From: an uncultured Clostridia bacterium
Lineage (GTDB): Bacteria; Bacillota; Clostridia; TANB77; CAG-508
NCBI GenBank assembly: GCA_944392805.1
Contig: CALXXZ010000008.1
Span: 6,173 to 70,172, forward strand
Length of the DNA stretch: 64,000 nt
Direction of reading: 5' to 3'
Notes under the pieces: model-generated
What the model saw: the letters and a program-made list of their open reading frames with translations, nothing else
What the model was told of the DNA's origin: nothing
The model's database searches: none
Shown: positions 1 through 64,000 of the stretch, piece after piece
Numbering within the stretch: the stretch's first letter is position 1
How the letters are laid out: every line of letters begins with the position of its first letter
Made by a program: the position numbers and the translations under genes

Positions 1-1
1 A

Positions 2-79
2 GAAAACGTTGCTAAAGCTGAAGCTGAAGAATTAAAAGCTAAACTTGAAGAAGTTGGAGCAGTTGTAGAATTACAATAA
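2..79 (+). CDS. rplL: ribosomal protein bL12 (L7/L12), C-terminal end; 5' partial at window edge
   Basis: Frame 2 reads ENVAKAEAEELKAKLEEVGAVVELQ*, the typical bL12 C-terminus. A strong terminator follows. Confidence 0.75.
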   Translation, partial: ENVAKAEAEELKAKLEEVGAVVELQ

Positions 80-102
80 TTTATAAATAATATAAAGAAA
101 TG

Positions 103-131
103 GAGTACATTTTTATGTACTCTATTTTTTT
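103..131 (+). terminator. intrinsic terminator after rplL
   Basis: GAGTACAT-TTTT-ATGTACTC stem-loop followed by a T-run. Confidence 0.7.
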
Positions 132-142
132 GCACAAAAAGT

Positions 143-169
143 TATCCTTAATTGTTTTAATTAAGGATA
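143..169. repeat. perfect palindrome A (11-bp arms, loop GTTTT)
   Basis: TATCCTTAATT-GTTTT-AATTAAGGATA. It is the exact reverse complement of the copy at 284-310. Confidence 0.85.
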
Positions 170-283
170 CATCATATTTATTTATATCAATAAATTCTAA
201 TAAAATCAAGATATTTATAAAATTTTCAAGAAAAGAGTTTATAAAATAAAACCTTGTAAATACTTATGTTAAAGACAACTATA

Positions 284-310
284 TATCCTTAATTAAAACA
301 ATTAAGGATA
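284..310. repeat. perfect palindrome B (11-bp arms, loop AAAAC)
   Basis: TATCCTTAATT-AAAAC-AATTAAGGATA, 27/27 identical to palindrome A in inverted orientation. Confidence 0.85.
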
Positions 311-319
311 TAAAAGGTA

Positions 320-348
320 TTTACAAATATCATATATTTATATATAAT
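320..348 (+). promoter_or_regulatory. sigma-A type promoter of the DGR target gene
   Basis: TTTACA-N17-TATAAT about 30 nt upstream of the AAGGAGG RBS and the ATG at 379. Confidence 0.5.
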
Positions 349-378
349 ATGAATAGATAAAACTAAGGAGGAAGAAAA

Positions 379-2058
379 ATGATAAGAAAAGAAAAAGGTA
401 TAACTTTAATAGCATTAGTAGTAACAATAGTGGTATTATTGATTTTAGCAGGAGTAAGCATAAGTATGCTAACAGGAGAAAATGGAATAATAACACAAGC
501 CCAAGATGCAAAAGAAAAGACTGATATAGGGAGAGAAAGAGAAATAGTAGAATTAGCAGCAGTAGGAGCAGCAGGAAAAAATAACTATGGAGAAATAACA
601 GAAGAAAATTTAGAAATAGAATTAAATGAAATGATAGGACCAAGAAATGAAGACTATACATTAGTAAAAGATGGAGAAAATTTTATAGTAACATATACAG
701 ATAGCAAAAGAGGTTATCAAATAGACGCAAATGGAAGAGTAACAGAAATAGAAATAAAAGAACCAGAAGACAAGCCAGAAGTATCACAAGACCCAGCATT
801 TTCAAGAGAATGGGGAGTAATAGAAATAGAATTTCTAAGTGGAACAGGTTATAATACAACTACAACTCCAAATGAACCAAATATGACAGCTGATATGAAA
901 GCAGTATATTGGGAAAATGGAGAGGAAAAAGTAGAAGGAGAATCAGCTGATTTCGATAAAAGTAAATGGTATAATTATATAGCTCAAACAGGGGCAACAA
1001 CATCAGGAGGAACAAGCAAGTGGGCAAATGCAAAAACAAGTGATGGAAGTTATTGGGTATGGATACCAAGATATGCATACAGAATAGTATATTTTGATAT
1101 AGAAGCACATAGAGACGTATATAGAGCAGATAATACACAAACAACAGGAATAATAGGATATAGTGATGCAAGAGGACTAGTAGATAAAGATGGAAAAACA
1201 CCAAATGATATAGGAGAGCCAGTAACAAGTATAGGAGTAGGAACAAATAAATTAAGACCACATCCAGCATTTGAAGATGGAAGTTTAACAGGATTTACAC
1301 AAGGAGAATGGGATAGTAAATTGGAAGGAATATGGGTAGCAAAATATGAGGTGAGCCAAAGTGGAACAACAATAAAATCAATACCAGGAGTACAAAGTTA
1401 TAGAAATTTAGAGATAGGAAATATGTATACAAAAGGATATGATTATGATAGAGAAAAAGAAAGTCATATGATGAAAAATAGCGAATGGGGAGCAGTAGCA
1501 TATTTAACTGATAGTAAATATGGAAGAAATGGAACAGCAGTAAGTATAAATTCACATGATGGTAATTATACAGGAGGAGCAGATGGAGCAACAGTATTAA
1601 CAAACCCATTACAAAGTACAACAGGAAATGAATACGGAATATATGATACAGTAGGAGGAGCATATGAATATGTAGCTGGATATATAGCAGATTCTAGTCA
1701 AAATTATGGAAATTCATTTGCATCAACAGATAATACAACAAATAACAAGACAGATAGTACAAAATATGCAACAGTATATAAAATGTCAACTTCAAATAGT
1801 GATACAGAAAATTACAAAGAAAATATAAATAAAATATTTGGAGATGGAACAATAGAAACATCAACTTCAAGCAATGGAAATGCTTCATGGCATTCAGCGT
1901 TCTCTTCTTTTGTAGGTATCTTCAGCAGCAACGATTTTCCGTTTTTCCATCGTGGAGGCATCTACAACAGCGCTTACCCAGGCTCTTTCTGCGTTAGCGC
2001 CTACTATGGCAGCAGCAGCTACAACTACGGTTTTCGCGTGTGTATTGCAGTAAAGTAA
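379..2058 (+). CDS. DGR variable (target) protein: prepilin-like N-terminal hydrophobic segment plus FGE-sulfatase/C-type-lectin-fold-like C-terminal domain carrying the VR
   Basis: N-terminus is MIRKEKG/ITLIALVVTIVVLLILAG. The C-terminal part has GIYDTVGGAYEYVAGY and FHRGG...GFRVCIAV motifs. Good RBS. The last ~52 codons match the TR. Confidence 0.8.
   Translation: MIRKEKGITLIALVVTIVVLLILAGVSISMLTGENGIITQAQDAKEKTDIGREREIVELAAVGAAGKNNYGEITEENLEIELNEMIGPRNEDYTLVKDGENFIVTYTDSKRGYQIDANGRVTEIEIKEPEDKPEVSQDPAFSREWGVIEIEFLSGTGYNTTTTPNEPNMTADMKAVYWENGEEKVEGESADFDKSKWYNYIAQTGATTSGGTSKWANAKTSDGSYWVWIPRYAYRIVYFDIEAHRDVYRADNTQTTGIIGYSDARGLVDKDGKTPNDIGEPVTSIGVGTNKLRPHPAFEDGSLTGFTQGEWDSKLEGIWVAKYEVSQSGTTIKSIPGVQSYRNLEIGNMYTKGYDYDREKESHMMKNSEWGAVAYLTDSKYGRNGTAVSINSHDGNYTGGADGATVLTNPLQSTTGNEYGIYDTVGGAYEYVAGYIADSSQNYGNSFASTDNTTNNKTDSTKYATVYKMSTSNSDTENYKENINKIFGDGTIETSTSSNGNASWHSAFSSFVGIFSSNDFPFFHRGGIYNSAYPGSFCVSAYYGSSSYNYGFRVCIAVK
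1896..2052 (+). repeat. DGR variable repeat (VR)
   Basis: Aligns to 2181-2286. All ~15 mismatches lie at TR adenines. GC-rich codons are atypical for this genome. The VR is 51 nt longer than the TR. Confidence 0.85.
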
Positions 2059-2132
2059 TGTGAAATCTGAAATGTGAACTAATAAGAAAAAGAAAGAAAA
2101 AAGGAAAAGGGGAAGAAATTAGAACCAAAAAT

Positions 2133-2166
2133 TGCTTTTCGTTCGAGGACACTTGAGCGAAAAGCA
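2133..2166 (+). other. GC-rich extended hairpin 14 nt upstream of the TR
   Basis: TGCTTTTCG...CGAAAAGCA outer stem and an inner TTCGAG-GACA-CTTGAG stem with G-U pairs. Confidence 0.5.
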
Positions 2167-2180
2167 CGGGGATATACCTG

Positions 2181-2286
2181 AACGAACTCTTATTTTGTAG
2201 GTATCAACAACAGCAACAATTATCCGTTTTTCAAACGTGGAGGCAACTACAACAACAACAACGGTTTTCGCGTGTGTATTGCAATA
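2181..2286 (+). repeat. DGR template repeat (TR)
   Basis: Non-coding copy of the VR rich in AAC/AAT codons (..GINNSNNYPFFKRGGNYNNNNGFRVCIA). Identical to the VR at all non-A positions. Confidence 0.85.
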
Positions 2287-2441
2287 TGGTATAAAGTTAT
2301 CAGGTATGTAAGTTTAAGGACTTATGTAGAGTATATATACCATACAAGGTATATTCCCTCCATAAGAGAAATCAAATGGTAAATAAGTAAAATAAAAAGC
2401 ACATCTTAGTAATAAAATATGAAAGGGAGTGCTTTTTTTCT

Positions 2442-2804
2442 ATGGCAAAAATAGTAGAAAGTAAGTTATTAATATATCAAAAATATGTAGATTTAATAGA
2501 ATATGGATATAATTTATTAATAAAATATCCAAAAGTAGAAAAATATGGTTTAACAAGTGAAATAAGAAAAAGTATGTTTGAAACAATAAGATTAATATTA
2601 TATGCAAACAAAATATCAAATAAAATGAATAAATTAAATGTAATAAATAAAATAGATGCAGAAATAAGTACACAAAAATTTTTTGTAAGATTTTCATACA
2701 AGAAAAAATACATTAATTCTAACAACTATTATGAATGGTCAAAAAGATTAGATGAAATAGGAAAAATAATAGGAGGTTGGATAAAATCATGCCTAAAAGA
2801 ATAA
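2442..2804 (+). CDS. avd: DGR accessory variability determinant (Avd-like four-helix-bundle protein)
   Basis: 120 aa with LLIYQKYVDLIEYGYNLLIKYPKVEKYGLTSEIRKS, typical of the Avd / 23S-rRNA-IVS four-helix-bundle family. It overlaps the RT start. Confidence 0.75.
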   Translation: MAKIVESKLLIYQKYVDLIEYGYNLLIKYPKVEKYGLTSEIRKSMFETIRLILYANKISNKMNKLNVINKIDAEISTQKFFVRFSYKKKYINSNNYYEWSKRLDEIGKIIGGWIKSCLKE

Positions 2805-3578
2805 ATAACATATTCAAAAAAGCAATTACGTTTAATAAAATATTAGAAGCACATAATAAAACAAAAAAAGGAAAAAGATTTAAAAAACAAGTAATAGAAT
2901 TTGAAATGAATTTAGAAAGTAATATAATACAAATAGGAAAAGAACTACTAAGTGGAAATTATCAATTTTCAAAATATTTTGAATTTACAATATATGAACC
3001 AAAAGAAAGAAAAATAAAAACACTTGAATATAGAGATAGAGTGGTGCAAACTTGGTATGTAGAAAACTTTTTAAAACCATATTTTGAACCACAATTTATA
3101 CAAGATAGTTATGCATGTATAAAAAATCGAGGAACACACAAAGCAGTAGATAAACTACAAAAATATTTAATAAAAGCAGAAAAAGAGTATAAACAAGTGT
3201 GGGTATTAAAATGTGATATAAAAAAATTCTTTTTTAATTTAGAAAATAAACAAAAAGCAAAAGAAATACTAATAGAAATAAAAAATTTTTATTAGAAAAT
3301 TTAAAATTAGAATTAAATTCAAAAACAGCATATTTTAAAGCACAACAAGGAATAAATTTTTGTGGATTTAGAATATGGAAAACACATAAATTAATAAGAG
3401 AACAAAGCAAGAAAAAGATGAAAAGAAAAATGAAAACATTTCAAAAGCTATATAAAAAAGATAAAATAGAATTAGCATATATAACAGCATGTATAAATTC
3501 ATGGAAAGGACATGTAAAACATGCTAATACCTACAATCTAATAAACAAAATGTTTAAAGAATTTGTATTAACAAAATA
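2777..3578 (+). pseudogene. DGR reverse transcriptase, internally deleted (catalytic motifs missing) and frameshifted
   Basis: The N-terminal part has YRDRVVQ, SYACIKNRGTHKA and CDIKKFF. The ORF stops at 3295. The C-terminal part continues in another frame (FLLENLKLELNSKT..GINFCGFRIW..SWKGHVKHANTYNL*). No IGxLTSQ or YxDD motif in any frame. Confidence 0.75.
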
Positions 3579-3591
3579 ATTATCATATGAA

Positions 3592-3620
3592 TTGACAAAA
3601 CAATAAAAAATATATAAAAT
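3592..3620 (+). promoter_or_regulatory. promoter of mtnN
   Basis: TTGACA-N17-TAAAAT. Confidence 0.5.
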
Positions 3621-3656
3621 ACACATATAAAGAATAATAAAGATATGGAGAAGAAA

Positions 3657-4349
3657 ATGAATAAATATGGAATAATAGCTGCAATGAAAGAAGAAATGCA
3701 AGAAATAAAAAACATAATGCAAGAAATAGAAGAAATAAAAGAAAAAGAACTGATATTTTTTAAAGGAAAAATAAATAACAGTAATGTCATACTAGTAGAA
3801 GCAGGAATAGGAAAAGTAAATGCTGCAAGAGTGACGCAATTAATGATAGATAAATTTGAAGTACAAGAAATAATAAATGTAGGTTCAGCAGGAAGTGCAA
3901 ATAATGAACTAAAAATAGGAGATATAGTAATAGGAAAAAAACTAGTGCAACACGATTTTGACATAACAGCATTTGGACATCCAAAAGGATTTATCAGCAA
4001 TATTGGACAATATGTGGAAAGTAATCCACAATTAATAAGTAAAATGGAAAAAACAATTTCAAAATTATCGCAAAACGAATTTAGAATAAAAATAGGAACA
4101 ATAGCATCAGGAGATATATTTTGCACTGAACCAAAAATGAAAGATAAAATAAGAACAAAATTTAATGCAGATGCAATTGAAATGGAAAGTGCAGCAATAG
4201 CACAAGTGTGTAAATTAAATGATATACCATTTATAATAATAAGGAGTATATCAGATAATCCTGATGGAAAAAATGAGATAACATTTGATAAATTTTTAGA
4301 AAAAGCTTCAAAAAGATGTGCAGAGATAATAAAAGAATTTTTGAACTAA
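3657..4349 (+). CDS. mtnN: 5'-methylthioadenosine/S-adenosylhomocysteine nucleosidase
   Basis: GIIAAMKEE, GIGKVNAA, EMESAAIAQVC and IRSISD motifs. Start moved to the ATG at 3657, which lies 6 nt after GGAG (ORF track starts at 3645). Confidence 0.85.
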   Translation: MNKYGIIAAMKEEMQEIKNIMQEIEEIKEKELIFFKGKINNSNVILVEAGIGKVNAARVTQLMIDKFEVQEIINVGSAGSANNELKIGDIVIGKKLVQHDFDITAFGHPKGFISNIGQYVESNPQLISKMEKTISKLSQNEFRIKIGTIASGDIFCTEPKMKDKIRTKFNADAIEMESAAIAQVCKLNDIPFIIIRSISDNPDGKNEITFDKFLEKASKRCAEIIKEFLN

Positions 4350-4406
4350 AAAATACTTGATAGATTAAACAATATATAGTAGAATGAATAATATGAGAGG
4401 TAATTT

Positions 4407-4694
4407 ATGAAATATGGTTTAACAGAAGATGTATATAATAAAATAAAACAAGTTATAAAGAATAATAGTAAATATAAATTTTTGTTATTTGGTTCTAGAG
4501 CTAGAGGAGATTATAAAAGTACATCAGATATTGATATAGCTGTAAAAGAAAAAGTAACAAGAAATGATCAATATAAAATAATGAACGAAATTGACTTGTT
4601 AGATATTATATATAAAGTAGATATAGTATTTATAGATGAAAAAACTAAAAAAGAATTATTAGAGTCAATAAATAGAGATGGAGTTGAGTTTTAA
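4407..4694 (+). CDS. minimal nucleotidyltransferase (MNT) antitoxin-type protein
   Basis: GSRARGDYKSTSDIDIAV nucleotidyltransferase motif. 1-nt overlap with the next ORF. Confidence 0.75.
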   Translation: MKYGLTEDVYNKIKQVIKNNSKYKFLLFGSRARGDYKSTSDIDIAVKEKVTRNDQYKIMNEIDLLDIIYKVDIVFIDEKTKKELLESINRDGVEF

Positions 4695-5074
4695 TGAAAA
4701 GGTTTGAAGAAAGAAAACAAGAATTATTAAATGCAACACAAAGATTAAAAGAAGTCATAAATAAAGAAGAAAATGATATAGTAATAGACTGTACACTACA
4801 TAGATTCGAATTTACATTTGAGTTAGCATGGAAAACATTAAAAGATTATATGGAATACAATGGTATAATTGAAGTAACAGGAAGTCCAAGAGAGGTAATA
4901 AAAGAAGCTTTTAGAAACAATATAATACAAGATGGAGAAAATTGGATAAACATGATGCTAGCAAGAAATAGCCTATCACATTTATATGATGAAGAAAAAT
5001 CAAGAGAAATCTATATTGAAATAAAAGAAAAATATATAAAACTAATAGAACAACTAAATGAAAAATTAAATTAA
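4694..5074 (+). CDS. HEPN-domain protein (HI0074 nucleotidyltransferase substrate-binding family)
   Basis: About 126 aa helical protein with the Rx4H motif (RNSLSH). Translationally coupled to the MNT. Confidence 0.7.
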   Translation: MKRFEERKQELLNATQRLKEVINKEENDIVIDCTLHRFEFTFELAWKTLKDYMEYNGIIEVTGSPREVIKEAFRNNIIQDGENWINMMLARNSLSHLYDEEKSREIYIEIKEKYIKLIEQLNEKLN

Positions 5075-5102
5075 ACATAATACACAAAAAATGGAAAAAT
5101 AG

Positions 5103-5131
5103 TTGATTTATAGCCTAAAACGTGGTATAAT
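5103..5131 (+). promoter_or_regulatory. promoter with extended -10
   Basis: TTGATT-N17 (ending TGg)-TATAAT upstream of the ORF at 5174. Confidence 0.5.
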
Positions 5132-5173
5132 ATAAATGTATCTTTTTAGATACAGAAAGATAGGAGATAAAAA

Positions 5174-5503
5174 ATGGGAGTATTAACAAGAATAGGAGAA
5201 CTAATAAAAGCATTTTCAGTTCCACAAAAAGAAATTGAAGGACAAGATGAAGAAGAAATAACAGTAGATAAATTAGTAAAGATAGCAGAACAATCAGGAA
5301 CAAGTATTGAAAATATAGAAGAATTAAAAAAAGGATATCAAGGTCAGGAAACGCGAGAGGAAAAATTTAGAAGAGAGCAAGTAGAAGCAGCACAAGAAGA
5401 AGAAAAAACAAGCGGAAGAAAACCAAAAATACAAGAAAATCAACAAGCAATAAAGCCAGAGATTCAGCCAAAACAAAGAACTGGAACTGATGAAGGAAGA
5501 TAA
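5174..5503 (+). CDS. hypothetical highly charged small protein
   Basis: Good RBS and purine-rich codon usage like its neighbours. No recognisable motif. Confidence 0.5.
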   Translation: MGVLTRIGELIKAFSVPQKEIEGQDEEEITVDKLVKIAEQSGTSIENIEELKKGYQGQETREEKFRREQVEAAQEEEKTSGRKPKIQENQQAIKPEIQPKQRTGTDEGR

Positions 5504-5516
5504 AAAATTAGATTAT

Positions 5517-5548
5517 AAAGTGAATTTAGATATTCACTTTATTTTTTT
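5517..5548 (+). terminator. intrinsic terminator
   Basis: AAAGTGAAT-loop-ATTCACTTT followed by A and T7. Confidence 0.7.
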
Positions 5549-5681
5549 GACAAAAAAATAAAAAAAATATATTTTTTTCGGAAAAATATTTACATTTTGT
5601 AATAATTTGTATACAATATACAAAGGAAGTTTCGAATAAAAAATAACAAAAGAAAATCGAACTGAAGAAAGGGGTAAATCA

Positions 5682-6974
5682 ATGAAAATATTGATGCTAA
5701 CATGGGAATATCCACCAAGAGTAGTAGGTGGAATAGCGAGAGTAGTATATGACCTATCACACAGACTAATAAAAGATGGTCATGAAGTAACTGTAGTAAC
5801 ATACAGAGAAGGAGATGCTCCATATTATGAGGATGATAAAGGAGTAAAAGTACACAGAGTAGACAATTACATGATAAATCCAAACAATTTTATAGACTGG
5901 ATAATGCAAATGAACTTCAATATGATAGCAAAAGCAAATCAAATAATATCAGAAGAAGGCAAATTCGATGTAATACATGCACATGACTGGTTAGTAGCGT
6001 ATGCTGCCAAAACAATAAAGAATTCATACAATATCCCAATAGTAGCAACAATACATGCCACAGAATCAGGAAGAAACAGTGGAATACATGATGAAACCCA
6101 AAGATATATAAATGATACAGAATGGATGCTTACATATGAAGCAACAGAAGTAATAGTAAACAGCAATTACATGAAAGGCGAAACACAAAGACTATTTGGA
6201 TTACCATTTGAAAAAATAAATGTAGTAGCAAATGGAGTAAACTTAAATAAATTTAGTGGAGTAGAAAGAGACTATCAATTTAGAAGAAGATATGCAATGG
6301 ATAATGAAAAAATAATATTATTCATGGGAAGACTAGTATATGAAAAAGGTGTACAAAACCTAATAGCAGCAATGCCAAAAATCCTAGCAGGATATCATGA
6401 TGCAAAACTTGTAATAGCAGGAAAAGGTGGAATGCTAGATGAATTAAGAGCACAAGCTGATGCACTAGGAATAAGTAATAAAGTATATTTTGCAGGATAC
6501 ATGAATGGAAAAGATGTAGAAAAAATGTACAAAGCAGCAGACATATCAGTATTTCCAAGCACATATGAACCATTCGGAATAGTAGCATTAGAAGGAATGC
6601 TAGCAGAAAGACCAATAGTAGTATCAGATGCTGGAGGACTAGGAGAAATAGTAGACCATAGAGAAACAGGAATGAAGAGTTATTGTGGAAATCCAAATTC
6701 AATTGCAGACTCAATATTAGAATTACTATTTAATCCAGAACTATGTGCAAATATAGTAAAAAAAGCAAAAGCAAAAGTAAAAAATGAATATAATTGGGCA
6801 AAAATAGCACAAGACACACACTTCACATATCAAAAAGCAATATGCGAAACAATGGCAGAAAGACAAAGAAAACAAAATGAACAAGAAAAAGCAAAAAAGA
6901 CAAAAAAAGCAAAAGGAACAGAAAAAGAAATTACAAACTTATTATCTTTCAAAAAACGTCAAGCATATGCATAA
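5682..6974 (+). CDS. glycosyltransferase family 4 (GT-B, group 1)
   Basis: N-terminal MKILMLTWEYPPRVVGGIARVV and C-terminal E..FGIVALEGM motifs. Lys-rich tail. Confidence 0.75.
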   Translation: MKILMLTWEYPPRVVGGIARVVYDLSHRLIKDGHEVTVVTYREGDAPYYEDDKGVKVHRVDNYMINPNNFIDWIMQMNFNMIAKANQIISEEGKFDVIHAHDWLVAYAAKTIKNSYNIPIVATIHATESGRNSGIHDETQRYINDTEWMLTYEATEVIVNSNYMKGETQRLFGLPFEKINVVANGVNLNKFSGVERDYQFRRRYAMDNEKIILFMGRLVYEKGVQNLIAAMPKILAGYHDAKLVIAGKGGMLDELRAQADALGISNKVYFAGYMNGKDVEKMYKAADISVFPSTYEPFGIVALEGMLAERPIVVSDAGGLGEIVDHRETGMKSYCGNPNSIADSILELLFNPELCANIVKKAKAKVKNEYNWAKIAQDTHFTYQKAICETMAERQRKQNEQEKAKKTKKAKGTEKEITNLLSFKKRQAYA

Positions 6975-6983
6975 CAAAAATAT

Positions 6984-7008
6984 CAGCTGCACAAAATGCA
7001 GCTGTTTT
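6984..7008 (+). terminator. intrinsic terminator
   Basis: CAGCTGCA-caaaa-TGCAGCTG followed by TTTT. Confidence 0.7.
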
Positions 7009-7025
7009 AGATAGGAGAATAAAAA

Positions 7026-7358
7026 ATGGTATATGATACAGCAAACAAATTAGCAGAAGAAATAAAACAATCAGAAGAATATATGACATATCAAATGGCA
7101 AAAGAAGCAATCAACTTAAATTATGAATTAAAACAACAGATAGACGAATTTGAAAAAGCTAGATATGAAGCACAAATTATTGCACTTCAAACTGGCAAAG
7201 ATGATGAATCAAAATTAAGACATGTACAAGAATTATATGGACAATTAATTCAAAATCAAGAAGCAAGTAAATATTTTGATGCTGAAATGAAATTTAATAT
7301 AATGATTGCAGACATAAATAAAATAATAGGACAAGCCATTCAAGATTTAATAAAATAA
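7026..7358 (+). CDS. ylbF: YlbF/YmcA family regulatory protein
   Basis: 110-aa helical protein. The pattern LAEEIKQSEEY...YEL..QI.EF matches the Com_YlbF family. Confidence 0.65.
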   Translation: MVYDTANKLAEEIKQSEEYMTYQMAKEAINLNYELKQQIDEFEKARYEAQIIALQTGKDDESKLRHVQELYGQLIQNQEASKYFDAEMKFNIMIADINKIIGQAIQDLIK

Positions 7359-7412
7359 AAAGAATTGAGTTTATAATATAGTTAAACAAAATCTAATTAT
7401 AAGGAGAAAGAA

Positions 7413-8099
7413 ATGGAATTGATAATAATTGTAATATCAATAATGGCTATAGTAACAATATCATTAATGATGAAAATGAATGTAAAAGAACTAGAAAAAA
7501 TTGCATTAGATTCAGAATTAAATAAAATAGCTGAAAAATATCCAAGTAATATAGAAATATGTAAAACTATATTAAAAAAATTAAAAAACGAAAAAGTACA
7601 AATAGAAGAAAATTTGGAATCAGAATCAACAATATATATTGCAATTTCTAATAAGATATCAATAGGAAATATGCATAAAAGTTTTACAAGAATACAGACA
7701 ATTGCACATGAATGTTTACATTCAGTACAAGATAGAAAAATGTTAATATTTAACTTTATATATTCAAATTTATATTTATTATATTTTGTAATAACATTAA
7801 TACTATTAATTTTAAAGAAATTACCAAATGAAATGTTTTTTACATGTATATTATTAATATTAAGTTTTATATATTATGTAATAAGAACATTTTTAGAAAA
7901 TGACGCAATGATAAAAGCAGAATATCTTGCAAAAGAATATATGACTGAACAAAAAATTTCATCAGAAGAAGAAATAGAAAAAGTTGTACAAGGTTTCAAA
8001 AAGATAAATGAAGGATGCATAAAAGGCACAAATGAGCAAATATTTGTAAATATTATGATAAAAGTTATACTTTTTAATGCTCTAGCATTGATTTTTTAG
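7413..8099 (+). CDS. membrane protein with HExxH motif (putative zinc metalloprotease-like)
   Basis: N-terminal TM segment, IAHECLHSVQD motif, and further TM segments. Confidence 0.45.
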   Translation: MELIIIVISIMAIVTISLMMKMNVKELEKIALDSELNKIAEKYPSNIEICKTILKKLKNEKVQIEENLESESTIYIAISNKISIGNMHKSFTRIQTIAHECLHSVQDRKMLIFNFIYSNLYLLYFVITLILLILKKLPNEMFFTCILLILSFIYYVIRTFLENDAMIKAEYLAKEYMTEQKISSEEEIEKVVQGFKKINEGCIKGTNEQIFVNIMIKVILFNALALIF

Positions 8100-8162
8100 G
8101 ATAAATATGGTAGAATATCATAGTATTAAAACGAATAAAAAAACCGTTAGGAGGAATACTAA

Positions 8163-8411
8163 ATGCAAGTAGCAAAAATAATATTAATAGTAGTAGATTT
8201 TATAATATGTATAGCTTTAACTATTTTAGCAATGATACAATCTAAAGAAGATGCAGGGTTATCTTCTACAATAGTAGGTTCATCTACAAACAACTTCTTT
8301 GAAAAAAATAAAGGTAGAACAAAAGAAGGAAAACAAAAAAGATGGACAATCATTTTGGGAGTAGCATTTGTAATAGTTACAATAGCTCTTTCAATAATAT
8401 ACATAGCATAG
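8163..8411 (+). CDS. secG: preprotein translocase subunit SecG
   Basis: 82 aa with two TM segments and a Q..K..GL.S central loop. Sits upstream of rnr, as is common in Firmicutes. Confidence 0.75.
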   Translation: MQVAKIILIVVDFIICIALTILAMIQSKEDAGLSSTIVGSSTNNFFEKNKGRTKEGKQKRWTIILGVAFVIVTIALSIIYIA

Positions 8412-8413
8412 TC

Positions 8414-8447
8414 AAAAGAGCGGTTTAAAAACAAACTGCTCTTTTTT
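8414..8447 (+). terminator. intrinsic terminator
   Basis: AAAAGAGCGG...CTGCTCTTTT stem plus a T-run. Confidence 0.55.
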
Positions 8448-8488
8448 ACCAGAGAAATATTGCTTATGGTAAAGAAGGGAGTTCAGTA

Positions 8489-10417
8489 ATGTTAAAAAAA
8501 ATAGGAACATATAGAAAAAATCAAAAAGGTTTTGGTTTTGTAAAAGTAGAAGACCAAGAAGATGAAATATATATATCAAAAGAAAACTCATTAAATGCTT
8601 TAAATGGAGATATAGTAGAAATTGAAATATTATCAGAAAAAAGTGAAAACAAAAAAGAAGAAGGAAAAATAAAAAAAATAATTAGACATGAAAAAGACAC
8701 TATTGTAGGAACATTTCAAAAAAACAGAAACTTTGGATTTGTAGTACCTGATGATAAAAACTTTGGAACTGATATATATATATCAAAATCAAATTGGGGA
8801 AAAGCAAGAAATAATCATAAAGTATTAGTAAAGATTACAAAATATCCTGAAAAAGGTAAAAATGCAGAAGGAGAAGTAATAGAGGTAATTGGTGGAGTAA
8901 ATGAAGCAGGAGTAGATATGCTTTCATTAATAAAACAATATGAATTACCATATAAATTTCCTGATGAAGTAGTTCAAGAGGCAAAAGCATATGGAAATAA
9001 AATAAAAGAACAAGACATAGAAGGAAGAAAAGATTTAAGAAAAGATATTATATTTACAATAGATGGAGCAGATGCAAAAGATTTGGATGATGCAATACAT
9101 GTAGAAAAATTAAAAAACGGAAATTATAAATTAGATGTGCACATTGCAGATGTAAGTCATTATGTAAGAGAAAAAACAGAACTTGATAAAGAAGCATATT
9201 TAAGAGGGACAAGTATATACATGTTAGGAAGAGTAATACCAATGCTTCCTAGAGAACTTTCAAATGGAATTTGTAGCTTAAATGCAGGAGAAGATAGACT
9301 AACATTATCTTGCTCAATGGAAATTACCCCAAAAGCGAAAATAGTGTCTTCTGACATATATAAAGCAGTTATTAGAGTGACAGAAAGAATGACATATACT
9401 GATGTACAAAAAATATTAGATAAATCAGATGAAGAAGTCTTAAAAAAATATGAAAAATATATTAAAGACTTCGAGTTAATGGCAGAACTTGCAACAATTT
9501 TAAAAGAAAAAAGAAGAGAAAATGGATATCTAAATTTAGACATACCAGAAAGTAAAATTACATTAGATGAAAATGGATATGCAATAGATGTTCAAAAATA
9601 TGAAACTTATTTTGCAAATGAGATAATAGAACAATTTATGCTTATTGCAAACGAAACAGTAGCAGAAAGATTTTATTGGTTACAAGCACCATTTATATAT
9701 AGAGTACATGAAGCACCAGGATTAGATAAAATAAAAGAACTAAATAAAATATTATACAATTTTGGATATAAAATAAAAGTTTCAAAAGAAGACATAGTAT
9801 ATCCAAAAGAATTTTCTAAAATATTAGAAGATGTAAAAGGAAAAGATGAAGAAAAAGTAGTATCAAATATAATATTAAGAACATTAAGAGTTGCAAAATA
9901 TGAAGCAGAAAATAAAGGTCATTTTGGAATTGCAAGTAAATATTACTGTCACTTCACTTCACCAATACGTAGATATCCAGACTTATTTATACACAGAATA
10001 ATTTCAAAATATATAGAAAGTGATTACATGGTAAATGACTTCTTTATAAAAAAATATTCTAAAAGAGCTGAAAAGAGGGCTGAAAATTGTTCAGAAAGAG
10101 AAAGAACTGCAACAAAAGTAGAAAGAGAAGCAGAAGATATCAAAAAAGCAGAATTTATGGAAAATAAAATAGGAGAAGAATATGAAGGAATAATTTCATC
10201 AGTAACTAATTTTGGAATATTCGTAGAACTTGATAATACAATAGAAGGATTAATCAGATATGAGAATTTAGGTGATGAATATTTTATATATGATGAAGAA
10301 AGAAGACAAGCAATAGGAGAAAAAACTAATACTACTTACAAAATAGGAGATAAGGTAAAAATAAGAGTAGCAGATGCTAATAAGCTATTAAGAAAAATTG
10401 ATTTTGAATTAGTATAA
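8489..10417 (+). CDS. rnr: ribonuclease R
   Basis: Cold-shock-like N-terminus, RNB domain (DGADAKDLDDA, HFTSPIRRYPD) and a C-terminal S1 domain. Confidence 0.9.
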   Translation: MLKKIGTYRKNQKGFGFVKVEDQEDEIYISKENSLNALNGDIVEIEILSEKSENKKEEGKIKKIIRHEKDTIVGTFQKNRNFGFVVPDDKNFGTDIYISKSNWGKARNNHKVLVKITKYPEKGKNAEGEVIEVIGGVNEAGVDMLSLIKQYELPYKFPDEVVQEAKAYGNKIKEQDIEGRKDLRKDIIFTIDGADAKDLDDAIHVEKLKNGNYKLDVHIADVSHYVREKTELDKEAYLRGTSIYMLGRVIPMLPRELSNGICSLNAGEDRLTLSCSMEITPKAKIVSSDIYKAVIRVTERMTYTDVQKILDKSDEEVLKKYEKYIKDFELMAELATILKEKRRENGYLNLDIPESKITLDENGYAIDVQKYETYFANEIIEQFMLIANETVAERFYWLQAPFIYRVHEAPGLDKIKELNKILYNFGYKIKVSKEDIVYPKEFSKILEDVKGKDEEKVVSNIILRTLRVAKYEAENKGHFGIASKYYCHFTSPIRRYPDLFIHRIISKYIESDYMVNDFFIKKYSKRAEKRAENCSERERTATKVEREAEDIKKAEFMENKIGEEYEGIISSVTNFGIFVELDNTIEGLIRYENLGDEYFIYDEERRQAIGEKTNTTYKIGDKVKIRVADANKLLRKIDFELV

Positions 10418-10433
10418 AATTCATATGAAGATA

Positions 10434-10461
10434 TTGACAAAAAGATATCATAATATATAAT
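10434..10461 (+). promoter_or_regulatory. promoter of adhE
   Basis: TTGACA-N16-TATAAT. Confidence 0.45.
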
Positions 10462-10497
10462 ATAATGGATAAACTAAAGATATAGGAGGAAACGAAA

Positions 10498-13098
10498 ATG
10501 GAAAATCAAAATCCAGAGGAAGAAGCAAGAGTTGAACAAATGATAAATGAACTTATGGAAAAAGCGAGAAAAGCTTCAGAAGAATATTTAAAACTAGATC
10601 AAGAAACAGTTGATAATATAACAAGAGCCATGTCAATGGCAGGATTAGAACATCATATGGAATTAGCTAAAATGGCAGTAGAAGAGACTGGAAGAGGAAT
10701 CTATGAAGATAAAATAACTAAAAATATGTTTGCAACAGAATATGTATATCATAGTATAAAACATGAAAAAACAGTTGGAGTAATAAATGAAAATGATGAA
10801 GATGATTTTGCAGAAATTGCAGAACCTGTAGGAATAATTGCAGGAGTAACACCAGTAACAAATCCAACATCAACAACAATGTTTAAATCAATAATTTCAG
10901 CAAAAACAAGAAATGTAATAGTATTTGGATTCCATCCATCAGCTCAAAAATGTAGTGTAGCTGCTGCAACAATAATGAGAGATGCTGCAGTAAAAGCTGG
11001 TGCACCAGAGAACTGTATCTTGTGGATAGAAGAACCTTCAATTACAGCAACAAGACTATTAATGAACCATCCATATGTTAATTTAATATTAGCAACAGGT
11101 GGAACAGGAATGGTAAAATCAGCATATTCATGTGGAAAACCAGCATTAGGTGTTGGACCAGGAAATGTACCATGTTATATTGATAAAACAGCAAAACTAA
11201 AAACTTCTGTAAATGATTTAGTAATGTCAAAATCATTTGATAATGGAATGATATGTGCATCAGAACAAGCAGTTTTGGTACACAAAGATGTTTATAAAGA
11301 ATTTGAAGAACTAATGAGAGAAGCAGGATGTTATTTTGTAAATCCTGAAGAAAAAGAAAAATTAAAAAATAGTATGTTTGATGAAACAAAAGGATATAAA
11401 TTAAAATCTCATGTACCAGGACAAAGTCCTGCGCAAATAGCAAGAGAAGCGGGATTTGAAGTTCCAGAAGAAACAAAAGTATTAGTTGTATATGAAGAAG
11501 GAATAGGAGAAGGATATCCATTTTCAAAAGAAAAATTAAGCCCAGTATTAACATATTATATAGTAGAAAATGAAGATGAAGGAATAGACAAATCAGAAAG
11601 ATTAATTGAATATGGAGGAATGGGACACTCAGCAGTAATACATGCAGAAAATAAAGATACAATATTAAAATTTTCAAAGACAATGAAAGCAGGAAGAATC
11701 ATTGTAAACTCACCATCAACACATGGTGCAATTGGTGACATATATAATACAAATATGCCATCATTAACACTTGGATGTGGTTCATTTGGAGGAAACTCAA
11801 CAACAGCAAATGTATCAAGTGTAAACTTAATAAATATTAAAAGAGTCGCAAAAAGGAGAGTTAATATGCAATGGTTTAAAGTTCCAGAAAAAATCTATTT
11901 TGAAGCAGGTTCAATAGCATATCTTGAAAAAATGCCTGATATTGAAAGAGCATTTATTGTAACAGACCCAGGAATGGTAAAATTCGGATATGTAGATAGA
12001 ATATTATATCATTTAAGAAAAAGACGTAACCATGTACACTGTGAAATATTCAGTGAGGTAGAAGCAGACCCATCATTTGAAACTGTAAATAAAGGACTTG
12101 AGTTAATGAATAATTTCAAACCAGATGTAATAATTGCATTAGGTGGTGGAAGTCCAATAGATGCAGCAAAAGGAATGTGGTTATTCTATGAAAATCCAGA
12201 TGCTGACCCAGAAGGATTAAAACTTAAATTTATGGATATACGTAAACGTACCTATAAATTCCCTAAAATGGGCTCAAAAGCTAAAATGGTTGCAATTCCA
12301 ACTACTTCTGGTACAGGTTCAGAAGTAACATCATTTGCGGTAATTACTGATAAAGAGAAAAATAAAAAATATCCACTTGCAGATTATGAATTAACTCCAG
12401 ATGTTGCTATAATAGACCCAGACTTAGTAATGAGCTTACCAAAATCAGTTACAGCAGATACAGGAATGGATGTATTAACACATGCATTAGAAGCATATGT
12501 TTCAGTAATGGCTTCTGATTACACAGATGGTTTGGCTGAGAAAGCAGTTGAATTAGTATTTGAATACCTAAGAGAAGCATATGAACATGGAGATAATAAA
12601 ATTGCTAGAGAAAAAATGCATAATGCAAGTACAATTGCCGGAATGGCATTTACAAATGCATTTTTAGGAATAAATCACTCATTAGCACACAAAATAGGTG
12701 CAGAATTCCATTTACCACATGGAAGAATTAATGCAATTTTATTACCATATGTTATAAGATACAATTCAAGTAAACCTACAAAATTTGTATCATTCCCAAA
12801 ATATGAATATTTTATAGCAGATGAAAAATATGCTAAAATGGCAAAAAGAGTTGGATTAAAAGCTGATACAAAAGAAGAAGGAATTAATTCATTAATAGAA
12901 GCAATTAAAAAATTAAATGAAGATTTGAATTTACCAAAATCATTTAAAGAAGCAGGAATTGATGAAAATGAATTTATGGCTAAAGTTGATGTATTGGCAG
13001 ATAGAGCATTTGAAGATCAATGTACAACTGCTAACCCTAGAGTGCCACTAGTTTCAGAATTAAAAACTATTTTAATTGATAGTTATTATGGAAAATAA
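10498..13098 (+). CDS. adhE: bifunctional acetaldehyde-CoA/alcohol dehydrogenase
   Basis: 866 aa with an N-terminal aldehyde dehydrogenase domain and a C-terminal iron-type alcohol dehydrogenase domain (GGGSPIDAAK). Confidence 0.92.
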   Translation: MENQNPEEEARVEQMINELMEKARKASEEYLKLDQETVDNITRAMSMAGLEHHMELAKMAVEETGRGIYEDKITKNMFATEYVYHSIKHEKTVGVINENDEDDFAEIAEPVGIIAGVTPVTNPTSTTMFKSIISAKTRNVIVFGFHPSAQKCSVAAATIMRDAAVKAGAPENCILWIEEPSITATRLLMNHPYVNLILATGGTGMVKSAYSCGKPALGVGPGNVPCYIDKTAKLKTSVNDLVMSKSFDNGMICASEQAVLVHKDVYKEFEELMREAGCYFVNPEEKEKLKNSMFDETKGYKLKSHVPGQSPAQIAREAGFEVPEETKVLVVYEEGIGEGYPFSKEKLSPVLTYYIVENEDEGIDKSERLIEYGGMGHSAVIHAENKDTILKFSKTMKAGRIIVNSPSTHGAIGDIYNTNMPSLTLGCGSFGGNSTTANVSSVNLINIKRVAKRRVNMQWFKVPEKIYFEAGSIAYLEKMPDIERAFIVTDPGMVKFGYVDRILYHLRKRRNHVHCEIFSEVEADPSFETVNKGLELMNNFKPDVIIALGGGSPIDAAKGMWLFYENPDADPEGLKLKFMDIRKRTYKFPKMGSKAKMVAIPTTSGTGSEVTSFAVITDKEKNKKYPLADYELTPDVAIIDPDLVMSLPKSVTADTGMDVLTHALEAYVSVMASDYTDGLAEKAVELVFEYLREAYEHGDNKIAREKMHNASTIAGMAFTNAFLGINHSLAHKIGAEFHLPHGRINAILLPYVIRYNSSKPTKFVSFPKYEYFIADEKYAKMAKRVGLKADTKEEGINSLIEAIKKLNEDLNLPKSFKEAGIDENEFMAKVDVLADRAFEDQCTTANPRVPLVSELKTILIDSYYGK

Positions 13099-13105
13099 AT
13101 AGAAA

Positions 13106-13140
13106 AAATTGAGATTTACAATAGAAATCTCAATTTTTTT
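13106..13140 (+). terminator. intrinsic terminator
   Basis: AAATTGAGATTT-loop-AAATCTCAATTT plus a T-run. Confidence 0.75.
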
Positions 13141-13238
13141 ATGCTAAATAAAAGTATTTTTTTGCGTAAAAAAGAGGGAATTATGTAAAATTCGTCGAAT
13201 AATATAATTATGTATATTATTTTATGGGAGTGGGTGAA

Positions 13239-15023
13239 ATGTTACGATATAGTGAAGAAATAATAGAAGAAGTAAGGCAAAACAATGACGTAGTAGATAT
13301 AGTTTCACAATATGTACATTTAACTCGAAAAGGAAGAAATTACTTTGGACTATGTCCATTTCATAATGAAAAATCCCCATCATTCTCTGTATCACCAGAT
13401 AGACAAATATTTCACTGTTTCGGATGTGGAGTAGGAGGAAATGTATATACATTTTTAATGAAAATTGAAGGAATAACATTTAAAGAAGCATTAGAAAGTT
13501 TAGCTGAAAGAGCCAATATACAATTACCAAAACTAGAAAGTGGAGCAGACAATGCTAAAGAAGAACTAAAAGCAAAAGTATATAAAGTAAATGAATTCAC
13601 AGCAGAATTCTATCATCAAAATTTGTACAAGCCAACAGCCAAAATGGCACAAGAATATGTAAAAAAAAGAAAGTTCAATAATGAAACTTTACAAGCATAT
13701 AAAATAGGGTTTTCAGGCAAATTTGATGAGTTATATAAGGCACTAAAGAAACAAGGTTTTGGAGAAAGAGAAATACTAGAATCAGGACTAGTAAACAAAA
13801 ATGATAATGGTACATATATAGACAGGTATAGAAACAGACTAATGTTTCCAATTTGTGATGTCAGAGGAAAAGTAATAGCATTTGGAGGAAGAGTATTAGA
13901 TGACTCAAAACCCAAATACATAAATTCTCCAGAAAATATTGTATATAGTAAAGGAAGACACCTTTTTGGACTCAATGTAGCAAAACAAGACTCTAAAAAA
14001 AGAATACTAATAGTAGAAGGCTATATGGATGTAATATCATTACACCAAAGAGGAATAAAAAACGTTGTTGGAGCGTTGGGAACAGCACTTACAGAACAAC
14101 AAGGATGGTTATTACGCAAAACGACAGAACAAGTAGTACTAGGATTTGATGCAGATGAAGCAGGACAAACAGCAGTAGTAAGGTCAATGAAAATATTACA
14201 AAATATGGGGTGTGATATGAGAGTACTACAAATAGAAGGTGCAAAAGACCCAGATGAATACATTGTAAAATTTGGAGAAGGAAGATTTAAATTAGCAGTA
14301 GAAAATGCGATATCAGTAGTCGAATTTGAAGTAAAAAATCTAAAAAAAGGGCTAAACTTAGAGAACACAGTAGATAAAATAAAATTCTTAAATGAAATCT
14401 CAAAAATATTATCAAAAGTAGGAAACACAATAGAAAGAGAAATATACATAGAAAAAATAGCAAAAGGGTATAATATATCAAAAGAAGCGATATATGCAGA
14501 AGTAAACAAATTGATATATTCTCAGTCAAAAGAAGAAAAAGTTTTGGAAAATAAAGAAATACGAAAAATAAAACCAGAAGAAAAAAATCAAGAAGAAATA
14601 GATGAAGACTTAAAAAGAAGAGAAGACACAATAATAGCATTACTATTAGATGCAAATAAAGAAACATTCCAAAAAATAAAAGAAAAAATACAGCCAGAAG
14701 ACTTTAAATATGAGCAAAACAAAATAATTGCAGAAGAATTATATAAAGAACTAGAAAAAGAAGAAAGCAATATAAACAAATTAATAGATGAATCTGATGA
14801 AAAAGTACAAAATCATATAACAAGTGTAATGGCAACAGACTATGAGATAGAAAATACAGAAAAAGCAGTTGATGACATAATAACAAAATATATAAGAGAA
14901 AAATTAGACAATAAGAAGAAAAACATATTAAAACAATTAGAAACTGAAAAAGATGAAAGTAAAAAGAAAGAATTAGGTAGAGAGCTAAGCAATATAATAA
15001 TTGAATTAGCCAAAATTAAGTAG
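13239..15023 (+). CDS. dnaG: DNA primase
   Basis: Zinc finger CPFHNEKSPSF..CFGCG and a TOPRIM domain. Start placed at the ATG at 13239, 8 nt after GGAG (track start 13224). Confidence 0.9.
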   Translation: MLRYSEEIIEEVRQNNDVVDIVSQYVHLTRKGRNYFGLCPFHNEKSPSFSVSPDRQIFHCFGCGVGGNVYTFLMKIEGITFKEALESLAERANIQLPKLESGADNAKEELKAKVYKVNEFTAEFYHQNLYKPTAKMAQEYVKKRKFNNETLQAYKIGFSGKFDELYKALKKQGFGEREILESGLVNKNDNGTYIDRYRNRLMFPICDVRGKVIAFGGRVLDDSKPKYINSPENIVYSKGRHLFGLNVAKQDSKKRILIVEGYMDVISLHQRGIKNVVGALGTALTEQQGWLLRKTTEQVVLGFDADEAGQTAVVRSMKILQNMGCDMRVLQIEGAKDPDEYIVKFGEGRFKLAVENAISVVEFEVKNLKKGLNLENTVDKIKFLNEISKILSKVGNTIEREIYIEKIAKGYNISKEAIYAEVNKLIYSQSKEEKVLENKEIRKIKPEEKNQEEIDEDLKRREDTIIALLLDANKETFQKIKEKIQPEDFKYEQNKIIAEELYKELEKEESNINKLIDESDEKVQNHITSVMATDYEIENTEKAVDDIITKYIREKLDNKKKNILKQLETEKDESKKKELGRELSNIIIELAKIK

Positions 15024-15035
15024 GGGTGAAATTTC

Positions 15036-16172
15036 GTGGAGAAAAATAAAGATGAAAATCAAATCGAAATAGAAAATAAAATAGGGGAAGAAAATTTAGA
15101 AACAGAAAAAGTAAAAAATATAGTAAAAAAAGCCAAAGAAAATGGCAAGATGACATATGGTGAACTTGCAAAAGAATTAGAAGATACAAATCCAGAACAA
15201 ATTGACAAAGTATTTGATGCATTTGAAGAAATGGGAGTAAACTTATTAAATGATGACTTTGAAGAAGAACCAGATATAGAAGATTTAAAAGAAGTAGAAG
15301 ACTTAAAACTAGACGAAATAACAGATACAAGTTTTGAAGGAATAAGTGTAGATGACCCAGTAAGAATGTATTTAAGAGAAATAGGTAAGATTCCGCTATT
15401 ATCATATGAAAAAGAACTTGAACTAGCAAAAAGAATATTAGAAAATGATGAAGAAGCAAAACAAGAATTAGCAGAAGCAAACCTAAGACTTGTAGTAAGT
15501 ATAGCAAAAAAATATGTAGGAAGAGGAATGCTATTTTTAGACTTAATACAAGAAGGAAATATGGGGTTAATAAAAGCAGTAGAAAAATTTGATTATACAA
15601 AAGGATTCAAATTTAGTACTTATGCAACATGGTGGATAAGACAAGCTATAACAAGAGCAATAGCAGACCAAGCAAGAACAATAAGAATTCCAGTACACAT
15701 GGTAGAAACAATTAACAGATTAATACGTACATCAAGACATTTATTACAACAATTAGGAAGAGAACCATCACCAGAAGAAATTGCAGAAGAAATGGAAATT
15801 CCAGTTGAAAAAGTAATGGAAATACAAAAAATAGCTCAAGATCCAGTATCATTAGAAACTCCAATAGGAGAAGAAGATGATAGCCATCTAGGAGATTTCA
15901 TACAAGATGAAGATTCTCCAGCACCACATGATGCAGCATCATATACACTATTAAGAGAACAATTAGAAGATGTTATGAGTACTTTAACTCCAAGAGAAGC
16001 AAAAGTATTAAAACTAAGATTTGGATTAGAAGATGGAAAAGCAAGAACATTAGAAGAAGTAGGAAAAGAATTTGATGTAACAAGAGAAAGAATACGTCAG
16101 ATTGAAGCAAAAGCATTAAGAAAACTAAGACATCCAAGTAGAAGCAAAAAACTAAGAGATTATATGAACTAA
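15036..16172 (+). CDS. rpoD: RNA polymerase primary sigma factor
   Basis: Regions 1.2 to 4.2 present ([36 protein letters not shown]). GTG start after GGGGTGA. Confidence 0.92.
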
Positions 16173-16187
16173 AAAATGGAGATAAAT

Positions 16188-17255
16188 ATGGGTAAAATAA
16201 CAGAAATTATATCTAATTTAGATAGTGAAAAAGTTATTCAAATACTAATAGCAATAGGAGTAATAATAGTATTTAGAATTTTGAGTTCAACAATTTCTAA
16301 ATTAATAATAAAAATATTTAGAGTAAAAAGTAAAGAAAAAAAAGATATAAGAGAAAATCCATTTTATGTACCACTAAAAGTAATAATAACATTTATAGGA
16401 ATATATATTGCATTAAACATTGTAAAAGATGCCCTAGTAATAAGACCAGAAACAATAGGAATAATAACAAAAATAATAAAAATATTAATGATTTTATTAG
16501 TAGCAAAAGCATTTGGACAAGGATTAGATGAAAGAAACGAAATATTAAATAAAATCCAAACTAAAACTGGTAAAGAAATTGATGAAACAACAACAAAACT
16601 ATTAATGAAAACTATAAAAGTTGCAATATATGTAGTAGCAGGATTTATGGTAATAACAGAATTAGGATATAATATAAGTGGATTTATAACAGGATTAGGA
16701 ATTGGCGGAGTTGTAATAACTTTAGCTGCACAAGATACAGCCAAAAGTTTCATTGGAGGAATTGGACTATTTATAGACAAGCCATTTAAAGTAGGAGACT
16801 ATATAAGAGTAGGACAATATGAAGGTACTGTCGAAGAAATGAAATTTAGAACTACAAATATAAGGACATCAGATAATTGTGTTTTACATGTACCAAATTC
16901 AGAAATGTCAATTTCAGCAATAATAAATTACAGTGAAATACAAACAAGAAGAATAAATACAGAATTAATAATAGATATAAACACAAATATAAACAAAATA
17001 CAAAATGTAAAAAATATGATTGAAGATATGTTAAATTCATATGAAATAATAAAAAAAGATACAATACAAGTATATTTTAAAGACATATCAGCAAATGGAA
17101 TGAAAATGTCAGTAATAGCATATATAAATGAATCTAATTATTCTAAATACATGCAAATCAGAGAACAGATAAATTATAATATAATGGAAATACTAAGAAG
17201 CGAAGGTATAGAATTATCTCAAAGAGCGCAGACAGTATATGTGCAAAATCCATAA
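16188..17255 (+). CDS. mechanosensitive ion channel family protein (MscS-like)
   Basis: TM segments plus PFKVGDYIRVGQYEGTVEEM..RTTNIRT. Start at the ATG at 16188, 6 nt after GGAG (track start 16176). Confidence 0.8.
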   Translation: MGKITEIISNLDSEKVIQILIAIGVIIVFRILSSTISKLIIKIFRVKSKEKKDIRENPFYVPLKVIITFIGIYIALNIVKDALVIRPETIGIITKIIKILMILLVAKAFGQGLDERNEILNKIQTKTGKEIDETTTKLLMKTIKVAIYVVAGFMVITELGYNISGFITGLGIGGVVITLAAQDTAKSFIGGIGLFIDKPFKVGDYIRVGQYEGTVEEMKFRTTNIRTSDNCVLHVPNSEMSISAIINYSEIQTRRINTELIIDINTNINKIQNVKNMIEDMLNSYEIIKKDTIQVYFKDISANGMKMSVIAYINESNYSKYMQIREQINYNIMEILRSEGIELSQRAQTVYVQNP

Positions 17256-17263
17256 CAGATTAC

Positions 17264-17295
17264 AAAAGTTGATATATTGATTATATCAACTTTTT
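17264..17295 (+). terminator. intrinsic terminator (AAAAGTTGATATA hairpin family)
   Basis: AAAAGTTGATATA-ttgat-TATATCAACTTTT plus T. The stem is near-identical to the hairpin at 63032. Confidence 0.75.
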
Positions 17296-17355
17296 ATATA
17301 AAATTCACATAAAAGACATATATATTATGTATAATACATGTGTGGAGGTAAAAAT

Positions 17356-18036
17356 ATGGAAAATTCAAACATATTAGTAGTAGATGATGAATCAAGAATG
17401 AGAAAACTTCTAAAAGACTTTTTATCAGCAAAAGGGTATCAAATATTAGAAGCAGAAGATGGAGAAAAAGCAATAGAAGTATTTGAAATGAATAAAAATA
17501 AAATAAAACTTATTTTATTAGATGTAATGATGCCAAAACTTGATGGTTGGTCAGTACTAAGAAAAATTAGGCAAGAATCAAATGTGCCTGTAATAATGTT
17601 AACAGCAAGAGGAGAAGAACAAGATGAATTGTTTGGATTTGAATTAGGAGTAGATGAATACATATCAAAACCATTTAGTCCTAAAATTTTAGTAGCAAGA
17701 GTAGAAGCCATTTTAAAAAGAGTTTATGGAGATTCAAAAGAAGTAAAAGATTATGATGGAATCGTAATAGACCAAGAAGGAAGAACTGTAAAAGTAGATG
17801 GAAAACCAATAGACTTAAGTTTAAGAGAATATGAACTTTTAAAATATTTATTAGACAATGAAAATATAGCTCTTTCAAGGGACAAAATCTTAAACAATGT
17901 ATGGAATTATGACTATTATGGAGACTCAAGAACAATAGATAGTCATATAAAAAAGATAAGACATAAACTTGGTAAAAAAGGTAAATATATAGAAACAATA
18001 AGAGGAATAGGATATAAATTTGAAATAAAAAAATAG
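17356..18036 (+). CDS. OmpR-family response regulator
   Basis: Receiver domain (LVVDDE, DVMMPKLDG) plus a winged-helix domain (TIRGIGYKF). Start at the ATG at 17356 after GGAGG. The track start at 17338 lies inside the -10 region. Confidence 0.88.
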   Translation: MENSNILVVDDESRMRKLLKDFLSAKGYQILEAEDGEKAIEVFEMNKNKIKLILLDVMMPKLDGWSVLRKIRQESNVPVIMLTARGEEQDELFGFELGVDEYISKPFSPKILVARVEAILKRVYGDSKEVKDYDGIVIDQEGRTVKVDGKPIDLSLREYELLKYLLDNENIALSRDKILNNVWNYDYYGDSRTIDSHIKKIRHKLGKKGKYIETIRGIGYKFEIKK

Positions 18037-18043
18037 GTGAAAA

Positions 18044-19543
18044 ATGAAAAAATTAAAAAATCAATTAAAAACAGTTAGAGGTAAATTATTTTTAACTTTA
18101 TGTGTAGTTGTAATGTCAATTGTTTTATTTTTAATTATAGTAAATAGTTTTGTGCTAGAATCATATTATCAATATATAAAAAGCAATACACTAAAATCAG
18201 TATATGAAGAAATAAATTCATATTATAATGGAGAACTTCAAATAGAAAATTTTGGAGATGAATTGGACAAAATTTCGATAAGCAATAATTTTGATATAAT
18301 AATTAAAGATAGTAATGATGTTGTAGTATATTTATCAAATAAAGATTTTCTATCAAACATAAGGCAAATAATAGATTTTTGGGGAATAAATAGAAAACAA
18401 GAATATAAAGTAATAGAAGAATCAGATAATTTAGAAATAATGAATATAAGAGATACAGAAACAAGAATGAATTACATATTATTAACAGGAAAATTAGACA
18501 ACGGATATTCAACATATATAAGGCTACCAATATCATCTATACAAGAAAGTGTTAACATATCTAATAGATTTTTATATTTAATTGCTGGTATAGTAATAAT
18601 AGTTGGTGGAATTGCGATAATATTCATTTCAAAACAATTTAGTGACCCAATATCAGAAATAAGTGCAATTGCTAAAAAAATGGCAAACTTAGATTTTAGT
18701 CATAAATATGTAGTAACTGATGATGACGAAATAAATGAACTTGGTGAAAGCATAAATGTCATGTCAGAAAAATTAGAAAAAACAATTAATCAATTACGAA
18801 AAAGTAATATAGAACTCGAAAAAGATATAGAGAAAAAATCTAAAATAGATGAAATGAGAAAAAGCTTTATATCAGATGTATCACATGAATTGAAAACGCC
18901 AATAGCACTAATCCAAGGATATAGTGAAGGCTTATTAGAAAATGTAAATTCTGATGAAGAAAGTAGAAAATTTTATGCAGAAGTTATTTTAGATGAATCT
19001 AATAAAATGGATAAAATGGTAAAACAATTACTTGAACTTACAAAACTTGAATATGAAAAAAGAGAATTCAATAATAGAACATTTAATATTGTTGAACTTG
19101 AAAAAGAAATTGTAAGATCATCACAAGTAATGATAGAAGAAAAAAATACAAAAGTTGAATTTGACACAGAAGAAAAGATTAATGTTTATGCAGATGACTT
19201 CTATATAAGTCAGATTGTAACAAATTATCTAACAAATGCAATAAAACATGTAAAAGACGTAGATGGAGAAAATTATATTAGAATAACAAATACTGTAATT
19301 CCAGAAAAAGAAAAAGTTAGAGTAACAGTATTTAATACAGGTAATAAAATAGCAGAAGAAAATTTATCACGTGTTTGGAATAGATTCTTTAAAGCTGATG
19401 AGGCACGCAATAGAGAAGATGGTGGAAGCGGAATTGGTTTATCTATTGTTAGAGCTATCATGAATAATTATGGTACAGATTATGGAGTCGAAAATAAAAC
19501 AAATGGTGTAGAATTTTATTTTGAAATAGATACAATAAAATAG
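18044..19543 (+). CDS. sensor histidine kinase
   Basis: Two TM segments, HAMP domain, HisKA (SHELKTPIA) and HATPase_c (GGSGIGLSIV). Confidence 0.88.
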   Translation: MKKLKNQLKTVRGKLFLTLCVVVMSIVLFLIIVNSFVLESYYQYIKSNTLKSVYEEINSYYNGELQIENFGDELDKISISNNFDIIIKDSNDVVVYLSNKDFLSNIRQIIDFWGINRKQEYKVIEESDNLEIMNIRDTETRMNYILLTGKLDNGYSTYIRLPISSIQESVNISNRFLYLIAGIVIIVGGIAIIFISKQFSDPISEISAIAKKMANLDFSHKYVVTDDDEINELGESINVMSEKLEKTINQLRKSNIELEKDIEKKSKIDEMRKSFISDVSHELKTPIALIQGYSEGLLENVNSDEESRKFYAEVILDESNKMDKMVKQLLELTKLEYEKREFNNRTFNIVELEKEIVRSSQVMIEEKNTKVEFDTEEKINVYADDFYISQIVTNYLTNAIKHVKDVDGENYIRITNTVIPEKEKVRVTVFNTGNKIAEENLSRVWNRFFKADEARNREDGGSGIGLSIVRAIMNNYGTDYGVENKTNGVEFYFEIDTIK

Positions 19544-19563
19544 CAAGAATACTTGCTATTTTT
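19540..19563 (+). terminator. intrinsic terminator (ATAGCAAG hairpin family)
   Basis: ATAGCAAG-aata-CTTGCTAT plus a T-run, overlapping the stop codon. Near-identical to the terminator at 45421. Confidence 0.7.
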
Positions 19564-19616
19564 GACATTTTACGATAAAATACAACAAGAAACAAGATAG
19601 ACAAAGGTGAGAAAAA

Positions 19617-22600
19617 ATGTATTTAAAAAGATTAGAAATGCAAGGATTTAAATCATTTGCAGATAAAACAGTATTAGAATTTATGCCAGGAATAACAAGT
19701 GTAATAGGTCCAAATGGTTCAGGTAAAAGTAATATATCAGACGCAATAAGATGGATACTTGGAGAGCAAAGTATGAAATCACTAAGAGGAGCAAAGACAC
19801 AAGACATCATATTTGCGGGAACAGAAAATAGAAAATCATTAGGATTTGCAGAAGCATCATTAATATTTGATAATACAGATGGAACATTGCCAATAGAATA
19901 TTCAGAAGTAACAATAACAAGAAAAATATATAGAAGCGGAGAAACAGGATATTATATAAATAAAGTACCATGTAGATTAAAAGATGTAGTAGAATTATTT
20001 ATGGATACTGGAATAGGACGAGATGGATATTCAATAATAGGACAAGGCAAAATAGATGAAATATTAAGTAATAAATCAGAAGATAGAAGACATATATTTG
20101 AAGAAGCAGCAGGGATTGTAAAATATAGAGCAAGAAAAGAAGAAACAGAGAAAAAACTAGAACAAACTAAGCTAAATTTATTAAGAATAAATGATATTTT
20201 AACAGAAATAGAAAGTAATTTAGAACCATTACAACAACAATCAGACAAGGCAAAAAAATATCTAAACTTAAAAGAGGAATTAAAAAATATAGAAGTAGGG
20301 TTATTTATTTATAATATTGAAAGATATAAAAAATCTTTAGAAGAACTAATATCAGATGAAGAAATAATGAAAAACACATTAAATCAAGAAGAAGGAAAAC
20401 TAGAAAAAATAAAAATATTAAAAGAAGAATTAAAAGATAATATTGATGAAATAACTGAGCAGATTGAAAATATGCAAAACATTGGGTTTGAGAGCCAAAA
20501 AGAAATTGAACAATTAAATTCTAAACTAAATGTAGCCCAGACTAAAATAGATAATAATACAGAAAATATAAGCAGATATGAAAATGAAATAATAGAAATA
20601 GAAAATAAAATAAAACAATTAAAAGAAGAAATTGAATTAAAAGAATCAAAAAAAGACAACTTAAAACAAAATAAAGAAAGATTTGAAAAAGAATTACAAG
20701 AAAAAGAACAAGAATTACAAAAACTAACAGAAAAACTAAGTTCAAAAGAATTAGAAATCGAAAAAATAAAAAAACAAGTGGAAGAAAATACTGATAAAAA
20801 ATATGAACTTCAATCAGAAGTAAGTATGCAAAAAGCAAATTATGAGAACTTAGAAAAAAGACAAGTTCAATTAAAACAAGAAATAAATAACAATATATTA
20901 GAACTTGATAGAACAAGAATGAAAAAAGAAGATATTTCGAAAGAATTTTATAAAATAGAAACAAATCGAAATAAAATTCTAAAACAGATAGAAGAAATAA
21001 ATTCTAAAAAAGAAGAAATAAATAAAAAAATAAAAGAATATGATATTCAGATAGTAAACAATACAAATGACTTGAGAATGAAAAAATCTAGACATGATTT
21101 TTTAGTTGAAACTGAAAAAGAAAAAGAAGGATATATAAAAAGTGTAAAACAATTATTATTAGATTGTGAAAAAACAAAAGAACTTGGAAAAGGAATGTAT
21201 GGTGTACTTGCAAATATAATTTCAGTACCAAAAGAATATGAAACAGCAATAGAAATGTGTTTAGGAGCAAGCCTTCAAAATATAGTAACTGAAACTGAAG
21301 AAGATGCAAAAAAATTAATTGAACATTTACGTACAAACAATTTGGGAAGAGCATCATTTTTACCAATATCATCAGTAAAAGGAAAAAAACTTGAAAATAT
21401 AAAAGGTAAAAAAGTAGGAATTATTGGTATTGCATCAGATATAGTAACATACAGCAAAAAATATGAACAAATAATATTAAATTTGTTAGGAAGAACAGTA
21501 ATTGTAGACAATATGCAAAATGCTATAAACTTAGCAAAAGAAAATGGATATTCATTTAGAATAATAACAATAGAAGGAGACTTAATAAATCCATCAGGAG
21601 CAATAACAGGTGGTTCTGTTGCTAAAAAAACTGTAAATATTTTAGGAAGAAGTAGAGAAATTGAAAGTCTACAAAAAGAAATAAAGAAAATTCAAGAAAA
21701 AATAACAAAACTTGAAGCAGAAAAAGAAGAATTTATAACTTCTTCAGAAGAAACAATAGAAGCAGTAGATGCTTTAGGAAAAGAATTACAAGAAATTGAT
21801 ATAACTTATGCAACAGAAAGACAAAGGGTTATTTCAATAGATGAAGAAATTGAAAAAATTCAAAAAAGAACAGAACATTTAAAACACGAGAATGAAAAAT
21901 CAGAAGCAGAAAAAGAACAAATTAAAAAAGAAAAAGAACAAAATGAAAAAGAAATACAAGAAATGACTAAACAAAATGAAGAAAACCAAAAAATAATAGA
22001 TGAATTTGCGCTTACAAACAAAGATAGTCAAGAATATATTGATAATTTAAATATAGATATAACAAACTTGAAAATATCAGTATCATCATTTGATGAGAGT
22101 GAAAGCTCTATAAAAGAAATGACTGATATGATAAATAAAGAGATTGAAAATAATGCAAAAAATAAAAAAAATAAAAAAGAACAGATAGAAAAAGCAAAAA
22201 ATGAAAATAATGAACTTGTTAATGAAATTGAGCAGACTAAAAAAGAAATAGAAACTATTAAATATAAAGTTTCTAATAGTGGAGAAAGTATTGAAAAGTT
22301 AAAAAAAGAAAGAACAGAAAAAAATGAAAAATTAATCTTAAAAGAAGAAGAACAATCACAGCAATTTAAGACAATAGAAGATCTAAGAGCACAGGTTGTA
22401 AAAATTGAAGTTAAGAAAAATAAAACTGATGAAGATATACAAGAAATAATAAATAAACTATGGGTTGAATATGAGCTTACACCTAATAATGTGGAAAATT
22501 ATCAAAAACCAGAAAATGTATTAGTAACACAAAGAAAGGTAAATGAATTAAGAACAGATATTAAAGAATTAGGTAGTGTAAATGTCGACTCAATTGAAGA

Positions 22601-23162
22601 ATATAAAAATGTAAAACAAAGATATGACTTTATGTGTGAACAAAGACTTGACTTAGAAGATACTATGTCAAAATTAAGAAATGTAATTCAAGAAATGCTA
22701 GAAATAATGAGAGAGCAATTCAAAGAAAAATTCCAGATAATAAATAAGAATTTTGGAGAAGTGTTTAAAGAATTATTTGGAGGAGGAGTTGCTGAAGTAA
22801 GTCTAACAGATGAAAATGATATTCTTGAATGTGGCATAGATATAACTGTTCAGCCACCAGGAAAGAAACTTCAGAATATGACACTATTGTCAGGTGGAGA
22901 AAAAGCATTAACAGCAATTGCATTATTATTTGCAATTTTAAAAATTAATCCTGCACCATTTTGCGTACTTGATGAAATTGAAGCAGCTCTTGATGATGTA
23001 AATGTTTATAGATATGCAGAATATTTAAAGAAATTTTCAAAAGAAACTCAATTTTTAATTATTACACACAGAAAAGGAACAATGGAAGTTGCAGATACAG
23101 TATATGGTGTAACAATGGAAGAAAAGGGAATTTCAAAATTATTATCAATGAAATTAAAATAA
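19617..23162 (+). CDS. smc: chromosome segregation protein SMC
   Basis: 1181 aa with Walker A (GPNGSGKSN), long coiled coils, a hinge, and the signature LSGGEKALTA plus Walker B. Confidence 0.93.
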   Translation: MYLKRLEMQGFKSFADKTVLEFMPGITSVIGPNGSGKSNISDAIRWILGEQSMKSLRGAKTQDIIFAGTENRKSLGFAEASLIFDNTDGTLPIEYSEVTITRKIYRSGETGYYINKVPCRLKDVVELFMDTGIGRDGYSIIGQGKIDEILSNKSEDRRHIFEEAAGIVKYRARKEETEKKLEQTKLNLLRINDILTEIESNLEPLQQQSDKAKKYLNLKEELKNIEVGLFIYNIERYKKSLEELISDEEIMKNTLNQEEGKLEKIKILKEELKDNIDEITEQIENMQNIGFESQKEIEQLNSKLNVAQTKIDNNTENISRYENEIIEIENKIKQLKEEIELKESKKDNLKQNKERFEKELQEKEQELQKLTEKLSSKELEIEKIKKQVEENTDKKYELQSEVSMQKANYENLEKRQVQLKQEINNNILELDRTRMKKEDISKEFYKIETNRNKILKQIEEINSKKEEINKKIKEYDIQIVNNTNDLRMKKSRHDFLVETEKEKEGYIKSVKQLLLDCEKTKELGKGMYGVLANIISVPKEYETAIEMCLGASLQNIVTETEEDAKKLIEHLRTNNLGRASFLPISSVKGKKLENIKGKKVGIIGIASDIVTYSKKYEQIILNLLGRTVIVDNMQNAINLAKENGYSFRIITIEGDLINPSGAITGGSVAKKTVNILGRSREIESLQKEIKKIQEKITKLEAEKEEFITSSEETIEAVDALGKELQEIDITYATERQRVISIDEEIEKIQKRTEHLKHENEKSEAEKEQIKKEKEQNEKEIQEMTKQNEENQKIIDEFALTNKDSQEYIDNLNIDITNLKISVSSFDESESSIKEMTDMINKEIENNAKNKKNKKEQIEKAKNENNELVNEIEQTKKEIETIKYKVSNSGESIEKLKKERTEKNEKLILKEEEQSQQFKTIEDLRAQVVKIEVKKNKTDEDIQEIINKLWVEYELTPNNVENYQKPENVLVTQRKVNELRTDIKELGSVNVDSIEEYKNVKQRYDFMCEQRLDLEDTMSKLRNVIQEMLEIMREQFKEKFQIINKNFGEVFKELFGGGVAEVSLTDENDILECGIDITVQPPGKKLQNMTLLSGGEKALTAIALLFAILKINPAPFCVLDEIEAALDDVNVYRYAEYLKKFSKETQFLIITHRKGTMEVADTVYGVTMEEKGISKLLSMKLK

Positions 23163-23187
23163 GACTTCAAATGCGAAGTCTTATTTA
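23161..23187. terminator. bidirectional terminator between smc and htpX
   Basis: AAGACTTC-aaatgc-GAAGTCTT with T/A runs on both sides. Confidence 0.65.
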
Positions 23188-23189
23188 TA

Positions 23190-24083
23190 TTATCTTAAAT
23201 TACGTAAAGCTTCAATTCTATCTTCAGTACTTGGATGTGTAGACCATATACTTGAAGATTTTTTTGTTTTTTTACCTCTAAAAGGATTTACGATGTACAT
23301 ATTTTCTGTTGCATTATTAGCAACTTTTAATTCATTAGGGTCACTAGAAATTTTTTCTAAAGCTGAAATTAGACCATCAGGATTTCTAGTAAATTCAACT
23401 GCTGTAGCATCAGCTAGATATTCTCTTTTTCTAGAAATTGCAAGTTGCATTAGTTTTCCAAAGATAGGTGAAAGGATTAAAAATATTAAACCAATAAGCA
23501 TTAATATTGCATTACCTTTACTATCATCATCTCTATCTCTTGTACCACCCCAGAAGGCAATACGTGTAAACCAGTCAGCAAGCATAACAATAAATCCTAC
23601 CATTACTGAAACAACAGCTGAAAGTCTTATATCATAATTTTTAATGTGTGCCATTTCATGTGCAAGCACAGCTTCTAATTCATAATATTCAAGTCTATCT
23701 AATAGTCCAGTAGTTACACATATAACAGCATTTTGTGGATTTCTACCTGTTGCAAAAGCATTTGGTTGCATATCTTCAACAACATATAATTTTGGTGTAC
23801 AAGGTAGCCCTGAAGAAACAACTAGAGAATCTAATATATTAACAAGTTGTAAATTTTCCTCTTTAGTCGCAGGTCTTGCTTTATTTAATCTTAAAACAAT
23901 TTTATCACTATAATAGTATGAACCCCATGTAGATAAAATTGAAAATATTAAAGCAATGACAATTGAAATAGGTCCTAAATCTAATGCCATACATATATAA
24001 TAAATAATTAAAGTTACAACAATTAAAAATGCAAAAACTATCATCCATGATTTGAATTTGTTTTTCTTAATATCTTCGAACAT
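23190..24083 (-). CDS. htpX: zinc metalloprotease HtpX
   Basis: HEMAHIKNYD motif, four TM segments and an M48 peptidase pattern. Confidence 0.88.
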   Translation of the reverse strand: MFEDIKKNKFKSWMIVFAFLIVVTLIIYYICMALDLGPISIVIALIFSILSTWGSYYYSDKIVLRLNKARPATKEENLQLVNILDSLVVSSGLPCTPKLYVVEDMQPNAFATGRNPQNAVICVTTGLLDRLEYYELEAVLAHEMAHIKNYDIRLSAVVSVMVGFIVMLADWFTRIAFWGGTRDRDDDSKGNAILMLIGLIFLILSPIFGKLMQLAISRKREYLADATAVEFTRNPDGLISALEKISSDPNELKVANNATENMYIVNPFRGKKTKKSSSIWSTHPSTEDRIEALRNLR

Positions 24084-24141
24084 ATAATTCCTCCTATAGC
24101 TAAGGGATAGAAATAAATTCTATCCCCATCAATAAAATTTT

Positions 24142-24693
24142 TTATTTATTAAAGTCAACTTTTACATTTTTTCTAGCTTCTTCACTTTCTGTTTCAAATA
24201 ATTCTCTTGGTTTGAATTTAAACATATTTGCAATTATATTTGAAGGGAAAAGCTCTAATTTTGTGTTATACATTGTAACACTATCATTATAGAATTGTCT
24301 AGAAAAAGAAATTTTATTTTCTGTATTTCTTAATTCTTCTGATAATTGAGCAAAGTTAGCACTTGCTTTTAAATCAGGATAATTTTCTGAAACAGCCATA
24401 ATTGTTTTTAAAGCTTCAGAAAGTTCTCCATCTAATTTTGCTTTTTCTCCAACTGAAGAAGAATTAGCCCATGAAGTTCTTAATGCAGCAATTTTTTCAA
24501 ATGTTTCTGATTCATGTTGCATATAACCTTTTACAGTTTCTACAAAATTTGGGATTAAATCAAAACGTCTTTGTAATTGTACATCAATTTGACTCCAAGC
24601 ATTATCAACTTTTAGTTTTGCTGAAACTAATCCATTATAAATTGCTATAACTGCAATGATTAGTACAGCTATTATAATTAATGCAATCCACAT
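24142..24693 (-). CDS. lemA: LemA family protein
   Basis: N-terminal TM segment plus the conserved LemA helical region (YN.L....V..AWSQIDVQLQRR.DLIPN). Confidence 0.85.
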   Translation of the reverse strand: MWIALIIIAVLIIAVIAIYNGLVSAKLKVDNAWSQIDVQLQRRFDLIPNFVETVKGYMQHESETFEKIAALRTSWANSSSVGEKAKLDGELSEALKTIMAVSENYPDLKASANFAQLSEELRNTENKISFSRQFYNDSVTMYNTKLELFPSNIIANMFKFKPRELFETESEEARKNVKVDFNK

Positions 24694-24903
24694 ATAATTT
24701 CCTCCTTCGCATTTAATATATATTAATAATATATCATATTATGTCCAATTTTACAAGAAAATTAATAATTTTTATTCAAATGAATAGAATTAAATAAAAA
24801 ATAAAAAAAATTTTTAAGAATTTTTTTAGTACAAGTTGCATATAATATATTATACCAAGTATTACCAAGGCTTACGGAAATTGATACTACAAAAACAAAA
24901 AAT

Positions 24904-24932
24904 TTGACAAAAAAATAAAAAAAGGTTATAAT
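24904..24932 (+). promoter_or_regulatory. promoter of the 3D-domain gene
   Basis: TTGACA-N17-TATAAT. Confidence 0.55.
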
Positions 24933-24957
24933 AAAAATGTCGTTAAAAGGAGGTTAT

Positions 24958-25902
24958 ATGATTTTTATGAATAAAAAAGATAGTGCATCTATCTCTATTA
25001 TGAAAATCATTGGTGTTAGTTTAATATTTATATTAATTTTCGGAGTAAGCGTAATGGCTACGGAAATAGATATTAGAAGTGTTGAAATAACGATGTCAAA
25101 TGGTTACAAAATGACAGTTGTAACAAGTAAAACAAATGTATCAGAAATTTTAGAAGACAACAATATAGTTATAGAAGAAGACGAAAGAGTAAGTCCGGAT
25201 TTAGAATCAGAAATAGGAGAAAACAATAAAATAGTAATCTCAAATAAATCCGAACAAGAGGTACAAATAGCCAAAATATCAGAAAGTGGAATAGAAACAA
25301 CATTAGATGAAATATTAAAAAGTTACACACCAATAATTGAAAAAATAGTAGTAGAACAAGAAGCTATACCATATGAAACAATTACAAAAGACGCATCAGA
25401 AGGAGTATCAGACACAAAAAATAAAGTAATACAACAAGGAGAAGACGGAATAAGAGAAGTAACATATAAAATAAAATATCAAAACGACGAAGAAATAGAA
25501 AGAACAAAACTTTCAGAGAGAATAGTAAAAGAACCAGTAGATAAAATTGTTCAAGTACAAAAAAATGTAACAACATCAAGAGGATCAATATCAAGAGGAA
25601 GTACTAATACATCAGGAACAACAAAAATATTTAAAATAACAGCATATTGCCCATGTTCTAAATGTTGTGGAAAATATGCATCAGGTTATACATCATCAGG
25701 AACAAAAGCGACAGCAGGTCGTACAGTAGCAGCTTCATCTCAATTTGCATTTGGAACAAAATTAATAATAAATGGTAAAGAATATACAGTTGAAGATAGA
25801 GGAGGAGCTATAACTGGAAATAAAATAGATATTTTTATGAATACACATGCTGAAGCATTAGCATGGGGAGTAAAATACTTACCAGTACAAGTAGTTGAAT
25901 AA
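24958..25902 (+). CDS. DUF348/G5/3D-domain cell-wall protein (YabE/Rpf-like)
   Basis: TM segment, G5-like repeat and a C-terminal 3D domain (ITAYCPCSKCCGKY...VEDRGGAI.GNKIDIF). Start at the ATG at 24958 after AAAGGAGG. The track ATG at 24937 abuts the -10 box. Confidence 0.8.
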   Translation: MIFMNKKDSASISIMKIIGVSLIFILIFGVSVMATEIDIRSVEITMSNGYKMTVVTSKTNVSEILEDNNIVIEEDERVSPDLESEIGENNKIVISNKSEQEVQIAKISESGIETTLDEILKSYTPIIEKIVVEQEAIPYETITKDASEGVSDTKNKVIQQGEDGIREVTYKIKYQNDEEIERTKLSERIVKEPVDKIVQVQKNVTTSRGSISRGSTNTSGTTKIFKITAYCPCSKCCGKYASGYTSSGTKATAGRTVAASSQFAFGTKLIINGKEYTVEDRGGAITGNKIDIFMNTHAEALAWGVKYLPVQVVE

Positions 25903-25909
25903 GAAAAAA

Positions 25910-25946
25910 GTGAATTGAAGAAATATTTTCAATTCACTTTTTTTTT
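25910..25946 (+). terminator. intrinsic terminator
   Basis: GTGAATTGAA-loop-TTCAATTCAC followed by T9. Confidence 0.8.
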
Positions 25947-25948
25947 AC

Positions 25949-26155
25949 GCAAAGCTCAAAAGGGGACGGTCCTGTTTGGTGCATTATCTATATTAAATAT
26001 AACTCAAAAGTTTATATATTACTATTCCATGGCAAAACCATATTCTGGGTCTTCGTCGGGGGTCTTTGCCTTATTTCATAGTAATATATAAACTTTTTGT
26101 TATAATTATACATTTAAAAATGCACCAAACAGGACCGTCCCCTTTTGAGCTTTGC
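25949..26155. repeat. nested palindromic element E1: 37-bp perfect outer arms, 20-bp inner stem, conserved GC-rich core
   Basis: Outer arms are 25949-25985 and 26119-26155. Inner stem is 26006-26025 / 26078-26097. Stem GGCAAA/TTTGCC encloses the core GGTCTTCGTCGGGGGTCTT (26048-26066). Confidence 0.85.
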
Positions 26156-26260
26156 TTTGGAGTGAAAAAATTATAAAAATCTTAAAAAAATGATGAAAAA
26201 TATTAAGAAACATGATATAATAAAATAGTCGAGAAATATGAGAAAAAAACAGGAGGAAAT

Positions 26261-28066
26261 ATGAGTCAAGAAAAAATAAGAAACTTTAGTATAATAGCAC
26301 ATATAGACCATGGAAAATCCACACTAGCAGATAGATTAATAGAAAAAACAGGTGTATTAACACAAAGAGAAATGGAAGAACAAGTATTAGACAACATGGA
26401 AATAGAAAAAGAAAGAGGAATAACAATAAAATCACAAGCAGTAAGAATGAAATATAAAGCTAAAGATGGACAAGAATACATATTTAATTTAATAGACACA
26501 CCAGGACATGTAGACTTTAACTATGAAGTATCAAGAAGTTTAGCAGCATGTGATGGTGCAATATTAGTAGTAGATGCAAGCCAAGGAGTAGAAGCACAAA
26601 CACTTGCAAATGTATATTTAGCAATAGAAAATGACTTAGAAATATTACCTGTAATAAACAAAATAGATTTACCAAATGCAAGACCAGAAGAAGTAAAAAA
26701 AGAAATAGAAGATATAATAGGAATACCTGCAATGGATGCACCATGCATATCAGCAAAATCAGGATTAAATGTAGAAGAAGTGCTAGAAAAAATAGTAACA
26801 GAATTACCACCTCCAAAAGGAGATGAAAATGCAAAAACAAAATGTTTAATATTTGATTCATATTATGACAATTATAAAGGTGCAGTTGCATATGTAAGAG
26901 TAGTAGACGGAAAAGTAAAAGTAGGAGACGAAATAAAACTAATGGCAACAGGAAAAACATTTACTGTAGTAGAAGTAGGATATTTCGAACCTGGAACATA
27001 TATGCCAACAGAAGAAATAAAAGCAGGAGAAGTAGGATATATTGCAGCAAGTATAAAAAGTTTAACAGACATACAAGTAGGAGATACAATAACATTAAAA
27101 GATAATCCTGCAGATGAACCATTACCAGGATATAAAAAAGTAACACCAATGGTATATTGTGGATTATATCCAATAGATGGTAGTGAATATGAAAATCTAA
27201 AAGTGGCATTAGAAAAACTAAAACTAAATGATGCAGCATTAGAATATGAACCAGAAACATCAGCAGCATTAGGATTTGGATTTAGATGTGGATTTTTAGG
27301 ATTATTACATTTAGAAATTATAGAAGAAAGACTAGATAGAGAATTTGATTTAGGATTAATAACAACAGCACCATCAGTAATATATAAAGTACATAAAACA
27401 ACAGGAGAAACATTAGACATATATAATCCAGCAGACTTACCACCAACAACAGAAATTGCATATATGGAAGAACCAATAGTAACTGCAAATATAATGACAC
27501 CAAAAGAATTTGTAGGAAATATAATGGATATATGTCAAAATCGTAGAGGAACATTTATAGACATGAAATATCTTGATGAAAACAGAGTAACATTAATATA
27601 TGATATGCCATTAAATGAAATAATATATGACTTTTTTGACAGTTTAAAATCAAGAACAAAAGGATATGCATCATTTGATTATGAATTTAAAGAATATAGA
27701 GAATCAAAACTTGTAAAATTAGATATTCATGTAAATGGACAACCAGTAGATGCATTATCATTTATAGTATTTAAAGACAATGCATATGCAAGAGGAAAGA
27801 AAATGGTAGAAAAATTAAAAACAGTTATACCAAGACAATTATTCCAAATACCATTACAAGCAGTAATTGGTGGAACAATAATAGCAAGAGAAACAATATC
27901 AGCAATGAGAAAAGATGTATTAGCAAAATGTTATGGTGGAGATATAACAAGAAAGAAAAAATTATTAGAAAAGCAGAAAAAAGGTAAAAAAAGAATGAGA
28001 CAGATTGGTAATGTAGAAATGCCACAAGAAGCATTTTTATCAGTACTAAAGCTAGATGACGAGTAA
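26261..28066 (+). CDS. lepA: elongation factor 4
   Basis: [28 protein letters not shown] and a LepA C-terminal domain. Confidence 0.93.
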
Positions 28067-28067
28067 A

Positions 28068-28132
28068 GGGAAATTTGGGGACAGTCCCATAATTACCCAA
28101 AAGGAAATTTAGGGACTGTCCCCAAATTTCCC
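28068..28132. repeat. 21-bp-arm perfect hairpin with GGGGACAGTCCC core
   Basis: GGGAAATTTGGGGACAGTCCC, a 23-nt loop, then GGGACTGTCCCCAAATTTCCC. It starts 2 nt after the lepA stop. No T-run follows. Confidence 0.8.
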
Positions 28133-28160
28133 AAATCTTCAAAATAAGAAAGGTGAGAAA

Positions 28161-28910
28161 ATGAAAGAACAAAAATTTGATGACCAAGTAGAAGGAAGAA
28201 ATTCAGTATTAGAATTATTAGAAAGTGGAAAAGACATAAACAAGATATATGTAACAAGAGGAGAAAAACATGGGTCAATAAATAAAATTCTAGCAATAGC
28301 AAAGCAAAGAAAAATAATAATAGTAGAAAAAGATAAAAAGCAGATGGACGAGATGGCACAAGAAGAAAATTATCAAGGAGTAATAGCAATAGTACCACCA
28401 TTTGAATATGTAGAAATAGAAGATATTTTAAACACTGCAAAAGAAAGACAAGAAGATCCATTTGTATTAATACTAGATGGAATAGAAGACCCACATAATT
28501 TAGGTTCTATAATTAGAACAGCAGAAACAGCAGGAGTACATGGAATAATAATCCCAAAAAGGAGAGCAGCATCAGTAAATAGTACAGTAAATAAAACATC
28601 AGCTGGAGCAGTAGAACATATGAATATTGCAAGAGTAACGAACATTACAGATGCAATCGAAAAGTTAAAACAAGCAGGACTTTGGATATGTGGAACAGAC
28701 ATAAATACAAATAAATATTATTATAATCAAGATTTAACAGGACCGCTAGGAATAGTAATTGGAAATGAAGGAAAAGGAATAGGAGAAAAGGTAAGAAAAA
28801 ATTGTGACTTTTTAGTAAAAATTCCTATGAAGGGAAAAGTAACATCATTAAATGCAGCAGTATCAACAGGAATAGTTATATATGAAGCAGTAAAGCAAAG
28901 AATAAAATAA
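28161..28910 (+). CDS. rlmB: 23S rRNA (guanosine-2'-O)-methyltransferase, TrmH/SpoU family group 3
   Basis: SpoU_sub_bind N-terminus plus SpoU motifs (DPHNLGSIIRTA, GNEGKGI, SLNAAVS). Confidence 0.85.
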   Translation: MKEQKFDDQVEGRNSVLELLESGKDINKIYVTRGEKHGSINKILAIAKQRKIIIVEKDKKQMDEMAQEENYQGVIAIVPPFEYVEIEDILNTAKERQEDPFVLILDGIEDPHNLGSIIRTAETAGVHGIIIPKRRAASVNSTVNKTSAGAVEHMNIARVTNITDAIEKLKQAGLWICGTDINTNKYYYNQDLTGPLGIVIGNEGKGIGEKVRKNCDFLVKIPMKGKVTSLNAAVSTGIVIYEAVKQRIK

Positions 28911-28935
28911 TATAATTTTTTGTGAGGTAAAAAAT

Positions 28936-30630
28936 ATGAGAAATAAGAAAATATTAATAATTGTAATAGTTTTAATAGTAATATTATGCATGATAGGTGG
29001 AATTTTTACATATTTGTTTTTAGCAACAGACTTATTTAGAAGTGACAAAGAAATGTTTTTTGAATATTTTTCTCAAAACATACAAATGGTTAACAATATG
29101 AAAAGTGCAGGGACATATAAGCAAATACGAAATGAAGAAACATATGAATCAAATACAGAAATAAAGGTAAGTAACTCAAGAGGTGGAGAAATATCTAGTC
29201 CTTTAAATGACTTATCAATGACAATTGATGTCAAAAAAGATAATGCAAATCAATATTCATATACAGATGCACAAGTTTTATTTAAAGGTGAACAATATTT
29301 AGAAGCTGAATTGATTAAAAATCAAGATATTTCTGGTATAAGATTTTCTGATGTAGTAAAACAATTTGTAACAGTAAGAGATGGAGATGAATCAGGAACA
29401 ATTCCTACAAGTGTTGAAGATATAGTTTCAGAAGATGAAATAACAACTCTAAAAGACAAATATTTAAACATTATAAAACAAGAATTAGAAAATGCTACAT
29501 ATAATAAGACTAAAAATGTAATGATAACTTATAACAATAACACAATTGAGACAGATGCATATACAGTTACATTATCACAAGATCAAGTAGGAAATATAAT
29601 CCTAACAACATTAGAAAATTTAAAAACAGATGAAATAATTTTGCAAAAAGCTGAAATGTTCGGAAAAGATAATATAGTAGAAGAGATAGATAAATTAATA
29701 GAAGATTTATCAGACTATGAAAATATCTATGAAATGAAGATAACAGTATATGAGCAAAATGATGTGGTTGTAAGAACAGTTGTAGAATATGCAGGTAATA
29801 TAATAACAATGGAAAATTCAATAGAAAATGGATTACCAAAAATAAAATTACAAAGAACATGTCCTAATTTTGATAAAGTTGTACAACAAAACTTAGAAAT
29901 TACAAAAACAGCTACAGACAGTGAAGAAACTTATAATATCAATGTAGAATTGATAGATGGAGAAGACACTAAAACAATAAACTTTACAAACCAATTAACT
30001 TTAAATGGGCAAAATGTTACAATAAATACAGAATTAAAATATACACAAGGAATAGAAACAACTGCAATAACAGTCATAAATACAATAAATTTAGTTGACA
30101 ATTTAGAAAATAAAGTTGAATTAGATGAAAGCAATAATGTTATTTTAACTGATTTAGATGAAACATCAAGAGAAAGTGTAATAAATCTATTAAAAGAAAA
30201 TGTACCTCAAGTAATTGACCATAGAATAAGTTTATTAAGTGAATTATTAGGATTTAAACAACCTGAAGATGGTGAGCAACCTACAGAACCAGGAGAAATG
30301 TCACAAGTAGAAATAAATAGATTTAATGCAAAATTTGAATTTTATACAGGTAAATCAGTTAGTGCCGAAAATGTAAAGGCATTGTTAGATGTAGTAAAAA
30401 ACAATTTAGGAAATGTTGAAATTACTCCAATTGGAGAAGTAACAGAAGAAACGAATGAAGAAGATATAAAAGAAAATATCAAATTAATTATAGAAAAAGA
30501 TAAAGAAAATCAAGAATTAATAAATCAAGTTTTGGAAAAAATAGATGATAAAACAAAATATAATGTAGAAATTGCATATAAACAAGAAAATGGATTAATA
30601 GATTATATAACTATAACAGAAGCGGAGTAA
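28936..30630 (+). CDS. hypothetical membrane-anchored extracytoplasmic protein
   Basis: N-terminal TM segment, then 530 aa with no recognisable motif and no LPXTG signal. Sits upstream of the sortase. Confidence 0.55.
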   Translation: MRNKKILIIVIVLIVILCMIGGIFTYLFLATDLFRSDKEMFFEYFSQNIQMVNNMKSAGTYKQIRNEETYESNTEIKVSNSRGGEISSPLNDLSMTIDVKKDNANQYSYTDAQVLFKGEQYLEAELIKNQDISGIRFSDVVKQFVTVRDGDESGTIPTSVEDIVSEDEITTLKDKYLNIIKQELENATYNKTKNVMITYNNNTIETDAYTVTLSQDQVGNIILTTLENLKTDEIILQKAEMFGKDNIVEEIDKLIEDLSDYENIYEMKITVYEQNDVVVRTVVEYAGNIITMENSIENGLPKIKLQRTCPNFDKVVQQNLEITKTATDSEETYNINVELIDGEDTKTINFTNQLTLNGQNVTINTELKYTQGIETTAITVINTINLVDNLENKVELDESNNVILTDLDETSRESVINLLKENVPQVIDHRISLLSELLGFKQPEDGEQPTEPGEMSQVEINRFNAKFEFYTGKSVSAENVKALLDVVKNNLGNVEITPIGEVTEETNEEDIKENIKLIIEKDKENQELINQVLEKIDDKTKYNVEIAYKQENGLIDYITITEAE

Positions 30631-30646
30631 TTAGGAAGGAGGTCAT

Positions 30647-31375
30647 ATGAACCAGATATTAGTGACAGAAAAAATTTATGTTACACCAGAATTGAAACGT
30701 AAGAAAAAGATGTATAAAATATTATTTATACTTTCCATATTTACTATTATATCTTTATTTTCAGTATATATATATGCTGAATATGACAGAAATGAAAAAG
30801 AAAGTATATCTCAAGATATATTATCACTTATAGAACAAGATGATGATACACTAGTAAGTTCATATGATAATGCATTAATAGTTTCTATAACACAAGAAGC
30901 GGCTGCTAATGCAGAACAAGTTTCTGAAGAATTACCAAAAACAGGAATAGTAACTTCAAAATATACTGCTTCAGATGGAAAAACTTATGATATAATAGGA
31001 AGAATAAATATACCTAAAATTGGTGTAGATTATCCAATATTTTCAGAATATACAGCAGAATTATTAAAAGTTTCTGTTTGTAGATTCCATGGTGGAAATC
31101 CAAATGAAGTAGGAAATTTATGTATAGTTGGACATAATTATAGAAATGAAAAATTTTTTAGTAAAGTGCTAACACTTCAAGTTGGAGATATTGTAGAAAT
31201 ACAAGATTTAAGCAAAAAAACAGTACAATATGAAGTTTATGATATACATGAAGTAGATCCAAATAACAGAGATGATACAACTCAAAAAACAAATGGAAAA
31301 AAAGAAGTTACATTAGTAACTTGTACTAATGACTCAAAAAGAAGAGTTATTGTAAAATGTAGAGAAAAAATATAA
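30647..31375 (+). CDS. sortase family transpeptidase
   Basis: TM anchor, catalytic His context (IVGHNYRNEKFF) and TLVTCT cysteine motif. Confidence 0.8.
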   Translation: MNQILVTEKIYVTPELKRKKKMYKILFILSIFTIISLFSVYIYAEYDRNEKESISQDILSLIEQDDDTLVSSYDNALIVSITQEAAANAEQVSEELPKTGIVTSKYTASDGKTYDIIGRINIPKIGVDYPIFSEYTAELLKVSVCRFHGGNPNEVGNLCIVGHNYRNEKFFSKVLTLQVGDIVEIQDLSKKTVQYEVYDIHEVDPNNRDDTTQKTNGKKEVTLVTCTNDSKRRVIVKCREKI

Positions 31376-31380
31376 CCCCA

Positions 31381-31430
31381 AAATCCCCTAAAAACATAAT
31401 AAATAGAGAGATTATGAAAGGGGATTTTTT
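31381..31430 (+). terminator. putative terminator (long loop)
   Basis: AAATCCCCT ...29 nt... AGGGGATTT plus a T-run. Confidence 0.45.
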
Positions 31431-31464
31431 GTATTAAAAATATAATAATCAAAAGGAGAATTTT

Positions 31465-32679
31465 ATGAAATTAGTTTCTATACCTAAAGATAAATATAAT
31501 GATTATAGACTTAATCTTATTTTTAATGCATACAAATGGGATCCTCAATTTTTAGATAATAATACTGTAGCAAAATATGCATTAGTAATTACAGAACAAG
31601 AACATAAAGAATTAGAAAAATTAACAGAAAAACTAGATAAAGAAACAAGACAAGCTGAAGAAATATTAAATAAAAATTTAGAATTTACAAAGCCTTTAGC
31701 ATTACCTAAAAAAATATATAAAGAACTAAAAAATATGAAAAATTATCAACCAGAAAAACATATTCGTCTTATGAGATATGATTTTCATCCAACTATAGAT
31801 AAAAATTGGGTAGTAAGTGAAGTAAATAGTGACGTTCCAGGTGGATTTGCAGAAGCTTCAATAATGCCACAAATTGCTATTGATGTTTTAAAAGAAGACA
31901 AATATTGGTATAAAAATTTTGGAGATATTCTAACAAATGCAATTGTTAAAAAAGTGAAACCCAAAGGAACTATTATGCTTGTTCATTGCACTTCATATAG
32001 TGATGATAGGCAAGTTATGCAATTTCTAGGTGATAAATTAAAAAATATGGGATTTAACATTATATATGGTGCTGCTGACCATCTACGATTTAAAAACAAT
32101 GAAGCAATCAGCATTCTTGATGGAAATGAAGGAAAAGTTGATGGAATATTTAGATTTACACCATTAGAATGGTTAATTGACATTAAACCAAAGCATTGGC
32201 AAGGATATTTTGATACAATAACACCATCTTGTAATCATCCTATAGCAATATTTGCACAGACGAAAAGATTTCCACTTGTATGGGATTTTCTTGAAAAGCA
32301 AGGTGTTGACTTATCAACATGGAGAGAGCTACTACCAGAGACATTAGAAGTTAAAGATGCCAAAAATAAAGAAAGTTATATATATAAACCAGCATGTGGA
32401 CGAGTTGGGGAAAAGATATCTATAAAAGAAGCGTGTAAAGATGATGAATATGAAAAAATTATTGCAGATGTAAAAAAACATCCTAAAAAATATTTAGCGC
32501 AAAAAAGATTTAATAGCAAACCAGTAATAAGTGAAGATGGTGAAAGTTTTCATGTGTGTTTGGGGTCATATAGTGTTGATGGAAAACATAGTGGTTATTA
32601 TGCTAGAATAAGTAAATTACCGCGTATAGATTCAAATGCAGCAGATATCCCAGTTTTAATAGAAAGGGGCTGTGAATAA
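31465..32679 (+). CDS. glutathionylspermidine synthase-family ATP-grasp protein
   Basis: RYDFHPT...VSEVNSDVPGGFAEAS pattern typical of the GSP_synth family, at a length of about 400 aa. Confidence 0.65.
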   Translation: MKLVSIPKDKYNDYRLNLIFNAYKWDPQFLDNNTVAKYALVITEQEHKELEKLTEKLDKETRQAEEILNKNLEFTKPLALPKKIYKELKNMKNYQPEKHIRLMRYDFHPTIDKNWVVSEVNSDVPGGFAEASIMPQIAIDVLKEDKYWYKNFGDILTNAIVKKVKPKGTIMLVHCTSYSDDRQVMQFLGDKLKNMGFNIIYGAADHLRFKNNEAISILDGNEGKVDGIFRFTPLEWLIDIKPKHWQGYFDTITPSCNHPIAIFAQTKRFPLVWDFLEKQGVDLSTWRELLPETLEVKDAKNKESYIYKPACGRVGEKISIKEACKDDEYEKIIADVKKHPKKYLAQKRFNSKPVISEDGESFHVCLGSYSVDGKHSGYYARISKLPRIDSNAADIPVLIERGCE

Positions 32680-33329
32680 TGACAGGTATAGATATATTCA
32701 AAATATGGGCTCCAACAGAAGCCAGATGGGTTGATTGGGTAAGACCAGTTCCATTTGTTAGTATTGATAATGGATTTGAAGTATATGAAGTCATCGACTT
32801 TACAATCCCAAATATAAGTTATATAAAAGAATCAAAAAAAGATACAGCCATAATAGTTGACCTTCCAGGAAATGAGAGTATAAAAGAGGGACTTGCTACT
32901 GCCAAACTTGGATTTAGACCAATACCAATTTATAATGGAACAGATGAACAAAAAGGAGCAATGGCAACTGTTGACAATCATTCTATTAAAATTGGTTTAA
33001 TAAAAGGAGCAAGAGAACTTCAAAAAATGGAAATAAGTAATGATGCGCCTCCCACTTTTTTGCTAGATAGTAACCGTATGAACAGATTTAAAATGAATGT
33101 TTCTGTTTTTGATAACAGTTGGGATATATATGCTCAAGACATTCCAAGTGCAGAATATTTTTTAAAAAATGGTATTAATAAAATTATAGTTAGAGGAGAA
33201 AAAATACAAAAAGATTTAAAAAAAATTCTATACAAATTTCAGAAAAAGGGAATAAAAATTCTTTATACAAATGGATATGAAGAACCTAAAGAAGTTAAAA
33301 TTAAGAAGACTTTAGAAAAAGATGACTAG
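32679..33329 (+). CDS. hypothetical protein, translationally coupled to the GspS-like gene
   Basis: TAATG stop/start overlap. No recognisable motif. Confidence 0.5.
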   Translation: MTGIDIFKIWAPTEARWVDWVRPVPFVSIDNGFEVYEVIDFTIPNISYIKESKKDTAIIVDLPGNESIKEGLATAKLGFRPIPIYNGTDEQKGAMATVDNHSIKIGLIKGARELQKMEISNDAPPTFLLDSNRMNRFKMNVSVFDNSWDIYAQDIPSAEYFLKNGINKIIVRGEKIQKDLKKILYKFQKKGIKILYTNGYEEPKEVKIKKTLEKDD

Positions 33330-33347
33330 CCCGAAGGAGTGTAAAAA

Positions 33348-34820
33348 ATGATAAAATTTGATGGTAAAATTGTTCAATTTGGATTTGGAGCAGTAGGAAA
33401 AAGTTTTTATGAAAAAGTTGCTAAAGAAATTAAATTTAATGAAAATAAATATTTTGTCATAACTAGAGATAAAGAAGAATTTACTGCATACATAAATCTT
33501 GGTGGAATGGTTGCAAATTTTATTGTAGCTGATATAACGAAAGAAAATTTTCGAGAAATATTTGCTCAATATTTGGATAGCGGAGATCTATTAATAGATT
33601 TTGCTGATACAGTAGGAACAAAAGATATATGTAATTGGTGTGCAGAGAAGAATATCATGTATATTAATACAGGTGAAGCAGATTGGCCTGAAAATTGGTA
33701 TAGTATATTAAATGAAAATAAAATAAAACATGAAATAAAAGAAAAACATAAAAATAACAGAGAAACTAATAAATATCCTATTGTTTTACAACATGGTAAT
33801 AATCCAGGACTGGTTTCACACTTTGTAAAAGCAGGAATTGAATATATAGTAAATACACAATTTAAAAAAGATAAACATCTTAAAGAACTTATAAAAAACA
33901 ATAAATTTAATGAAGTGGCATATGAATTAGGACTAAAAGAAATCCATGTAAATGATATTGATTTACAAGAAATTAATGATACATATAAAGATGATACTTT
34001 ATTTAATACATGGTGTATTGATTCTTTCTTTTTCGAAATGCTAAGTGAAGCAACGTTAAATATAGGAACACATGAGAAAATTGATTTTCAAGATGAATGC
34101 AAACTTATAAATTATGAAGATGGATTTCTAGAATTAAAAAAACTTGCAGTAGGAAAAAAGGGACGTACATATTATCCAAATGGAGAATTTGAAGGATTTT
34201 TAGTACCACATGAAGAAACAATTACAATAGCTAAAAGTTTAGAGGTTGAAAAAGATGGACAAGTTATATATCGTCCATCAGTAATGTTTTTATATTCTCC
34301 TTGTGACTTTGCAAGAAAATATTTTAGTAATGCAAAAGTAAATGAATATCCAGAACCTGACTTAAGCAAACCATTAGATTGTGAAAATGAAAATGGAGTA
34401 ACAATTACTAGAGGATATATATATCCTAAATATGCAGAAATTGTTTATAAAGAAAAAATCGCATCAGGGACAGAATATGTCGGAGTATTGCTTATGGGTG
34501 AGAAATTTGAACCTGTATGGGTAGGAAATAGGATAGAACTTTCATTTTTGTATAAAAATAGAAAAGACTCATATTGGCAAACACCAACAATTACACCAGT
34601 TGCAATGTCAGCATTAGCAGGAGTTTGTTGGATGATAAAAAATAAAGAAAAAGGTGGTATTTATTTTCCTGATGATATAAATGATTATAAATATATTTTA
34701 AATATTGCTGAAAAATATATTTCAAAAACAATATATAAAACATTTGATAGAGAAACTCTAAAAAAAGAATTGAAAATTGATTTTTCAAATTTGCAAGCTA
34801 AAGATTTTTTTGTTAACTAA
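33348..34820 (+). CDS. hss: homospermidine synthase (saccharopine dehydrogenase-like)
   Basis: N-terminal GFGAVGKS Rossmann motif. HGNNPGLVSHFVK, FNTWCIDSF, GFLVPHEETITIA and IYRPSVMFLY parallel the bacterial Hss sequences I recall. Confidence 0.7.
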   Translation: MIKFDGKIVQFGFGAVGKSFYEKVAKEIKFNENKYFVITRDKEEFTAYINLGGMVANFIVADITKENFREIFAQYLDSGDLLIDFADTVGTKDICNWCAEKNIMYINTGEADWPENWYSILNENKIKHEIKEKHKNNRETNKYPIVLQHGNNPGLVSHFVKAGIEYIVNTQFKKDKHLKELIKNNKFNEVAYELGLKEIHVNDIDLQEINDTYKDDTLFNTWCIDSFFFEMLSEATLNIGTHEKIDFQDECKLINYEDGFLELKKLAVGKKGRTYYPNGEFEGFLVPHEETITIAKSLEVEKDGQVIYRPSVMFLYSPCDFARKYFSNAKVNEYPEPDLSKPLDCENENGVTITRGYIYPKYAEIVYKEKIASGTEYVGVLLMGEKFEPVWVGNRIELSFLYKNRKDSYWQTPTITPVAMSALAGVCWMIKNKEKGGIYFPDDINDYKYILNIAEKYISKTIYKTFDRETLKKELKIDFSNLQAKDFFVN

Positions 34821-36939
34821 AAGGGATGTTGTAGAAAACATCCCTTTTAGTTTGAGGATTAATGACCGCCTCCGGCCACCTCCGCCACCACGGCCTCCGC
34901 CGCCGTATCCACCATGGCCTCCATACCCGCCACTTCTAGCAATATGAGAAGCACTACGTGTTACAGATCTAAACGAACGACTACTGTAATGGAAGCTACT
35001 TGACCTGTAATAAGGATTGCTAAGCATTGGACTCATTTCCATATCAGGACATCTAATTTTTAATGCAGTAATTACTTTTTCTGAAATTCCAAATGCAGTT
35101 GCATATACTAAATATTGTTCCCAAATTGGTAACTCTATTACTGTACGTTCTTTCATAAGAGTTTCACTATTCAAGAAATCATATAATCCTTTCCATTTAG
35201 CATATTCATCTTCACCAAATTGTGTAAGTAACACATATTTTTTAGCCAATTTTCTAAGATAAAGTGAGCTGAATATAAATGCAATACCTAAGATAAAGAA
35301 TGCACCAAAAGCTAAATCTAAACAAGTTTGATATGATATTAAGTTTACTAAAGTTATAAGTAAAACTCCTAATATTCCATGTAAAGTAGATAATGATTTT
35401 GTTTGACGTTTTGGTTGTTCATAATCAGCTTTTTGAAAATATCCTTGTGATACACCAATATTAACAACTGAATTTTCAATATTTTTAACAAAAGTATTTG
35501 TATTTTCATAATCCATAGAAACTTTTAATTGGAAATCTTTCATTGATATGTCATTTCCATGTGAATGTCTAATAATTAAATTAAAGTAGTATTCTTCAGT
35601 TGGAGTAAGTGTTTCAATTTCTTCATTTTCAATTGGTTGAGGTTCTAATAAGTCGTTCATTACTGGTGTTGGTCGATATTTTACAATGATTTTAACATTA
35701 TTAGAAGTCCAATCTTTTAAATTATCTATTCTATCTAATTCAATATAACCTTTTCTAACTAAACTTAGCATTATAGATGAATATCCATCAGAATCATTTT
35801 TTCGTGATTTGTTTTTGCAAAAAACTAAGTTAGAGGCAAAAACAGGGTCAAGATTACTAGGAATATCTCTAAAATATTTTATTTGCATTGTAGGCTCATA
35901 AAAGATATGTTCTTTTCTCATTTTTTTATCTTTTTTGATGTCATACAATATTATCAGAACAGCACCTGCTGAACATATCAATAGTATAATAACTTTAGCT
36001 TTTTTATAATTTTCAGGAGTAGCATCAAATTCTGCTTGTTCCTGTCTAAGTTCATCTAGTACATCATCATTGTAATAATAATTATAAGAAGCATAATCAG
36101 TAAATGTATGGCTATCAGCTCCATATGAAATTAATGAAAACTCAATATATTCATTATATGGTCTAAATTTTAATTCTGATTCATCTAAATCAAATGAAAA
36201 AGTATGATAACCAGGATTTACTGTATCAGATTCTGTAAAAGGAAATCTATTTGAATTTGTTCCATAAGTATATGCATCATAATTTCCTGAACTTGGCATA
36301 TCTTCATTTGGAATTAATATTTGAGCTTTATAAGATTCCAAATGTTTTATTGTTTCTTCAGAATAAAGAGATAGATATAATTCAGAGCAATCACCATAAC
36401 GTAAAGCTGCATTATTCATTTCATATTCAATTTCAAATGTGACTTTTTCGCGGTATAAACCATCAACATAGAAAAATACACATTCATAATTTCTTGCTGA
36501 TTCATTATAAGGTCCATCACTATGATACCATTTTCCTGGACCATATCCGTCTAGCAGTGTTAGTATAATCAGAATCATTCCAATATAATTTTGGACTTTC
36601 TTCGTAAATTATTTCTGAACCATCATCAAGTATTTGTTTTACAGAATTTACTTGATAATCCACTTTTACTCCATCAATATAACTTTCTGGGAGGTCTCTC
36701 CACAATTCCCAAAAAAGATTATTTTTTGATGCAGCATGAATATCAAAAGTTAATCTTTCTGTAACAACGACTTTACCATTACTACCTGGTTCATCAACTA
36801 GTACAGCCGTATAATCAACATCTGTTATTCTAGCATAATCGAATGGATTTAAATTCATTTCTTCAAACAAATATAAATTATCATTTATAAAAACTATTAC
36901 AAATATAATTGTAATTAATATAATTGTACGTTTTCTCAT
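34785..36939 (-). pseudogene. DUF2207-family membrane protein, frame-disrupted
   Basis: The N-terminal 139-aa ORF (36520-36939) and the 597-aa ORF (34785-36578) overlap in different frames. The Gly-rich GC-rich tail reads through the terminator and overlaps hss by 36 nt. Confidence 0.6.
34819..34848. terminator. bidirectional terminator between hss and the DUF2207 gene
   Basis: AAAAGGGATGTT-gtagaa-AACATCCCTTTT. Confidence 0.7.
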
Positions 36940-37071
36940 TTTTTTCCCCTTTTAATAAAAATTTTATTATAGCAATTATATATAAAAAGTAGAAAAATGT
37001 AAAGATTTTTCGAAGTAACATTCATTTTAATATAACATATACTATATTAAAAACATTTTGAGGAGGTTATC

Positions 37072-37752
37072 ATGGCAAAAATATTAGTTTATAATCAAGA
37101 TACAAATAGAATGGAAACATATTATAGAAATGAAAATGATTCAATGCCTTATAATACAAATAGAACATTAAAAGTAAGAGAATTTAGAGGTTCAAGTAGA
37201 AGTAATACTTTATGGACGGATAAAAGAACTATGCAAGCTTGGAATAGTCAAAGATATATTTATGGCGCACCTATATATGTTGGTTTTGCTTTTAAAAGGC
37301 CATATGAGGGTGGGCATGGAAATCAAAGTCAACACTATGCAGGTACTGCATTTGACGTAGGGCAAAACTTAACAAATGCGCAAAGAGCAGTTTTAAGAAA
37401 TAGTGCACGTAGTTCAGGATTGTGGGGATATGTAGAACCTGTATCAATTTCTCCAACATGGGTACACTTTGATAGAAGGTTTGGAACACCTGCATGTAGT
37501 ACAGGAGGATATCCTATAATAAGGAGAGGTTCAAGAGGAAATTATGTATGTATAGCGCAAGATGATTTAAATACATTAGGATTTAAAACTGGAGGATTAG
37601 ATGGAGTATTTGGAGAACAAACTGAAAATGCAGTAAGGAGATATCAAACTTCTAGAGGATTAAGTTCAGATGGAATAATAGGCTGTAATACATGGAGATC
37701 ATTACAAGAAAATGTTGTTGGAAGCGGTAGAACAAGTACAACAATAGATTAG
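37072..37752 (+). CDS. peptidase M15-like cell-wall hydrolase with C-terminal peptidoglycan-binding domain
   Basis: SQHYAGTAFDV and WVHFD zinc-ligand pattern, plus a PG_binding_1 repeat (LGF..GGLDGVFG..T..AV..YQ...GL..DGI.G..TW). Confidence 0.65.
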   Translation: MAKILVYNQDTNRMETYYRNENDSMPYNTNRTLKVREFRGSSRSNTLWTDKRTMQAWNSQRYIYGAPIYVGFAFKRPYEGGHGNQSQHYAGTAFDVGQNLTNAQRAVLRNSARSSGLWGYVEPVSISPTWVHFDRRFGTPACSTGGYPIIRRGSRGNYVCIAQDDLNTLGFKTGGLDGVFGEQTENAVRRYQTSRGLSSDGIIGCNTWRSLQENVVGSGRTSTTID

Positions 37753-37764
37753 AAAGGAATGTTT

Positions 37765-38715
37765 ATGAAAAATTTAATAGGAAATACACCCTTAATTAAA
37801 ATAAAATATAGTTATAATGGGAAAATAAATAGTATATATACAAAATTAGAATTTTATAATTTGACAGGTAGTATAAAAGATAGAGTAATAGATTATATTT
37901 TAAAAGAAAATATGAAAAATGGAAAATTGAAAAAAGGAATGACATTAGTAGAAGCAACAAGTGGAAACACAGGAATTGCACTATCAGCAATAGGTGCAAA
38001 ATATGGGCTTAAAGTTCGTATATACATGCCTGATTTTGTTAGTGAAGAGAGACAGAAAATAATAAAACTATATGGGGCAGAAATAAAATTAGTTTCAAGA
38101 GAAGAAGGAGGTTTTAAAAAAGCAATCGAATTAGTAAAAAAAGAAGTGGAAAATGGTGCATTTTCTCCTAATCAATTTTCAAATGAACAAAATATAATAG
38201 CACATTATTTAACAACAGGAAAAGAAATAACTGATAAAATAAAAGTTGATGCATTTGTTTCAGGAATTGGAACAGGAGGAACATTGATGGGAGTAGCAAA
38301 AAGAATAAAAGAACAAAATCCAAATGCTTTGATTTATGGGCTAGAACCTGAAAACATGACATTAATAAAAGGAAATAAAGTAGGATCACATAAAATTGAA
38401 GGAATTGGAGATGAATTTATACCAGAGATTGTTGATTCGAAAATTTTAACTGATGTAATATTGATAAATGATAATGATGCTATTAATATGAGTAAAAAAA
38501 TTGCTAAAGAATTAGGAATTGGAGTTGGGATATCTAGTGGTGCAAATTTTTTAGCTGCAGTCCAAATTCAAGAAAATTTAAATAAAAATGTTGTTACAAT
38601 ATTTCCGGATGATTTAAAAAAATATTTGTCAACTGATTTAGCAAAAGACAATATAATTGAAGAAAATAGTGTGTCAAATAAGATTGAACTAATAGAATTT
38701 GAAGAAATTATATAA
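37765..38715 (+). CDS. cysK: cysteine synthase (O-acetylserine sulfhydrylase)
   Basis: GNTPLIKI, GSIKDR and TSGNTGIALS PLP-enzyme motifs. The start is probably the second ATG (37765), 6 nt after AAAGGA. Confidence 0.88.
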   Translation: MKNLIGNTPLIKIKYSYNGKINSIYTKLEFYNLTGSIKDRVIDYILKENMKNGKLKKGMTLVEATSGNTGIALSAIGAKYGLKVRIYMPDFVSEERQKIIKLYGAEIKLVSREEGGFKKAIELVKKEVENGAFSPNQFSNEQNIIAHYLTTGKEITDKIKVDAFVSGIGTGGTLMGVAKRIKEQNPNALIYGLEPENMTLIKGNKVGSHKIEGIGDEFIPEIVDSKILTDVILINDNDAINMSKKIAKELGIGVGISSGANFLAAVQIQENLNKNVVTIFPDDLKKYLSTDLAKDNIIEENSVSNKIELIEFEEII

Positions 38716-38741
38716 AAAAATAAAAAAAATTAAAAAAACTA

Positions 38742-38770
38742 TTGACAATATTCAAAAAACATTGTATACT
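38742..38770 (+). promoter_or_regulatory. promoter of the tRNA cluster
   Basis: TTGACA-N17-TATACT, with the spacer ending in TG. It lies about 20 nt before tRNA-Val. Confidence 0.65.
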
Positions 38771-38789
38771 AGTCATTGTCGAAAGACAT

Positions 38790-38865
38790 GGTCGCTTAGC
38801 TCAGCTGGGAGAGCATCTGCCTTACAAGCAGAGGGTCATAGGTTCGAGCCCTATAGCGACCACCA
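38790..38865 (+). tRNA. tRNA-Val (anticodon TAC), CCA encoded
   Basis: Acceptor stem GGTCGCT/AGCGACC, anticodon loop CTTACAA, T-arm GGTTCGAGCC. Confidence 0.9.
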
Positions 38866-38872
38866 TCTTTAC

Positions 38873-38949
38873 GGCCTGGTAGTTCAGTTGGTTAGAACGC
38901 TAGCCTGTCACGCTAGAGGTCGACGGTTCGAGCCCGTTCCAGGTCGCCA
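38873..38949 (+). tRNA. tRNA-Asp (anticodon GTC), CCA encoded
   Basis: Acceptor stem GGCCTGG/CCAGGTC, anticodon loop CTGTCAC, T-arm GGTTCGAGCC. Confidence 0.9.
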
Positions 38950-38973
38950 TTTTTTTTATGTAATTACATATTT

Positions 38974-39049
38974 GCCTCGATAGCTCAGTTGGTAGAGCAA
39001 AGGACTGAAAATCCTTGTGTCACTGGTTCGATTCCAGTTCGAGGCACCA
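38974..39049 (+). tRNA. tRNA-Phe (anticodon GAA), CCA encoded
   Basis: Acceptor stem GCCTCGA/TCGAGGC, anticodon loop CTGAAAA, T-arm GGTTCGATTCC. Confidence 0.9.
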
Positions 39050-39056
39050 CAAGAAG

Positions 39057-39094
39057 AACCTTGATTTCAACATATTTCAAGGTTTTCTTTTTTG
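39057..39094 (+). terminator. terminator after the tRNA cluster
   Basis: AACCTTGA-loop-TCAAGGTT plus a T-run. Confidence 0.7.
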
Positions 39095-39174
39095 TTTTTT
39101 TTTATAAAATATGTTGCAAAATGTAAAAAATTGGTATATACTTTTTTTATAATAAATAAAAGGGGGAAATAGAG

Positions 39175-39663
39175 ATGGAAAAAAATGAAAAGAAATCAAT
39201 TTTAAAAAGATGGTGGTTTTGGGCAATTATTATATTAGTTGTAATTATTATTGTAGGTTCTCAAGGAGGAAATACTAATACTCAAACTTCTACATCTACA
39301 GACAATACAACTAACATAACTGATACAACTGGTACAAAAAAAGAAGAAGACAATGTACCAACAGAATACAAAAACGCACTAAAAAAAGCAGAATCATATT
39401 CTGAGATAATGCATATGTCTAAACAAAAAATATATGATCAGTTAACATCAGAATATGGAGAGAAATTTCCTGCAGATGCTGCACAATACGCGATAGATAA
39501 TTTACAAGTAGACTATAAAGCTAATGCATTAGAAAAAGCTAAATCTTATCAGGAAACAATGAATATGTCAAAACAGAGAATATATGACCAGTTAACATCA
39601 GAATATGGGGAAAAATTTACTGCAGAAGAGGCCCAATATGCAATAGATAATTTAAAAGATTAA
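39175..39663 (+). CDS. Ltp-family (host cell surface-exposed, phage superinfection-exclusion type) repeat protein, TM-anchored
   Basis: Two ~50-aa repeats (39373-39522 and 39523-39660) of the form S..IM.MSKQ.IYDQLTSEYGEKF...AQYAIDNL. N-terminal TM segment with no lipobox Cys. Confidence 0.65.
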   Translation: MEKNEKKSILKRWWFWAIIILVVIIIVGSQGGNTNTQTSTSTDNTTNITDTTGTKKEEDNVPTEYKNALKKAESYSEIMHMSKQKIYDQLTSEYGEKFPADAAQYAIDNLQVDYKANALEKAKSYQETMNMSKQRIYDQLTSEYGEKFTAEEAQYAIDNLKD

Positions 39664-39800
39664 AAAATAAAAATAGAGAATGTAGACGTTTTGTTTTTTA
39701 TATAGCATCAGGTTAATTTCTGGTGCTTTTATTATGATTTAAAAGAAAAGTATGATATTGATTTAGATATATTAAGAATATAAATTCATAGGAGAAAGAA

Positions 39801-40223
39801 ATGATAAGAAAATTCAAAAAGAAAGATATAAATGATGTAATGCAAATATGGAAAAACGAAAATGTAAAAGCTCATAAATTTATTCCAGAAGAATATTGGA
39901 AAAATAATTATAACTATGTAAAAGAAGTCTTGCCAAATGCAGAAATATATGTTTATATTGTTAAAGAAAAAATTGTAGGATTTGTAGGATTAGATAAAAA
40001 TTATATTCAAGGAATTTTTGTTGATACAAATAATCAATATAAAGGGATAGGAACATCTTTATTAAATAAAGTAAAAGAAAATAGAAATAATTTAACATTA
40101 AATGTATATAAGAAAAATACAAATGCTATCAACTTTTATAAAAAGAATGATTTTACAATTACAAGTGAAAAGATAGATGAAAATACTGGAGAAATAGAAT
40201 ATACTATGACTTGGAATAAGTAA
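39801..40223 (+). CDS. GNAT family N-acetyltransferase
   Basis: 140 aa with the acetyl-CoA motif QYKGIGTSLL and a ..NAINFYKKNDF tail. Confidence 0.8.
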   Translation: MIRKFKKKDINDVMQIWKNENVKAHKFIPEEYWKNNYNYVKEVLPNAEIYVYIVKEKIVGFVGLDKNYIQGIFVDTNNQYKGIGTSLLNKVKENRNNLTLNVYKKNTNAINFYKKNDFTITSEKIDENTGEIEYTMTWNK

Positions 40224-40313
40224 CTAAAAAATTAGAATGTGTGTGAAAATTAATAATTACAAAAAAACTAGACATAATAATACAAACAGAAAAATTAAAA
40301 AAAGGATAATAAG

Positions 40314-41018
40314 ATGATTAATGAAATAATGAAAGAACTAGAAAAATTAGGTAGTGAACAAACAAAGAAAACCTATATAAAGCACGGAGCAAGAGAACCA
40401 TTATATGGTGTAACAACAGGAAAGCTGAAACCAATTGCTAAAAAAATAAAAAAAGACTACAAACTGTCTATGGAATTATATGAAACAGGAAACTATGATG
40501 CAATGTATTTAGCAGGAATGATAGCAGAACCTGAAAAAATGTCTAAATTAGATTTTGACAATTGGATAAAAAAAGCCTATTGCCATGGTATAGCTGATTA
40601 TGTTGTTTCTGTAACATTAGCAAAATCACCATTAGCACAAGATATTGCTGACCAATGGATAAAAAGTGATAAAGAATTATATGCATCTGCCGGTTGGTCC
40701 TGTTACTGTTGGCTCCTAGGTTATCAAAATGATAGTCTTTTTGATAAAGAAAAAATATATAGATACTTAAAAGAAGTAGAAAAAAATATACATTCTAGTC
40801 CTAATAGAGTTCGTTATGCAATGAACAATTTTGTAATAACAGTTGGAATTTCATATAAAGCATTACACGAAGAAGCTTTGGAAGTAGCAAATAAAATAGG
40901 AAAAGTATATGTAGATATGGGAGATACAAGTTGTAAAACACCTATTGCTACAGAATATATACAAAAAGCAATAGAAAAGCAAAGAATTGGTTTCAAAAGA
41001 AAAAATGTGAGATGTTAA
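40314..41018 (+). CDS. DNA alkylation repair protein (AlkD-like HEAT-repeat family)
   Basis: About 230 aa helical repeat protein. The N-terminal L.KLGSEQTKKTYIKHGA..P.YGV pattern is typical of the family. Confidence 0.65.
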   Translation: MINEIMKELEKLGSEQTKKTYIKHGAREPLYGVTTGKLKPIAKKIKKDYKLSMELYETGNYDAMYLAGMIAEPEKMSKLDFDNWIKKAYCHGIADYVVSVTLAKSPLAQDIADQWIKSDKELYASAGWSCYCWLLGYQNDSLFDKEKIYRYLKEVEKNIHSSPNRVRYAMNNFVITVGISYKALHEEALEVANKIGKVYVDMGDTSCKTPIATEYIQKAIEKQRIGFKRKNVRC

Positions 41019-41045
41019 AAAATGTTTAAATAAAATAAGAAATCT

Positions 41046-41076
41046 AGAGAAAGATAAAATCATATTATCTTTCTCT
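41046..41076. terminator. bidirectional terminator
   Basis: AGAGAAAGATAA-loop-TTATCTTTCTCT between convergent genes. Confidence 0.65.
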
Positions 41077-41088
41077 TAATAAAATTAA

Positions 41089-42363
41089 TTACCATTCTTT
41101 TTTGCAATTGATTAATTCTGAAATATATCCAATTAAACAATAAGGAGCTAGAATAAATGCATATAATAAAACATAAACAATAAATGCGAATATACTTCTT
41201 CTTTCTAATTTACAATTAATTTCTTTTTGCATATTTTTTCGTCTAATTTCAATCAACAAACATAGTAACAATCCCAAAGGAATTACAAGTAAAGAAATCC
41301 AACTAATTAATAAAGGATTTCCTAAAGTTAATAAAATTAATCCAAGTGGTACAAAAATAAGAAGAGCTAAATCGATAAAAGGGAAAAATAAATTTAAGCT
41401 CATCAAGAACTTAGATTTTTTACTCATACTTTTTGAACTGAACACTTTTACTTTTTTAAAAGCCTCAATCATACCTCTAGCCCATCTTTTTCTTTGTTTA
41501 CCTAAATCACGAAGAGTTTCGGGAACCTCAGTATATGCAACTGCTTTTTTTGCAAAATTAGTCTCATAACCCTTGCTTAATAATTGCCAAGTCAAAACAA
41601 TATCTTCACCCACACAGTTTTCCCATCCACCGATTTCTCTTAACATCTCTGTTTTATAAGCACTAAAAGCACCTTGAGCAACTAAAGTTGAATTATAATT
41701 GTTTTGAACAAATTTAACACCAAAAATACCTAAAGTATAATCCCATTCTTGTAATTTTGTAATAAAACTTTTTTTAGCATTTTTAACAAATAAGCATCCT
41801 GCAGTAGCAGCAGTTTTTTTATCAGAATTTGTTAATTTATTCATAATATTTTTTATTGCCAAAGGATCTAAAACAGTATCAGCATCTACAGTAATAGTAT
41901 AATCAGTTCTTACTTCTTGTAATCCTTTGTTAAGAGCTTCGGTTTTTCCTTTATGGTCAGCTTGTATAAGAGTTACATTGCAATTAAAATCCATTGATCT
42001 TAATAATTCCAAAGTACCATCTGTTGAACCATCATCTATAATATTTATATAAATATTTCCACAATATTTTTGATGTTCTATTGATTCTATAGTCTGTTTA
42101 ATTGTTTTTTCAGCATTATACACAGGAATCAAAACAGTAACATCTTCATCTTTTTTATTACAGGTCTTTTTGTCATCTTTATTAAAAAGTAAGCTAATAA
42201 AATTAAAAACATAACAAAAGCCTGGGATTAAAGCAATAAATGTCACAAGATAAATTGCAAAGAAATATCCAAAATAACATGCTATATCAGTAATCCAATA
42301 AATATTTATAAAAATTGAGCAAATAAGACATAGTAATGCAATCATAATTGATATTAAAAACAT
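41089..42363 (-). CDS. processive family-2 glycosyltransferase (PgaC/IcaA/cellulose-synthase-like)
   Basis: DDGSTDGT, DADT and QRKRWARG (QxxRW) motifs flanked by TM segments. Start set to the ATG 6 nt after GAGGTG (the track starts at a GTG, 42372). Confidence 0.8.
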   Translation of the reverse strand: MFLISIMIALLCLICSIFINIYWITDIACYFGYFFAIYLVTFIALIPGFCYVFNFISLLFNKDDKKTCNKKDEDVTVLIPVYNAEKTIKQTIESIEHQKYCGNIYINIIDDGSTDGTLELLRSMDFNCNVTLIQADHKGKTEALNKGLQEVRTDYTITVDADTVLDPLAIKNIMNKLTNSDKKTAATAGCLFVKNAKKSFITKLQEWDYTLGIFGVKFVQNNYNSTLVAQGAFSAYKTEMLREIGGWENCVGEDIVLTWQLLSKGYETNFAKKAVAYTEVPETLRDLGKQRKRWARGMIEAFKKVKVFSSKSMSKKSKFLMSLNLFFPFIDLALLIFVPLGLILLTLGNPLLISWISLLVIPLGLLLCLLIEIRRKNMQKEINCKLERRSIFAFIVYVLLYAFILAPYCLIGYISELINCKKEW

Positions 42364-42460
42364 TTTCATCACCTCATAATATCGTATGAAAATGGATAAA
42401 AATGGTGATAAGTGTCGAAAAATGTTTCATTAGAATATAATAAAAAGAGGTGAATAAAAA

Positions 42461-43252
42461 TTGAAAATAAAAAGGTTGATTGTGATAATATTTTTAATAA
42501 TTATTGTAATTGTTGGAATATGTATTTTTAAACAATATAAATATAGCAAAAGAGCTGATACTAAGATTCCTATATTGCTGTATCATAATTTTGTAACAAC
42601 AGTTCCTGAAAGTGACCCTGATAACTTTAATTATATAAATACACCAGAAAGTTTTGAAGAAAATATAAAAACTCTTATAGAAAATGGATATACAATAATA
42701 TCAATGAAAGAATTAAATGATTGTGATGCAGGAAAAATGGAACTTCCTGATAAACCAATTATTATAACTTTTGATGACGGATATTATAGTAATTATGAGT
42801 ATATCTATCCAATTTTAAAAAAATATAATGCAAAAGCATCTATCTTCATAGTAACTGATAAAATTGGAAAAGAGATTGATGGAATAAAATATTTAGGATG
42901 GGAAGAATGTTTAGAAATGCAAAATAGTGGTCTTGTAGAAATATGTAGTCACAGTAAAAAACATGTTTTTTATGATAGATTTCCTGTAAGAGAATTTCGT
43001 GATGATGTATTAGAATCTTATGAAATGATAGAAAAACATTTAGGAAAACAAGACTTGAAAGTATTTGCTTATCCTTATGGTGCATATACAAAAGAAACTG
43101 TTAGAACTTTACAAAATAATGGTATAGACTTTCAAATATATGATATAGGAATAAATAACTTTAAAAACTTGGATAAAAATTTCATTAAAAGAATAAATAT
43201 TCCTTGTGAAATGACAGGAAAAGAAATTATAGAAGAAATAGAAAGCTATTAA
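42461..43252 (+). CDS. polysaccharide deacetylase (NodB homology domain)
   Basis: TM segment, ITFDDGY motif, His motifs. TTG start after AAAGAGGTGA. Confidence 0.75.
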   Translation: MKIKRLIVIIFLIIIVIVGICIFKQYKYSKRADTKIPILLYHNFVTTVPESDPDNFNYINTPESFEENIKTLIENGYTIISMKELNDCDAGKMELPDKPIIITFDDGYYSNYEYIYPILKKYNAKASIFIVTDKIGKEIDGIKYLGWEECLEMQNSGLVEICSHSKKHVFYDRFPVREFRDDVLESYEMIEKHLGKQDLKVFAYPYGAYTKETVRTLQNNGIDFQIYDIGINNFKNLDKNFIKRINIPCEMTGKEIIEEIESY

Positions 43253-43283
43253 TTAATAAAAAGAATAGAGCATTATAAATACT

Positions 43284-44087
43284 CTATTCATACATAAGAA
43301 AACTATAATTTGGATTATATGTATAAGTATAATTCCCATCATAAATAGAAGATGAATCGTTTTCTAATGGAATACTAATATAAACAGGACATTTAAACTT
43401 TTGCCCCAAATTATTTTCAATATAAACTGTAAAACTAAAATTACATTTTAAATCATTTAATAATATATTACATTTTTTCAAAAGAGAACCGTCATATACA
43501 ATAGCATTATCAGTATTTTCAATAGTATAATTATTTGTTATACCAGAATTCACATAACTTAATGTAATTGGATTAGCACAATTATTAAATAATGTAGGTG
43601 TGTTATAATCTATTTCATCTTTAGAAGAAACAGAAAAATCTAAATCAGAAGAAATAAGATTTTCTTCTACAATATTTGGAGTTGCAAAATTATGCAAATT
43701 CTTATAATACAGATTTGGGGTACCTGATGAAGGAGTAGTATTAAAAGAAAAATCTTTAATTGCAACAGATTTTAATGTATTTTCTGCAGAAAAGTCATCA
43801 GTAGAATTATTTATAAAAACAGCTATATCAGTATATTGAGTCAAATTGTTAATAGTAGTAGTACTATTAGAATTTATAGTAGAATCAGCATTGCAACTAC
43901 TAAAAAGTACAATTTTATCAATTGTAAAAATTTTATTAGCTTCTTTATTTGATATACTATCTATATAATTTTCAAAAAAAAGTTTACTAATAAAAGAGGT
44001 ATATACGATATTGCAAAGAAATATTAAAATAAAAACTAAAATAGTAAAAACAACAAAGAAACATATTTTTTTAATATTAAATTTCAT
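43284..44087 (-). CDS. hypothetical membrane-anchored Asn/Ser-rich protein
   Basis: Good RBS and an N-terminal TM segment. No recognisable motif. Confidence 0.5.
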   Translation of the reverse strand: MKFNIKKICFFVVFTILVFILIFLCNIVYTSFISKLFFENYIDSISNKEANKIFTIDKIVLFSSCNADSTINSNSTTTINNLTQYTDIAVFINNSTDDFSAENTLKSVAIKDFSFNTTPSSGTPNLYYKNLHNFATPNIVEENLISSDLDFSVSSKDEIDYNTPTLFNNCANPITLSYVNSGITNNYTIENTDNAIVYDGSLLKKCNILLNDLKCNFSFTVYIENNLGQKFKCPVYISIPLENDSSSIYDGNYTYTYNPNYSFLMYE

Positions 44088-44164
44088 AAAAACCTCCTTG
44101 TATAATAATATAATATAAAAAAATAATTAAGGCAAGAGAATATAAAAAATTCCAGAAATTTAAA

Positions 44165-44193
44165 TTGACAAAAATCGACCAAAATATTAAAAT
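44165..44193 (+). promoter_or_regulatory. promoter of the glucosaminidase gene
   Basis: TTGACA-N17-TAAAAT. The ORF-track TTG start is this -35 box. Confidence 0.5.
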
Positions 44194-44209
44194 AATATTA
44201 GGTGATAAC

Positions 44210-45391
44210 ATGAAATCTAAAGAAAAAATAATATTAGGAATAATTTTAATATTAATTCTTGCAATAATTTATATTTCTATACTAGTATATTCTAATAAAA
44301 ATGTATCATATGCAAGTAATGATGAAATATCTAATCAAGGGGTAGAAATATCAAGTGCAGAAAAAGTAGATATAGAGCAAATAATAGCTCAAAATCAAAA
44401 AAAAGATGTTGAGCAGATAATAACAGAAGAAATAGAATTAGAATATATTACAGAATATAAGAGTAATAATGAATTATCAAAAGAGACAATTCAAGTTGTA
44501 CAAGAAGGAAGAACTGGAATACAACAAGTAACCAAAAAAATAACATATGATGAAAATGGGCAAATGCATGAAGAACAGATTAACTCAATAATAATAAAAG
44601 CACCTGTAAACAAAATTGTTGAAATAGGAACATCCAAAAGTAAAAGCACATATAAAATCTCTAAAGGAAGCAAAATATATGTAATATCAGATAGAGCAGA
44701 AATAATGAGAGAAAATAATTTAGAAAGTGGAAAAATAACAACAATATCAAAAAATACTGAAATGACAGTATTAGAAGTAAGTGATAATTGGTATAAGATT
44801 TCAATAAATGGACAAGTTGGATGGATAAAATCAGAAAATGTAACAAGTGTGAACCCAAATCCATCAACTGACAATGGAAAAGAAAGTACAACAATTGCAA
44901 AATGCGATTTTAATATGGCGCTTAATAAACCAAGTGGACTATCATTAGAACAATTTAAAAAAGTACTTAGTGATTCTAAAGACAAAAATAATGTATTTAG
45001 TCAAAATGCAGAATATTTTTATTACATAGAACAGCAATATAACATAAATGGAATATTTGTTGCAGCAATAGGCATACATGAAAGTGCATGGGGAACTTCT
45101 AGAATATCATTAAATAAGAAAAATTTATTTGGATATGGTGCTTATGATTCAAGTCCATATAATAGTTCATATAGTTTCTCAACATATTCAGAAGGAATAG
45201 ACTTAATTGCACGTGTATTAGTAAAACATTATCTAAATCCAAAAGGAACAGCAACATATGGAAGTGAAACAGCAACAGGAAAATATTATAACGGAAATAC
45301 AGTATCAGCAGTTAATAAAAAATATGCTACAGATAAAAATTGGGCTAACAAAGTATATAGTTATATGGAATACTTATATTCTAAATTATAA
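44210..45391 (+). CDS. G5 + SH3 + mannosyl-glycoprotein endo-beta-N-acetylglucosaminidase cell-wall hydrolase
   Basis: TM segment, G5 repeat, SH3_3 domain (NWYKISINGQVGWI) and a glucosaminidase motif (GIHESAWGTS...NLFGYGAYD). Confidence 0.8.
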   Translation: MKSKEKIILGIILILILAIIYISILVYSNKNVSYASNDEISNQGVEISSAEKVDIEQIIAQNQKKDVEQIITEEIELEYITEYKSNNELSKETIQVVQEGRTGIQQVTKKITYDENGQMHEEQINSIIIKAPVNKIVEIGTSKSKSTYKISKGSKIYVISDRAEIMRENNLESGKITTISKNTEMTVLEVSDNWYKISINGQVGWIKSENVTSVNPNPSTDNGKESTTIAKCDFNMALNKPSGLSLEQFKKVLSDSKDKNNVFSQNAEYFYYIEQQYNINGIFVAAIGIHESAWGTSRISLNKKNLFGYGAYDSSPYNSSYSFSTYSEGIDLIARVLVKHYLNPKGTATYGSETATGKYYNGNTVSAVNKKYATDKNWANKVYSYMEYLYSKL

Positions 45392-45420
45392 TAAATAAAA
45401 TTTTAATAAATTTATAAAAA

Positions 45421-45447
45421 ATAGCAAGAATAAACTTGCTATTTTTT
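45421..45447 (+). terminator. intrinsic terminator (ATAGCAAG hairpin family)
   Basis: ATAGCAAG-aataaa-CTTGCTAT plus a T-run. Confidence 0.75.
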
Positions 45448-45508
45448 AAATTGTAGTGTATGATATAGAGGTAGAAATTATACGAGTCAATTAGAAAGGG
45501 GAACAGGT

Positions 45509-45916
45509 ATGAAAAAGATAACTGCAGTAATGATAATAGTGTTAATAGCGATAATGTTGTTTGGAAGTAATTTTGTGTATGCAGAAACAACTGCAACAGA
45601 GACCAATAATAGTGATAGTCAATTAATAAAAATAAAAGAAAATAGTGCAAAAACATTAGATGAATACAAACAAAAATATGGATCAGATGCATATGGACTA
45701 ACAGCATTTATATTAAATATAATAAGAATATATAGTATACCATTTTGTTTTTTAGGAATAGCAATAAGTGCGATATATCAATATGTAATAGGAATAAGAA
45801 AACTAGACAATCAAGAAAAAGGGCTAGTAATGATGGTATCATTTGTAACAATATTAGTAATATGCCAGATTTTACCACTTGCTTTTGCTGTTGTTGTAAA
45901 ATTTGGAAGGGGGTAA
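45509..45916 (+). CDS. small secreted/membrane protein (signal peptide plus two TM segments)
   Basis: Signal peptide ending VYA/ET. Hydrophobic C-terminal half. First gene of a tightly spaced operon. Confidence 0.55.
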   Translation: MKKITAVMIIVLIAIMLFGSNFVYAETTATETNNSDSQLIKIKENSAKTLDEYKQKYGSDAYGLTAFILNIIRIYSIPFCFLGIAISAIYQYVIGIRKLDNQEKGLVMMVSFVTILVICQILPLAFAVVVKFGRG

Positions 45917-45919
45917 CCA

Positions 45920-48235
45920 ATGAAAGTTTTATTTGCAGTAAGTAATGAGAAAATGTCAGAATCAATAGTAAAACAATATCAAAAAGAATATAAACAAATA
46001 ATCTCATATAAAAATGTTTATTACTTTAATGCAATATTAAAAGAATTACAAAGAGATAAAGGATATGATAGAATAGTAATAAGTGAAGACTTAGAACAAT
46101 TTGCTAATTTAGATTATCAAAAAATGGATAAATTTTTGTTTGAAAAACTAGATAGTATTAGTGATGAGGCTTCAAACATGAATGGAGAAGACATACCAAT
46201 TTTACTAATATGTTCAGAAAGAAGAGCTAAATCAGAACCAATATTAGTAAAATTATTTGGCATAGGAATTTATAATGCAATAATAGGAAATGATAGAAGT
46301 GTAAATGAAGTATGTAGATTAATAAATAGACCTCGTTCTAAAAAGGAAGCTAAAATATACTATAAAATAGATTCAGAAGATGTAACATATGAAAAAGATA
46401 ATGAAGATGATGTTAGTGAATTAGAAATACAGAACATATTAGCACATTATAAAAGACTTGGAAATAATGAAGAAAAATATGTAGAAAGTTTCGATAGTAT
46501 AGCAAGTCAATATAATGATGTACAACTAAAAATAATAAGTAAATTCTTACCATTAAATGTAAGAGCTGTATTAGAAGAAAGATCACCAAAATATCAAGAA
46601 ATAAATTCATATAATAATAAAATTTCTGATAAAGTTAGAGTAAGTGGCAAAAAACAAGACCTTCCAAAAGGAACAAGTGAAATATTTTTAAAGACACCTT
46701 CAGGTAAAAAATTAAATGAACCAGTAGTAGTTCCATCAGCAATCGATACAACTAAAAAAAGAAAAATACTAACAAGACCAAGTCAACCTAAAGAAGAAAT
46801 CATAAATCAAATACAAGAAGAAATACAAGACATATTAGAACCTGAAGATACATATAATATGGAGGATTTATTTGAGCTTCAACCAATAGAAGGAACAGAA
46901 CAATCAATTCAAGAAGAACAAATTCAGGAAACACAGAAACAAGAAGAACCAATGCAAGAACAACCAGTAAAAAGAAAAAGAGGAAGACCAAGAAAAATAG
47001 TAGAAGAACCAGTAGTACAAGCACCAAAAAGAAAAAGAGGAAGACCAAGAAAAGTTGTTGAGCCAATAGAAGAAGAAATAACATTGCCAGGAATGGAACA
47101 AGAGCCAGAAGAAGAAATGATATTACCAGGAATGGAGCAAGAGCCAGAAGAAGAAATAACATTACCAGGAATGGAACAAGAGCCAGAAGAAGAAATGACA
47201 TTACCAGGAATAGAAACAAGAGCAGAAGAAAACAATGAGATTGATGATGAATATAATAAAGTCTTACAAAATCTAAAAATAGAAAATGAAAAAGAAGAAA
47301 TAAATAGAAATGATAACCTAGGAAGAAGAGAAGAAAAACAATATCCAGAACTAGATATGGAAAGTTTATTATCTCAAAATCAAAAAGTTATAGCATTTGT
47401 AGGAACAAGCAAAAATGGAACATCATTTTTAATAAACAATGTAGCTGAACTATTATCAGCAAATGGAATAAATACAGCGATATTGGATTTAACACATAAC
47501 AGAAATGCATATTTTATATATACAAAAAATGAAGATGCATTAAGAGAGCAATCAAATTATATAATGGAAAACTTAATAAATGGAAGAGCAACAGGATTAC
47601 CAGAACATAGAAACTTAACTATATATACATCACCATATGAAAACAGTGAAGAAATAGAAAATGTTGAACCAATAATAGAAACACTTGTAAAAAATCATAC
47701 AGTAATATTAATGGACTGTGATTTTACAACACCAATGAGATACTTCAAATATGCACAAGAAATATATTTAGTACAATCAATGGATATATTAACAATACAA
47801 CCACTAACATTATATTTAAAACAACTAAGTGATAAAGGAATGTTAGAAGAATCAAAAGTAAGAGTAATATTAAACAAATTTATGAGAACAAGAGAAATAA
47901 ATGAAGAATTACTTATAGGAGGAATATCAATATATAATGATGCAGGAATGACTGTAAGAAAAGAACTATTTAATAGAAGGACAGTAAAATATATAACAAT
48001 TCCATTTGAACTAAAAACATATTTAAGATATTTAGATGGATTAGTTGTATGTGATGTATCATTAAAAGGATATTCGAAAGAATTCATGCAAAGTCTAAAA
48101 AAATTAGCAAGTATGATATATGGAGGAGAAAGTGGCTCAAAAGGCAAATATATGCCACCATCTGTAAAAAACAACAATAATGGATTTTCATCAAATATGA
48201 ACAATACATTAGACAGAATGAAGAGAACTTATTAG
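45920..48235 (+). CDS. TadZ/CpaE-like protein: pseudo-receiver N-domain, two AT-hooks, acidic tandem repeats, degenerate ParA/MinD ATPase domain
   Basis: The C-terminal fold pattern is VIAFVGTSKNGTSF (P-loop without the GKT lysine), VILMDCDF and VRVILNKF. KRKRGRPRK occurs at 46970-46996 and 47027-47053. Confidence 0.6.
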   Translation: MKVLFAVSNEKMSESIVKQYQKEYKQIISYKNVYYFNAILKELQRDKGYDRIVISEDLEQFANLDYQKMDKFLFEKLDSISDEASNMNGEDIPILLICSERRAKSEPILVKLFGIGIYNAIIGNDRSVNEVCRLINRPRSKKEAKIYYKIDSEDVTYEKDNEDDVSELEIQNILAHYKRLGNNEEKYVESFDSIASQYNDVQLKIISKFLPLNVRAVLEERSPKYQEINSYNNKISDKVRVSGKKQDLPKGTSEIFLKTPSGKKLNEPVVVPSAIDTTKKRKILTRPSQPKEEIINQIQEEIQDILEPEDTYNMEDLFELQPIEGTEQSIQEEQIQETQKQEEPMQEQPVKRKRGRPRKIVEEPVVQAPKRKRGRPRKVVEPIEEEITLPGMEQEPEEEMILPGMEQEPEEEITLPGMEQEPEEEMTLPGIETRAEENNEIDDEYNKVLQNLKIENEKEEINRNDNLGRREEKQYPELDMESLLSQNQKVIAFVGTSKNGTSFLINNVAELLSANGINTAILDLTHNRNAYFIYTKNEDALREQSNYIMENLINGRATGLPEHRNLTIYTSPYENSEEIENVEPIIETLVKNHTVILMDCDFTTPMRYFKYAQEIYLVQSMDILTIQPLTLYLKQLSDKGMLEESKVRVILNKFMRTREINEELLIGGISIYNDAGMTVRKELFNRRTVKYITIPFELKTYLRYLDGLVVCDVSLKGYSKEFMQSLKKLASMIYGGESGSKGKYMPPSVKNNNNGFSSNMNNTLDRMKRTY
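47069..47224 (+). repeat. in-frame 39-nt tandem repeat, 4 units (EEE[IM][TI]LPGMEQEP)
   Basis: Units at 47069, 47108, 47147 and 47186 (the last diverged), read directly from the sequence. Confidence 0.9.
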
Positions 48236-48253
48236 TACTGGAGGGAAAAACGA

Positions 48254-49390
48254 ATGATTATTATAATCGGAATATTAGTCGCAATAATAATAATGTTACT
48301 AATTTATAATATAGTAATACACAAGAAAATACAGCAATTTAATAACTTAAGTAGACAAGCTAATAATTTGCGAGTATTACAAGATTTTCTAAGTACAGTA
48401 GGAGAATGTTCAAGTGTAGATGAAAAAATAACAAAAATAAATGACATATTAATAGAAAAATACGAAATAAAATACTCTACAATAGTCGTATTTGATGGAG
48501 CAGAATACCAGGTAAAAGCATCAAATGTTGATAAAAAACATTGGGACACATTAAAAAGACTACAAGAAGTACCAATATTTAAAGACAGTGTAGCAACTGC
48601 AACACCTAAATATGTAACAGTAAACAATGAAAATGAAAGATTAGACTATCAAGAATCAGAATTTGGAAGAGCAAAATCAGCGATATTTTTCCCAATATAT
48701 ATAGAAAATGTATATATTGGATACTGGATAATAGAAAGTGGAGTGCCACATGATTTTGACAACATAGATACAACAATATTTGAAGTAGTAAAAGAAAACA
48801 TAGTATCAGTATTAAGAACAGTAGTACACCAAAAAACACTTGAGGCAATTGTAAGAAAAGACTTATTTACAGGACTATATTCAGAAGAATATTTATATAC
48901 AGAAGGAAAGAAAATAATAGACAAATATACACAATCAGCAGTATGTATGTTTAGGATAACAAATATAGAAGAAATCAATGATAATTATTCAAGAAAATTA
49001 GGAAATCAAGTAATAATAGAAACAAGTAATTATGTAAAAAACAACATTTCAAAAGAATATTTATTTATAAGATATATGGGACCTAAATTTGTAATAGTAT
49101 TTTCTGGAATAGATACAGACTCAGTAGTAGAATTTATAACAGATATAAAAAATGAAATGGAAAAATTAAAAATATCATTAAAAACAGAAAATATAGAAGA
49201 AAGAGATTTAGGAGAAGTAAAAGTAAAAGACAAAATGAAAAAGGAAAAATTAAAACAAGAAGTAAGTCCAAAACTAAATTTTGTTTTAACCACATATTAC
49301 AAAGGAACAGGAATGGAAGAAGTATTAAAAAAATTAGAACAATATATAGATAGTGCTGACAAAACTGAAAATGATATAACTTGTATTTAA
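48254..49390 (+). CDS. TM-anchored GAF-like + degenerate GGDEF domain protein
   Basis: DLFTGLYSEEYL (compare DxLTGLxNR). The GGDEF position reads MGPKF and the metal-binding Asp positions are not conserved. Confidence 0.6.
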   Translation: MIIIIGILVAIIIMLLIYNIVIHKKIQQFNNLSRQANNLRVLQDFLSTVGECSSVDEKITKINDILIEKYEIKYSTIVVFDGAEYQVKASNVDKKHWDTLKRLQEVPIFKDSVATATPKYVTVNNENERLDYQESEFGRAKSAIFFPIYIENVYIGYWIIESGVPHDFDNIDTTIFEVVKENIVSVLRTVVHQKTLEAIVRKDLFTGLYSEEYLYTEGKKIIDKYTQSAVCMFRITNIEEINDNYSRKLGNQVIIETSNYVKNNISKEYLFIRYMGPKFVIVFSGIDTDSVVEFITDIKNEMEKLKISLKTENIEERDLGEVKVKDKMKKEKLKQEVSPKLNFVLTTYYKGTGMEEVLKKLEQYIDSADKTENDITCI

Positions 49391-49408
49391 CAAGAAAAGG
49401 AGGTAAGT

Positions 49409-49663
49409 ATGGATTTTGATAAAACAATGAGTTTCAATTTTGAAAGAGAAAAAAATGCTAGAACAAAAGAAATATTAAAAGAGGTATATGAAGCATTAGT
49501 AGAAAAAGGATATAATCCTATAAATCAAATAGTAGGATATATATTATCAGGAGACCCAACATATATAACAAGTCATAATAATGCTAGAAATAAAATAAGA
49601 CAAATAGAAAGAGACGAATTATTAGAAAAAATGGTTAGATATTACATTGGTTTAGAAGAATAG
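49409..49663 (+). CDS. ireB: IreB family regulatory phosphoprotein (UPF0297)
   Basis: [26 protein letters not shown] signature. Confidence 0.85.
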
Positions 49664-49671
49664 AGGTAAAA

Positions 49672-50091
49672 ATGCGAAAATTAGGAATAGATTATGGAGA
49701 TGCAAGAACAGGAATAGCAATAACTGATGCATTAAATATAACAGCACAAGGGTTAGAAACAATATACAATAATGGTTCTGATAAAATTCTATTGAGGAAG
49801 ATAGATGAAATATTAGAAAAATATGAAATAGACACAATAGTAATAGGAAGACCAATAAATATGAATGGAACAGAATCAGAAAGAACAGAACAAACCGAAA
49901 AATTTATACACAAATTAAAATGTAAATATAACAAACTAAAAATTGAAACAATAGATGAACGACTTACAACTGTTGCAGCATATAAAACCATGAATTTCTT
50001 AGACATAAATAAGAATAAAAAGAAAAATATAGTAGATACTATATCTGCAGTATATATTTTGGAAACATATTTAAATAAAATAAAAAATTAG
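49672..50091 (+). CDS. ruvX: Holliday junction resolvase-like RuvX (YqgF)
   Basis: LGIDYGDARTGIAITD N-terminus, about 139 aa, conserved position after ireB. Confidence 0.85.
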   Translation: MRKLGIDYGDARTGIAITDALNITAQGLETIYNNGSDKILLRKIDEILEKYEIDTIVIGRPINMNGTESERTEQTEKFIHKLKCKYNKLKIETIDERLTTVAAYKTMNFLDINKNKKKNIVDTISAVYILETYLNKIKN

Positions 50092-50157
50092 TTGCAAAAA
50101 GAATAAAAATAGTGTATTATATTAAAGATAAAAAATAAAAATTGAAAGGAGTAAATA

Positions 50158-50457
50158 ATGGAAAACGAAGAATTAGATAATATAATAATTTTAAACGATG
50201 AAGAAGGAAATGAAGTAAAATTTGAATTCTTAGATTTAGTTGAACTTGATGAAGAAGAATATGTAGTATTACTACCAGTTTCTGAAGAAGGAGAAGAAGA
50301 TGAGGGAGAAGTTGTAATACTAAAATTAGAAGATACTGATGAAGATTCTGAAGAAGAATCATATGTTGGTGTAGAAGATGAAGAAATATTAAACAAAGTA
50401 TTTGCAATATTCAAAGAAAAATATAAAGATGAATTTAATTTTGTAGATGAAGACTAA
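50158..50457 (+). CDS. DUF1292 domain protein
   Basis: Acidic ~99-aa protein (DEEGNEVKFEFLDLVELDEEEYVVLLP) in the conserved ireB-ruvX-DUF1292 trio. Confidence 0.8.
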   Translation: MENEELDNIIILNDEEGNEVKFEFLDLVELDEEEYVVLLPVSEEGEEDEGEVVILKLEDTDEDSEEESYVGVEDEEILNKVFAIFKEKYKDEFNFVDED

Positions 50458-50539
50458 AAAAGGTGTTGGGGGTGGAAATGATATTTCTACAAACCAACAC
50501 TATTTTTAATTTTATAGAATTAAAAAAGGGGGAAGAAAG

Positions 50540-51031
50540 ATGGCAAATTTTTCAACATGGTTACTTGCAATATTTATGGTAATGTTTTGGCTATTTAGAG
50601 CAATAGTAGCACTATGTACACAATTTTCGATTGATTTGATAGGAATTGTAGCATATGACTTAAAGGTAGAAATCATAATATCATTTCTTATAATAATTTG
50701 TATAGTATTAGTAATAAAAAGAAAGATGATAGGAGCATTTATATATGCAATAATATATGGAGTATATTTTGGACAACATCTTTTCACAAATATTGTTCCA
50801 ATATTGCAAAAAACAACAACATTAACTGTTGATATGAGTATGAATTTATTTTCTGATTTTTTAGCAATTTTATTAGCACTTTTCGTTGTTATAGATATGT
50901 TAATTGATAAAGGAAGAAAAGCAAATCCTATAGACAGAAAAACGGATTGGTATTTTAAAAATGAAAAATATGATGAAGAACTTAAGAAAAGAGATAGTAG
51001 AGAAGATAAAAATGAATATAAATTTTATTAG
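50540..51031 (+). CDS. hypothetical multi-pass membrane protein
   Basis: Four hydrophobic segments and a good RBS. Confidence 0.5.
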   Translation: MANFSTWLLAIFMVMFWLFRAIVALCTQFSIDLIGIVAYDLKVEIIISFLIIICIVLVIKRKMIGAFIYAIIYGVYFGQHLFTNIVPILQKTTTLTVDMSMNLFSDFLAILLALFVVIDMLIDKGRKANPIDRKTDWYFKNEKYDEELKKRDSREDKNEYKFY

Positions 51032-51039
51032 GAGGGCAT

Positions 51040-51921
51040 ATGAATATAAATTGGTTTCCAGGGCATATGGCAAAAACTAGAAAACAGATCACAGAAGATT
51101 TAAAATTAGTAGATGTAGTAGTAGAATTATTAGATGCTAGAATACCAATTTCAAGTCAAAATCCAGAGATTAAACAAATTTTAAAAGATAAAAAGAAAAT
51201 AATAGTTTTAAACAAATGTGATTTATCAGACGATATTTGTAATAAAGCATGGGTAGAATATTTTATCAAAAATAATAATATTGCAATATTAGTTGACTCT
51301 AATACAGGAAAAGGAATTGAAGAAGTCACTAGACAAATTCAAAAAATAATGGAAGATGATTTGAAAAAACTGGCTGAAAAAGGTCGTACAGGAAGAAAAA
51401 TTAGAGTTATGATTGTAGGGATACCTAATGTAGGAAAATCATCATTTATAAATAGAATAGCTAAGAAAAGTAATGCTGAAGTTGGAAATAAACCAGGAGT
51501 TACAAAGAGTAAACAATGGATACGCTTGAATGAACATATTGAGTTATTAGATACACCAGGTGTTTTATGGCCTAAATTTGAAAGTGAAGAAGTGGCTTTG
51601 AATTTGGCTTTTACAGGAACTATAAAAGATGATATACTTGAAGTTACAGAGATTGCATATCATTTAGTTAAATTTTTATTGGAAAACTATCAAGAAAAGT
51701 TGCTAGATAGATATTCTATTGATAAGGATACTGTCACAAGAATTTTAAATCAGGACCAACCTGAAAATGAAAATATTTATGAAATAATGCAACTTATAGG
51801 AAGAAAAAGAGGAGCTCTTATGTCAGGTGGAATAATTGATGATGAGAAAACTGCTAAGATTATTTTAGATGATTTTAGAAGTGGAAAAATTGGTAAAATA
51901 TCTTTAGAAAAAGTGAAATAA
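51040..51921 (+). CDS. rbgA: ribosome biogenesis GTPase A (YlqF/RbgA)
   Basis: WFPGHMAKT N-terminus and circularly permuted GTPase motifs (NKCDL, GIPNVGKSS, DTPG). Confidence 0.88.
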   Translation: MNINWFPGHMAKTRKQITEDLKLVDVVVELLDARIPISSQNPEIKQILKDKKKIIVLNKCDLSDDICNKAWVEYFIKNNNIAILVDSNTGKGIEEVTRQIQKIMEDDLKKLAEKGRTGRKIRVMIVGIPNVGKSSFINRIAKKSNAEVGNKPGVTKSKQWIRLNEHIELLDTPGVLWPKFESEEVALNLAFTGTIKDDILEVTEIAYHLVKFLLENYQEKLLDRYSIDKDTVTRILNQDQPENENIYEIMQLIGRKRGALMSGGIIDDEKTAKIILDDFRSGKIGKISLEKVK

Positions 51922-52005
51922 AAGGTTATTTATTATGATTTGTTATTTTACAAGAATAATCATATATTTTTCTTGAAATTTTATAATTTTTTTTTACATT
52001 TCCTA

Positions 52006-52034
52006 TTGACAAAAAGATTTAAACATATTATAAT
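52006..52034 (+). promoter_or_regulatory. promoter of tRNA-Leu
   Basis: TTGACA-N17-TATAAT, 35 nt before the tRNA. Confidence 0.65.
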
Positions 52035-52069
52035 ATTCATTGTCGTAAGACAAATGCCAGTTATAATAT

Positions 52070-52157
52070 GCAGATGTGGCGGAACTGGCAGACGCACAGG
52101 ACTTAAAATCCTGCGGTTGAATAAACCGTGCCGGTTCGATTCCGGCCATCTGCACCA
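52070..52157 (+). tRNA. tRNA-Leu (anticodon TAA), long variable arm, CCA encoded
   Basis: Acceptor stem GCAGATG/CATCTGC, anticodon loop CTTAAAA, T-arm GGTTCGATTCC. Confidence 0.9.
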
Positions 52158-52197
52158 AGGACGTTTCTGTTCGAACTAATAGAACAGACATATATAA

Positions 52198-52227
52198 ATA
52201 TCATTCAGAAATGGATGATATTTTTTT
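52198..52227 (+). terminator. terminator after tRNA-Leu
   Basis: ATATCATTC-loop-GGATGATAT followed by T7. A smaller hairpin precedes it at 52166-52188. Confidence 0.65.
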
Positions 52228-52312
52228 GCAAAAAATTCCTTTCAGTAGGTGTCAAACTAGTAAATTTGTCTCGTAGAGCTAATGAGTTATGATGATACGT
52301 CATAACTCATAG

Positions 52313-53002
52313 GCTAGCATTAGTGCAAAGACTAGTGAAATTACAGTAGGAAATACTCTAAAAGAAGGCGACTATGTAGATTATGTGGACAAAAATGGAA
52401 CAACAAGAAAATGTAGAGTATTGTATACAGATTCAAAATATGGTGTGCAAATAATAACATCTAGTATAGTTGGAAATGTGAATATGGGAAGTACTGATTT
52501 TAATGCAAGTAGAGCATCATATAATAATGCAATAACTACATTAAACAATGAAGCAAATAAATATTTAAATACAACATATGCAAGTAGTGCAAGAAGTGTA
52601 GGAAGTGTACCAAATAATCCAAATTATGATGCTGCAGGAATGTTCACAAGTGAGTATGGCTACATGGGAGGGTATAATGGAACATTCAAGAATGAAGATA
52701 GCAATTATGCTACAGATTATAATAAAATGAAAGAACTTAATATTCAAGGTACAGGACAATATTATTGGATGGCTTCAAGACACATAATTTCAGAGCCAAA
52801 CACAACATATTTTACAATACGAGTAGTAGATTCAAATGGAACTTTAGTGCATTATAATTTATGTGATGTACTTAAAAATGGTAATACGGTTGCAAATCCA
52901 CCATCATTTGGTTTTAGACCAATATTTACTTTGAAACCTGAAGTCAAAATAACGGGAGGAGATGGAAAGACAGCTGGAACTGCATATACACTAGGAATAT
53001 AA
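52313..53002 (+). pseudogene. 5'-truncated fragment of a surface protein (C-terminal domain with YYWMASR...GFRPIFTL)
   Basis: The frame is open from 52313 (ASISAKTSEITVGNTLKEGDYVDY...) with no ATG or RBS. The first alternative start is a GTG at 52385 with no nearby RBS. No N-terminal signal or TM segment. Confidence 0.4.
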
Positions 53003-53076
53003 ATTTTGCAACTTATAAATTGAAAAGAGAAACTATATACCTAGTTTCTCTTTTCTGATTACAAACAATTAAAAAT

Positions 53077-55017
53077 TTAATTTAGAATAATTGAAATACC
53101 ACCAAATCCATGCAATATTTTTTCAGTTGCATTTTCAGTTGCATTTTCAGTTGCATTTTCAGTTACTTTTTCAGTAAATACAGTTTTATTAGATGCTTTA
53201 ATATATTTTTGAGGAATATCTATTTTGATATCACAATCAGTATTATTTACTACTGTAAGCATCGAATAATCAGAATTTTTTACTTCTATCATAGCTATTT
53301 TACTATCCAAATAAAGAAAGTCTATATCTACTTTTGAACCTTTGTAAATCTTCCAAAAATGCAAATAGTTAGTGAAGAATTCTTCTAGATTAGCATCTCC
53401 ATTTTCCCAATCCATACATTTTCTATTGAAAGGATCTTTAAATCCATGTAATCCTTTTTCAGTACCATAAAAGACACACAGATTTCCGGGTAATGTTCCC
53501 ATAAGCATAAATGCAATTTTTAATCTCTGAACAGAAAGTTCATATTCTTGGGGTGAAAGTTTATCATTTTGAAATTCAAAATTTCTGAACTCATCCGTCA
53601 AAAAATCTAATCCATGTGGTGTTTGAATATGCCATTGTGAAAATGGTTTATCTATATCCCAAATATCACAATATCCTCTCCGGACACATTTTAAACTGAG
53701 AATTGTTATAGCTCTCATCATATCATGTGTATCCAAAGAATTTAGCATAGTATCTAAGGTATTTTGCGGATAACTTTCAATAATTTCATAAACTTTATTT
53801 TTTAAAGTGTCCGCCTCACCAAAAGCTACATATTTAAAAACAGCATTTGTGAATAGATAATTTGTAACACAATCTAAACCTTTTCCCAATATTTTGCAAT
53901 CTGCTTTAAGCCAGTACTCACCTAAAATAAGTTTGTTTCCAATTGCTCTTGCCTTGCGTCGTATTCCCTTCAAGAAAAATGGTTGTAATTCTGATGCTAG
54001 ATCTAACCTAAAACCATCTACATATGGTCCAAATTTTTCAATTACACCACCAACTCCATATACATAGTTTTGATATCCAGGAGAAGATTGATTAAATAAA
54101 GGCATATCTTTAAATTGACGATACCAATATTCATAACTTCCATCATCATGGATGTAAAACCAGTCTCTGTATATTGAGTTAGGATTATTTAGAGCATCTT
54201 GAAAAATTGGATTATCACTATTACAGTGATTAAAAGCAATATCGAGAATTACATACATTCCTTTCTCATTTGCTTTTTTATGCAAACTTTCCAAATCTTC
54301 AAAACTACCAGCATCTGGATCAATTTGCATATGGTCAGTTGCTGCATAACGTTCATATCGAAGTTTACTGAAATTTATTGGAGAAAAATATATAACGTCT
54401 ACACCTAAATCTTTTAAATAATCAAGCTTTTCTTCAACGCCTTTTAAATTCCCTCCAAAAAAATCATTGTTGTGAAAATCGCCATTTGAGTTTCTTTGCC
54501 AATCCGGCATTTCTCCCCACTTACGATAGTTCCTTCCTTCAATATTAGCACATTTTCTATTTGGACTTTTGTAGAACCGATCCAAAAATAGTTGATAAAA
54601 TACTGCATTTTTTGACCAGTTCGGTACAGTGAAATCATTTTGAATAACAAGTATTCTCCAATAAGGAGATTCTCCTGTTGTTATAAAGGGTTTTTTCGTA
54701 TCTCTGTTGATTTTAATGAAAAGTTCTCTTCCATCAACAGTTAACGAAAAAAAGAAGAAATAATTTTCAAACCTGTGAAATGGAGCGAAACTCACCATTC
54801 CTTCGTATTCTATAAAATCATTTTCTTCTTTTGTTTTTGACATTTCCTTTATAATACAGGGATTTTCAAATTGTCTATTAAAAATCACTTTAACTACTTG
54901 TATGGTACCAATATCTTTTGGTAATTTCAAATTGATTTGTAATACATCATTAATTGCTATTTCCCGTGTATGAGACATAGTAACTAAAATTTTGCTGTCA
55001 CGAGTTATAATAGTCAT
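53077..55017 (-). CDS. GH13 alpha-amylase family glycoside hydrolase (neopullulanase/cyclomaltodextrinase-like)
   Basis: Conserved regions DVIYFSPI, GFRLDLASE, EYW and LDTHDM. Good RBS. Confidence 0.85.
   Translation of the reverse strand: MTIITRDSKILVTMSHTREIAINDVLQINLKLPKDIGTIQVVKVIFNRQFENPCIIKEMSKTKEENDFIEYEGMVSFAPFHRFENYFFFFSLTVDGRELFIKINRDTKKPFITTGESPYWRILVIQNDFTVPNWSKNAVFYQLFLDRFYKSPNRKCANIEGRNYRKWGEMPDWQRNSNGDFHNNDFFGGNLKGVEEKLDYLKDLGVDVIYFSPINFSKLRYERYAATDHMQIDPDAGSFEDLESLHKKANEKGMYVILDIAFNHCNSDNPIFQDALNNPNSIYRDWFYIHDDGSYEYWYRQFKDMPLFNQSSPGYQNYVYGVGGVIEKFGPYVDGFRLDLASELQPFFLKGIRRKARAIGNKLILGEYWLKADCKILGKGLDCVTNYLFTNAVFKYVAFGEADTLKNKVYEIIESYPQNTLDTMLNSLDTHDMMRAITILSLKCVRRGYCDIWDIDKPFSQWHIQTPHGLDFLTDEFRNFEFQNDKLSPQEYELSVQRLKIAFMLMGTLPGNLCVFYGTEKGLHGFKDPFNRKCMDWENGDANLEEFFTNYLHFWKIYKGSKVDIDFLYLDSKIAMIEVKNSDYSMLTVVNNTDCDIKIDIPQKYIKASNKTVFTEKVTENATENATENATEKILHGFGGISIILN
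53119..53178 (-). repeat. in-frame 12-nt tandem repeat (ENAT)n near the GH13 C-terminus
   Basis: attttcagttgc repeated about 4 times plus a degenerate unit. It encodes TENATENATENATE. Confidence 0.85.
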
Positions 55018-55163
55018 AACAATCCTCCTTTTACTTTAATTAAAGATATTTATAATAACAACAATGTCTTCGAATTTAATTTACTATATTTGTCGAATTT
55101 TGTCAACATTTTTTGTTTCGGTTTATAATTTTTTTAAAATAAAGTTGACATAAATTTATAAGG

Positions 55164-55880
55164 ATGATAAAATATCATATAATACATTTTGTTAAAGCAT
55201 TTCAAAAGAAAGAAGTGATAATAATTTTAGAAAAAATAATTAATTTAATATATCCACAAGTTTGCAGTATTTGTGGAAAACTCAATACAAAATCATTATG
55301 TAACAAGTGTAAAAATAAATTAGAAAAAGAATTTGAATACAAAACAGATGATTATTCAGAAAATTCAGAAAAAAATTTCATAGAACATCATTATTTTTTT
55401 AAATACAAAGATCTAATAAGAAACCAATTATTATCTTATAAATTTCAAGAAAAACCATATATATACAAAACAATTTCATCTTTTTTAGAAAATAAGCAAA
55501 AAAATTTTGAAAATCTAAAAAAATATGATATAATAATAATAGTACCGATAAGTCGAAAAAGACAAAAACAAAGAGGATATAATCAAAGTGGACTAATAGC
55601 AAAAGAAATTGCTAAAATAATATCATTAAAAATAGAAAAAAATATATTATATAAAATAAAAAATACAGCACCACAAAGTTCTTTAAATAAACAACAAAGA
55701 GAAGAAAACGTAAAACAAGTATATAAAGCAAAAAACATAGAAAAAATAAAAAACAAGAAAATACTAATATTTGATGATATATATACAACAGGAAATACAG
55801 TAAATGAATGTGCAAAAACTCTAATAGAAGCGGGAATAGACAGGAATAATATAGGAATATTAACAATAGCAAAAGATTAG
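55164..55880 (+). CDS. comFC: ComF family phosphoribosyltransferase-domain protein
   Basis: CxxC..CxxC zinc-ribbon N-terminus, RGYNQS, and PRTase motif ILIFDDIYTTGNT. The start codon is uncertain. A TTGTCA-N18-TATAAT promoter lies at 55100-55129. Confidence 0.75.
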   Translation: MIKYHIIHFVKAFQKKEVIIILEKIINLIYPQVCSICGKLNTKSLCNKCKNKLEKEFEYKTDDYSENSEKNFIEHHYFFKYKDLIRNQLLSYKFQEKPYIYKTISSFLENKQKNFENLKKYDIIIIVPISRKRQKQRGYNQSGLIAKEIAKIISLKIEKNILYKIKNTAPQSSLNKQQREENVKQVYKAKNIEKIKNKKILIFDDIYTTGNTVNECAKTLIEAGIDRNNIGILTIAKD

Positions 55881-55891
55881 AAGGAGGAAAA

Positions 55892-57865
55892 ATGGAAGAC
55901 CTAGTAGAAAGCATATTAGATTATGTAAGAGCAGACTATACAGATTATGCTATAATGATAAATGGAGAATGGGGTTCAGGAAAAACATATTTTTGGAATA
56001 ATAAAATAAGAAAAAAAATAGACTCAATGCAATTAAATGGAAAACAATATACAACAATATATATGTCATTATATGGTATTTCAAACTTAGAAGATATAAG
56101 CAAGAAAATATTTATAGAAACCACCCAATTAATGGATAGAAATCTAAGAAGATATATGGATGCAAATGGTCAAACAACAATACCTGAATATGCTAAAACA
56201 GGAATAGATATGGCAAACTTATTTGGAATAGCACAAAATGAAGACAAAGTAAATTATGGAGAATTTTTCTCAACAGATGATAAAGTATTATGTTTTGACG
56301 ATCTAGAAAGAGCAAATGTAGATGTAATAGACATATTAGGATATATAAATAACTTTGTAGAACATGACCATATAAAAACAATAATAATATGTAATGAAAA
56401 AGAATTATCAACAAAACTAAAAAGCAGTAACTTAGAGATGAAAACATTTATAGCAACATATATGTTAGACAAACAAGGAGAATTATCAAATACAGAAAAA
56501 CCAATGGTAGAAAAAATAAGAGACAAAATAGAATATGTATTTGATAAAGCAAATGAATATGAAAGAATAAAAGAAAAGCTAATAGGAGAAACATTTGAAT
56601 ATGCTCCAAAATTTGACTACATAATAAATGGATTATTAATGAGATATGAAACAGATCCAGACTTAATAAGATTTTTAAGAGAAAATACAGGATTAATAAT
56701 ATCAACATTTAATAAAAGTGGAACAAGAAATTTAAGAATATTAAAACATGCATTAAATGATTTCCAAAAAATATTTGAAATGGTAAGTAAAAATTATCCA
56801 AATGTAAGTAATAGAGTAATGCAAACAATGTTAATATTCACAATCGCAATATCATTTGAAATAAAAGCAGGAAAAATAACAAAAGATAAGTTTGTAGACA
56901 TTAAGAATAATGATGAATATAAATCAATATTAGTATCATCAAGAGTATTAATGGATAACAGACAATTCTATATAAAAGAATTTGATAACAATTATTATTA
57001 TAACTTCAAATCAGAATATAGATTCTTCAAATTTATAGAATATTATGTTAGGACAAGAATATTTGATATGAAAATATTCAAAGAAAATATGGAAGTAATC
57101 TTAAATACAGCAGGACTAGGAAAGATGCCAGCATATAAAAGATTATTAACAGAAGAATATTGGAAAATATCAGATGATGAATTCTCAGATGTTATAAATG
57201 AAATAATAGAAAACATCAAAAAAGGAGAAATAGAATTAGTAGACTTAGTAAAACTATATGCATATTTTAGCTACTTCTCAAGAAAAAAACTAATTTTATA
57301 TAATATACCAACATTAAAAAGTCTATTTATAATGGGAATGAATACAGCATCAATACATTCTAAATATTGTGAAGATGTAGAAAAAGAATTATCAAAAATA
57401 GCAATAGAAGAAGTGCAAGAAGATATGGAAGATATACTAAATAGATTTTATAAGCTAAATGAACAACTAAAAGATAAAATGTACAAAGAAAAAGCAGATG
57501 AAATATTCAGATGTATACCAATGAAAATGGAAAAATTCTATGATAGATTTGATAAAGAATGTATGAATATACCAATATTCAAATATCAAGAACCACGTCA
57601 GATGTTCCAACGAATATCATGTGCAAGTAATGAAGATATAGTAATAATAAAAGAAAAACTAATAAATAGAGCAAACACATATACAAAAGAAATTGAGTCA
57701 GAAATGCCAAACATAGAACAACTAAAAGAAATAATTGATGAATATACAATAGGAAAAGAAATATCTATAAAAGTTGTAATGCTAAAAGAATTTGCAAAAG
57801 ATTTAGGTTATATTATAGATAAATATAAAACAAATAATATTATAGTAAAAAAAGATGAAGAATAA
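55892..57865 (+). CDS. KAP family P-loop NTPase
   Basis: INGEWGSGKTYFW Walker A and VLCFDDLER Walker B in typical KAP spacing. 657 aa. No clear inserted TM helices. Confidence 0.7.
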   Translation: MEDLVESILDYVRADYTDYAIMINGEWGSGKTYFWNNKIRKKIDSMQLNGKQYTTIYMSLYGISNLEDISKKIFIETTQLMDRNLRRYMDANGQTTIPEYAKTGIDMANLFGIAQNEDKVNYGEFFSTDDKVLCFDDLERANVDVIDILGYINNFVEHDHIKTIIICNEKELSTKLKSSNLEMKTFIATYMLDKQGELSNTEKPMVEKIRDKIEYVFDKANEYERIKEKLIGETFEYAPKFDYIINGLLMRYETDPDLIRFLRENTGLIISTFNKSGTRNLRILKHALNDFQKIFEMVSKNYPNVSNRVMQTMLIFTIAISFEIKAGKITKDKFVDIKNNDEYKSILVSSRVLMDNRQFYIKEFDNNYYYNFKSEYRFFKFIEYYVRTRIFDMKIFKENMEVILNTAGLGKMPAYKRLLTEEYWKISDDEFSDVINEIIENIKKGEIELVDLVKLYAYFSYFSRKKLILYNIPTLKSLFIMGMNTASIHSKYCEDVEKELSKIAIEEVQEDMEDILNRFYKLNEQLKDKMYKEKADEIFRCIPMKMEKFYDRFDKECMNIPIFKYQEPRQMFQRISCASNEDIVIIKEKLINRANTYTKEIESEMPNIEQLKEIIDEYTIGKEISIKVVMLKEFAKDLGYIIDKYKTNNIIVKKDEE

Positions 57866-57888
57866 AAAGAAGAAAGGATGTGGTAAAT

Positions 57889-58407
57889 ATGCAAAGCTCT
57901 ACTTCAACAATAATTGCATTAGTAGTAGCAGCAATATTCTTATTTGTAGTTCCACTAGTAACATTAACAGAAAGAAATGATAATGTAGTACAAGAAAATG
58001 TTAAATTAATAGTAGAAGAATTTGTTACTGATATTAAAAATACAGGAAAATTAACAAATGCAAAAGTACAAAACTTTGAAAATAGGTTAGCAGCTACAGG
58101 AAATACATATAATATAGAAATGGAATTACAAATATTAGACGAAAACCCTGGAAAGAAAACAACTCAAGCTAATTACAAGAAAATAGGAGAAAATGTATAT
58201 TATTCAGAATATACAACTCAAATTTATGACAAATTAAAAGTAGGAGATATTTCATTAAAAGAGGGTGACTTTATATATGTAGGTGTAACAAATCAAAATA
58301 GTACAGCAGCACAAACATTGAAAAGTTCATTCTTAAGTTTCTCTAATGCTGGAGAACATGTAATTTCAGCCAATAGTTCAGGAATGGTAAATGCAAACGG
58401 AAATTAA
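57889..58407 (+). CDS. hypothetical protein with N-terminal TM segment
   Basis: STIIALVVAAIFLFVVPLVTL. Start placed at the ATG at 57889, 10 nt after GAAAGGA (track GTG at 57880). Confidence 0.5.
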   Translation: MQSSTSTIIALVVAAIFLFVVPLVTLTERNDNVVQENVKLIVEEFVTDIKNTGKLTNAKVQNFENRLAATGNTYNIEMELQILDENPGKKTTQANYKKIGENVYYSEYTTQIYDKLKVGDISLKEGDFIYVGVTNQNSTAAQTLKSSFLSFSNAGEHVISANSSGMVNANGN

Positions 58408-58424
58408 AATGTTAATTTAAATAT

Positions 58425-58514
58425 AAAAAGAATATATAACTATTTCATAGTCAAAACATAGCTATGGTCTTCGTCGGGGGTCTTGACTTTACTCAATAGT
58501 TATATATTCTTTTT
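58425..58514. repeat. nested hairpin element E2 (20-bp stem, conserved GC-rich core); doubles as a terminator
   Basis: AAAAAGAATATATAACTATT ... AATAGTTATATATTCTTTTT plus a T-run. Inner stem AGTCAA/TTGACT encloses GGTCTTCGTCGGGGGTCTT (58466-58484). Confidence 0.85.
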
Positions 58515-58597
58515 TTTTATAAATGAATAAAACACTTGACTTTTTTTTTATAATATGAAAAAATACGAAAAGAAAAACAAGAAAGGAAGTATATTAA

Positions 58598-59062
58598 ATG
58601 GAAAAAATAAGAGGATTTGAAATTGCAAAAGGATTTGAAGATAAAAATATAAACTTACCAGAAAGAAAAACTAAATATTCAGCAGGATATGATGTAGAAT
58701 GTGCAGAAGATGTAATAATACCAAGTTTCAAAAAAGGAATGAAACCAACTTTAGTAAAAACAGGAATAAAAGCATATATGCAAGATAATGAATATCTAAT
58801 GTTAGTAAATAGAAGTTCTAATCCAGGAAAAAAAGGATTAGTATTAGCTAATAGTGTAGGAATAATAGATAAAGATTACTATGGAAATCCAGATAATGAT
58901 GGACACTTTATGTTTGCATTTTATAATACAAAAGATGAAGACATTGAAATCAAAAAAGGTGACTGCATAGGACAAGCAATTTTTATGCCATATTTATTAG
59001 CAGATGGAGATAAAGCAAACGGAGAAAGGACAGGCGGTTTCGGCTCTACAAGTAAAAAATAA
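58598..59062 (+). CDS. dut: dUTP diphosphatase
   Basis: AGYDV, GIIDKDYYG and GGFGSTSKK motifs of the trimeric dUTPase family. Confidence 0.85.
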   Translation: MEKIRGFEIAKGFEDKNINLPERKTKYSAGYDVECAEDVIIPSFKKGMKPTLVKTGIKAYMQDNEYLMLVNRSSNPGKKGLVLANSVGIIDKDYYGNPDNDGHFMFAFYNTKDEDIEIKKGDCIGQAIFMPYLLADGDKANGERTGGFGSTSKK

Positions 59063-59082
59063 GAGGAAAAAATAATTAAAAA

Positions 59083-59114
59083 AATGGTAAAAGCTTTGAC
59101 TTTTGCCATTTTTT
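59083..59114 (+). terminator. intrinsic terminator after dut
   Basis: AATGGTAAAAG-loop-CTTTTGCCATT plus TTTT. Confidence 0.65.
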
Positions 59115-59124
59115 GTAGTATAAT
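59096..59124 (+). promoter_or_regulatory. promoter of the carD-like gene (embedded in the terminator's descending arm)
   Basis: TTGACT-N17-TATAAT. Confidence 0.55.
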
Positions 59125-59195
59125 AAAAGAGGTTGGTAAAATATGAGAAATATCTATAACAACCAAAATAATATGGCTGAAAGGAGTTGACTTAC

Positions 59196-59774
59196 ATGTA
59201 TAATGTAGGGGACAAAGTAGTATATCCAATGCATGGCGCAGGGATAATAGATTCAATAGAAGAAAAAGAAGTATTGGGAGAAAAGCAATCATATTATATA
59301 TTGAAAATGCCAGGTGAAGTTAAGGTAATGGTACCAACACAAACAGCGGAACAACATGGAATTAGAAATATAATTGATAAAACAGAAGCAGAAAAAGTAT
59401 TTAATATACTAGAACAAGATGAAACAGAAATGGAAAAAAACTGGAACAAAAGATATAGAGAAAATATGGACAAAATGAAAAGTGGTAACATATATGAAAT
59501 TGCAGATGTGGTAAGAAACTTAAGCTTCAAACAAAAAGAAAAAGGATTATCAACAGGAGAAAAGAAAATGTTACATAATGCAAAACAAATACTAGTAAGC
59601 GAGTTAGTATTAGCAGAACATGCAACACAAGATGAAGTAGAAGAATTAGTAGAAAATAAAATAAACACATCATTTGCAATGTTCAAGACAGAAACAAATT
59701 TAGGAGTATCAACAGAAAGTATAGTAAACAAATTTATACCATTTGAAGGAAATACAGAGTCAAATAATGTATAA
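59196..59774 (+). CDS. carD: CarD/CdnL family transcriptional regulator
   Basis: VGDKVVYPMHGAGIIDSIEEKEVLGE..YYIL. Start at the ATG at 59196, 9 nt after AAAGGAG (track TTG at 59187). Confidence 0.85.
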   Translation: MYNVGDKVVYPMHGAGIIDSIEEKEVLGEKQSYYILKMPGEVKVMVPTQTAEQHGIRNIIDKTEAEKVFNILEQDETEMEKNWNKRYRENMDKMKSGNIYEIADVVRNLSFKQKEKGLSTGEKKMLHNAKQILVSELVLAEHATQDEVEELVENKINTSFAMFKTETNLGVSTESIVNKFIPFEGNTESNNV

Positions 59775-59788
59775 AAAATCGAATATTT

Positions 59789-59828
59789 AAAGAACTATAA
59801 TAAAAATGTAAAATTATAGTTCTTTTTT
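59789..59828 (+). terminator. intrinsic terminator
   Basis: AAAGAACTATAAT-loop-ATTATAGTTCTTT plus a T-run. Confidence 0.75.
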
Positions 59829-59902
59829 CTTTTTAAAAATAAAAATAAGTATTGTAAAATAAAAATAAATATGATAATATGTTACCAAGTAAGGAGGTTG
59901 AA

Positions 59903-60808
59903 ATGATATATACAATAACATTCAATCCTGCACTAGATTACATATCACAAGTAGAAAACTTTGAGATAGGCAAAATAAATAGAACTAAAGCAGAAAAAAT
60001 ATTACCAGGAGGAAAAGGCTTAAATGTATCAACAGTCCTAAAAAATTTAGGACTAGGAAGTACAGCATTAGGATTCATTGCTGGTTTTACAGGAGAAGAA
60101 CTAAAAAGAAAAATTGAAGAACATGGAATAGAAACAGACTTTGTAAAAGTAAAAAATGGAATAACAAGAATAAATGTAAAAATAAGTTCAAATGAAGAAA
60201 CTGCATTAAATGGAAATGGTCCTGAAATATCAGAAGAAGAATTACAACAGTTATTAGAGAAAATCGATAAGATAAAAAAAGGGGATATTGTAATATTAGC
60301 AGGAAATGTACCAAAGTGCATAAAAAATAATATTTATGAAATAATATGCTTAAAACTAGAAAAAAATGGTGTCACATTTATTGTTGATTCAACAAGAGAA
60401 TTATTAATAAATGTATTAAAATATAAACCATTTTTAATAAAACCAAATAAAGAAGAATTGCAAGAAACCTTTAATGTAAAAATTGATACAAATGAGGAAA
60501 TTGTAGAATATGCAAAAAAACTACAAGAGATGGGAGCTCAAAATGTATTAATATCATTAGGTGGAGAAGGAGCAATTTTAATAACAAAAGAAGGAAAACA
60601 ATATTATAAGCAAGCACCAAAAGGACAAGCTGTAAACACAGTAGGTGCAGGCGACTCCATGGTAGCAGGATTTATAGCAGGCTATTTAGAAAGTGGAGAC
60701 TATGAACAAGCTTTAAAAATGGGTATAGCTACTGGAAGTGCAAGTACATTTTCAATGAATTTAGCAACAAAAGAAGAAGTAGAAATACTCTTAAAGAATA
60801 TAAAATAA
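59903..60808 (+). CDS. fruK: 1-phosphofructokinase
   Basis: IYTITFNPALDY N-terminus and PfkB motifs (GAGDSMVAGF). Start at the ATG at 59903 after AAGGAGG (track start 59879). Confidence 0.88.
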   Translation: MIYTITFNPALDYISQVENFEIGKINRTKAEKILPGGKGLNVSTVLKNLGLGSTALGFIAGFTGEELKRKIEEHGIETDFVKVKNGITRINVKISSNEETALNGNGPEISEEELQQLLEKIDKIKKGDIVILAGNVPKCIKNNIYEIICLKLEKNGVTFIVDSTRELLINVLKYKPFLIKPNKEELQETFNVKIDTNEEIVEYAKKLQEMGAQNVLISLGGEGAILITKEGKQYYKQAPKGQAVNTVGAGDSMVAGFIAGYLESGDYEQALKMGIATGSASTFSMNLATKEEVEILLKNIK

Positions 60809-60824
60809 ACGAAGGAGGAAAAAT

Positions 60825-62741
60825 ATGAAAATCACAGATTTGCTTAATGAAAATGCTATCCAATTAAATGGAGTAGCAAGTAGCAAAGAAGAAGTCATCA
60901 GTAAAATGGTAGATTTGATGATGAACAATGGAAACATTACAGACAAAGAAAACTACAAAAATGTAGTAATGCAAAGAGAAGGAGAAGGAACAACAGGAAT
61001 TGGAGAAGGTATAGCAATACCACATGGAAAAGCAGACTCAGTATCAAAACCAGGACTTTCTGCTATGGTAGTACCAGATGGAGTAGAATTTAATTCACTA
61101 GATGGTAAACCAGTAAAACTATTATTTTTAATAGCAGCACCAAACACAAAAGACAATATACACTTAGATGTATTAAGTAGATTATCAACATTATTAATGG
61201 ATACTGAATTTAGAAAAGCATTATTAAATGCAAAAACACCAAAAGAATTTTTAACATGCATAGACAGAGCAGAAAATGTAAAATTAAATGAAAACAAAAA
61301 AAGCAGTGAAGGATATGAAATATTAGCAATAACAGCATGTCCAACAGGAATAGCACATACATATATGGCAGCAGAAGCTTTAGAAAAAATGGGAGAAGAG
61401 TTAGGACATAAAGTAAAAGTAGAAACACATGGACAATCAGGTGTAAAAAATAAATTCACAAAAGAGGAAATAAAAAATGCAAAAGCTGTAATAATTGCAG
61501 CAGATACAAAAGTAGATTTATCAAGATTTGATGGTAAAAAACTTGTAAAAGCAAAAGTAGCAGATGGAATAAACAAACCTAAAGAATTGATAGAACATGT
61601 ATTATCACCAGATGCAAAAGTATATCATAGTTCTGGAGGTTCAAAACAAGAAGATGATGATGTAAAAGAAGGAATAGGAACACAAATATATAAACATTTA
61701 ATGAATGGTGTAACACATATGTTACCATTTGTAGTAGGTGGAGGTATATTAATAGCATTAGCATTCTTATTTGATAATTATGAAATAGACCCATCTAACT
61801 TTGGTATGAATACACCATTAGCAGCATTCTTTAAAACAGTCGGAGGCGCAGCATTTGATGTTATGCTATATATATTAGCAGGATATATAGCAATGAGTAT
61901 AGCAGATAGACCAGGACTAGCAGTTGGATTCGTAGGAGGAATCCTTGCAGTAAAAGGAACGACATTTGCTTCATTAACAGATAGTTCAGTTACATTAGTA
62001 AGCTCAGGATTCTTAGGAGCATTAATAGCAGGTTTTGTTGGTGGATATTTAGTATTACTATTAAAGAAAATATGTAGTTATCTACCAAAGAGTATAGAAG
62101 GTATAAAAACAATACTTCTATATCCTGTATTTGGAATATTACTTATGGGATTATTCATGTTATTAATAAACCCATATGTAGGAGCAATAAACACAGCAAT
62201 AAATGATTATTTAGCATCAATGCAAACAGCAAATAAAATAATATTAGGAGCACTTCTAGGTGGAATGATGGCTGTTGACTTAGGAGGACCAGTAAATAAA
62301 GCAGCATATACATTTGGAACAGGAATGTTAGCATCAGGAAACTTTGAAATAATGGCAGCAGTTATGGCAGGAGGAATGGTACCACCATTAGCAATAGCAT
62401 TTTTAGCAACAGCATTCCCAAGAAAAATACCTAAAAAAGATAAACAAGCAGCATATGTAAATTATATAATGGGATTATCATTTATATCAGAAGGTGCAAT
62501 ACCATTTGCATCAGCTGACCCATTAAGAACAATACCAGCATTTATTGTTGGTTCAGCAGTAACAGGAGCATTATCAATGGCATTTAATTGTACATTAAGA
62601 GCACCACATGGAGGAATATTTGTTTTACCAACAATTGGACATCCTCTAAGATATGTAATTGCAATAGCAGTAGGAGCAATAGTTGCAGCTCTTATTATGG
62701 CAAAACTAAAGAAAAATTTAAAAGAGTATGATAAAGCATAA
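60825..62741 (+). CDS. fruA: PTS fructose transporter subunit IIABC
   Basis: EIIA-2 (GIAIPHG), EIIB (ITACPTGIAHTYMAAEAL) and a multi-TM EIIC domain. Confidence 0.9.
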   Translation: MKITDLLNENAIQLNGVASSKEEVISKMVDLMMNNGNITDKENYKNVVMQREGEGTTGIGEGIAIPHGKADSVSKPGLSAMVVPDGVEFNSLDGKPVKLLFLIAAPNTKDNIHLDVLSRLSTLLMDTEFRKALLNAKTPKEFLTCIDRAENVKLNENKKSSEGYEILAITACPTGIAHTYMAAEALEKMGEELGHKVKVETHGQSGVKNKFTKEEIKNAKAVIIAADTKVDLSRFDGKKLVKAKVADGINKPKELIEHVLSPDAKVYHSSGGSKQEDDDVKEGIGTQIYKHLMNGVTHMLPFVVGGGILIALAFLFDNYEIDPSNFGMNTPLAAFFKTVGGAAFDVMLYILAGYIAMSIADRPGLAVGFVGGILAVKGTTFASLTDSSVTLVSSGFLGALIAGFVGGYLVLLLKKICSYLPKSIEGIKTILLYPVFGILLMGLFMLLINPYVGAINTAINDYLASMQTANKIILGALLGGMMAVDLGGPVNKAAYTFGTGMLASGNFEIMAAVMAGGMVPPLAIAFLATAFPRKIPKKDKQAAYVNYIMGLSFISEGAIPFASADPLRTIPAFIVGSAVTGALSMAFNCTLRAPHGGIFVLPTIGHPLRYVIAIAVGAIVAALIMAKLKKNLKEYDKA

Positions 62742-62753
62742 AGGAGAAGAAAG

Positions 62754-63017
62754 ATGATAAAACAAAATGTTACTTTAAAAAACGAAACAGGATTACATGC
62801 AAGACCAGCATCAGAATTAGTTAAGTTATCAAATAAATTTAAAAGTAATATTGAAATAGCAGTAGGAGACAAAAAAGCTAGTGCAAAGTCAATATTAGGA
62901 ATAATGTCATTAGGAATAAAAGCTAATACTGAAATAGAAATAATTTGTGACGGTGAAGATGAACAAACAGCTATGGAAGAAATTATTGAAGCATTTAACA
63001 ACAATTTTGGAGAATAA
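62754..63017 (+). CDS. ptsH: phosphocarrier protein HPr
   Basis: GLHARPA (His15) and AKSILGIMSLG (Ser46). Confidence 0.9.
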   Translation: MIKQNVTLKNETGLHARPASELVKLSNKFKSNIEIAVGDKKASAKSILGIMSLGIKANTEIEIICDGEDEQTAMEEIIEAFNNNFGE

Positions 63018-63031
63018 TTATTTAGACAATA

Positions 63032-63081
63032 AAAAAGTTGATATATTACTAAAATTCTTAATAGTTATATATCAACTTTTT
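63032..63081 (+). terminator. long AT-rich hairpin between ptsH and ptsI (AAAAGTTGATATATTACTA family)
   Basis: About 20-bp stem with one mismatch, a 10-nt loop and a T-run. The stem is homologous to the E1 inner stem and to the hairpin at 17264. Confidence 0.6.
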
Positions 63082-63112
63082 AATAAGTATTGCAATGATT
63101 GGAGGAAAAATA

Positions 63113-64000
63113 ATGTTAAAAGGAAAAGGTGTATCAACAGGGATTGGATTTGGAAAAATTGTAATCTTAAAAAATGAAGAAAAAATAATTGAAAAGAAAA
63201 CAGTAGAAAATCCAGAAGCCGAGATGCAAAAATTCAAACAAGCATTTAATCAAGTTGTAAAAGAAACTGAGGAAATGGTAGAAAAATTAAGTGGAACAGA
63301 ATTAGATATAATGCAAGCATATTTAATGATTATGCAAGACCCAAGTTTAATATCAGAAACAGAAAATGCAATAACAAATTTAAAATATAGTGCAGAATAT
63401 GCAGTAGAAGTTGGATTTAACAGTGTAATACAAATTTTTGAAAATATGGATGATGAATATATGGCAGCAAGGTCAAGAGATATTGCAGATATCAAAAATA
63501 GAGTATTATCAAAATTATTTAATGAGGAAACAATAAATATAAGTAAATTAGAAGAAAATACAATAATAGTTGCAAAAGAACTAACAACATCAGATACTGC
63601 AAAATTAGACTTTAAAAACGTTTCTGGAATAATAACAGAATTAGGAGGAACAAATTCACATACATCTATAATGGCAAGAACACATGCAATTCCGGCAATC
63701 ACAAAAGTAGAAGAAGCAACAAAGATATTTAGAAATGGAGATTATGTTGCAATAGATGGTTCATTAGGAGAAATTTATTTAAATCCTTCAGAAGAAGAAA
63801 AACAAAAACTATTGAAATTAAAAGAAAAAATGCAAAAAGAGAATCAAGAACTTGAAAAATTTAAAGGATTAGAAACTAAAACAAAAGATGGATATAAAGT
63901 TGAATTGGTTGCAAACATAGGAACACCAGCTGATGTGGAAATAGTATTAAAAAATACAGCAGAAGGAGTAGGTCTACTTAGAAGCGAATTCTTATATATG
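63113..64000 (+). CDS. ptsI: phosphoenolpyruvate-protein phosphotransferase (PTS enzyme I), 3' partial at window edge
   Basis: Not in the ORF track because it has no stop in the window. Reads MLKGKGVSTGIGFGK..., GGTNSHTSIMAR (active-site His), ...GLLRSEFLYM. GGAGG RBS. Confidence 0.88.
   Translation, partial: MLKGKGVSTGIGFGKIVILKNEEKIIEKKTVENPEAEMQKFKQAFNQVVKETEEMVEKLSGTELDIMQAYLMIMQDPSLISETENAITNLKYSAEYAVEVGFNSVIQIFENMDDEYMAARSRDIADIKNRVLSKLFNEETINISKLEENTIIVAKELTTSDTAKLDFKNVSGIITELGGTNSHTSIMARTHAIPAITKVEEATKIFRNGDYVAIDGSLGEIYLNPSEEEKQKLLKLKEKMQKENQELEKFKGLETKTKDGYKVELVANIGTPADVEIVLKNTAEGVGLLRSEFLYM

Follow-up and report, generated by a model that had tools for sequence, protein, structure and literature searches.

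A diversity-generating retroelement in the chromosome of an uncultured low-GC Bacillota, very probably caught shortly after its inactivation

The diversity-generating retroelement (DGR) of Bordetella phage BPP-1 (mtd, avd/bbp7, TR, brt) transfers sequence from a template repeat (TR) to a variable repeat (VR) in an adenine-specific manner, and its VR lies at the 3' end of the gene for a target protein with a C-type-lectin fold. The element is phage-borne, its target is a tail-fibre protein, and its parts follow the order target-avd-TR-reverse transcriptase (RT). The order of DGR cassettes is variable, and 48 architectures have been described (Wu et al. 2018, PMC5758913). A duplex across the TR flanks and a stem-loop 3' of TR were described for the DGR RNA (bioRxiv 10.1101/2023.10.23.563531), specificity of the RT-Avd complex for the RNA of its own element has been reported (PMC6182149), and the IMH at the 3' end of VR, together with a nearby hairpin or cruciform, serves target recognition (Guo et al. 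2011, PMC3240598). Inactivated DGRs are also on record, with a nonsense mutation in Ruminococcus gnavus, an IS insertion in Acaryochloris and a frameshift in Bacteroides; a destroyed RT next to an adenine-only VR/TR pair was read as a sign of very recent inactivation (Schillinger et al. 2012, PMC3521204). Among the targets, Thermus aquaticus TaqVP (5vf4) is of the FGE-sulfatase type, and Bacteroides DGRs diversify Type V pilus tip adhesins (bioRxiv 10.1101/2024.11.15.621889).

The stretch of DNA analysed here, called the window, is 64 kb long, and all features described below lie on its forward strand. The locus is a DGR by ancestry and architecture, with an adenine-specific VR/TR pair, Avd, what is left of a DGR-clade RT, and RNA helices of the DGR type. 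It is very probably a chromosomal DGR of an uncultured low-GC (27%) Bacillota, caught shortly after inactivation; judged from its sequence, the copy in the window is not a working DGR. The preliminary description, which had read the locus as a DGR, was right about ancestry and architecture but not about the working element that it implied, as the RT core is lost and TR is 51 nt short.

The locus resembles BPP-1 in its adenine-specific transfer from TR to the 3' end of a C-type-lectin-fold target, in its Avd homologue, in an intact-allele RT that aligns end to end with bRT (8ub7_A), and in an RNA in which TR lies within a long-range duplex followed by a stem-loop, resembling the cPRT Stop and Avd-binding elements. 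In contrast to BPP-1, it is chromosomal, its order is target-TR-avd-RT, its target is an FGE-type C-type-lectin protein with a pilin-like leader, and the strain in the window lacks the RT core and part of TR. Like the DGRs of Schillinger et al. (2012), it combines a destroyed RT with VR/TR substitutions that are still adenine-only; it differs from them in the lesion itself, since motifs 4-5 are deleted from within the RT, the frame is shifted and TR is truncated too, and in the series of alleles found at the locus (intact, two RT deletions, an avd deletion and loss of avd-RT). Following the argument of these authors (PMC3521204), the inactivation appears to be recent, because the VR/TR alignment has been retained without non-A mismatches.

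VR (1896-2052) covers the last ~52 codons of the target gene, while TR (2181-2286) is 106 nt long and rich in AAC and AAT codons. Local and global alignments of the two both gave 14 mismatches, all 14 at TR adenines, the adenine-only repeat pair characteristic of DGRs; with 35 A among the 104 aligned positions, the hypergeometric probability of this bias is p = 2.9e-8. The adenine-only pattern agrees with the preliminary description, whose hand count of 15 mismatches has to be lowered by one, and the computed alignment that it named as the way to overturn its reading found none at non-A TR positions (0/69). Codon position 1 or 2 holds 13 of the 14 mismatches, and the GC content of VR, described earlier as GC-rich, is indeed 48-49% vs 27% for the window. 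As regards a candidate IMH, VR and TR diverge directly after TTGCA in the sequence alignment.

The repeats had also been said to align over the full 106 nt of TR. Their coordinates are correct, but they are not colinear: VR positions 1970-2020 (51 nt) have no partner in the TR of the window, and the alignment requires a gap of this length. As sister loci have a full TR of 155 nt, the TR of the window, which is 51 nt shorter, carries an internal deletion, with its junction at about 2249/2250 within CAACAAC repeats. It cannot, therefore, template the whole VR. The same 51 nt are kept in VR and in all sister TRs, so no full-length retrohoming has taken place since the TR deletion. Compared with a sister-type TR, the 51-nt VR segment shows five non-adenine differences, which count against the explanation favoured here.

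The accessory protein is present: avd (accessory variability determinant; 2442-2804) is intact and encodes 120 aa. What had been noted as an Avd-like ORF was identified as Avd by Pfam PF22296 bAvd (E = 4e-26, full profile) and by the NCBIfam equivalog NF033474 (DGR Avd; 92.4 bits, cutoff 80), and its PDB matches include 4dwl (Bbp7) and 8ub7_B (Avd). The order target-TR-avd-RT does differ from that of BPP-1, as stated previously. However, it is the usual arrangement among relatives of the element, and as DGR order is variable in any case (PMC5758913), it adds little that is new.

The RT is present as two fragments in different frames. The 5' fragment (2789-3295) contains only motifs 1-3 and is 97% identical to residues 1-153 of the RT of an intact allele from another metagenome (L007; sample BRZ_AH, ERZ24773228), while the 3' fragment (3280-3579), with motif 7 and the thumb, is 98% identical to residues 242-340 of the same protein. 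Residues ~154-241 of the 340-aa intact RT, a stretch that includes GIPIGNFSSQ and YMDD, have no solid match in the window. A 231-nt in-frame deletion with its junction between 3238 and 3239 (TTTTTTAAT to the left, TTAGAAAAT to the right) takes out motifs 4 and 5 together with the catalytic YMDD, the A-run 3280-3285 is one base short (A6 vs A7) and shifts the frame, and a premature TAG (3293-3295) closes the 5' fragment. The window copy therefore lacks the [I/L]GxxxSQ and YxDD of an intact DGR-clade RT. The ORF 2777-3295, reported earlier as a DGR-type RT, covers positions 9-89 of 205 of the Pfam RVT_1 profile with a score below the gathering threshold; its DGR-clade ancestry is upheld, and it is classified from these comparisons as an RT pseudogene rather than an intact enzyme. 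By contrast, the RT of L007 carries GIPIGNFSSQYFANIYM and YMDD and gives an end-to-end match to the Bordetella DGR RT 8ub7_A (E = 2.8e-59; best group II intron RT, 4e-17). Derivation of the RT lesion in the window from a 204-nt deletion found in other strains (L001, L006, L097) was considered and rejected: the G of the right-hand flank is kept at the window junction and lost at the 204-nt junction, and the two deletions are therefore independent. The 204-nt deletion lies between direct repeats of 11 nt (TTATTA[A/G]AAAA).

Both elements of the DGR RNA, the duplex between the flanks and the stem-loop 3' of TR, are found in the window. The 12-bp long-range duplex that brackets TR is formed by positions 2169-2180 (GGGGAUAUACCU) and 2347-2358, the latter with a conserved AUUCC, and corresponds to the cPRT Stop duplex (bioRxiv 10.1101/2023.10.23.563531); the equivalent duplex covaries in five relatives (L018, L019, L023, L028 and L030). 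The conserved RNA element 3' of TR (2284-2358) comprises an outer stem (2284-2291/2338-2345) and an inner hairpin (2306-2313/2320-2327) with the loop UUAAGG. In these two helices, 87% of cells are paired vs 27-44% in slid controls, compensatory changes occur at 11 of 16 pairs, and none of 500 shuffles attained the observed values. The argument rests on covariation, as duplex energies compared with mononucleotide shuffles gave no discrimination in this AU-rich RNA, and a scan of the window with Rfam gathering thresholds returned four tRNAs only, with no match at the DGR locus. Between VR and TR, 75 nt past the target stop codon, lies the only strong hairpin (2133-2166; 15 bp, loop GACA). Sister loci have kept this hairpin, with no compensatory changes among them, and it could be the terminator of the target gene or part of the 5' region of the DGR RNA.

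The upstream neighbour is the 3' end of rplL (1-79; ribosomal protein L7/L12, PF00542 Ribosomal_L12 in the identical locus L004), which agrees with the earlier placement of the element downstream of this gene. The best sigma-70-like match to a promoter consensus, TTTACA-17-TATAAT (320-348; 11 of 12 positions), is followed by the RBS AAGGAGG (365-371) and the intact target gene (379-2058; 559 aa). A 30-nt inverted repeat (143-172/281-310) was considered as the border of an inverton, but this idea found no support: the segment between the repeats does not contain the best promoter match, and its orientation is the same in every contig at hand.

The target protein consists of a pilin-like leader with a hydrophobic helix, a middle region and a C-terminal domain of C-type-lectin/FGE-sulfatase type with VR at its end. 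Pfam matches were below cutoff, both for N_methyl (E = 0.003, 17.5 bits, cutoff 21.2) and for FGE-sulfatase (E = 5e-4), while the profile of the target family found the pilin PilE1 (8pfb, E = 3e-4) and TaqVP (5vf4, E = 6e-4) in the PDB. The AlphaFold2 model has a pLDDT of 71.6 overall and a long N-terminal helix (residues 10-66), and Foldseek placed TaqVP on top (E = 3.5e-5, probability 1.0). VR thus lies at the 3' end of an ORF with a variation-tolerant C-type-lectin-type fold, as in DGR targets, in a part of the model with pLDDT <50. TaqVP is the best structural and profile match of the C-terminal domain, and in both proteins the fold ends, at its C-terminus, with VR. The two proteins share 17-19% identity with low TM-scores of 0.2-0.3, values depressed by the greater size of the query and by the low confidence of the model in its VR part; only the target in the window has the N-terminal pilin-like module.

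The N-terminus reads MIRKEKG (leader) followed by the hydrophobic stretch ITLIALVVTIVVLLILAG, and this motif is almost invariant among 42 homologues. In place of the Glu looked for at +5 of a mature pilin, the target has Ala, which is near-invariant across the family. Some tip-located minor pseudopilins likewise have no Glu5, and Ala at +5 is therefore compatible with incorporation into a pilus. The sub-threshold matches tentatively suggest a pilin-like protein, which may be displayed on the surface or on a pilus. The locus shares with the Bacteroides Type V pilus DGRs a gut association, a chromosomal location and, if the tentative pilin assignment is correct, a pilus-associated adhesive target; it differs in its host, a Bacillota, and in a leader that resembles those of type IV pilins and pseudopilins (bioRxiv 10.1101/2024.11.15.621889).

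The comparison with related strains, proposed in the preliminary description as a check, bore out confinement of the variation largely to template adenines: in six VR haplotypes of the locus, variation was seen at 48 of the 56 TR-A positions vs 8 of the 99 non-A positions (Fisher p = 3e-23). In sister loci with a full TR, 27/27, 17/17, 25/27 and 26/26 of the VR/TR mismatches fall at A, and only 2 of 1418 nt of the target gene outside VR separate two of the strains (L097 and L100). The cassette is intact, with a 340-aa RT and the full 155-nt TR, in one of the six haplotypes (L007). The remaining ones carry at least four independent lesions among 204-nt and 231-nt RT deletions, a 105-nt avd deletion, the 51-nt TR deletion and loss of avd-RT. 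In L100, a divergent avd module was considered and discarded: the ORF in question, next after the TR spacer, proved to be the nucleosidase gene from further downstream, and avd-RT has simply been deleted there. A single RT allele with the 204-nt deletion, which has C at window position 3171 in every copy, occurs together with three different VRs. Diversification after RT loss, recombination or recurrent deletion may account for this linkage, which weakens the simple picture in which a dead RT means a frozen VR.

By analogy with the Bordetella phage paradigm, the locus would have worked by retrohoming. In the intact form (L007), TR RNA would be closed by the 12-bp duplex of its two flanks, followed by the stem-loop, and copied by the RT-Avd complex with misincorporation opposite adenines; the cDNA would then replace VR, the last ~50 codons of the pilin-like surface protein, whose C-terminal C-type-lectin/FGE-type domain would display the variable residues. 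In the window, the 231-nt RT deletion, the 1-nt loss in the A-run and the 51-nt TR deletion would together have switched the system off, and since the target gene and avd are intact, the strain would express one frozen VR variant.

It is improbable, though better supported than the other alternatives, that the element is non-autonomous but serviced, its TR RNA and Avd being used by a related RT encoded elsewhere, so that VR still diversifies. Such a second intact DGR RT could lie outside the 64-kb window and act in trans on the TR RNA of the window. Neither Avd nor the TR-flanking duplex nor the stem-loop is damaged, DGRs of the same clade can co-occur in one MAG (L021 and L040 share one bin, and L008 holds two avd-RT copies), and the three VRs linked to the 204-nt-deleted allele are distinct and adenine-only. 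On the other hand, VR retains the 51 nt missing from TR, its haplotype, carried by the samples SAMEA6814496 and SAMEA6814481, is the same in the window and in two independent assemblies of other samples, and an identical target protein is recorded on four contigs. Moreover, neither another RT nor a target paralogue was found within the 64-kb window, and the reported specificity of RT-Avd for its own RNA (PMC6182149) also argues against service in trans.

Still less credible is a fully active DGR whose apparent defects in RT and TR arose only in sequencing or assembly. Homopolymer errors such as A6 for A7 are frequent in assemblies, and metagenome contigs can collapse repeats like CAACAAC, but the window is identical over 4400 nt, all three lesions included, to two contigs from other samples, and therefore the lesions are not assembly errors. 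The 231-nt deletion also removes unique, non-repetitive sequence, and other strains have different, equally clean lesions at the locus. Finally, the idea that VR and TR are an ordinary local duplication, a short direct repeat in an AT-rich genome with a mismatch pattern owed to chance or composition, can practically be dismissed in view of the adenine bias (p = 2.9e-8), its recurrence in five further haplotypes and the Avd and DGR-clade RT adjoining the repeat pair.

As a DGR, the probably recently inactivated element is ordinary: thousands of DGRs have been catalogued, and dead copies have been known since 2012. What makes it useful is a clean natural series. Many metagenomes contain the same chromosomal locus, which is complete in some, has lost parts in others and is entirely gutted in still others, and nearly all differences between its VRs lie at template adenines. 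The frequency and speed with which DGRs lose their activity in gut-type communities, and the possible spread of frozen variants, could conveniently be studied on such a series. The DGR repertoire also gains an uncultured low-GC Bacillota lineage and a pilin-like target. Pipelines that call DGRs from a VR/TR pair and any RT match would mis-score the copy in the window as active. It is rather doubtful, but conceivable, that the loss of the DGR at this locus is recurrent and possibly adaptive rather than random decay. If so, it could act as a population-level switch: a strain that has hit on a useful variant of its pilus-tip-like adhesin would stop hypermutating it, and would regain the activity through recombination with an intact allele or have it supplied in trans.

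A programmed +1 frameshift was considered for the many RT homologues that stop at GIPIR, but was not established: some of them are insertions of a recombinase-trio element at this point and others have a single extra C. In the wider clade, the catalytic motifs of RT are hit at fixed sites, be it by a group II intron, by the recombinase-trio element, which sits in RT motif 4 (CCAATTGG), or by a single extra base that recurs; these hits also bear on the idea of a recurrent loss.

The locus is very probably a recently inactivated diversity-generating retroelement (DGR), in which the target is intact and its variable repeat (VR) would be frozen, avd and the RNA elements are likewise intact, the reverse transcriptase (RT) would be dead and the template repeat (TR) is shortened. 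The cassette lies on the plus strand. The VR (1896-2052) forms the 3' end of a 559-aa ORF (379-2058), and its computed alignment with the TR (2181-2286) consists of two blocks, VR 1896-1969/TR 2181-2254 and VR 2021-2052/TR 2255-2286. Over both blocks, all 14 mismatches fall at TR adenines and none at the 69 non-A positions (p = 2.9e-8; 35 A in 104 aligned positions), with 13 of the 14 at codon position 1 or 2. The repeat and its adenine-only mismatches are thus as the preliminary description had them, apart from its count of 15, though it left out the 51 nt of the VR (1970-2020) that split the blocks and have no TR counterpart.

The ORF at 2442-2804, earlier called Avd-like, is intact and was identified as Avd by Pfam bAvd (E = 4e-26, entire profile covered), by the NCBIfam model "diversity-generating retroelement protein Avd" (92.4 bits, cutoff 80) and by PDB matches to Bbp7 (4dwl) and the Avd chain of 8ub7. 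The ORF at 2777-3295 (172 aa), previously assigned as a DGR RT, is homologous to such an enzyme but lacks motifs 4 and 5 and is frameshifted. It covers only positions 9-89 of the 205 of RVT_1, with a score under the threshold, and is terminated by the TAG at 3293-3295; a thumb-like C-terminal part runs to 3579 in another frame. The intact allele, L007, encodes a 340-aa RT that has both GIPIGNFSSQYFANIYM, a motif 4 bearing the SQ typical of DGRs, and YMDD; this RT matches the Bordetella phage DGR RT (8ub7_A) end to end (E = 2.8e-59; best group II intron RT only 4e-17). The window RT corresponds to residues 1-153 (97% identity) and 242-340 (98%) of this protein. Motifs 4 and 5 were lost in a 231-nt deletion (junction 3238|3239), and the A-run 3280-3285 is short by one base, which shifts the frame.

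Sister loci were found in many ENA metagenome assemblies by exact-protein look-up and share one chromosomal setting, with rplJ-rplL upstream and nucleosidase and glycosyltransferase genes downstream. Five of them (L001, L002, L006, L097 and L098) carry an in-frame 204-nt RT deletion between imperfect direct repeats TTATTA[A/G]AAAA. Derivation of the window lesion from this deletion was ruled out, because a G lost in the 204-nt deletion is still present at the window junction; the two deletions are therefore independent. In L006, avd is also short by 105 nt, and L100 has lost avd and RT entirely, keeping target, VR, full TR and spacer. The value of the locus lies in this allelic series of decay, along with the side findings given below.

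The TR is 155 nt long in all sister loci; in the window, 51 nt of it are missing between CAACAAC repeats. As the VR retains the missing 51 nt, no full-length retrohoming from the window TR has taken place since the TR deletion. Two positions, A141G and C149A, set the window TR apart from the common TR, and since the window VR shares both bases, information passed between TR and VR after the lineages split. Compared with the sister-type TR, the 51-nt VR segment has five differences at non-adenine positions and the rest has one (Fisher p = 0.009). The lost TR segment of the window lineage probably differed from the sister type; no TR of the window type was found at full length.

Directly 3' of the TR, an outer stem (2284-2291/2338-2345) encloses an inner hairpin (2306-2313/2320-2327) with the loop UUAAGG. 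Among seven relatives, 87% of the cells are paired, compared with 27-44% when the partners are slid, and compensatory changes occur in 11 of 16 pairs; none of 500 shuffles reached these values. A 12-bp duplex joins 2169-2180 (GGGGAUAUACCU), just upstream of the TR, to 2347-2358 (AGGUAUAUUCCC), and its equivalent covaries in the loci L018, L019, L023, L028 and L030. The duplex and 3' stems correspond to the "cPRT Stop" upstream:downstream duplex and post-TR stem-loop of the Bordetella DGR RNA, which are predicted in 207 other DGRs (bioRxiv 10.1101/2023.10.23.563531). Judged by sequence, the cis-acting RNA features of the window are intact.

Past diversification is recorded in the sister loci, where 27/27, 17/17, 25/27 and 26/26 mismatches between a VR and its own TR lie at adenines. 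The strain comparison that had been proposed as a check gave a positive result: when six distinct VR haplotypes were compared, polymorphism was seen at 48 of the 56 TR-adenine positions and at 8 of the 99 others (Fisher p = 3e-23). Between L097 and L100, 25 of 155 VR positions differ, but just 2 of the 1418 nt elsewhere in the gene. Earlier work already describes inactivated DGRs whose VR/TR pairs are clean, and Schillinger et al. (2012, PMC3521204) argued that an adenine-only pair beside a dead RT means recent inactivation; following them, the zero non-adenine mismatches in the retained alignment point to a recent event here.

The main rival to recent inactivation, trans-complementation by another RT encoded outside the window, is improbable. 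It would account for three different adenine-only VRs linked to one 204-nt-deleted RT allele, all copies of which have C at 3171, but a deletion arising repeatedly at the direct repeats would explain these too, as would recombination. Against trans-complementation stand the 51 nt by which the VR exceeds the TR in length and the lack of variation in the window haplotype across samples. An assembly artefact is effectively excluded, because L004 and L005, from two other samples, carry the same lesions and match the window base for base over 4400 nt. Chance duplication is likewise effectively excluded by the adenine-only mismatches.

The window has a GC content of 27% and carries housekeeping genes (RNase R, AdhE, DnaG, SMC, LepA, fructose PTS). 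No phage genes were found near the cassette, and the 64 kb contain neither a second RT nor another TR-like repeat nor a paralogue of the target. The VR-TR-avd-RT order is present as described, though not unusual as had been suggested: on one strand it is common among RT relatives of about 50% identity, the nearest species-representative genomes being MAGs labelled uncultured Bacilli, Clostridia and Clostridium sp., and TR-(avd)-RT stands beside avd-TR-RT and avd-RT-TR among the major types given for 48 variants by Wu et al. (2018, PMC5758913). The order is a clade trait and no surprise. The genes rpoB/rpoC do not follow rplL and are absent throughout the 64-kb window; their place (1-6000) is taken by the cassette and unrelated genes. 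A nucleotidyltransferase and NTase-substrate-binding (MNT/HEPN-like) gene pair (4407-5074), between the nucleosidase gene and a 109-aa ORF, is present in the window, L004 and L005 and absent from L006, L007 and L097.

The target belongs to a very large family (>7800 matches). At the N-terminus, the sequence MIRKEKG|ITLIALVVTIVVLLILAG looks like a class III (type IV pilin) signal, the model shows a long N-terminal helix, and the family profile matches the pilin PilE1 (E = 3e-4); Pfam N_methyl scores 17.5 bits, under the cutoff. As position +5 is Ala, not Glu, membership of the type IV pilins is putative and unproven. For the C-terminal domain, the FGE-sulfatase signals are weak; it also matches the Thermus aquaticus DGR variable protein TaqVP (5vf4; profile E = 6e-4; Foldseek E = 3.5e-5, probability 1.0), the VR end of the model being of low confidence. 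Between the window and sister strains L007 and L097, the target outside the VR (379-1895) is about 92% identical, with differences spread along the gene, and avd, RT and spacer (2059-3650) about 99%; evolution or recombination seems to be much faster in the target than in the adjoining parts of the locus.

Upstream, a 27-30-nt palindromic hairpin (TATCCTTAATT-N5-AATTAAGGATA) occurs in two inverted copies (143-172 and 281-310), whose loops, GTTTT and AAAAC, are reverse complements of each other. The 108 nt enclosed by the copies follow the rplL terminator and precede the target promoter, the best candidate for which lies just outside them. The copies could represent a pair of operators or the two arms of a segment that inverts. 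Target homology to the window (379-450) ends inside the leader coding region in L006 (133-1300), at TIVVLLILAG, and roughly 20 nt downstream of that point in L007 (1-100). A large serine recombinase gene (PF07508) lies directly upstream of the target in L006, and the L007 contig ends at that place; rearrangements or insertions of mobile elements may affect the target at its 5' end.

Several RT homologues end in ...YMDGAT* because a group II intron lies inside the second Asp codon of YMDD (L103:3170-5070, L104 and L105), with the 5' end GTGCGAC, a domain V-like GAGCCGAGTGCGGGAAATCTGCACGCTCGGTTC and a 430-aa RVT_1 ORF. In other DGR RT genes (L008:5570-8960, L010, L102:640-4059), a tyrosine recombinase trio, resembling recombinase-in-trio elements and bounded by terminal inverted repeats TTATAG(A/C)AACTTTA..., has inserted precisely into the codons of motif 4, at the palindrome CCAAT(T/A)GG. 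The far flank of the L008 element holds the inverted 5' half of an RT plus its avd; the L102 contig runs only six bases past the element, and these match the left flank in reverse complement. The literature searched contains no publication that connects elements of this type with DGRs. In diverged lineages, many RT homologues (about 33 of the 120 listed, with L003 at 1180-1190 and L012 at 5560-5575) lose the frame at one and the same place, just before GNxxSQ, where a single additional C introduces the rare codon CGG (ATT C GGA or GTA C GGT); this could be an excision scar of the trio element or a programmed +1 frameshift.

Follow-up and report, generated by a model that had tools for sequence, protein, structure and literature searches.

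The DGR that lies at the start of the window, by which we mean the whole 64-kb stretch of DNA analysed here, from an uncultured gut Clostridia bacterium, has very probably been inactivated in the recent past by three small and separate lesions, leaving its variable protein frozen. An in-frame deletion of 231 nt in the reverse transcriptase (RT) gene has taken away the dNTP-binding motif 4 and the catalytic YMDD, the loss of one A from an A7 run truncates the RT protein, and 51 nt have been lost inside the template repeat (TR), between CAACAAC repeats. Without RT motifs 4 and 5 mutagenic retrohoming should stop, with the last-written VR becoming fixed and the target gene being expressed as a single frozen variant; any order among the three events can only be inferred. 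As far as can be judged from sequence, the DGR is most likely dead, and its target protein still expressed in a single fixed form.

The DGR cassette and its lesions

The cassette lies within window positions 1-6000, on the + strand, where the end of rplL is followed by the target gene, a VR/TR pair, an Avd gene and the remnant of an RT gene:

1-78, + strand: 3' end of rplL
379-2058, + strand: DGR target gene, 559 aa, ORF intact; the same gene is called in two contigs from other samples, L092 and L093
1902-2051, + strand: VR, full length; 11 positions differ from the window TR, every one of them a TR adenine; L092 and L093 carry the same sequence
1970-2020, + strand: orphan part of the VR, 51 nt without template in the window TR, corresponding to the matching 51 nt in the TRs of relatives (boundaries +/- a few nt)
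2133-2166, + strand: hairpin of 15 bp, about 20 nt upstream of the TR (-22.5 kcal/mol, z -7.1)
2187-2285, + strand: TR with a 51-nt internal deletion at about 2254/2255, between CAACAAC(A) direct repeats
2442-2804, + strand: Avd accessory gene, intact, 120 aa (Pfam bAvd, 4e-26), overlapping the RT start
2789-3295, + strand: RT remnant, N-terminal frame, 168 aa from the ATG at 2789, with motifs 1-3, the post-YMDD segment and a premature stop
3238-3239, + strand: junction of the in-frame RT deletion of 231 nt (77 codons), which removes motif 4 (IGNFSSQ) and motif 5 (YMDD)
3280-3285, + strand: A6 homopolymer, A7 in 6/6 relatives; a 1-nt deletion that causes a frameshift
3286-3579, + strand: C-terminal remnant of the RT (thumb region), read in the -1 frame up to the normal stop (profile positions 233-340)

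The DGR adjoins rplL on its downstream side and is chromosomal, among housekeeping genes, in a window that is AT-rich throughout (GC 27%). A phage origin was considered and rejected on account of these neighbours and of a megablast search of window 1-6000 against a phage collection, which returned no match.

Concerning the target, the VR forms the last ~50 codons of the 559-aa ORF. The protein starts (window 379-460) with a prepilin-type methylation/transmembrane segment, MIRKEKGITLIALVV..., which matches Pfam N_methyl at an E-value of 0.003, below the Pfam cut-off, and ends in an FGE-sulfatase/C-type-lectin-like region (Pfam FGE-sulfatase, E 5e-4, 20.2 bits against a cut-off of 23.3 bits). 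Given its prepilin-type N-terminal segment, the diversified target is probably a pilin-like surface protein. The hairpin upstream of the TR is retained in relatives, whose loop differs at one position, and may be part of the DGR RNA or of its regulation. The accessory protein Avd, a four-helix bundle typical of DGRs, is well preserved: it scores above cut-off with Pfam bAvd and with NCBIfam DivGenRetAVD (1.8e-26, 92 bits against a cut-off of 80), and is 99.4% identical to its counterpart in the related contig L001.

An adjacent RT with motif 4 (I/LGxxxSQ) and YxDD, which is another hallmark of DGRs, is represented only by a remnant that is orthologous to DGR RTs. Its ORF, which starts at the ATG at 2789 or at an alternative TTG at 2777, reads ...LKCDIKKFFFN and then, as the original prediction had noted, passes directly to the segment that normally follows YxDD, LENKQKAKEILIEIKNFY, to end at a premature TAG at 3293-3295. 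The ATG-start product of 168 aa is the recorded form, and a look-up of the 172-aa TTG-start product gave no record. The stop lies just past the A6 (3280-3285) and T5 (3286-3290) runs, where it had been predicted, and the conserved RT C-terminus (FLLENLKLELNSKT ... FVLTK and stop) is picked up again at 3286-3579, shifted to the -1 frame. On the N-terminal ORF the Pfam RVT_1 match is confined to positions 9-89 of the 205-position profile, and a family profile built from 21 intact relatives and run on six frames matches positions 1-160 and 233-340, with nothing in between. The palm motifs are indeed missing, and no YxDD had been overlooked in any frame.

The intact orthologue P0002, found by protein search, has 340 aa and is 97-98% identical. 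We aligned the DNA with four intact orthologues (L001-L004, 98-99% DNA identity), to which L005 and L006 were added as further relatives. In the alignment with L001-L004, the window has a gap of exactly 231 nt, in frame, at 3238/3239. The 77 missing codons agree with the earlier estimate of about 75-80 residues including IGxLTSQ and YMDD; they correspond to residues 151-227 of P0002 and include VGIPIGNFSSQYFANIY (motif 4) and RYMDDFV (motif 5). In RTs, motif 4 binds dNTP and YMDD is the catalytic box, the aspartates of which are needed for cDNA synthesis. With motif 4 and these aspartates lost, the core-less RT is predicted, from knowledge of the RT palm domain and from alignment with the Bordetella phage enzyme bRT, to be unable to polymerise cDNA.

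The second RT lesion lies 45 nt downstream of the deletion junction. All six relatives (L001-L006) have A7 followed by T5 at this place, and the window has A6 followed by T5; the missing base is therefore an A and not a T. The original prediction had rightly placed the C-terminus in another frame and stated that one extra T would restore it, which either added base, A or T, would do, but it had named the wrong base as lost. With motifs 4 and 5 gone and the reading frame disrupted, we class the locus as a DGR remnant and not as a functional member.

The third lesion, a 51-nt deletion in the TR, had escaped the first reading of the sequence. The VR/TR alignment falls into two blocks, with 51 nt missing from the TR between them, and over the ~98 aligned nt there are 11 mismatches, 11/11 at TR adenines and none at other bases. 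The restriction of VR/TR differences to TR adenines that is characteristic of DGRs is thus seen save for 51 VR nt that have no TR counterpart: the reported identity at non-A positions holds for the aligned part and does not extend to VR 1970-2020, which is now without template. The TRs of relatives are all 51 nt longer, reading ...GGCAACTACAACAAC, then ACTAACGC...AGCAACAAC, then AACAACGG..., and it is the middle part, from ACTAACGC to AGCAACAAC, that is gone from the window TR. The deletion is flanked by CAACAAC(A) direct repeats and is in frame (17 codons). Because the VR is still full length, and 51 nt longer than the TR, no retrohoming, that is, no copying of cDNA of the shortened TR into the VR, has taken place since the TR deletion. 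The VR is also identical in the window, L092 and L093, and the ongoing adenine mutagenesis that marks active DGRs is not seen between these near-identical strains.

The orphan VR segment (1970-2020) has five non-adenine differences from the TR of relatives, and the rest of the VR has none from the window TR; these five differences likely reflect a lineage-specific ancestral TR.

Short direct repeats flank the TR deletion and the frameshift falls in a homopolymer, so that both probably arose by replication slippage in this very AT-rich DNA. Slippage is a less certain proposal for the 231-nt deletion, at whose junction there is one substitution (TTAGAAAAT vs TTAAAAAAT) and no clear microhomology.

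Age of the decay and alternative explanations

The close relatives of the window are human-gut MAGs labelled uncultured Clostridia, and contigs L001-L004 share the gene order Avd, RT, PNP_UDP_1, GT4, YlbF. In comparison with L001/L002, the TR-Avd-RT module (window 2059-3579) is 98-100% identical to its intact relatives, whereas the flanking genes (1300-1880 and 3645-7358) are 91-96% identical; the TR-proximal spacer is the same as in relatives at 149/149 nt. From this difference between module and flanks, the DGR core seems to have recently moved or recombined between related genomes at the same locus, and the data support a decay of RT and TR that is younger than this exchange, in keeping with the very recent decay put forward as one of three options in the original prediction. 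L001 and L002 have identical RT and TR and different VRs, each departing from the TR only at adenines, which indicates that the cassette of the relatives is active.

Two local differences from these relatives were also observed. The spacer between VR and TR in L002 contains a 19-nt tandem duplication, GAAGAAAAAAGGAAAAGGG (~480-520), that is absent from the window. Window 4407-5074 contains two genes, for a nucleotidyltransferase and for an NTase-substrate-binding protein (95 and 126 aa), which resemble a toxin-antitoxin pair and are absent at this place in L001 and L002.

The exact 168-aa truncated RT product is called on at least five contigs. Three of these (L092, L093 and L094), which come from three samples and two pipelines (ENA scaffolds and Logan), were compared with the window. 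Over 6295 nt, L093 is 100% identical to it. L092, which comes from another sample, shows three differences, each lying beyond the DGR, and L094, which Logan assembled from run ERR4096581, shows none over the stretch that starts at the TR junction and takes in the RT lesions. Each matches the window across whichever lesions it covers, and the intact form is found in 0/3; two of the confirming contigs are from one study (record names ONAT22-1), and may represent one strain in one cohort. Moreover, the repeats at the deletion ends measure 0-8 nt, far shorter than assembler k-mers. The recurrence of the same lesions across three samples and two pipelines, together with end repeats of this length, supports the view that the lesions are real and the VR frozen in this strain, as judged from assembled contigs rather than reads.

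Breakage of the RT is also frequent among relatives. Of 17 species-representative genomes with an RT at least 70% identical to P0002, 12 have it intact and five broken, by a +C frameshift (L059), a frameshift in a T run (L062), insertions (L061 and L063) or a deletion of ~680 nt (L091). Two other in-frame deletions of the core were found, one of 204 nt (P0001; L005 and L006, from two studies) between 12-nt repeats, ATTATTAAAAAA, and one of 216 nt (P0026; L009-L011, from at least two studies) at an AAAAA microhomology. The right breakpoints of the 231-nt and 204-nt deletions coincide. Descent of the former from the latter was nevertheless rejected, and the two deletions are best read as independent, because P0001 equals the intact P0002 plus one substitution and the window differs from P0002 at ~5 residues. 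Carriers of each deletion allele are mutually identical, which argues that all these alleles are young. Of the 216-nt carriers, two have the VR on their contigs; it is the same in both, and already differs from the TR at non-adenine positions. Our search favoured in-frame core deletions, and we claim no enrichment of such deletions.

Like the window allele, the other broken alleles of this RT family are young, recur across samples and are mostly knock-outs of the catalytic core (P0001, P0026, L091, L062 and the +C alleles described below). They differ from it in their breakpoints and lineages, and the TR deletion occurs only in the lineage of the window. In one further contig (L106:2344-2512; P0072) a segment of the RT core is apparently inverted, with a 9-nt overlap at the junction; this is a single Logan contig that ends before the second junction, and the inversion may be an artefact.

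Given DNA that is very AT-rich and repetitive, VR/TR near-repeats that can mislead assemblers and the frequent miscalling of homopolymers by some sequencing chemistries, one might suspect that the true RT and TR are intact and that the 231-nt and 51-nt segments were collapsed and the homopolymer misread. The concordance of the three contigs, the short repeats at the deletion ends and the fact that the 204-nt and 216-nt alleles likewise recur in independent studies leave such an artefact with hardly any credence, and refute the assembly collapse that had been envisaged. The original prediction also allowed that the cassette might be serviced in trans, that is, by a second intact cognate RT elsewhere in the genome. 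Avd, the TR-proximal spacer and the 3' end of the VR are all intact, as this would require, the TR deletion keeps the frame, and some related genomes do have two RT loci (for instance MAG CANRFE01, as L051 and L090). We nonetheless hold it to be very unlikely: no second RT was found in the 64-kb window, which covers only part of the genome, by tblastn with P0002 or by the family profile on six frames, the closest species genome has a single RT locus, and the VR exceeds the TR by 51 nt, so that no retrohoming would have followed the TR deletion, and is unchanged in both other samples whose contigs reach it.

The A6T5 run could in principle be a programmed -1 frameshift site (A AAA AAT) from which a fused full-length protein is still made, as the A-AAA-AAT heptamer at 3280-3286 looks like a slippery sequence, from which a -1 shift would lead exactly into the orthologous ...IKNFLLEN.... 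However, A7 with an uninterrupted frame in 6/6 relatives marks A6 as derived, and the fused product would still be without motifs 4 and 5, which makes this reading extremely improbable. Finally, loss of the RT may have been selected rather than neutral, a core knock-out locking in a favourable VR or removing the cost of mutagenesis, and the in-frame core-less protein perhaps keeping a non-catalytic role, such as binding of Avd or RNA. The motif 4-5 core has been lost three times independently, each time by an in-frame deletion (231, 204 and 216 nt), the RT is broken in 29% of the related species genomes, and every deletion allele is found in several samples. However, our query was itself an in-frame fusion, an ascertainment bias by which in-frame core deletions score best, and the window allele subsequently gained a frameshift, against any retained function of the protein. 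The carriers of each allele, being mutually identical, offer no post-deletion divergence to test; the dN/dS of deleted versus intact alleles is low (0.04-0.2) and reflects pre-deletion history, a test without power, and for these reasons it was rejected as a demonstration of selection. We consider selected loss unlikely, and prefer to see in the window a DGR recently inactivated by three separate lesions.

A RIT-like transposon in the RT genes of relatives

The RT genes of several relatives are interrupted by a transposon, here called element E, of 3423-3428 bp. The insertion splits motif 4 exactly at the boundary of its Ile and Gly codons (...CCA ATT/GGA AAT...), at L061:4346, L063:4566 and L095:1056, and in L101-L103 and L110-L119 (e.g. 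L110:4365-7787). Element E carries three co-oriented genes for Xer-like tyrosine recombinases of 406/407, 320/323 and 338/348 aa (in L095, L102, L103 and L110-L119), which overlap by a few codons and all match Phage_integrase or Xer models, below the equivalog cut-offs. Its terminal inverted repeats are perfect over 60-88 bp and begin with GGTTATAG.

A 28-nt near-palindrome always separates element E from the 3' half of the RT gene, in either orientation of the element, and the central TC of the palindrome follows that orientation. Such a pattern would fit a circular intermediate with two mirror-image crossover sites, for which the predicted circular junction is ...CATAATATT joined to GGTTATAG.... 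The presumed target sequence for insertion of the element reads ...CCAATTGGAAAT....

The association with DGRs is strict. One identical RitA protein is encoded at 10 places, of which 10/10 fall within the RT genes of DGRs, in at least five neighbourhoods and in both orientations, and Avd adjoins wherever the contig reaches. Seven copies of the element, together also in at least five neighbourhoods, are 99.8-100% identical to that of L110, and the occupied RT genes can be as low as 30-50% identical to P0002. Removal of the element and the palindrome in silico gives back an uninterrupted RT ORF that includes motif 4 and YxDD in all complete cases (9/9).

Recombinase-in-trio (RIT) elements were reportedly described by Ricker et al. 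in 2013. Element E has their hallmark trio of overlapping, co-oriented Xer-like recombinase genes, the first being longer (406 aa), as well as long, perfect inverted repeats and near-identical dispersed copies (for the organisation of RIT elements and the subgroups RitA/B/C see PMC8138268). Unlike known RIT elements, it is strictly specific for one site in DGR RT genes and is accompanied by the 28-nt palindrome. The searchable literature holds no description of such site specificity or of such a palindrome in RIT elements, and no paper linking these with DGRs. No copy was found in viral contigs.

Element E is absent from the window: its terminal repeat has no match there even at 3 mismatches, and the 231-nt junction contains no element sequence. 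A transposon remnant in the window was rejected on these grounds, and nothing in the sequence points to element E as a cause of the window's deletions.

A single extra C is present at the same Ile/Gly boundary (ATT-C-GGA, ATA-C-GGT or ATC-C-GGA) in at least five lineages, with the downstream frame open through YMDD (L007:~1179, L008:~1906, L059:~4565 and L120:~1640; proteins P0045, P0046, P0048, P0053, P0060, P0062 and P0064). Each of these lineages is closer to an intact allele than to the others, P0046 for example being 97% identical to the intact P0005. Because L120, with an empty +C site, and L095, with an occupied one, share an identical left junction, CCAATCCGG, the extra C is probably a scar of element E. 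We also considered whether the extra C marks an old programmed +1 frameshift site with a rare CGG codon, and rejected this, since intact and +C alleles are intermingled and the peptidyl-site codon varies (ATT, ATA, ATC).

Significance and comparison with known systems

The event in the window is an ordinary and known kind of decay, common in this RT family. As regards annotation, the DGR should be treated as a fossil with a fixed, pilin-like variable protein, and left out of any count of active hypermutation systems. The locus also offers a well-controlled case of how fast a DGR can be switched off in nature, active and dead alleles being 98-100% identical. In itself it is of modest interest, and the recurrent inactivation of the RT and the motif-4 transposon are the parts more worthy of attention.

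A recent preprint (bioRxiv 10.1101/2024.11.15.621889) names in its discussion, as an open question of the field, the means by which hosts control the cost of DGR mutagenesis. Element E represents a transposon family that is apparently specialised on the catalytic motif of DGR RTs and, if its excision is precise, would act as a mobile on/off switch for targeted hypermutation. It is conceivable, although we regard it as doubtful, that switching off the RT is a recurrent and biologically used way of freezing a DGR surface protein in gut Clostridia, irreversible when it occurs by slippage deletions of the core and reversible when a RIT-type transposon inserts at and excises from motif 4, with a +C scar possible upon imperfect excision.

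Among known cassettes, that of BRZ_EF__bin101 (CALXJU010000029.1; L001/L012) has the same neighbourhood as the window, the DGR being followed by PNP_UDP_1, GT4, YlbF and SecG, with flanking genes 91-96% identical. It differs in having a full 340-aa RT, a full-length TR and its own VR that departs from the TR at adenines only, and in the absence of the nucleotidyltransferase pair of window 4407-5074.

With the DGR of Bordetella phage BPP-1 (bRT-Avd; PDB 8ub7), the window shares a target with a C-terminal VR, a TR, Avd, an RT and VR/TR differences confined to adenines. Aligned with bRT, the intact orthologue P0002 matches end to end (residues 2-336, E 5e-59), whereas the window RT is without the residues aligned to bRT ~146-220, which include IGSLTSQ and YMDD, and is frameshifted. 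The two systems also differ in setting, the BPP-1 DGR being carried by a phage and diversifying a tail fibre, and that of the window being chromosomal in Clostridia, with a pilin-like target.

Follow-up and report, generated by a model that had tools for sequence, protein, structure and literature searches.

The 207-nt palindromic element found upstream of lepA in an uncultured Clostridia bacterium appears, with moderate confidence, to be a composite of two lineage-specific palindromic intergenic repeat families, one nested inside the other, which are mobile and terminator- or insulator-like. Both families are multicopy and non-coding, and both are gained and lost between species. Since the copies are non-coding and duplicative, are often gained or lost, and have unrelated neighbours, the element is a repeat of the REP/BIME, MITE and BOX kind and not a conserved cis-regulatory RNA; its role is probably that of a terminator or insulator, as predicted from the sequence. 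The whole stretch of DNA that was analysed, 64,000 nucleotides in length, is referred to as the window. The results add an undescribed pair of repeat families and a structure model, R1, for the poorly known low-GC gut Clostridia, and provide a natural example of terminator hairpins that are built, nested, flipped and replaced in one lineage, up to palindromes of about 480 nt.

The outer layer is an inverted pair of a REP-like, terminator-like unit, GGGGACNGTCC, and the inner layer a module of about 92 nt. This module has an AT-rich stem, P1, with A-run and T-run flanks, then P2, a stem of 6 bp, and an apical loop that is asymmetric and conserved. The site would be a harmless place, an un- or weakly transcribed gap between the terminator of a 3D-domain gene and the lepA promoter. 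Both families may spread as non-autonomous DNA, through a factor encoded elsewhere or through recombination, and would preferentially end up at or in terminator hairpins, where they could come to act as terminators or insulators in both directions. The perfection of the arms, the paired changes in the stems, the inversion of the cores and the extra arms peculiar to individual loci could all stem from template switching between inverted repeats during replication.

Nested architecture of the element and its second copy

The nested geometry reported in the preliminary description proved exact. Outer arms of 37 nt (100% complementary) enclose the AT-rich 20-nt arms of P1 (26006-26025 / 26078-26097; 100% complementary), which in turn enclose P2, formed by 6-bp pairing of GGCAAA (26031-36) with TTTGCC (26065-70), and a G-rich 19-nt core holding a GGTCTT direct repeat (GGTCTT-N7-GGTCTT). 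Between the perfect layers, spacer arms (25994-26008 / 26094-26108) are 80% complementary. Two occurrences each of the 37-mer arm and the 19-mer core were counted in the window, against 0 expected from 100 shuffles. Folding of the 207 nt gives a single long hairpin with an energy of -109.1 kcal/mol (z = -18); the element is flanked by TTTAC on the 5' side and TTTGG on the 3' side. The positions of all layers are collected in Table 1.

Table 1. Coordinates of the repeat layers, modules and related hairpins in the window
Feature	Position	Strand	Description
P1-type hairpin	17264-17294	.	Stem same as that of the 63033-63080 hairpin; 5-nt loop
Ordinary terminator-like hairpin and T9 run	25903-25946	+	After the 3D-domain gene; adjoins the 5' side of the element
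Left outer arm	25949-25985	+	37 nt; one GGGGACGGTCC unit of the REP-like family; perfect inverted repeat of 26119-26155
Left AT-rich spacer layer	25986-26005	.	Imperfect palindrome with 26098-26118; about 70% identical to the L002 ortholog (by eye)
Inner module copy 1	26006-26097	+	P1, internal loop, P2, 28-nt apical loop
Core	26048-26066	+	GGTCTTCGTCGGGGGTCTT; last two bases overlap the 3' strand of P2
Right AT-rich spacer layer	26098-26118	.	Arm complementarity and L002 alignment
Right outer arm	26119-26155	-	Reverse complement of the left arm; degenerate in orthologous L002
Inverted pair of GGGAAATTTGGGGACNGTCCC units	28069-28131	.	Directly after the lepA stop codon; outer-arm family; terminator-like; orthologous pair in L002
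Inner module copy 2	58424-58515	+	Short form, without outer arms; about 18 nt past the stop codon of a 175-aa gene
P1-type hairpin without core	63033-63080	.	Between two + strand ORFs; stem equals P1 of the L038 and L068 modules

The first copy of the inner module scores 114.9 bits with the covariance model R1. Its P1 is followed by TTTTTG, and the 3D gene upstream already has a terminator of its own, directly adjoining the element. Downstream lies a promoter-like TG-TATAAT, with its -10 hexamer at 26216-26221, in a block conserved with two orthologous stretches, L002 and L080. Promoter-like matches in the element or beside it number 62, fewer than the 80 of shuffled sequence, and were uninformative. 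The 58-aa TTG ORF that overlaps the element (25915-26091) is mechanical, and no conserved ORF was found; a coding potential of the module was rejected, as its internal ATG is ATA in many copies, a change that covaries with P2, and the frame is not conserved. No direct target-site duplication was found, either at the element or in comparisons of filled and empty sites, and the earlier statement that the element shows no target-site duplication, ORF or transposase stands.

The recurrence of the inner module at a second locus was likewise borne out: in copy 2 the core is identical while P1 and P2 are changed on both strands, and the copy scores 104.2 bits with R1. It has an A-run, a 20-bp stem and then T9, and is the sole hairpin with a T-run after its upstream gene; copy 2 is thus probably the terminator of that 175-aa gene, as predicted from sequence. 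R1 also matches ordinary terminators of the window, via P1 alone, and together with the terminator-like anatomy of copy 2 this makes the family look like putative mobile terminator hairpins. AT-rich stems with large loops are not scorable by the terminator consensus scan.

Two coreless hairpins of the window have one stem in common, AAAAGTTGATATA...TATATCAACTTTT, matching P1 of some filled modules exactly; one closes on a loop of 5 nt and the other, at 63033-63080, on 22 nt, and neither holds the core. Coreless P1-type hairpins were also found in L016, L053 and L061, and only in genomes that carry the core as well. The two hairpins of the window are either targets of the core or internally deleted modules.

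Two repeat families in low-GC Clostridia

A scan for the 19-mer core, with one genome per species, returned 68 loci. Five of these are in GC-rich genomes, where the flanks are unrelated and chance alone would give about as many; the remaining 63, from six MAGs of uncultured, AT-rich (25-29% GC) Clostridia, hold 67 exact-core copies, distributed as 34 (BRZ_EF bin101), 23 (Hadza MAG), 4, 4, 1 and 1, to which the window adds 2, these being lower bounds because copies were ascertained by the exact 19-mer, which also overstates core conservation. The core, which the preliminary description had at only two loci, is therefore not unique to them, with dozens of copies in related genomes. An nhmmer profile search of the core loci gave 74 modules, five of which have a diverged core and keep P1 and P2; the apical loops of these are able to form a CUGG/CCAG or GGGG/CCCC hairpin. 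Among extra copies found only by proximity to ascertained ones, about half have a diverged core.

All 74 modules lie outside called ORFs (slight overlaps with ORF ends excepted), mostly just past the 3' ends of genes. Short copies begin 4-20 nt past stop codons and, outside the Hadza MAG, most copies are found downstream of a same-strand gene, often less than 100 nt from its stop codon. Between co-directional genes the module is on the genes' strand in 32 cases and antisense in 15; 12 modules lie between convergent and 4 between divergent genes. The core occupies the G-rich (largely coding) strand in 29 copies versus 6 in one MAG and in 9 versus 13 in another. The neighbours of the 74 copies are unrelated genes, among which no recurrent protein family, transposase-like ORF, invertase or recombinase was seen.

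Tandem arrangements also occur, as pairs of modules and as one triple (L068, 4053-4346) with a 108-nt period, the first module of which is cut short where the preceding gene has its stop codon. The Hadza MAG contains at least 19 rod-like imperfect palindromes of about 400-480 nt with the module at the tip (e.g. L022 5850-6400, L019, L047, L061). Their layers are conserved and the outer arms are locus-specific yet complementary; asymmetric internal loops (AGGAATG / AGAGGCG) are conserved, and the ends lie near TTACTAG...CTAGTAA. The L022 palindrome folds at -196.6 kcal/mol. An assembly artefact was rejected, the same architecture being present inside long contigs of six independent MAGs.

The outer-arm unit, GGGGACGGTCC, is repeated at many further sites, singly, in tandem or as inverted pairs, and is present also in relatives without the inner module. 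In 0.9 Mb sampled, 81 units of the GGGGACGGTYC type were counted, many of them as inverted pairs; the window has two such pairs (25962/26132 and 28077/28113), the second of which, a pair of GGGGACNGTCC units, looks like a putative lepA terminator. Clade-wide, the repeat reads GGGAAATTTGGGGAC(N)GTCCC or GGGGACGGTTCTCTTTTTTCC, and its inverted pairs are apparent terminators; sites were noted in the window (28069-28131), L002 (3490-3600), L018 (about 6500-6550), L013 (1587-1625) and L080 (about 5949). Single units, AAAAAGGACCGTCCCCAAATTA, were also seen directly 5' of ribosome-binding sites, in front of genes unrelated to one another. Many modules of the BRZ MAG have one to three REP-like units on either side, and the AT-rich spacers in between are unrelated. 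The sequences next to the units are AAAA/TTTGG or AAATTT, and a GTAG-like 5' tetranucleotide beside the palindrome was absent from the flanks examined.

Rfam at gathering thresholds returned only tRNAs across the whole window, and permissive scans of both window copies and a Hadza giant element gave only generic miRNA-precursor models far below threshold (e.g. 71 versus 211 bits), so that the module matches no known Rfam family; the window contains no rRNA. The core had no match in viral contigs, plasmids or phages, and no paper in the collection searched contained its sequence. A tblastn search with an approximate IS200 TnpA query gave no match at E < 1 in about 0.9 Mb of fragments, a result to be read with the divergence of RAYTs in mind. 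No parent IS with matching termini was seen near the 74 copies (about 0.9 Mb of fragments) or in plasmids or phages.

MITEs such as Correia/NEMIS, RUP and ERIC, together with the pneumococcal BOX, are non-coding sequences of 100-200 bp with terminal inverted repeats that form long hairpins and are present in many copies; they have long and short forms, internally deleted or modular, and affect termination and mRNA processing. The element resembles a classical MITE in its small size and perfect 37-bp terminal arms, but lacks the expected target-site duplication, and differs from MITEs and BOX in the nesting of three or four layers (to about 400-480 nt in the Hadza MAG) and in an apical core that flips. 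Of the three candidates put forward in the preliminary description, a MITE-like element came closest: the family is multicopy, intergenic, palindromic, non-coding, and gained and lost, though neither a target-site duplication nor, in the sampled DNA, a matching IS was found. REP, BIME and REPIN sequences are short intergenic palindromic units that form hairpins as inverted pairs and mosaics with linkers, often after genes; they can act as terminators, and their stems stay complementary while diverging (PMC3333891, PMC3116915, PMC1525189). The outer-arm family shares with them a highly repeated intergenic palindromic unit and its inverted doublets, but has no GTAG-type 5' tetranucleotide, and no RAYT gene was found in the 0.9 Mb or so of fragments sampled. 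REP hosts are Proteobacteria whereas the element is hosted by a low-GC Clostridia lineage, and the part that corresponds to a linker is here a structured repeat of 92 nt whose asymmetric core is conserved.

Turnover and inversion at orthologous sites

The stretch L002 is orthologous to window 24795-31647 (89.6% identity) and has the element in the corresponding position. Compared with the window, the 52-nt segment enclosed by its P1 arms is inverted, P1 and P2 differ by paired changes, and the right outer arm is degenerate; by eye, the module at the lepA site differs by about 10% and the spacer by about 30%. In a syntenic metagenome contig, L080 (3D gene 82% and lepA 88% identical), the site holds only the terminator and then the lepA promoter, in 145 nt versus 339 nt in the window. 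The core was found upstream of lepA in none of 48 lepA loci from relatives.

With L080, at least seven filled/empty orthologous pairs were found across MAGs, and in related species most orthologous sites are empty. Three orthologous sites are filled in both members, and in two of them (the lepA site; L049 versus L037) the cores have opposite orientations; L061 has a module whose orientation is reversed with respect to the outer layers around it. Two filled modules of L051 correspond to an empty P1-type hairpin in L053. None of the comparisons gave a clean filled/empty junction, and the apices of empty hairpins differ from the product of a precise excision. An apparent empty site at window 1-160 versus L057 was rejected, as the regions are not syntenic. 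As for variation among strains, identical LepA and dUTPase proteins were found again in one sample only, and the DNA of the lepA locus is identical there.

At one gene junction, three terminators were observed in three species: a GGGAC/GTCCC hairpin in L015 (1813-1940), a P1-type AT hairpin in L016 (2391-2640), and an ordinary hairpin plus a giant palindrome in L061 (698-1320). The turnover of terminators in this clade is fast.

Paired stem changes and the competing explanations

In a structure alignment, A2, of 57 distinct copies, 98.6% of P1 cells are paired and 9 of 20 pairs are changed on both sides; for P2 the values are 99.1% and 5 of 6. Over all proposed stems (P1, P2 and CUG/CGG), 96.8% of cells pair and 14 of 29 pairs are changed on both sides, while pairing falls to 39-48% when the 3' partners are slid within the same structure. 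The CUG/CGG mini-stem itself has no comparative support. The short CCA..TGG stem of the preliminary description is present in the lepA copy but pairs in 53.8% of cells across the 57 copies and shows no covariation. P1 has a conserved WACTAT, outside which its sequence varies by locus and is always complementary.

The changes are almost purely Watson-Crick. P1 and P2 together show 169 double-change cells versus 4 single-side cells of the G·U type, and P1 has 1237 Watson-Crick base pairs versus 3 G·T. Six Hadza copies have an A·C mismatch of P1 in common, and the inheritance of such a mismatch indicates that copies propagate as double-stranded units. In the Hadza arms, G·U-type mismatches (159) mildly exceed those of the A·C type (113), among copies that are not independent; in P1 and P2, non-Watson-Crick pairs are too few for this asymmetry to serve as a strand test. 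Template switching is described as making arms alike, inverting spacers and lengthening inverted repeats, and mutation by itself can produce covariation when inverted repeats lie close together (PMC8604942, PMC13100816). Double changes with almost no G·U intermediates fit DNA-level arm homogenisation by template switching as well as they fit structural selection, and since templated mutation can yield paired changes, the covariation is not proof of a selected RNA fold. The same caution applies to RNA discovery from closely spaced inverted repeats in general. The products of template switching at quasipalindromes (arm homogenisation, spacer inversion, inverted-repeat extension) are the changes seen here between copies and orthologs (PMC8604942, PMC13100816, PMC7202029); being a local mutational process, however, template switching does not explain dozens of dispersed copies.

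These observations bear differently on the explanations that compete with a composite of two mobile, terminator-like repeat families, which itself has to accommodate an asymmetric core and junctions far better conserved than a passive terminator needs, the strand bias of 29 to 6 in one MAG, which points to a strand-specific constraint, and the lack of a target-site duplication, a matching IS or a recurrent transposase-like ORF near the copies. The structured ncRNA of the preliminary description was the weakest of its three candidates, given the flipped cores at orthologous loci and the almost purely Watson-Crick stems. A functional RNA, in which the P1-P2 hairpin of a 3' UTR shows its G-rich loop to a trans factor (protein, ribosome or RNase) or yields a small RNA, is quite unlikely. 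It would explain the 14 of 29 pairs changed on both sides and 96.8% pairing against 39-48% when slid, the conservation of the asymmetric loop and junctions, the retention of P1 and P2 and of a possible loop hairpin (CUGG/CCAG or GGGG/CCCC) in diverged-core copies, the frequent position of non-Hadza copies within 100 nt of a same-strand stop codon, and the Hadza giants with their conserved asymmetric loops and excess of G·U-type mismatches. Yet it has no Rfam family to match, and it has to cope with cores flipped relative to genes in two of three shared sites, 15 copies antisense between co-directional genes, nearly absent G·U intermediates, unrelated neighbours, rarely conserved positions, and a first copy placed between a terminator and the lepA promoter. 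The short copies, 4-20 nt past stop codons, leave no room for a promoter of their own, and close inverted repeats can covary through mutation with no selection on a fold. A DNA-level site, either bound by a nucleoid or regulatory protein or acting as a programmed switch invertible between inverted repeats, is highly improbable. The GGTCTT-N7-GGTCTT repeat of the core, the orientation polymorphism between orthologs and the REP-like units directly before ribosome-binding sites of unrelated genes are in its favour, but the 52 nt that separate the P1 arms seem too few for a recombinase to invert, no recurrent invertase or recombinase was seen near the copies, and promoter-like matches are no commoner than in shuffles. 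Set against an inverton, an invertible promoter switch, both orientations occur between species, and no recurrent recombinase and no convincing promoter were seen.

Insertion into hairpin loops, also raised in the preliminary description, is suggested by the occurrence of every layer alone and by the L053/L051 pair, while internal deletion explains the empty hairpins equally well. In its explicit form, the centre of about 52-66 nt (junctions, P2 and core) would be a mobile unit homing to the apices of existing hairpins, by means of an HUH/Y1-like enzyme encoded elsewhere or of orientation-blind short-homology recombination via the inverted arms; this is rather unlikely, and if true would be an unusual route for small DNA to spread. 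All enclosing layers are also found without the centre, the empty P1-type stem AAAAGTTGATATA has the very sequence of P1 in the filled modules of L038 and L068, P1 outside WACTAT is locus-specific and complementary, modules lie between one to three REP-like units per side with unrelated spacers, the same site holds both orientations, the strand bias reaches 29 to 6 in one MAG, and a precedent exists in IS elements that target REP palindromes (PMC1525189). But the missing clean junction and apices unlike a precise excision product, the confinement of P1-type hairpins to core-bearing genomes, as expected if they are module-derived, and the lack of a Y1 transposase in the sampled DNA (approximate query, about 0.9 Mb) argue against it. 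A bolder version, in which the inner centre is a transposase-less or Y1-dependent element copying itself into terminator-hairpin loops in either orientation, as a mobile terminator cassette, is also quite improbable; if true, the same 19-nt G-rich loop would be delivered to the 3' ends of dozens of unrelated transcripts, and many genes could fall under one trans-acting RNA- or ssDNA-binding factor.

Read on the minus strand, the core (26048-26066; AAGACCCC...GACGAAGACCC) may resemble the A2058 region of 23S rRNA, GACGGAAAGACCCC.

Follow-up and report, generated by a model that had tools for sequence, protein, structure and literature searches.

A dispersed palindromic repeat with a conserved asymmetric centre in uncultured gut Clostridia, probably of the REPIN/MITE type

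Palindromic repeats of the REPIN and MITE type have been studied mainly in Proteobacteria. The REP and BIME sequences of E. coli bind gyrase, IHF and Pol I, and bacterial MITEs are transcribed into hairpin RNAs and can serve as terminators or RNase targets. The minute hairpin-loop inversions of chloroplast non-coding DNA and the quasipalindrome hotspots of E. coli represent single-locus mutational processes. Intrinsic (Rho-independent) terminators usually have a GC-rich stem of 5–14 bp and a loop of 3–8 nt, and in their bidirectional form an A-tract, a hairpin and a T-tract follow just past stop codons. The REPIN/REP-BIME repeats, which RAYT (Y1) transposases mobilise (PMC3116915, PMC3333891, PMC2817692), are high-copy, strictly extragenic inverted repeats that form long hairpins as ssDNA or mRNA, often lie behind genes and vary in presence between relatives; REPINs carry conserved 16–25-mers at their ends around a variable spacer, together with a GTAG-type 5′ motif and a RAYT. 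Likewise, the MITEs (Correia/NEMIS, RUP, ERIC, bcr1; PMC3184786) are small, non-autonomous and intergenic, with inverted ends. The insertion sequences IS1397, ISKpn1 and the IS110-family ISPpu9 (PMC1525189, PMC12288879) are autonomous, with genes, and target the loop or centre of extragenic palindromes.

The hairpin compared with these systems here was found in 64 kb of DNA from an uncultured Clostridia bacterium (the window, i.e. the whole stretch analysed), which has a GC content of approximately 27% and genes mostly on the + strand. It occupies 58425–58514 (copy 2; the hairpin, repeat-arm and promoter coordinates below all refer to the + strand) and consists of a 20-bp outer stem, a 5–6-bp inner stem and a loop of about 30 nt containing the 19-nt core GGTCTTCGTCGGGGGTCTT. 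The 5′ arm of the outer stem P1 (58425–58444, AAAAAGAATATATAACTATT) pairs perfectly with the 3′ arm (58495–58514, AATAGTTATATATTCTTTTT), and the T-run continues to 58518, giving nine T in total. The inner stem P2 is formed by AGTCAA (58449–58454) and TTGACT (58483–58488), and the asymmetric terminal loop (58455–58482) reads AACATA, five variable nucleotides and GGTC-N9-GGTC. The core (58466–58484) starts in the loop and enters the 3′ arm of P2 by 2 nt; its only other exact match in the window is at 26048–26066, with none expected from 100 shuffles. The predicted fold has an energy of −27.3 kcal/mol on the + strand (z = −6.0 versus shuffles) and −29.7 kcal/mol on the − strand (z = −9.7). Copy 2 begins 17 nt past the stop codon of an uncharacterised 175-aa ORF (57880–58407), consistent with its earlier placement directly after that ORF with a U-run at its end, and 83 nt separate its end from the start of dut (58598–59062). 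Between the module and dut lies a promoter-like site (58536–58564; TTGACT, 17 nt and a TG-extended −10, a consensus match only), which falls inside approximately 165 nt that are absent from relatives.

Several other features of the window may be recorded here. The segment 379–3295 looks like a decayed diversity-generating retroelement: a 559-aa protein gives a weak FGE-sulfatase/C-type-lectin-like match (E 5e-4), the ORF at 2442–2804 is bAvd-like (E 4e-26), and the 172-aa ORF at 2777–3295 corresponds to the N-terminal portion of a reverse transcriptase only (RVT_1, E 1.7e-6). At 4407–5074, two adjacent ORFs share one base, one for a nucleotidyltransferase (Polbeta/NTP_transf_2) and one of the NTase-substrate-binding (HEPN-like) type, which is the gene layout of an MNT-HEPN toxin–antitoxin pair. 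A 30-nt inverted repeat at 143–310 (TATCCTTAATTGTTTTAATTAAGGATACAT and its complement, 97%, with 108 nt between the arms) lies downstream of the end of an L7/L12-like gene, and both of its arms are themselves palindromic.

The initial annotation had recognised that 58425–58514 repeats a hairpin module of the window, with an identical core in both copies, and the stems, T-run and core can all be read from the sequence. The first copy (copy 1, 26003–26096; 114 bits) is located at the tip of a larger palindrome. However, the view of the module as a pair of copies proved too narrow, as they are members of a dispersed family that numbers at least 67. In a scan for the exact 19-mer that covered one genome per species, 67 copies of the core were located in six low-GC MAGs of "uncultured Clostridia": 34 in BRZ_EF bin101, 23 in a Hadza MAG, four each in E14 bin256 and SGB_3412, and one each in a goat MAG and a MAG labelled Lachnospiraceae. 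Five further matches, in high-GC genomes, were taken as chance. The copies are scattered among housekeeping genes and none lies within an ORF; 45 lie between co-directional, 9 between convergent and 4 (of 58) between divergent genes, and in co-directional gaps the module is mostly closer to the upstream stop codon. Between co-directional genes the core is in sense orientation 31 times and antisense 14 times; BRZ has a ratio of about 14:3 and the Hadza MAG one of 7:8. The organism of the window was found in chicken-gut and faecal metagenomes. In the former, read depth over the module is 10–15 times that of its flanks; the part common to other copies, in chicken-gut metagenomes as well as metatranscriptomes, is 58433–58507, with loose ends at 58432 and 58507 where the other copies part. 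Multimeric arrangements were also observed: three head-to-tail units with a period of 108 are present at L068:4035–4344, the first of them lacking the 5′ arm, and two chicken-gut metatranscriptome contigs (X24/X25) contain a joint that goes back 78 within window positions 58431–58508, with a 15-nt linker.

An alignment of 60 distinct copies was nearly gapless and defines the module, from the outside in, as an A-tract, P1 of 19–20 bp with the T-tract outside, an internal loop of 5/7 nt, P2 of 5 bp and a loop composed of AAA(A/C)CATA, 4–5 variable nucleotides and the core. The proposed covariation of the stems is evident in this alignment: 96.1% of the cells are paired, compared with 34–45% in slid controls, and two-sided changes occur in 17 of the 25 pairs (200 cells), including four of the five pairs of P2, a level reached in none of 500 shuffles. 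The 20-bp arms of P1, paired at 95% over the 60 copies, represent terminal inverted repeats as in MITEs. Mutual information was highest for the stem pairs, and its use in a search for pseudoknot or tertiary covariation returned just these pairs and subfamily haplotypes in the 4–5 variable nucleotides. Between the two window copies about four pairs of P1 are exchanged; in P2, where a single G-C to T-A change had been reported, in-register alignment gives three base-pair differences, all of them compensated (G-C to A-T, C-G to T-A and A-T to C-G). The CATA..TATG mini-stem noted earlier is indeed present in copy 2 but is private to it, as 58465 is T, versus G in most copies, and the mini-stem columns are without a covarying partner. 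Conservation is high in the centre and the proximal stem, and the distal stem is variable (GTTT, GTTA, ATTA, TGA, AGAA). The conserved common unit is approximately 75–90 nt rather than only the core and a few loop bases.

Nor is the core itself invariant, as had been suggested. The constancy of the 19-mer over 67 copies follows from the search, which used that 19-mer. Diverged members, obtained with a covariance model (R1), from orthologous loci and with a core-free pattern, carry different cores in the same frame (GGTCTTCGTCGGGAGTC, AGGTCTTCGGCGGGGATC, GGTTTTCGTACCAGGGTC, GGTATTCACCAGAGTGCC, GGGGTCATCCCCATAGTGGGTC, GGTCATACCTACAGGTC, GGTCATCTCTATAGGTC and GGTCTTCCTATAGGTC), and the constant of the family is CATA-N4–5-GGTC-N8–13-GGTC-TT. 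The core is a portion of a longer repeat, a finding that the initial annotation had named as one that would refute its reading. The core-free pattern scan, performed on the JGI metagenome collection, gave 10 true members, which come from only three distinct sites, so that it samples the diversity of cores thinly. In three pairs of orthologous loci, 0, 1 and 0 of the 19 core nucleotides have changed, with flanks that differ by 7–10%, figures that do not clearly point to a slower rate of evolution for the core. Between the window and its relative L070, 6 of 50 centre positions differ, one of them in the core, and the arms are identical.

The stem changes had been taken to argue for selection on a fold. 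Covariation is not decisive for an RNA fold in this setting, since compensatory stem change is common in mobile REPIN hairpins (PMC3116915), and it does not discriminate between a selected RNA fold and a palindrome of mobile DNA. Moreover, one-sided (wobble) states account for 4 cells versus 200 with two-sided changes, and in our own tally of pair types A.C (7 cells) is about as common as G.U (5 cells), i.e. neither RNA strand is favoured. The scarcity of wobble states and the parity of A.C and G.U do not look like RNA selection. Overall, the initial interpretation is partly supported: the module, its shared core and its paired stems stand, and the two-copy, invariant-core picture does not.

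The orientation of the centre provided a further view of the element. In SGB_3412 (L049) and the goat MAG (L037), the module lies in collinear flanks of about 93% identity with identical arms, the 50-nt centre of one being the exact reverse complement of the other's; all 50 centre bases are kept despite flanks that are about 7% diverged, an identity that could result from selection or from concerted evolution. Likewise, the centre of window copy 1 is flipped relative to its BRZ counterpart (L002; 89.6% nucleotide identity over 6.8 kb), which also has a different P2 variant (AGCCAA/TTGGCT) and a different distal stem (GTTA/TAAC), and at L061 the centre runs opposite to that of 19 paralogous Hadza copies. 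The simplest reading is a flip of the centre, or its replacement in either orientation, between mutually reverse-complementary arms. Since the centre flips at orthologous loci, and occurs in sense and antisense orientation in a ratio of 31:14, it is unlikely that the core acts as RNA in a strand-specific way; still, the bias itself, most marked in BRZ, leaves room for a strand-dependent effect.

Presence/absence polymorphism of the module at orthologous sites was seen at dut, lepA and murA. At the dut site, five relatives with dUTPases of 88–90% identity (L073–L077) have 23–27 nt from the ORF stop to the dut ATG, hairpin-free, compared with 190 nt in the window, made up of the module and approximately 75 nt that include the promoter-like site. 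The module is also present in the three closer relatives (L070–72, 96%). The insertion of about 165 nt is thus more than the module alone, and the site before insertion had neither a hairpin nor arm homology. Gene content shifts at the left edge of copy 2 (window 55892–58407 versus L070:238–2318): the order in the window is KAP-NTPase, 175-aa ORF and copy 2, and in L070 two additional ORFs (100 and 402 aa) separate a 172-aa ORF from the module. A boundary of recombination or insertion may lie at copy 2.

At the lepA site, where identities refer to the neighbouring G5/3D-domain protein, the region upstream of lepA contains an ordinary terminator only in L105 and L107 (80%), and a different module subfamily in L104 (88%). 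L103 (95%) has a REP-like doublet with GGGGACGGTCC arms and the apex TTATAAAC-TTTCC-GTTTACA, without the module, and the window (100%) and BRZ L002 (92%) have an L103-type doublet with the module exactly at its apex. In the window, this doublet is a perfect 37-nt inverted repeat (25949–25985, with GGGGACGGTCC, and 26119–26155, GGACCGTCCCC). A separate canonical terminator, a hairpin followed by T9 (25902–25945), lies directly behind the 3D-domain gene, upstream of copy 1. The L104 subfamily (L104:2490–2620) has the arms AAAGTAAATATATTCATAT and ATATGAATATATTTACTTT, the P2 GACAAA/TTTGTC and the loop ..GCATGCCCCGGTCTTCCTATAGGTC. Only lepA offers a module-free hairpin for comparison, and there the module lies at the apex of a pre-existing REP-like hairpin. 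At another orthologous site, BRZ (L003) and SGB_3412 (L056) have the module in common, and REP arms are present in BRZ only, symmetrically on both sides. Downstream of murA, three MAGs have three different hairpin elements.

REP-like units of the form GGGGACNGTYC, arranged as inverted doublets, constitute a second repeat family in the window and in the BRZ loci. The doublets are either tight, with 34-nt spacing, or wide with the module at the apex; one without the module follows lepA (28068–28132, GGGGACAGTCCC and GGGACTGTCCCC). The string GGGACNGTYC occurs six times in the window versus 0.01 expected. In the BRZ loci, seven REP doublets contain the module and eight do not, and since modules and REP arms occur independently, they are separate, nesting elements.

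Nesting is most extensive in the Hadza MAG (CAKOXV01; L009–L067, e.g. L022:5940–6310), where the module forms the exact centre of a conserved imperfect palindrome of about 330 bp. Outside the module, these elements contain a segment of 12–45 nt that is unique to each copy, its left and right versions being inverted complements, and an outermost, semi-conserved frame, TAGTTTAA..ATATAGCTTAGC / GCTAAGTTATAT..TTAAA. One Hadza copy sits between divergent genes. The hypervariable flanks were also considered as spacer-like phage matches; two exact-match scans were empty, with no match in viral contigs for two copy-specific inverted flanks. No direct target-site duplication was detected in the empty/filled comparisons at dut and lepA, where junctions are blurred by divergence; the flanks of empty and filled sites are related as inverted, not direct, sequences, and no sharp element end could be defined. 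An origin of the distal stems from direct duplication of a palindromic target was discarded for copy 1, as its junction loops are reverse complements and not identical.

With a hairpin of −27 kcal/mol, a U9 run and a position 17 nt past a stop codon, copy 2 has the layout of an intrinsic terminator, the use that was first proposed for it. At least four T follow the 3′ arm in 54 of 64 copies, and at least four A precede the 5′ arm in 56 of 64; judged from sequence, this succession of A-tract, hairpin and T-tract is a bidirectional-terminator architecture, and it is plausible that the module terminates transcription. The outer hairpin is missed by a simple terminator scan on account of its AT-rich stem and long loop. 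Copy 1 is already preceded by the canonical terminator described above, and the close relatives have no terminator ahead of dut. Metatranscriptome contigs, which are unstranded and may include DNA, join the module to both neighbouring genes, some of them reading through into dut. Hairpins with module arms and without the core were found behind genes at 63029–63084 of the window and, in L016, behind murA. The former (28 bits) has the outer-stem sequence of the module, GTTGATATATTACTA and TAGTTATATATCAAC, around a 10-nt loop that keeps ATTC..AATAGT, and is probably an internally deleted module. As such core-less loops retain remnants of the 3′ internal loop of the module, they look like internal-deletion derivatives, and their persistence behind genes suggests that the core is dispensable for the role of the hairpin. 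The short hairpin AAAAGTTGATATA..TATATCAACTTTT (17264–17296; 20 bits, E about 0.03), earlier cited as another core-less relative, is a weak relative of the module or simply a terminator.

Searches for known families and for a mobilising enzyme gave negative results. With the Rfam release 15 covariance models, just tRNAs reach the gathering threshold in the window, and both copies and five loci gave nothing relevant at gathering or at E up to 10; the matches near both copies were of the generic long-hairpin (miRNA-precursor) kind and scored far below gathering. The exact core has no match in viral contigs, the module none by blastn against plasmids and phages, and the core string none on either strand in the searchable literature. 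Small ribozymes (hammerhead, twister, pistol, HDV-like) were rejected, the covariance models being empty and signature motifs absent by eye, and so was an integron attC site, given the lack of conserved R boxes (RYYYAAC / GTTRRRY), the variable distal stem and the absence of a cassette array. No transposase, RAYT, recombinase or other recurrent gene adjoins the copies in 0.46 Mb of loci, and no RAYT or other relevant domain was returned by Pfam for ten small ORFs of the window (135–234 aa). A parent autonomous IS with matching ends was not found in the loci, plasmids, phages and viral contigs. A search space of about 0.5 Mb gives the missing transposase little weight as evidence.

Compared with the described systems, the module resembles REP and REPIN sequences in being a high-copy, extragenic hairpin repeat with compensatory changes, often behind genes and variably present between relatives, and the window genome and the BRZ MAG even contain REP-like doublets that enclose many modules. 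Conversely, it reverses the REPIN pattern, with a conserved asymmetric centre and a variable distal stem in place of conserved ends and a variable spacer; neither a GTAG-type 5′ motif nor a RAYT was found for it, and the module and the REP arms can each occur without the other. It shares small size, inverted ends and intergenic location with the MITEs, but differs in its 20-bp arms, which match almost perfectly, and in its frequent position at the tip of another palindrome. The position at lepA recalls the REP-targeting insertion sequences; however, the module is 90 nt long and ORF-free, and the dut copy is not in a hairpin. As in hairpin-loop inversions and quasipalindromes, the loop is reverse-complemented between close relatives and arm changes are mirrored, here as a family-wide property rather than at single loci, so that the suggested link goes by analogy. 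Finally, the 20-bp AU-rich stem and the structured interior of about 50 nt differ from the short GC-rich stems and small loops of intrinsic terminators. The module falls outside any named family, because it does not follow the conserved-ends pattern of REPINs and is without a demonstrable target-site duplication, parent IS or RAYT. We file it as an intergenic palindromic repeat, previously undescribed as far as the searches covered.

The reading we favour, and consider probable, is that the module is a non-autonomous palindromic repeat of the REPIN/MITE type whose hairpin also acts as a terminator, the choice between an enzyme and copying by repair being left aside. According to this reading, a clade of uncultured low-GC gut Clostridia carries the element in high copy, and it would spread as hairpin-forming DNA, via an enzyme or via repair or gene conversion between hairpins. 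Just those copies that retain pairing and the centre would proliferate, which would give conserved loops and covarying stems. An inserted hairpin with its A- and T-tracts would then serve neighbouring genes as a bidirectional intrinsic terminator or 3′-end stabiliser, a role for which the core would be dispensable. It is rather improbable, in our estimate, that spread occurs entirely without a transposase, with hairpin tips that are cut (e.g. by an SbcCD-type nuclease) or stall replication, followed by templated repair. Repair or template switching would copy the centre from another copy, guided by homology of the 20-bp arms; the left arm being the reverse complement of the right, a donor could align either way and centres would be installed in either orientation, and self-priming fold-back synthesis would extend the palindrome outward into unique flanks. 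Such homing to hairpin apices, if true, would explain the nested layers (the module inside a REP doublet and inside the 330-bp palindrome of the Hadza MAG), the inverted flanks that are specific to each copy and the "compensatory" stems without selection on the fold. The flipped centres, and at the lepA site also the exchange of the centre for a different subfamily variant, agree with it, as do the module exactly on a pre-existing apex at that site, the Hadza palindromes that reach into unique 12–45-nt inverted flanks, the symmetric additional arms of L003 versus L056, the near absence of wobble intermediates and the lack of a transposase beside the copies. It is weakened by the dut site, which had neither a hairpin nor arm homology before insertion, and by its reliance on analogy with palindrome instability and quasipalindrome template switching, which are known general processes.

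Opposite-strand centres at orthologous loci, and the even orientation in the Hadza MAG, weigh against the idea of a functional structured RNA, i.e. a 3′-UTR or terminator element or a small RNA with a core read by a protein or RNA. Strong covariation, loops more conserved than stems, the sense bias (31:14 overall, about 14:3 in BRZ), the presence of the module in metatranscriptome contigs and the 50/50 centre identity of one orthologous pair would all fit such an RNA. Yet unrelated sequence replaces the core in other members, a close relative has one core change and six changes in its 50 centre positions, G.U is not favoured over A.C in our tally, Rfam gives no match, relatives do without the module at both window sites and core-less derivatives persist. 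We regard this explanation as unlikely, and the 90-base hairpin is not likely to be a dedicated RNA gene. The same two orientations of an approximately 50-bp centre between inverted repeats of 17–20 bp could instead indicate a phase-variable inverton, or the module could be a host-recruited DNA site for a chromosomal protein, as suggested by the high copy number, the regular intergenic placement and a direct GGTC repeat kept across subfamilies. We know of no protein that binds such a site. As for an inverton, inversions are seen only between genomes, recombinases would have very little room for synapsis on duplex DNA with a spacer of 50 bp, no recombinase is adjacent in the loci, and the centre is without a conserved promoter, TTGAC occurring in some P2 variants only. 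A host-recruited site or inverton seems very unlikely to us.

If the REPIN/MITE-type reading is right, uncultured gut Clostridia possess repeats of this type, with a conserved asymmetric centre that flips and a tendency to nest at hairpin tips. In that case, covariation that looks perfectly "compensatory" would stem from a dispersed DNA palindrome rather than from a selected RNA, which calls for care when RNAs are discovered in MAGs by covariation. At the dut site, the module splits an ORF–dut pair that is contiguous in relatives and adds a terminator-like hairpin and a promoter-like site, and may in this way rewire the operon. The family could also provide a strain-typing marker for the clade.
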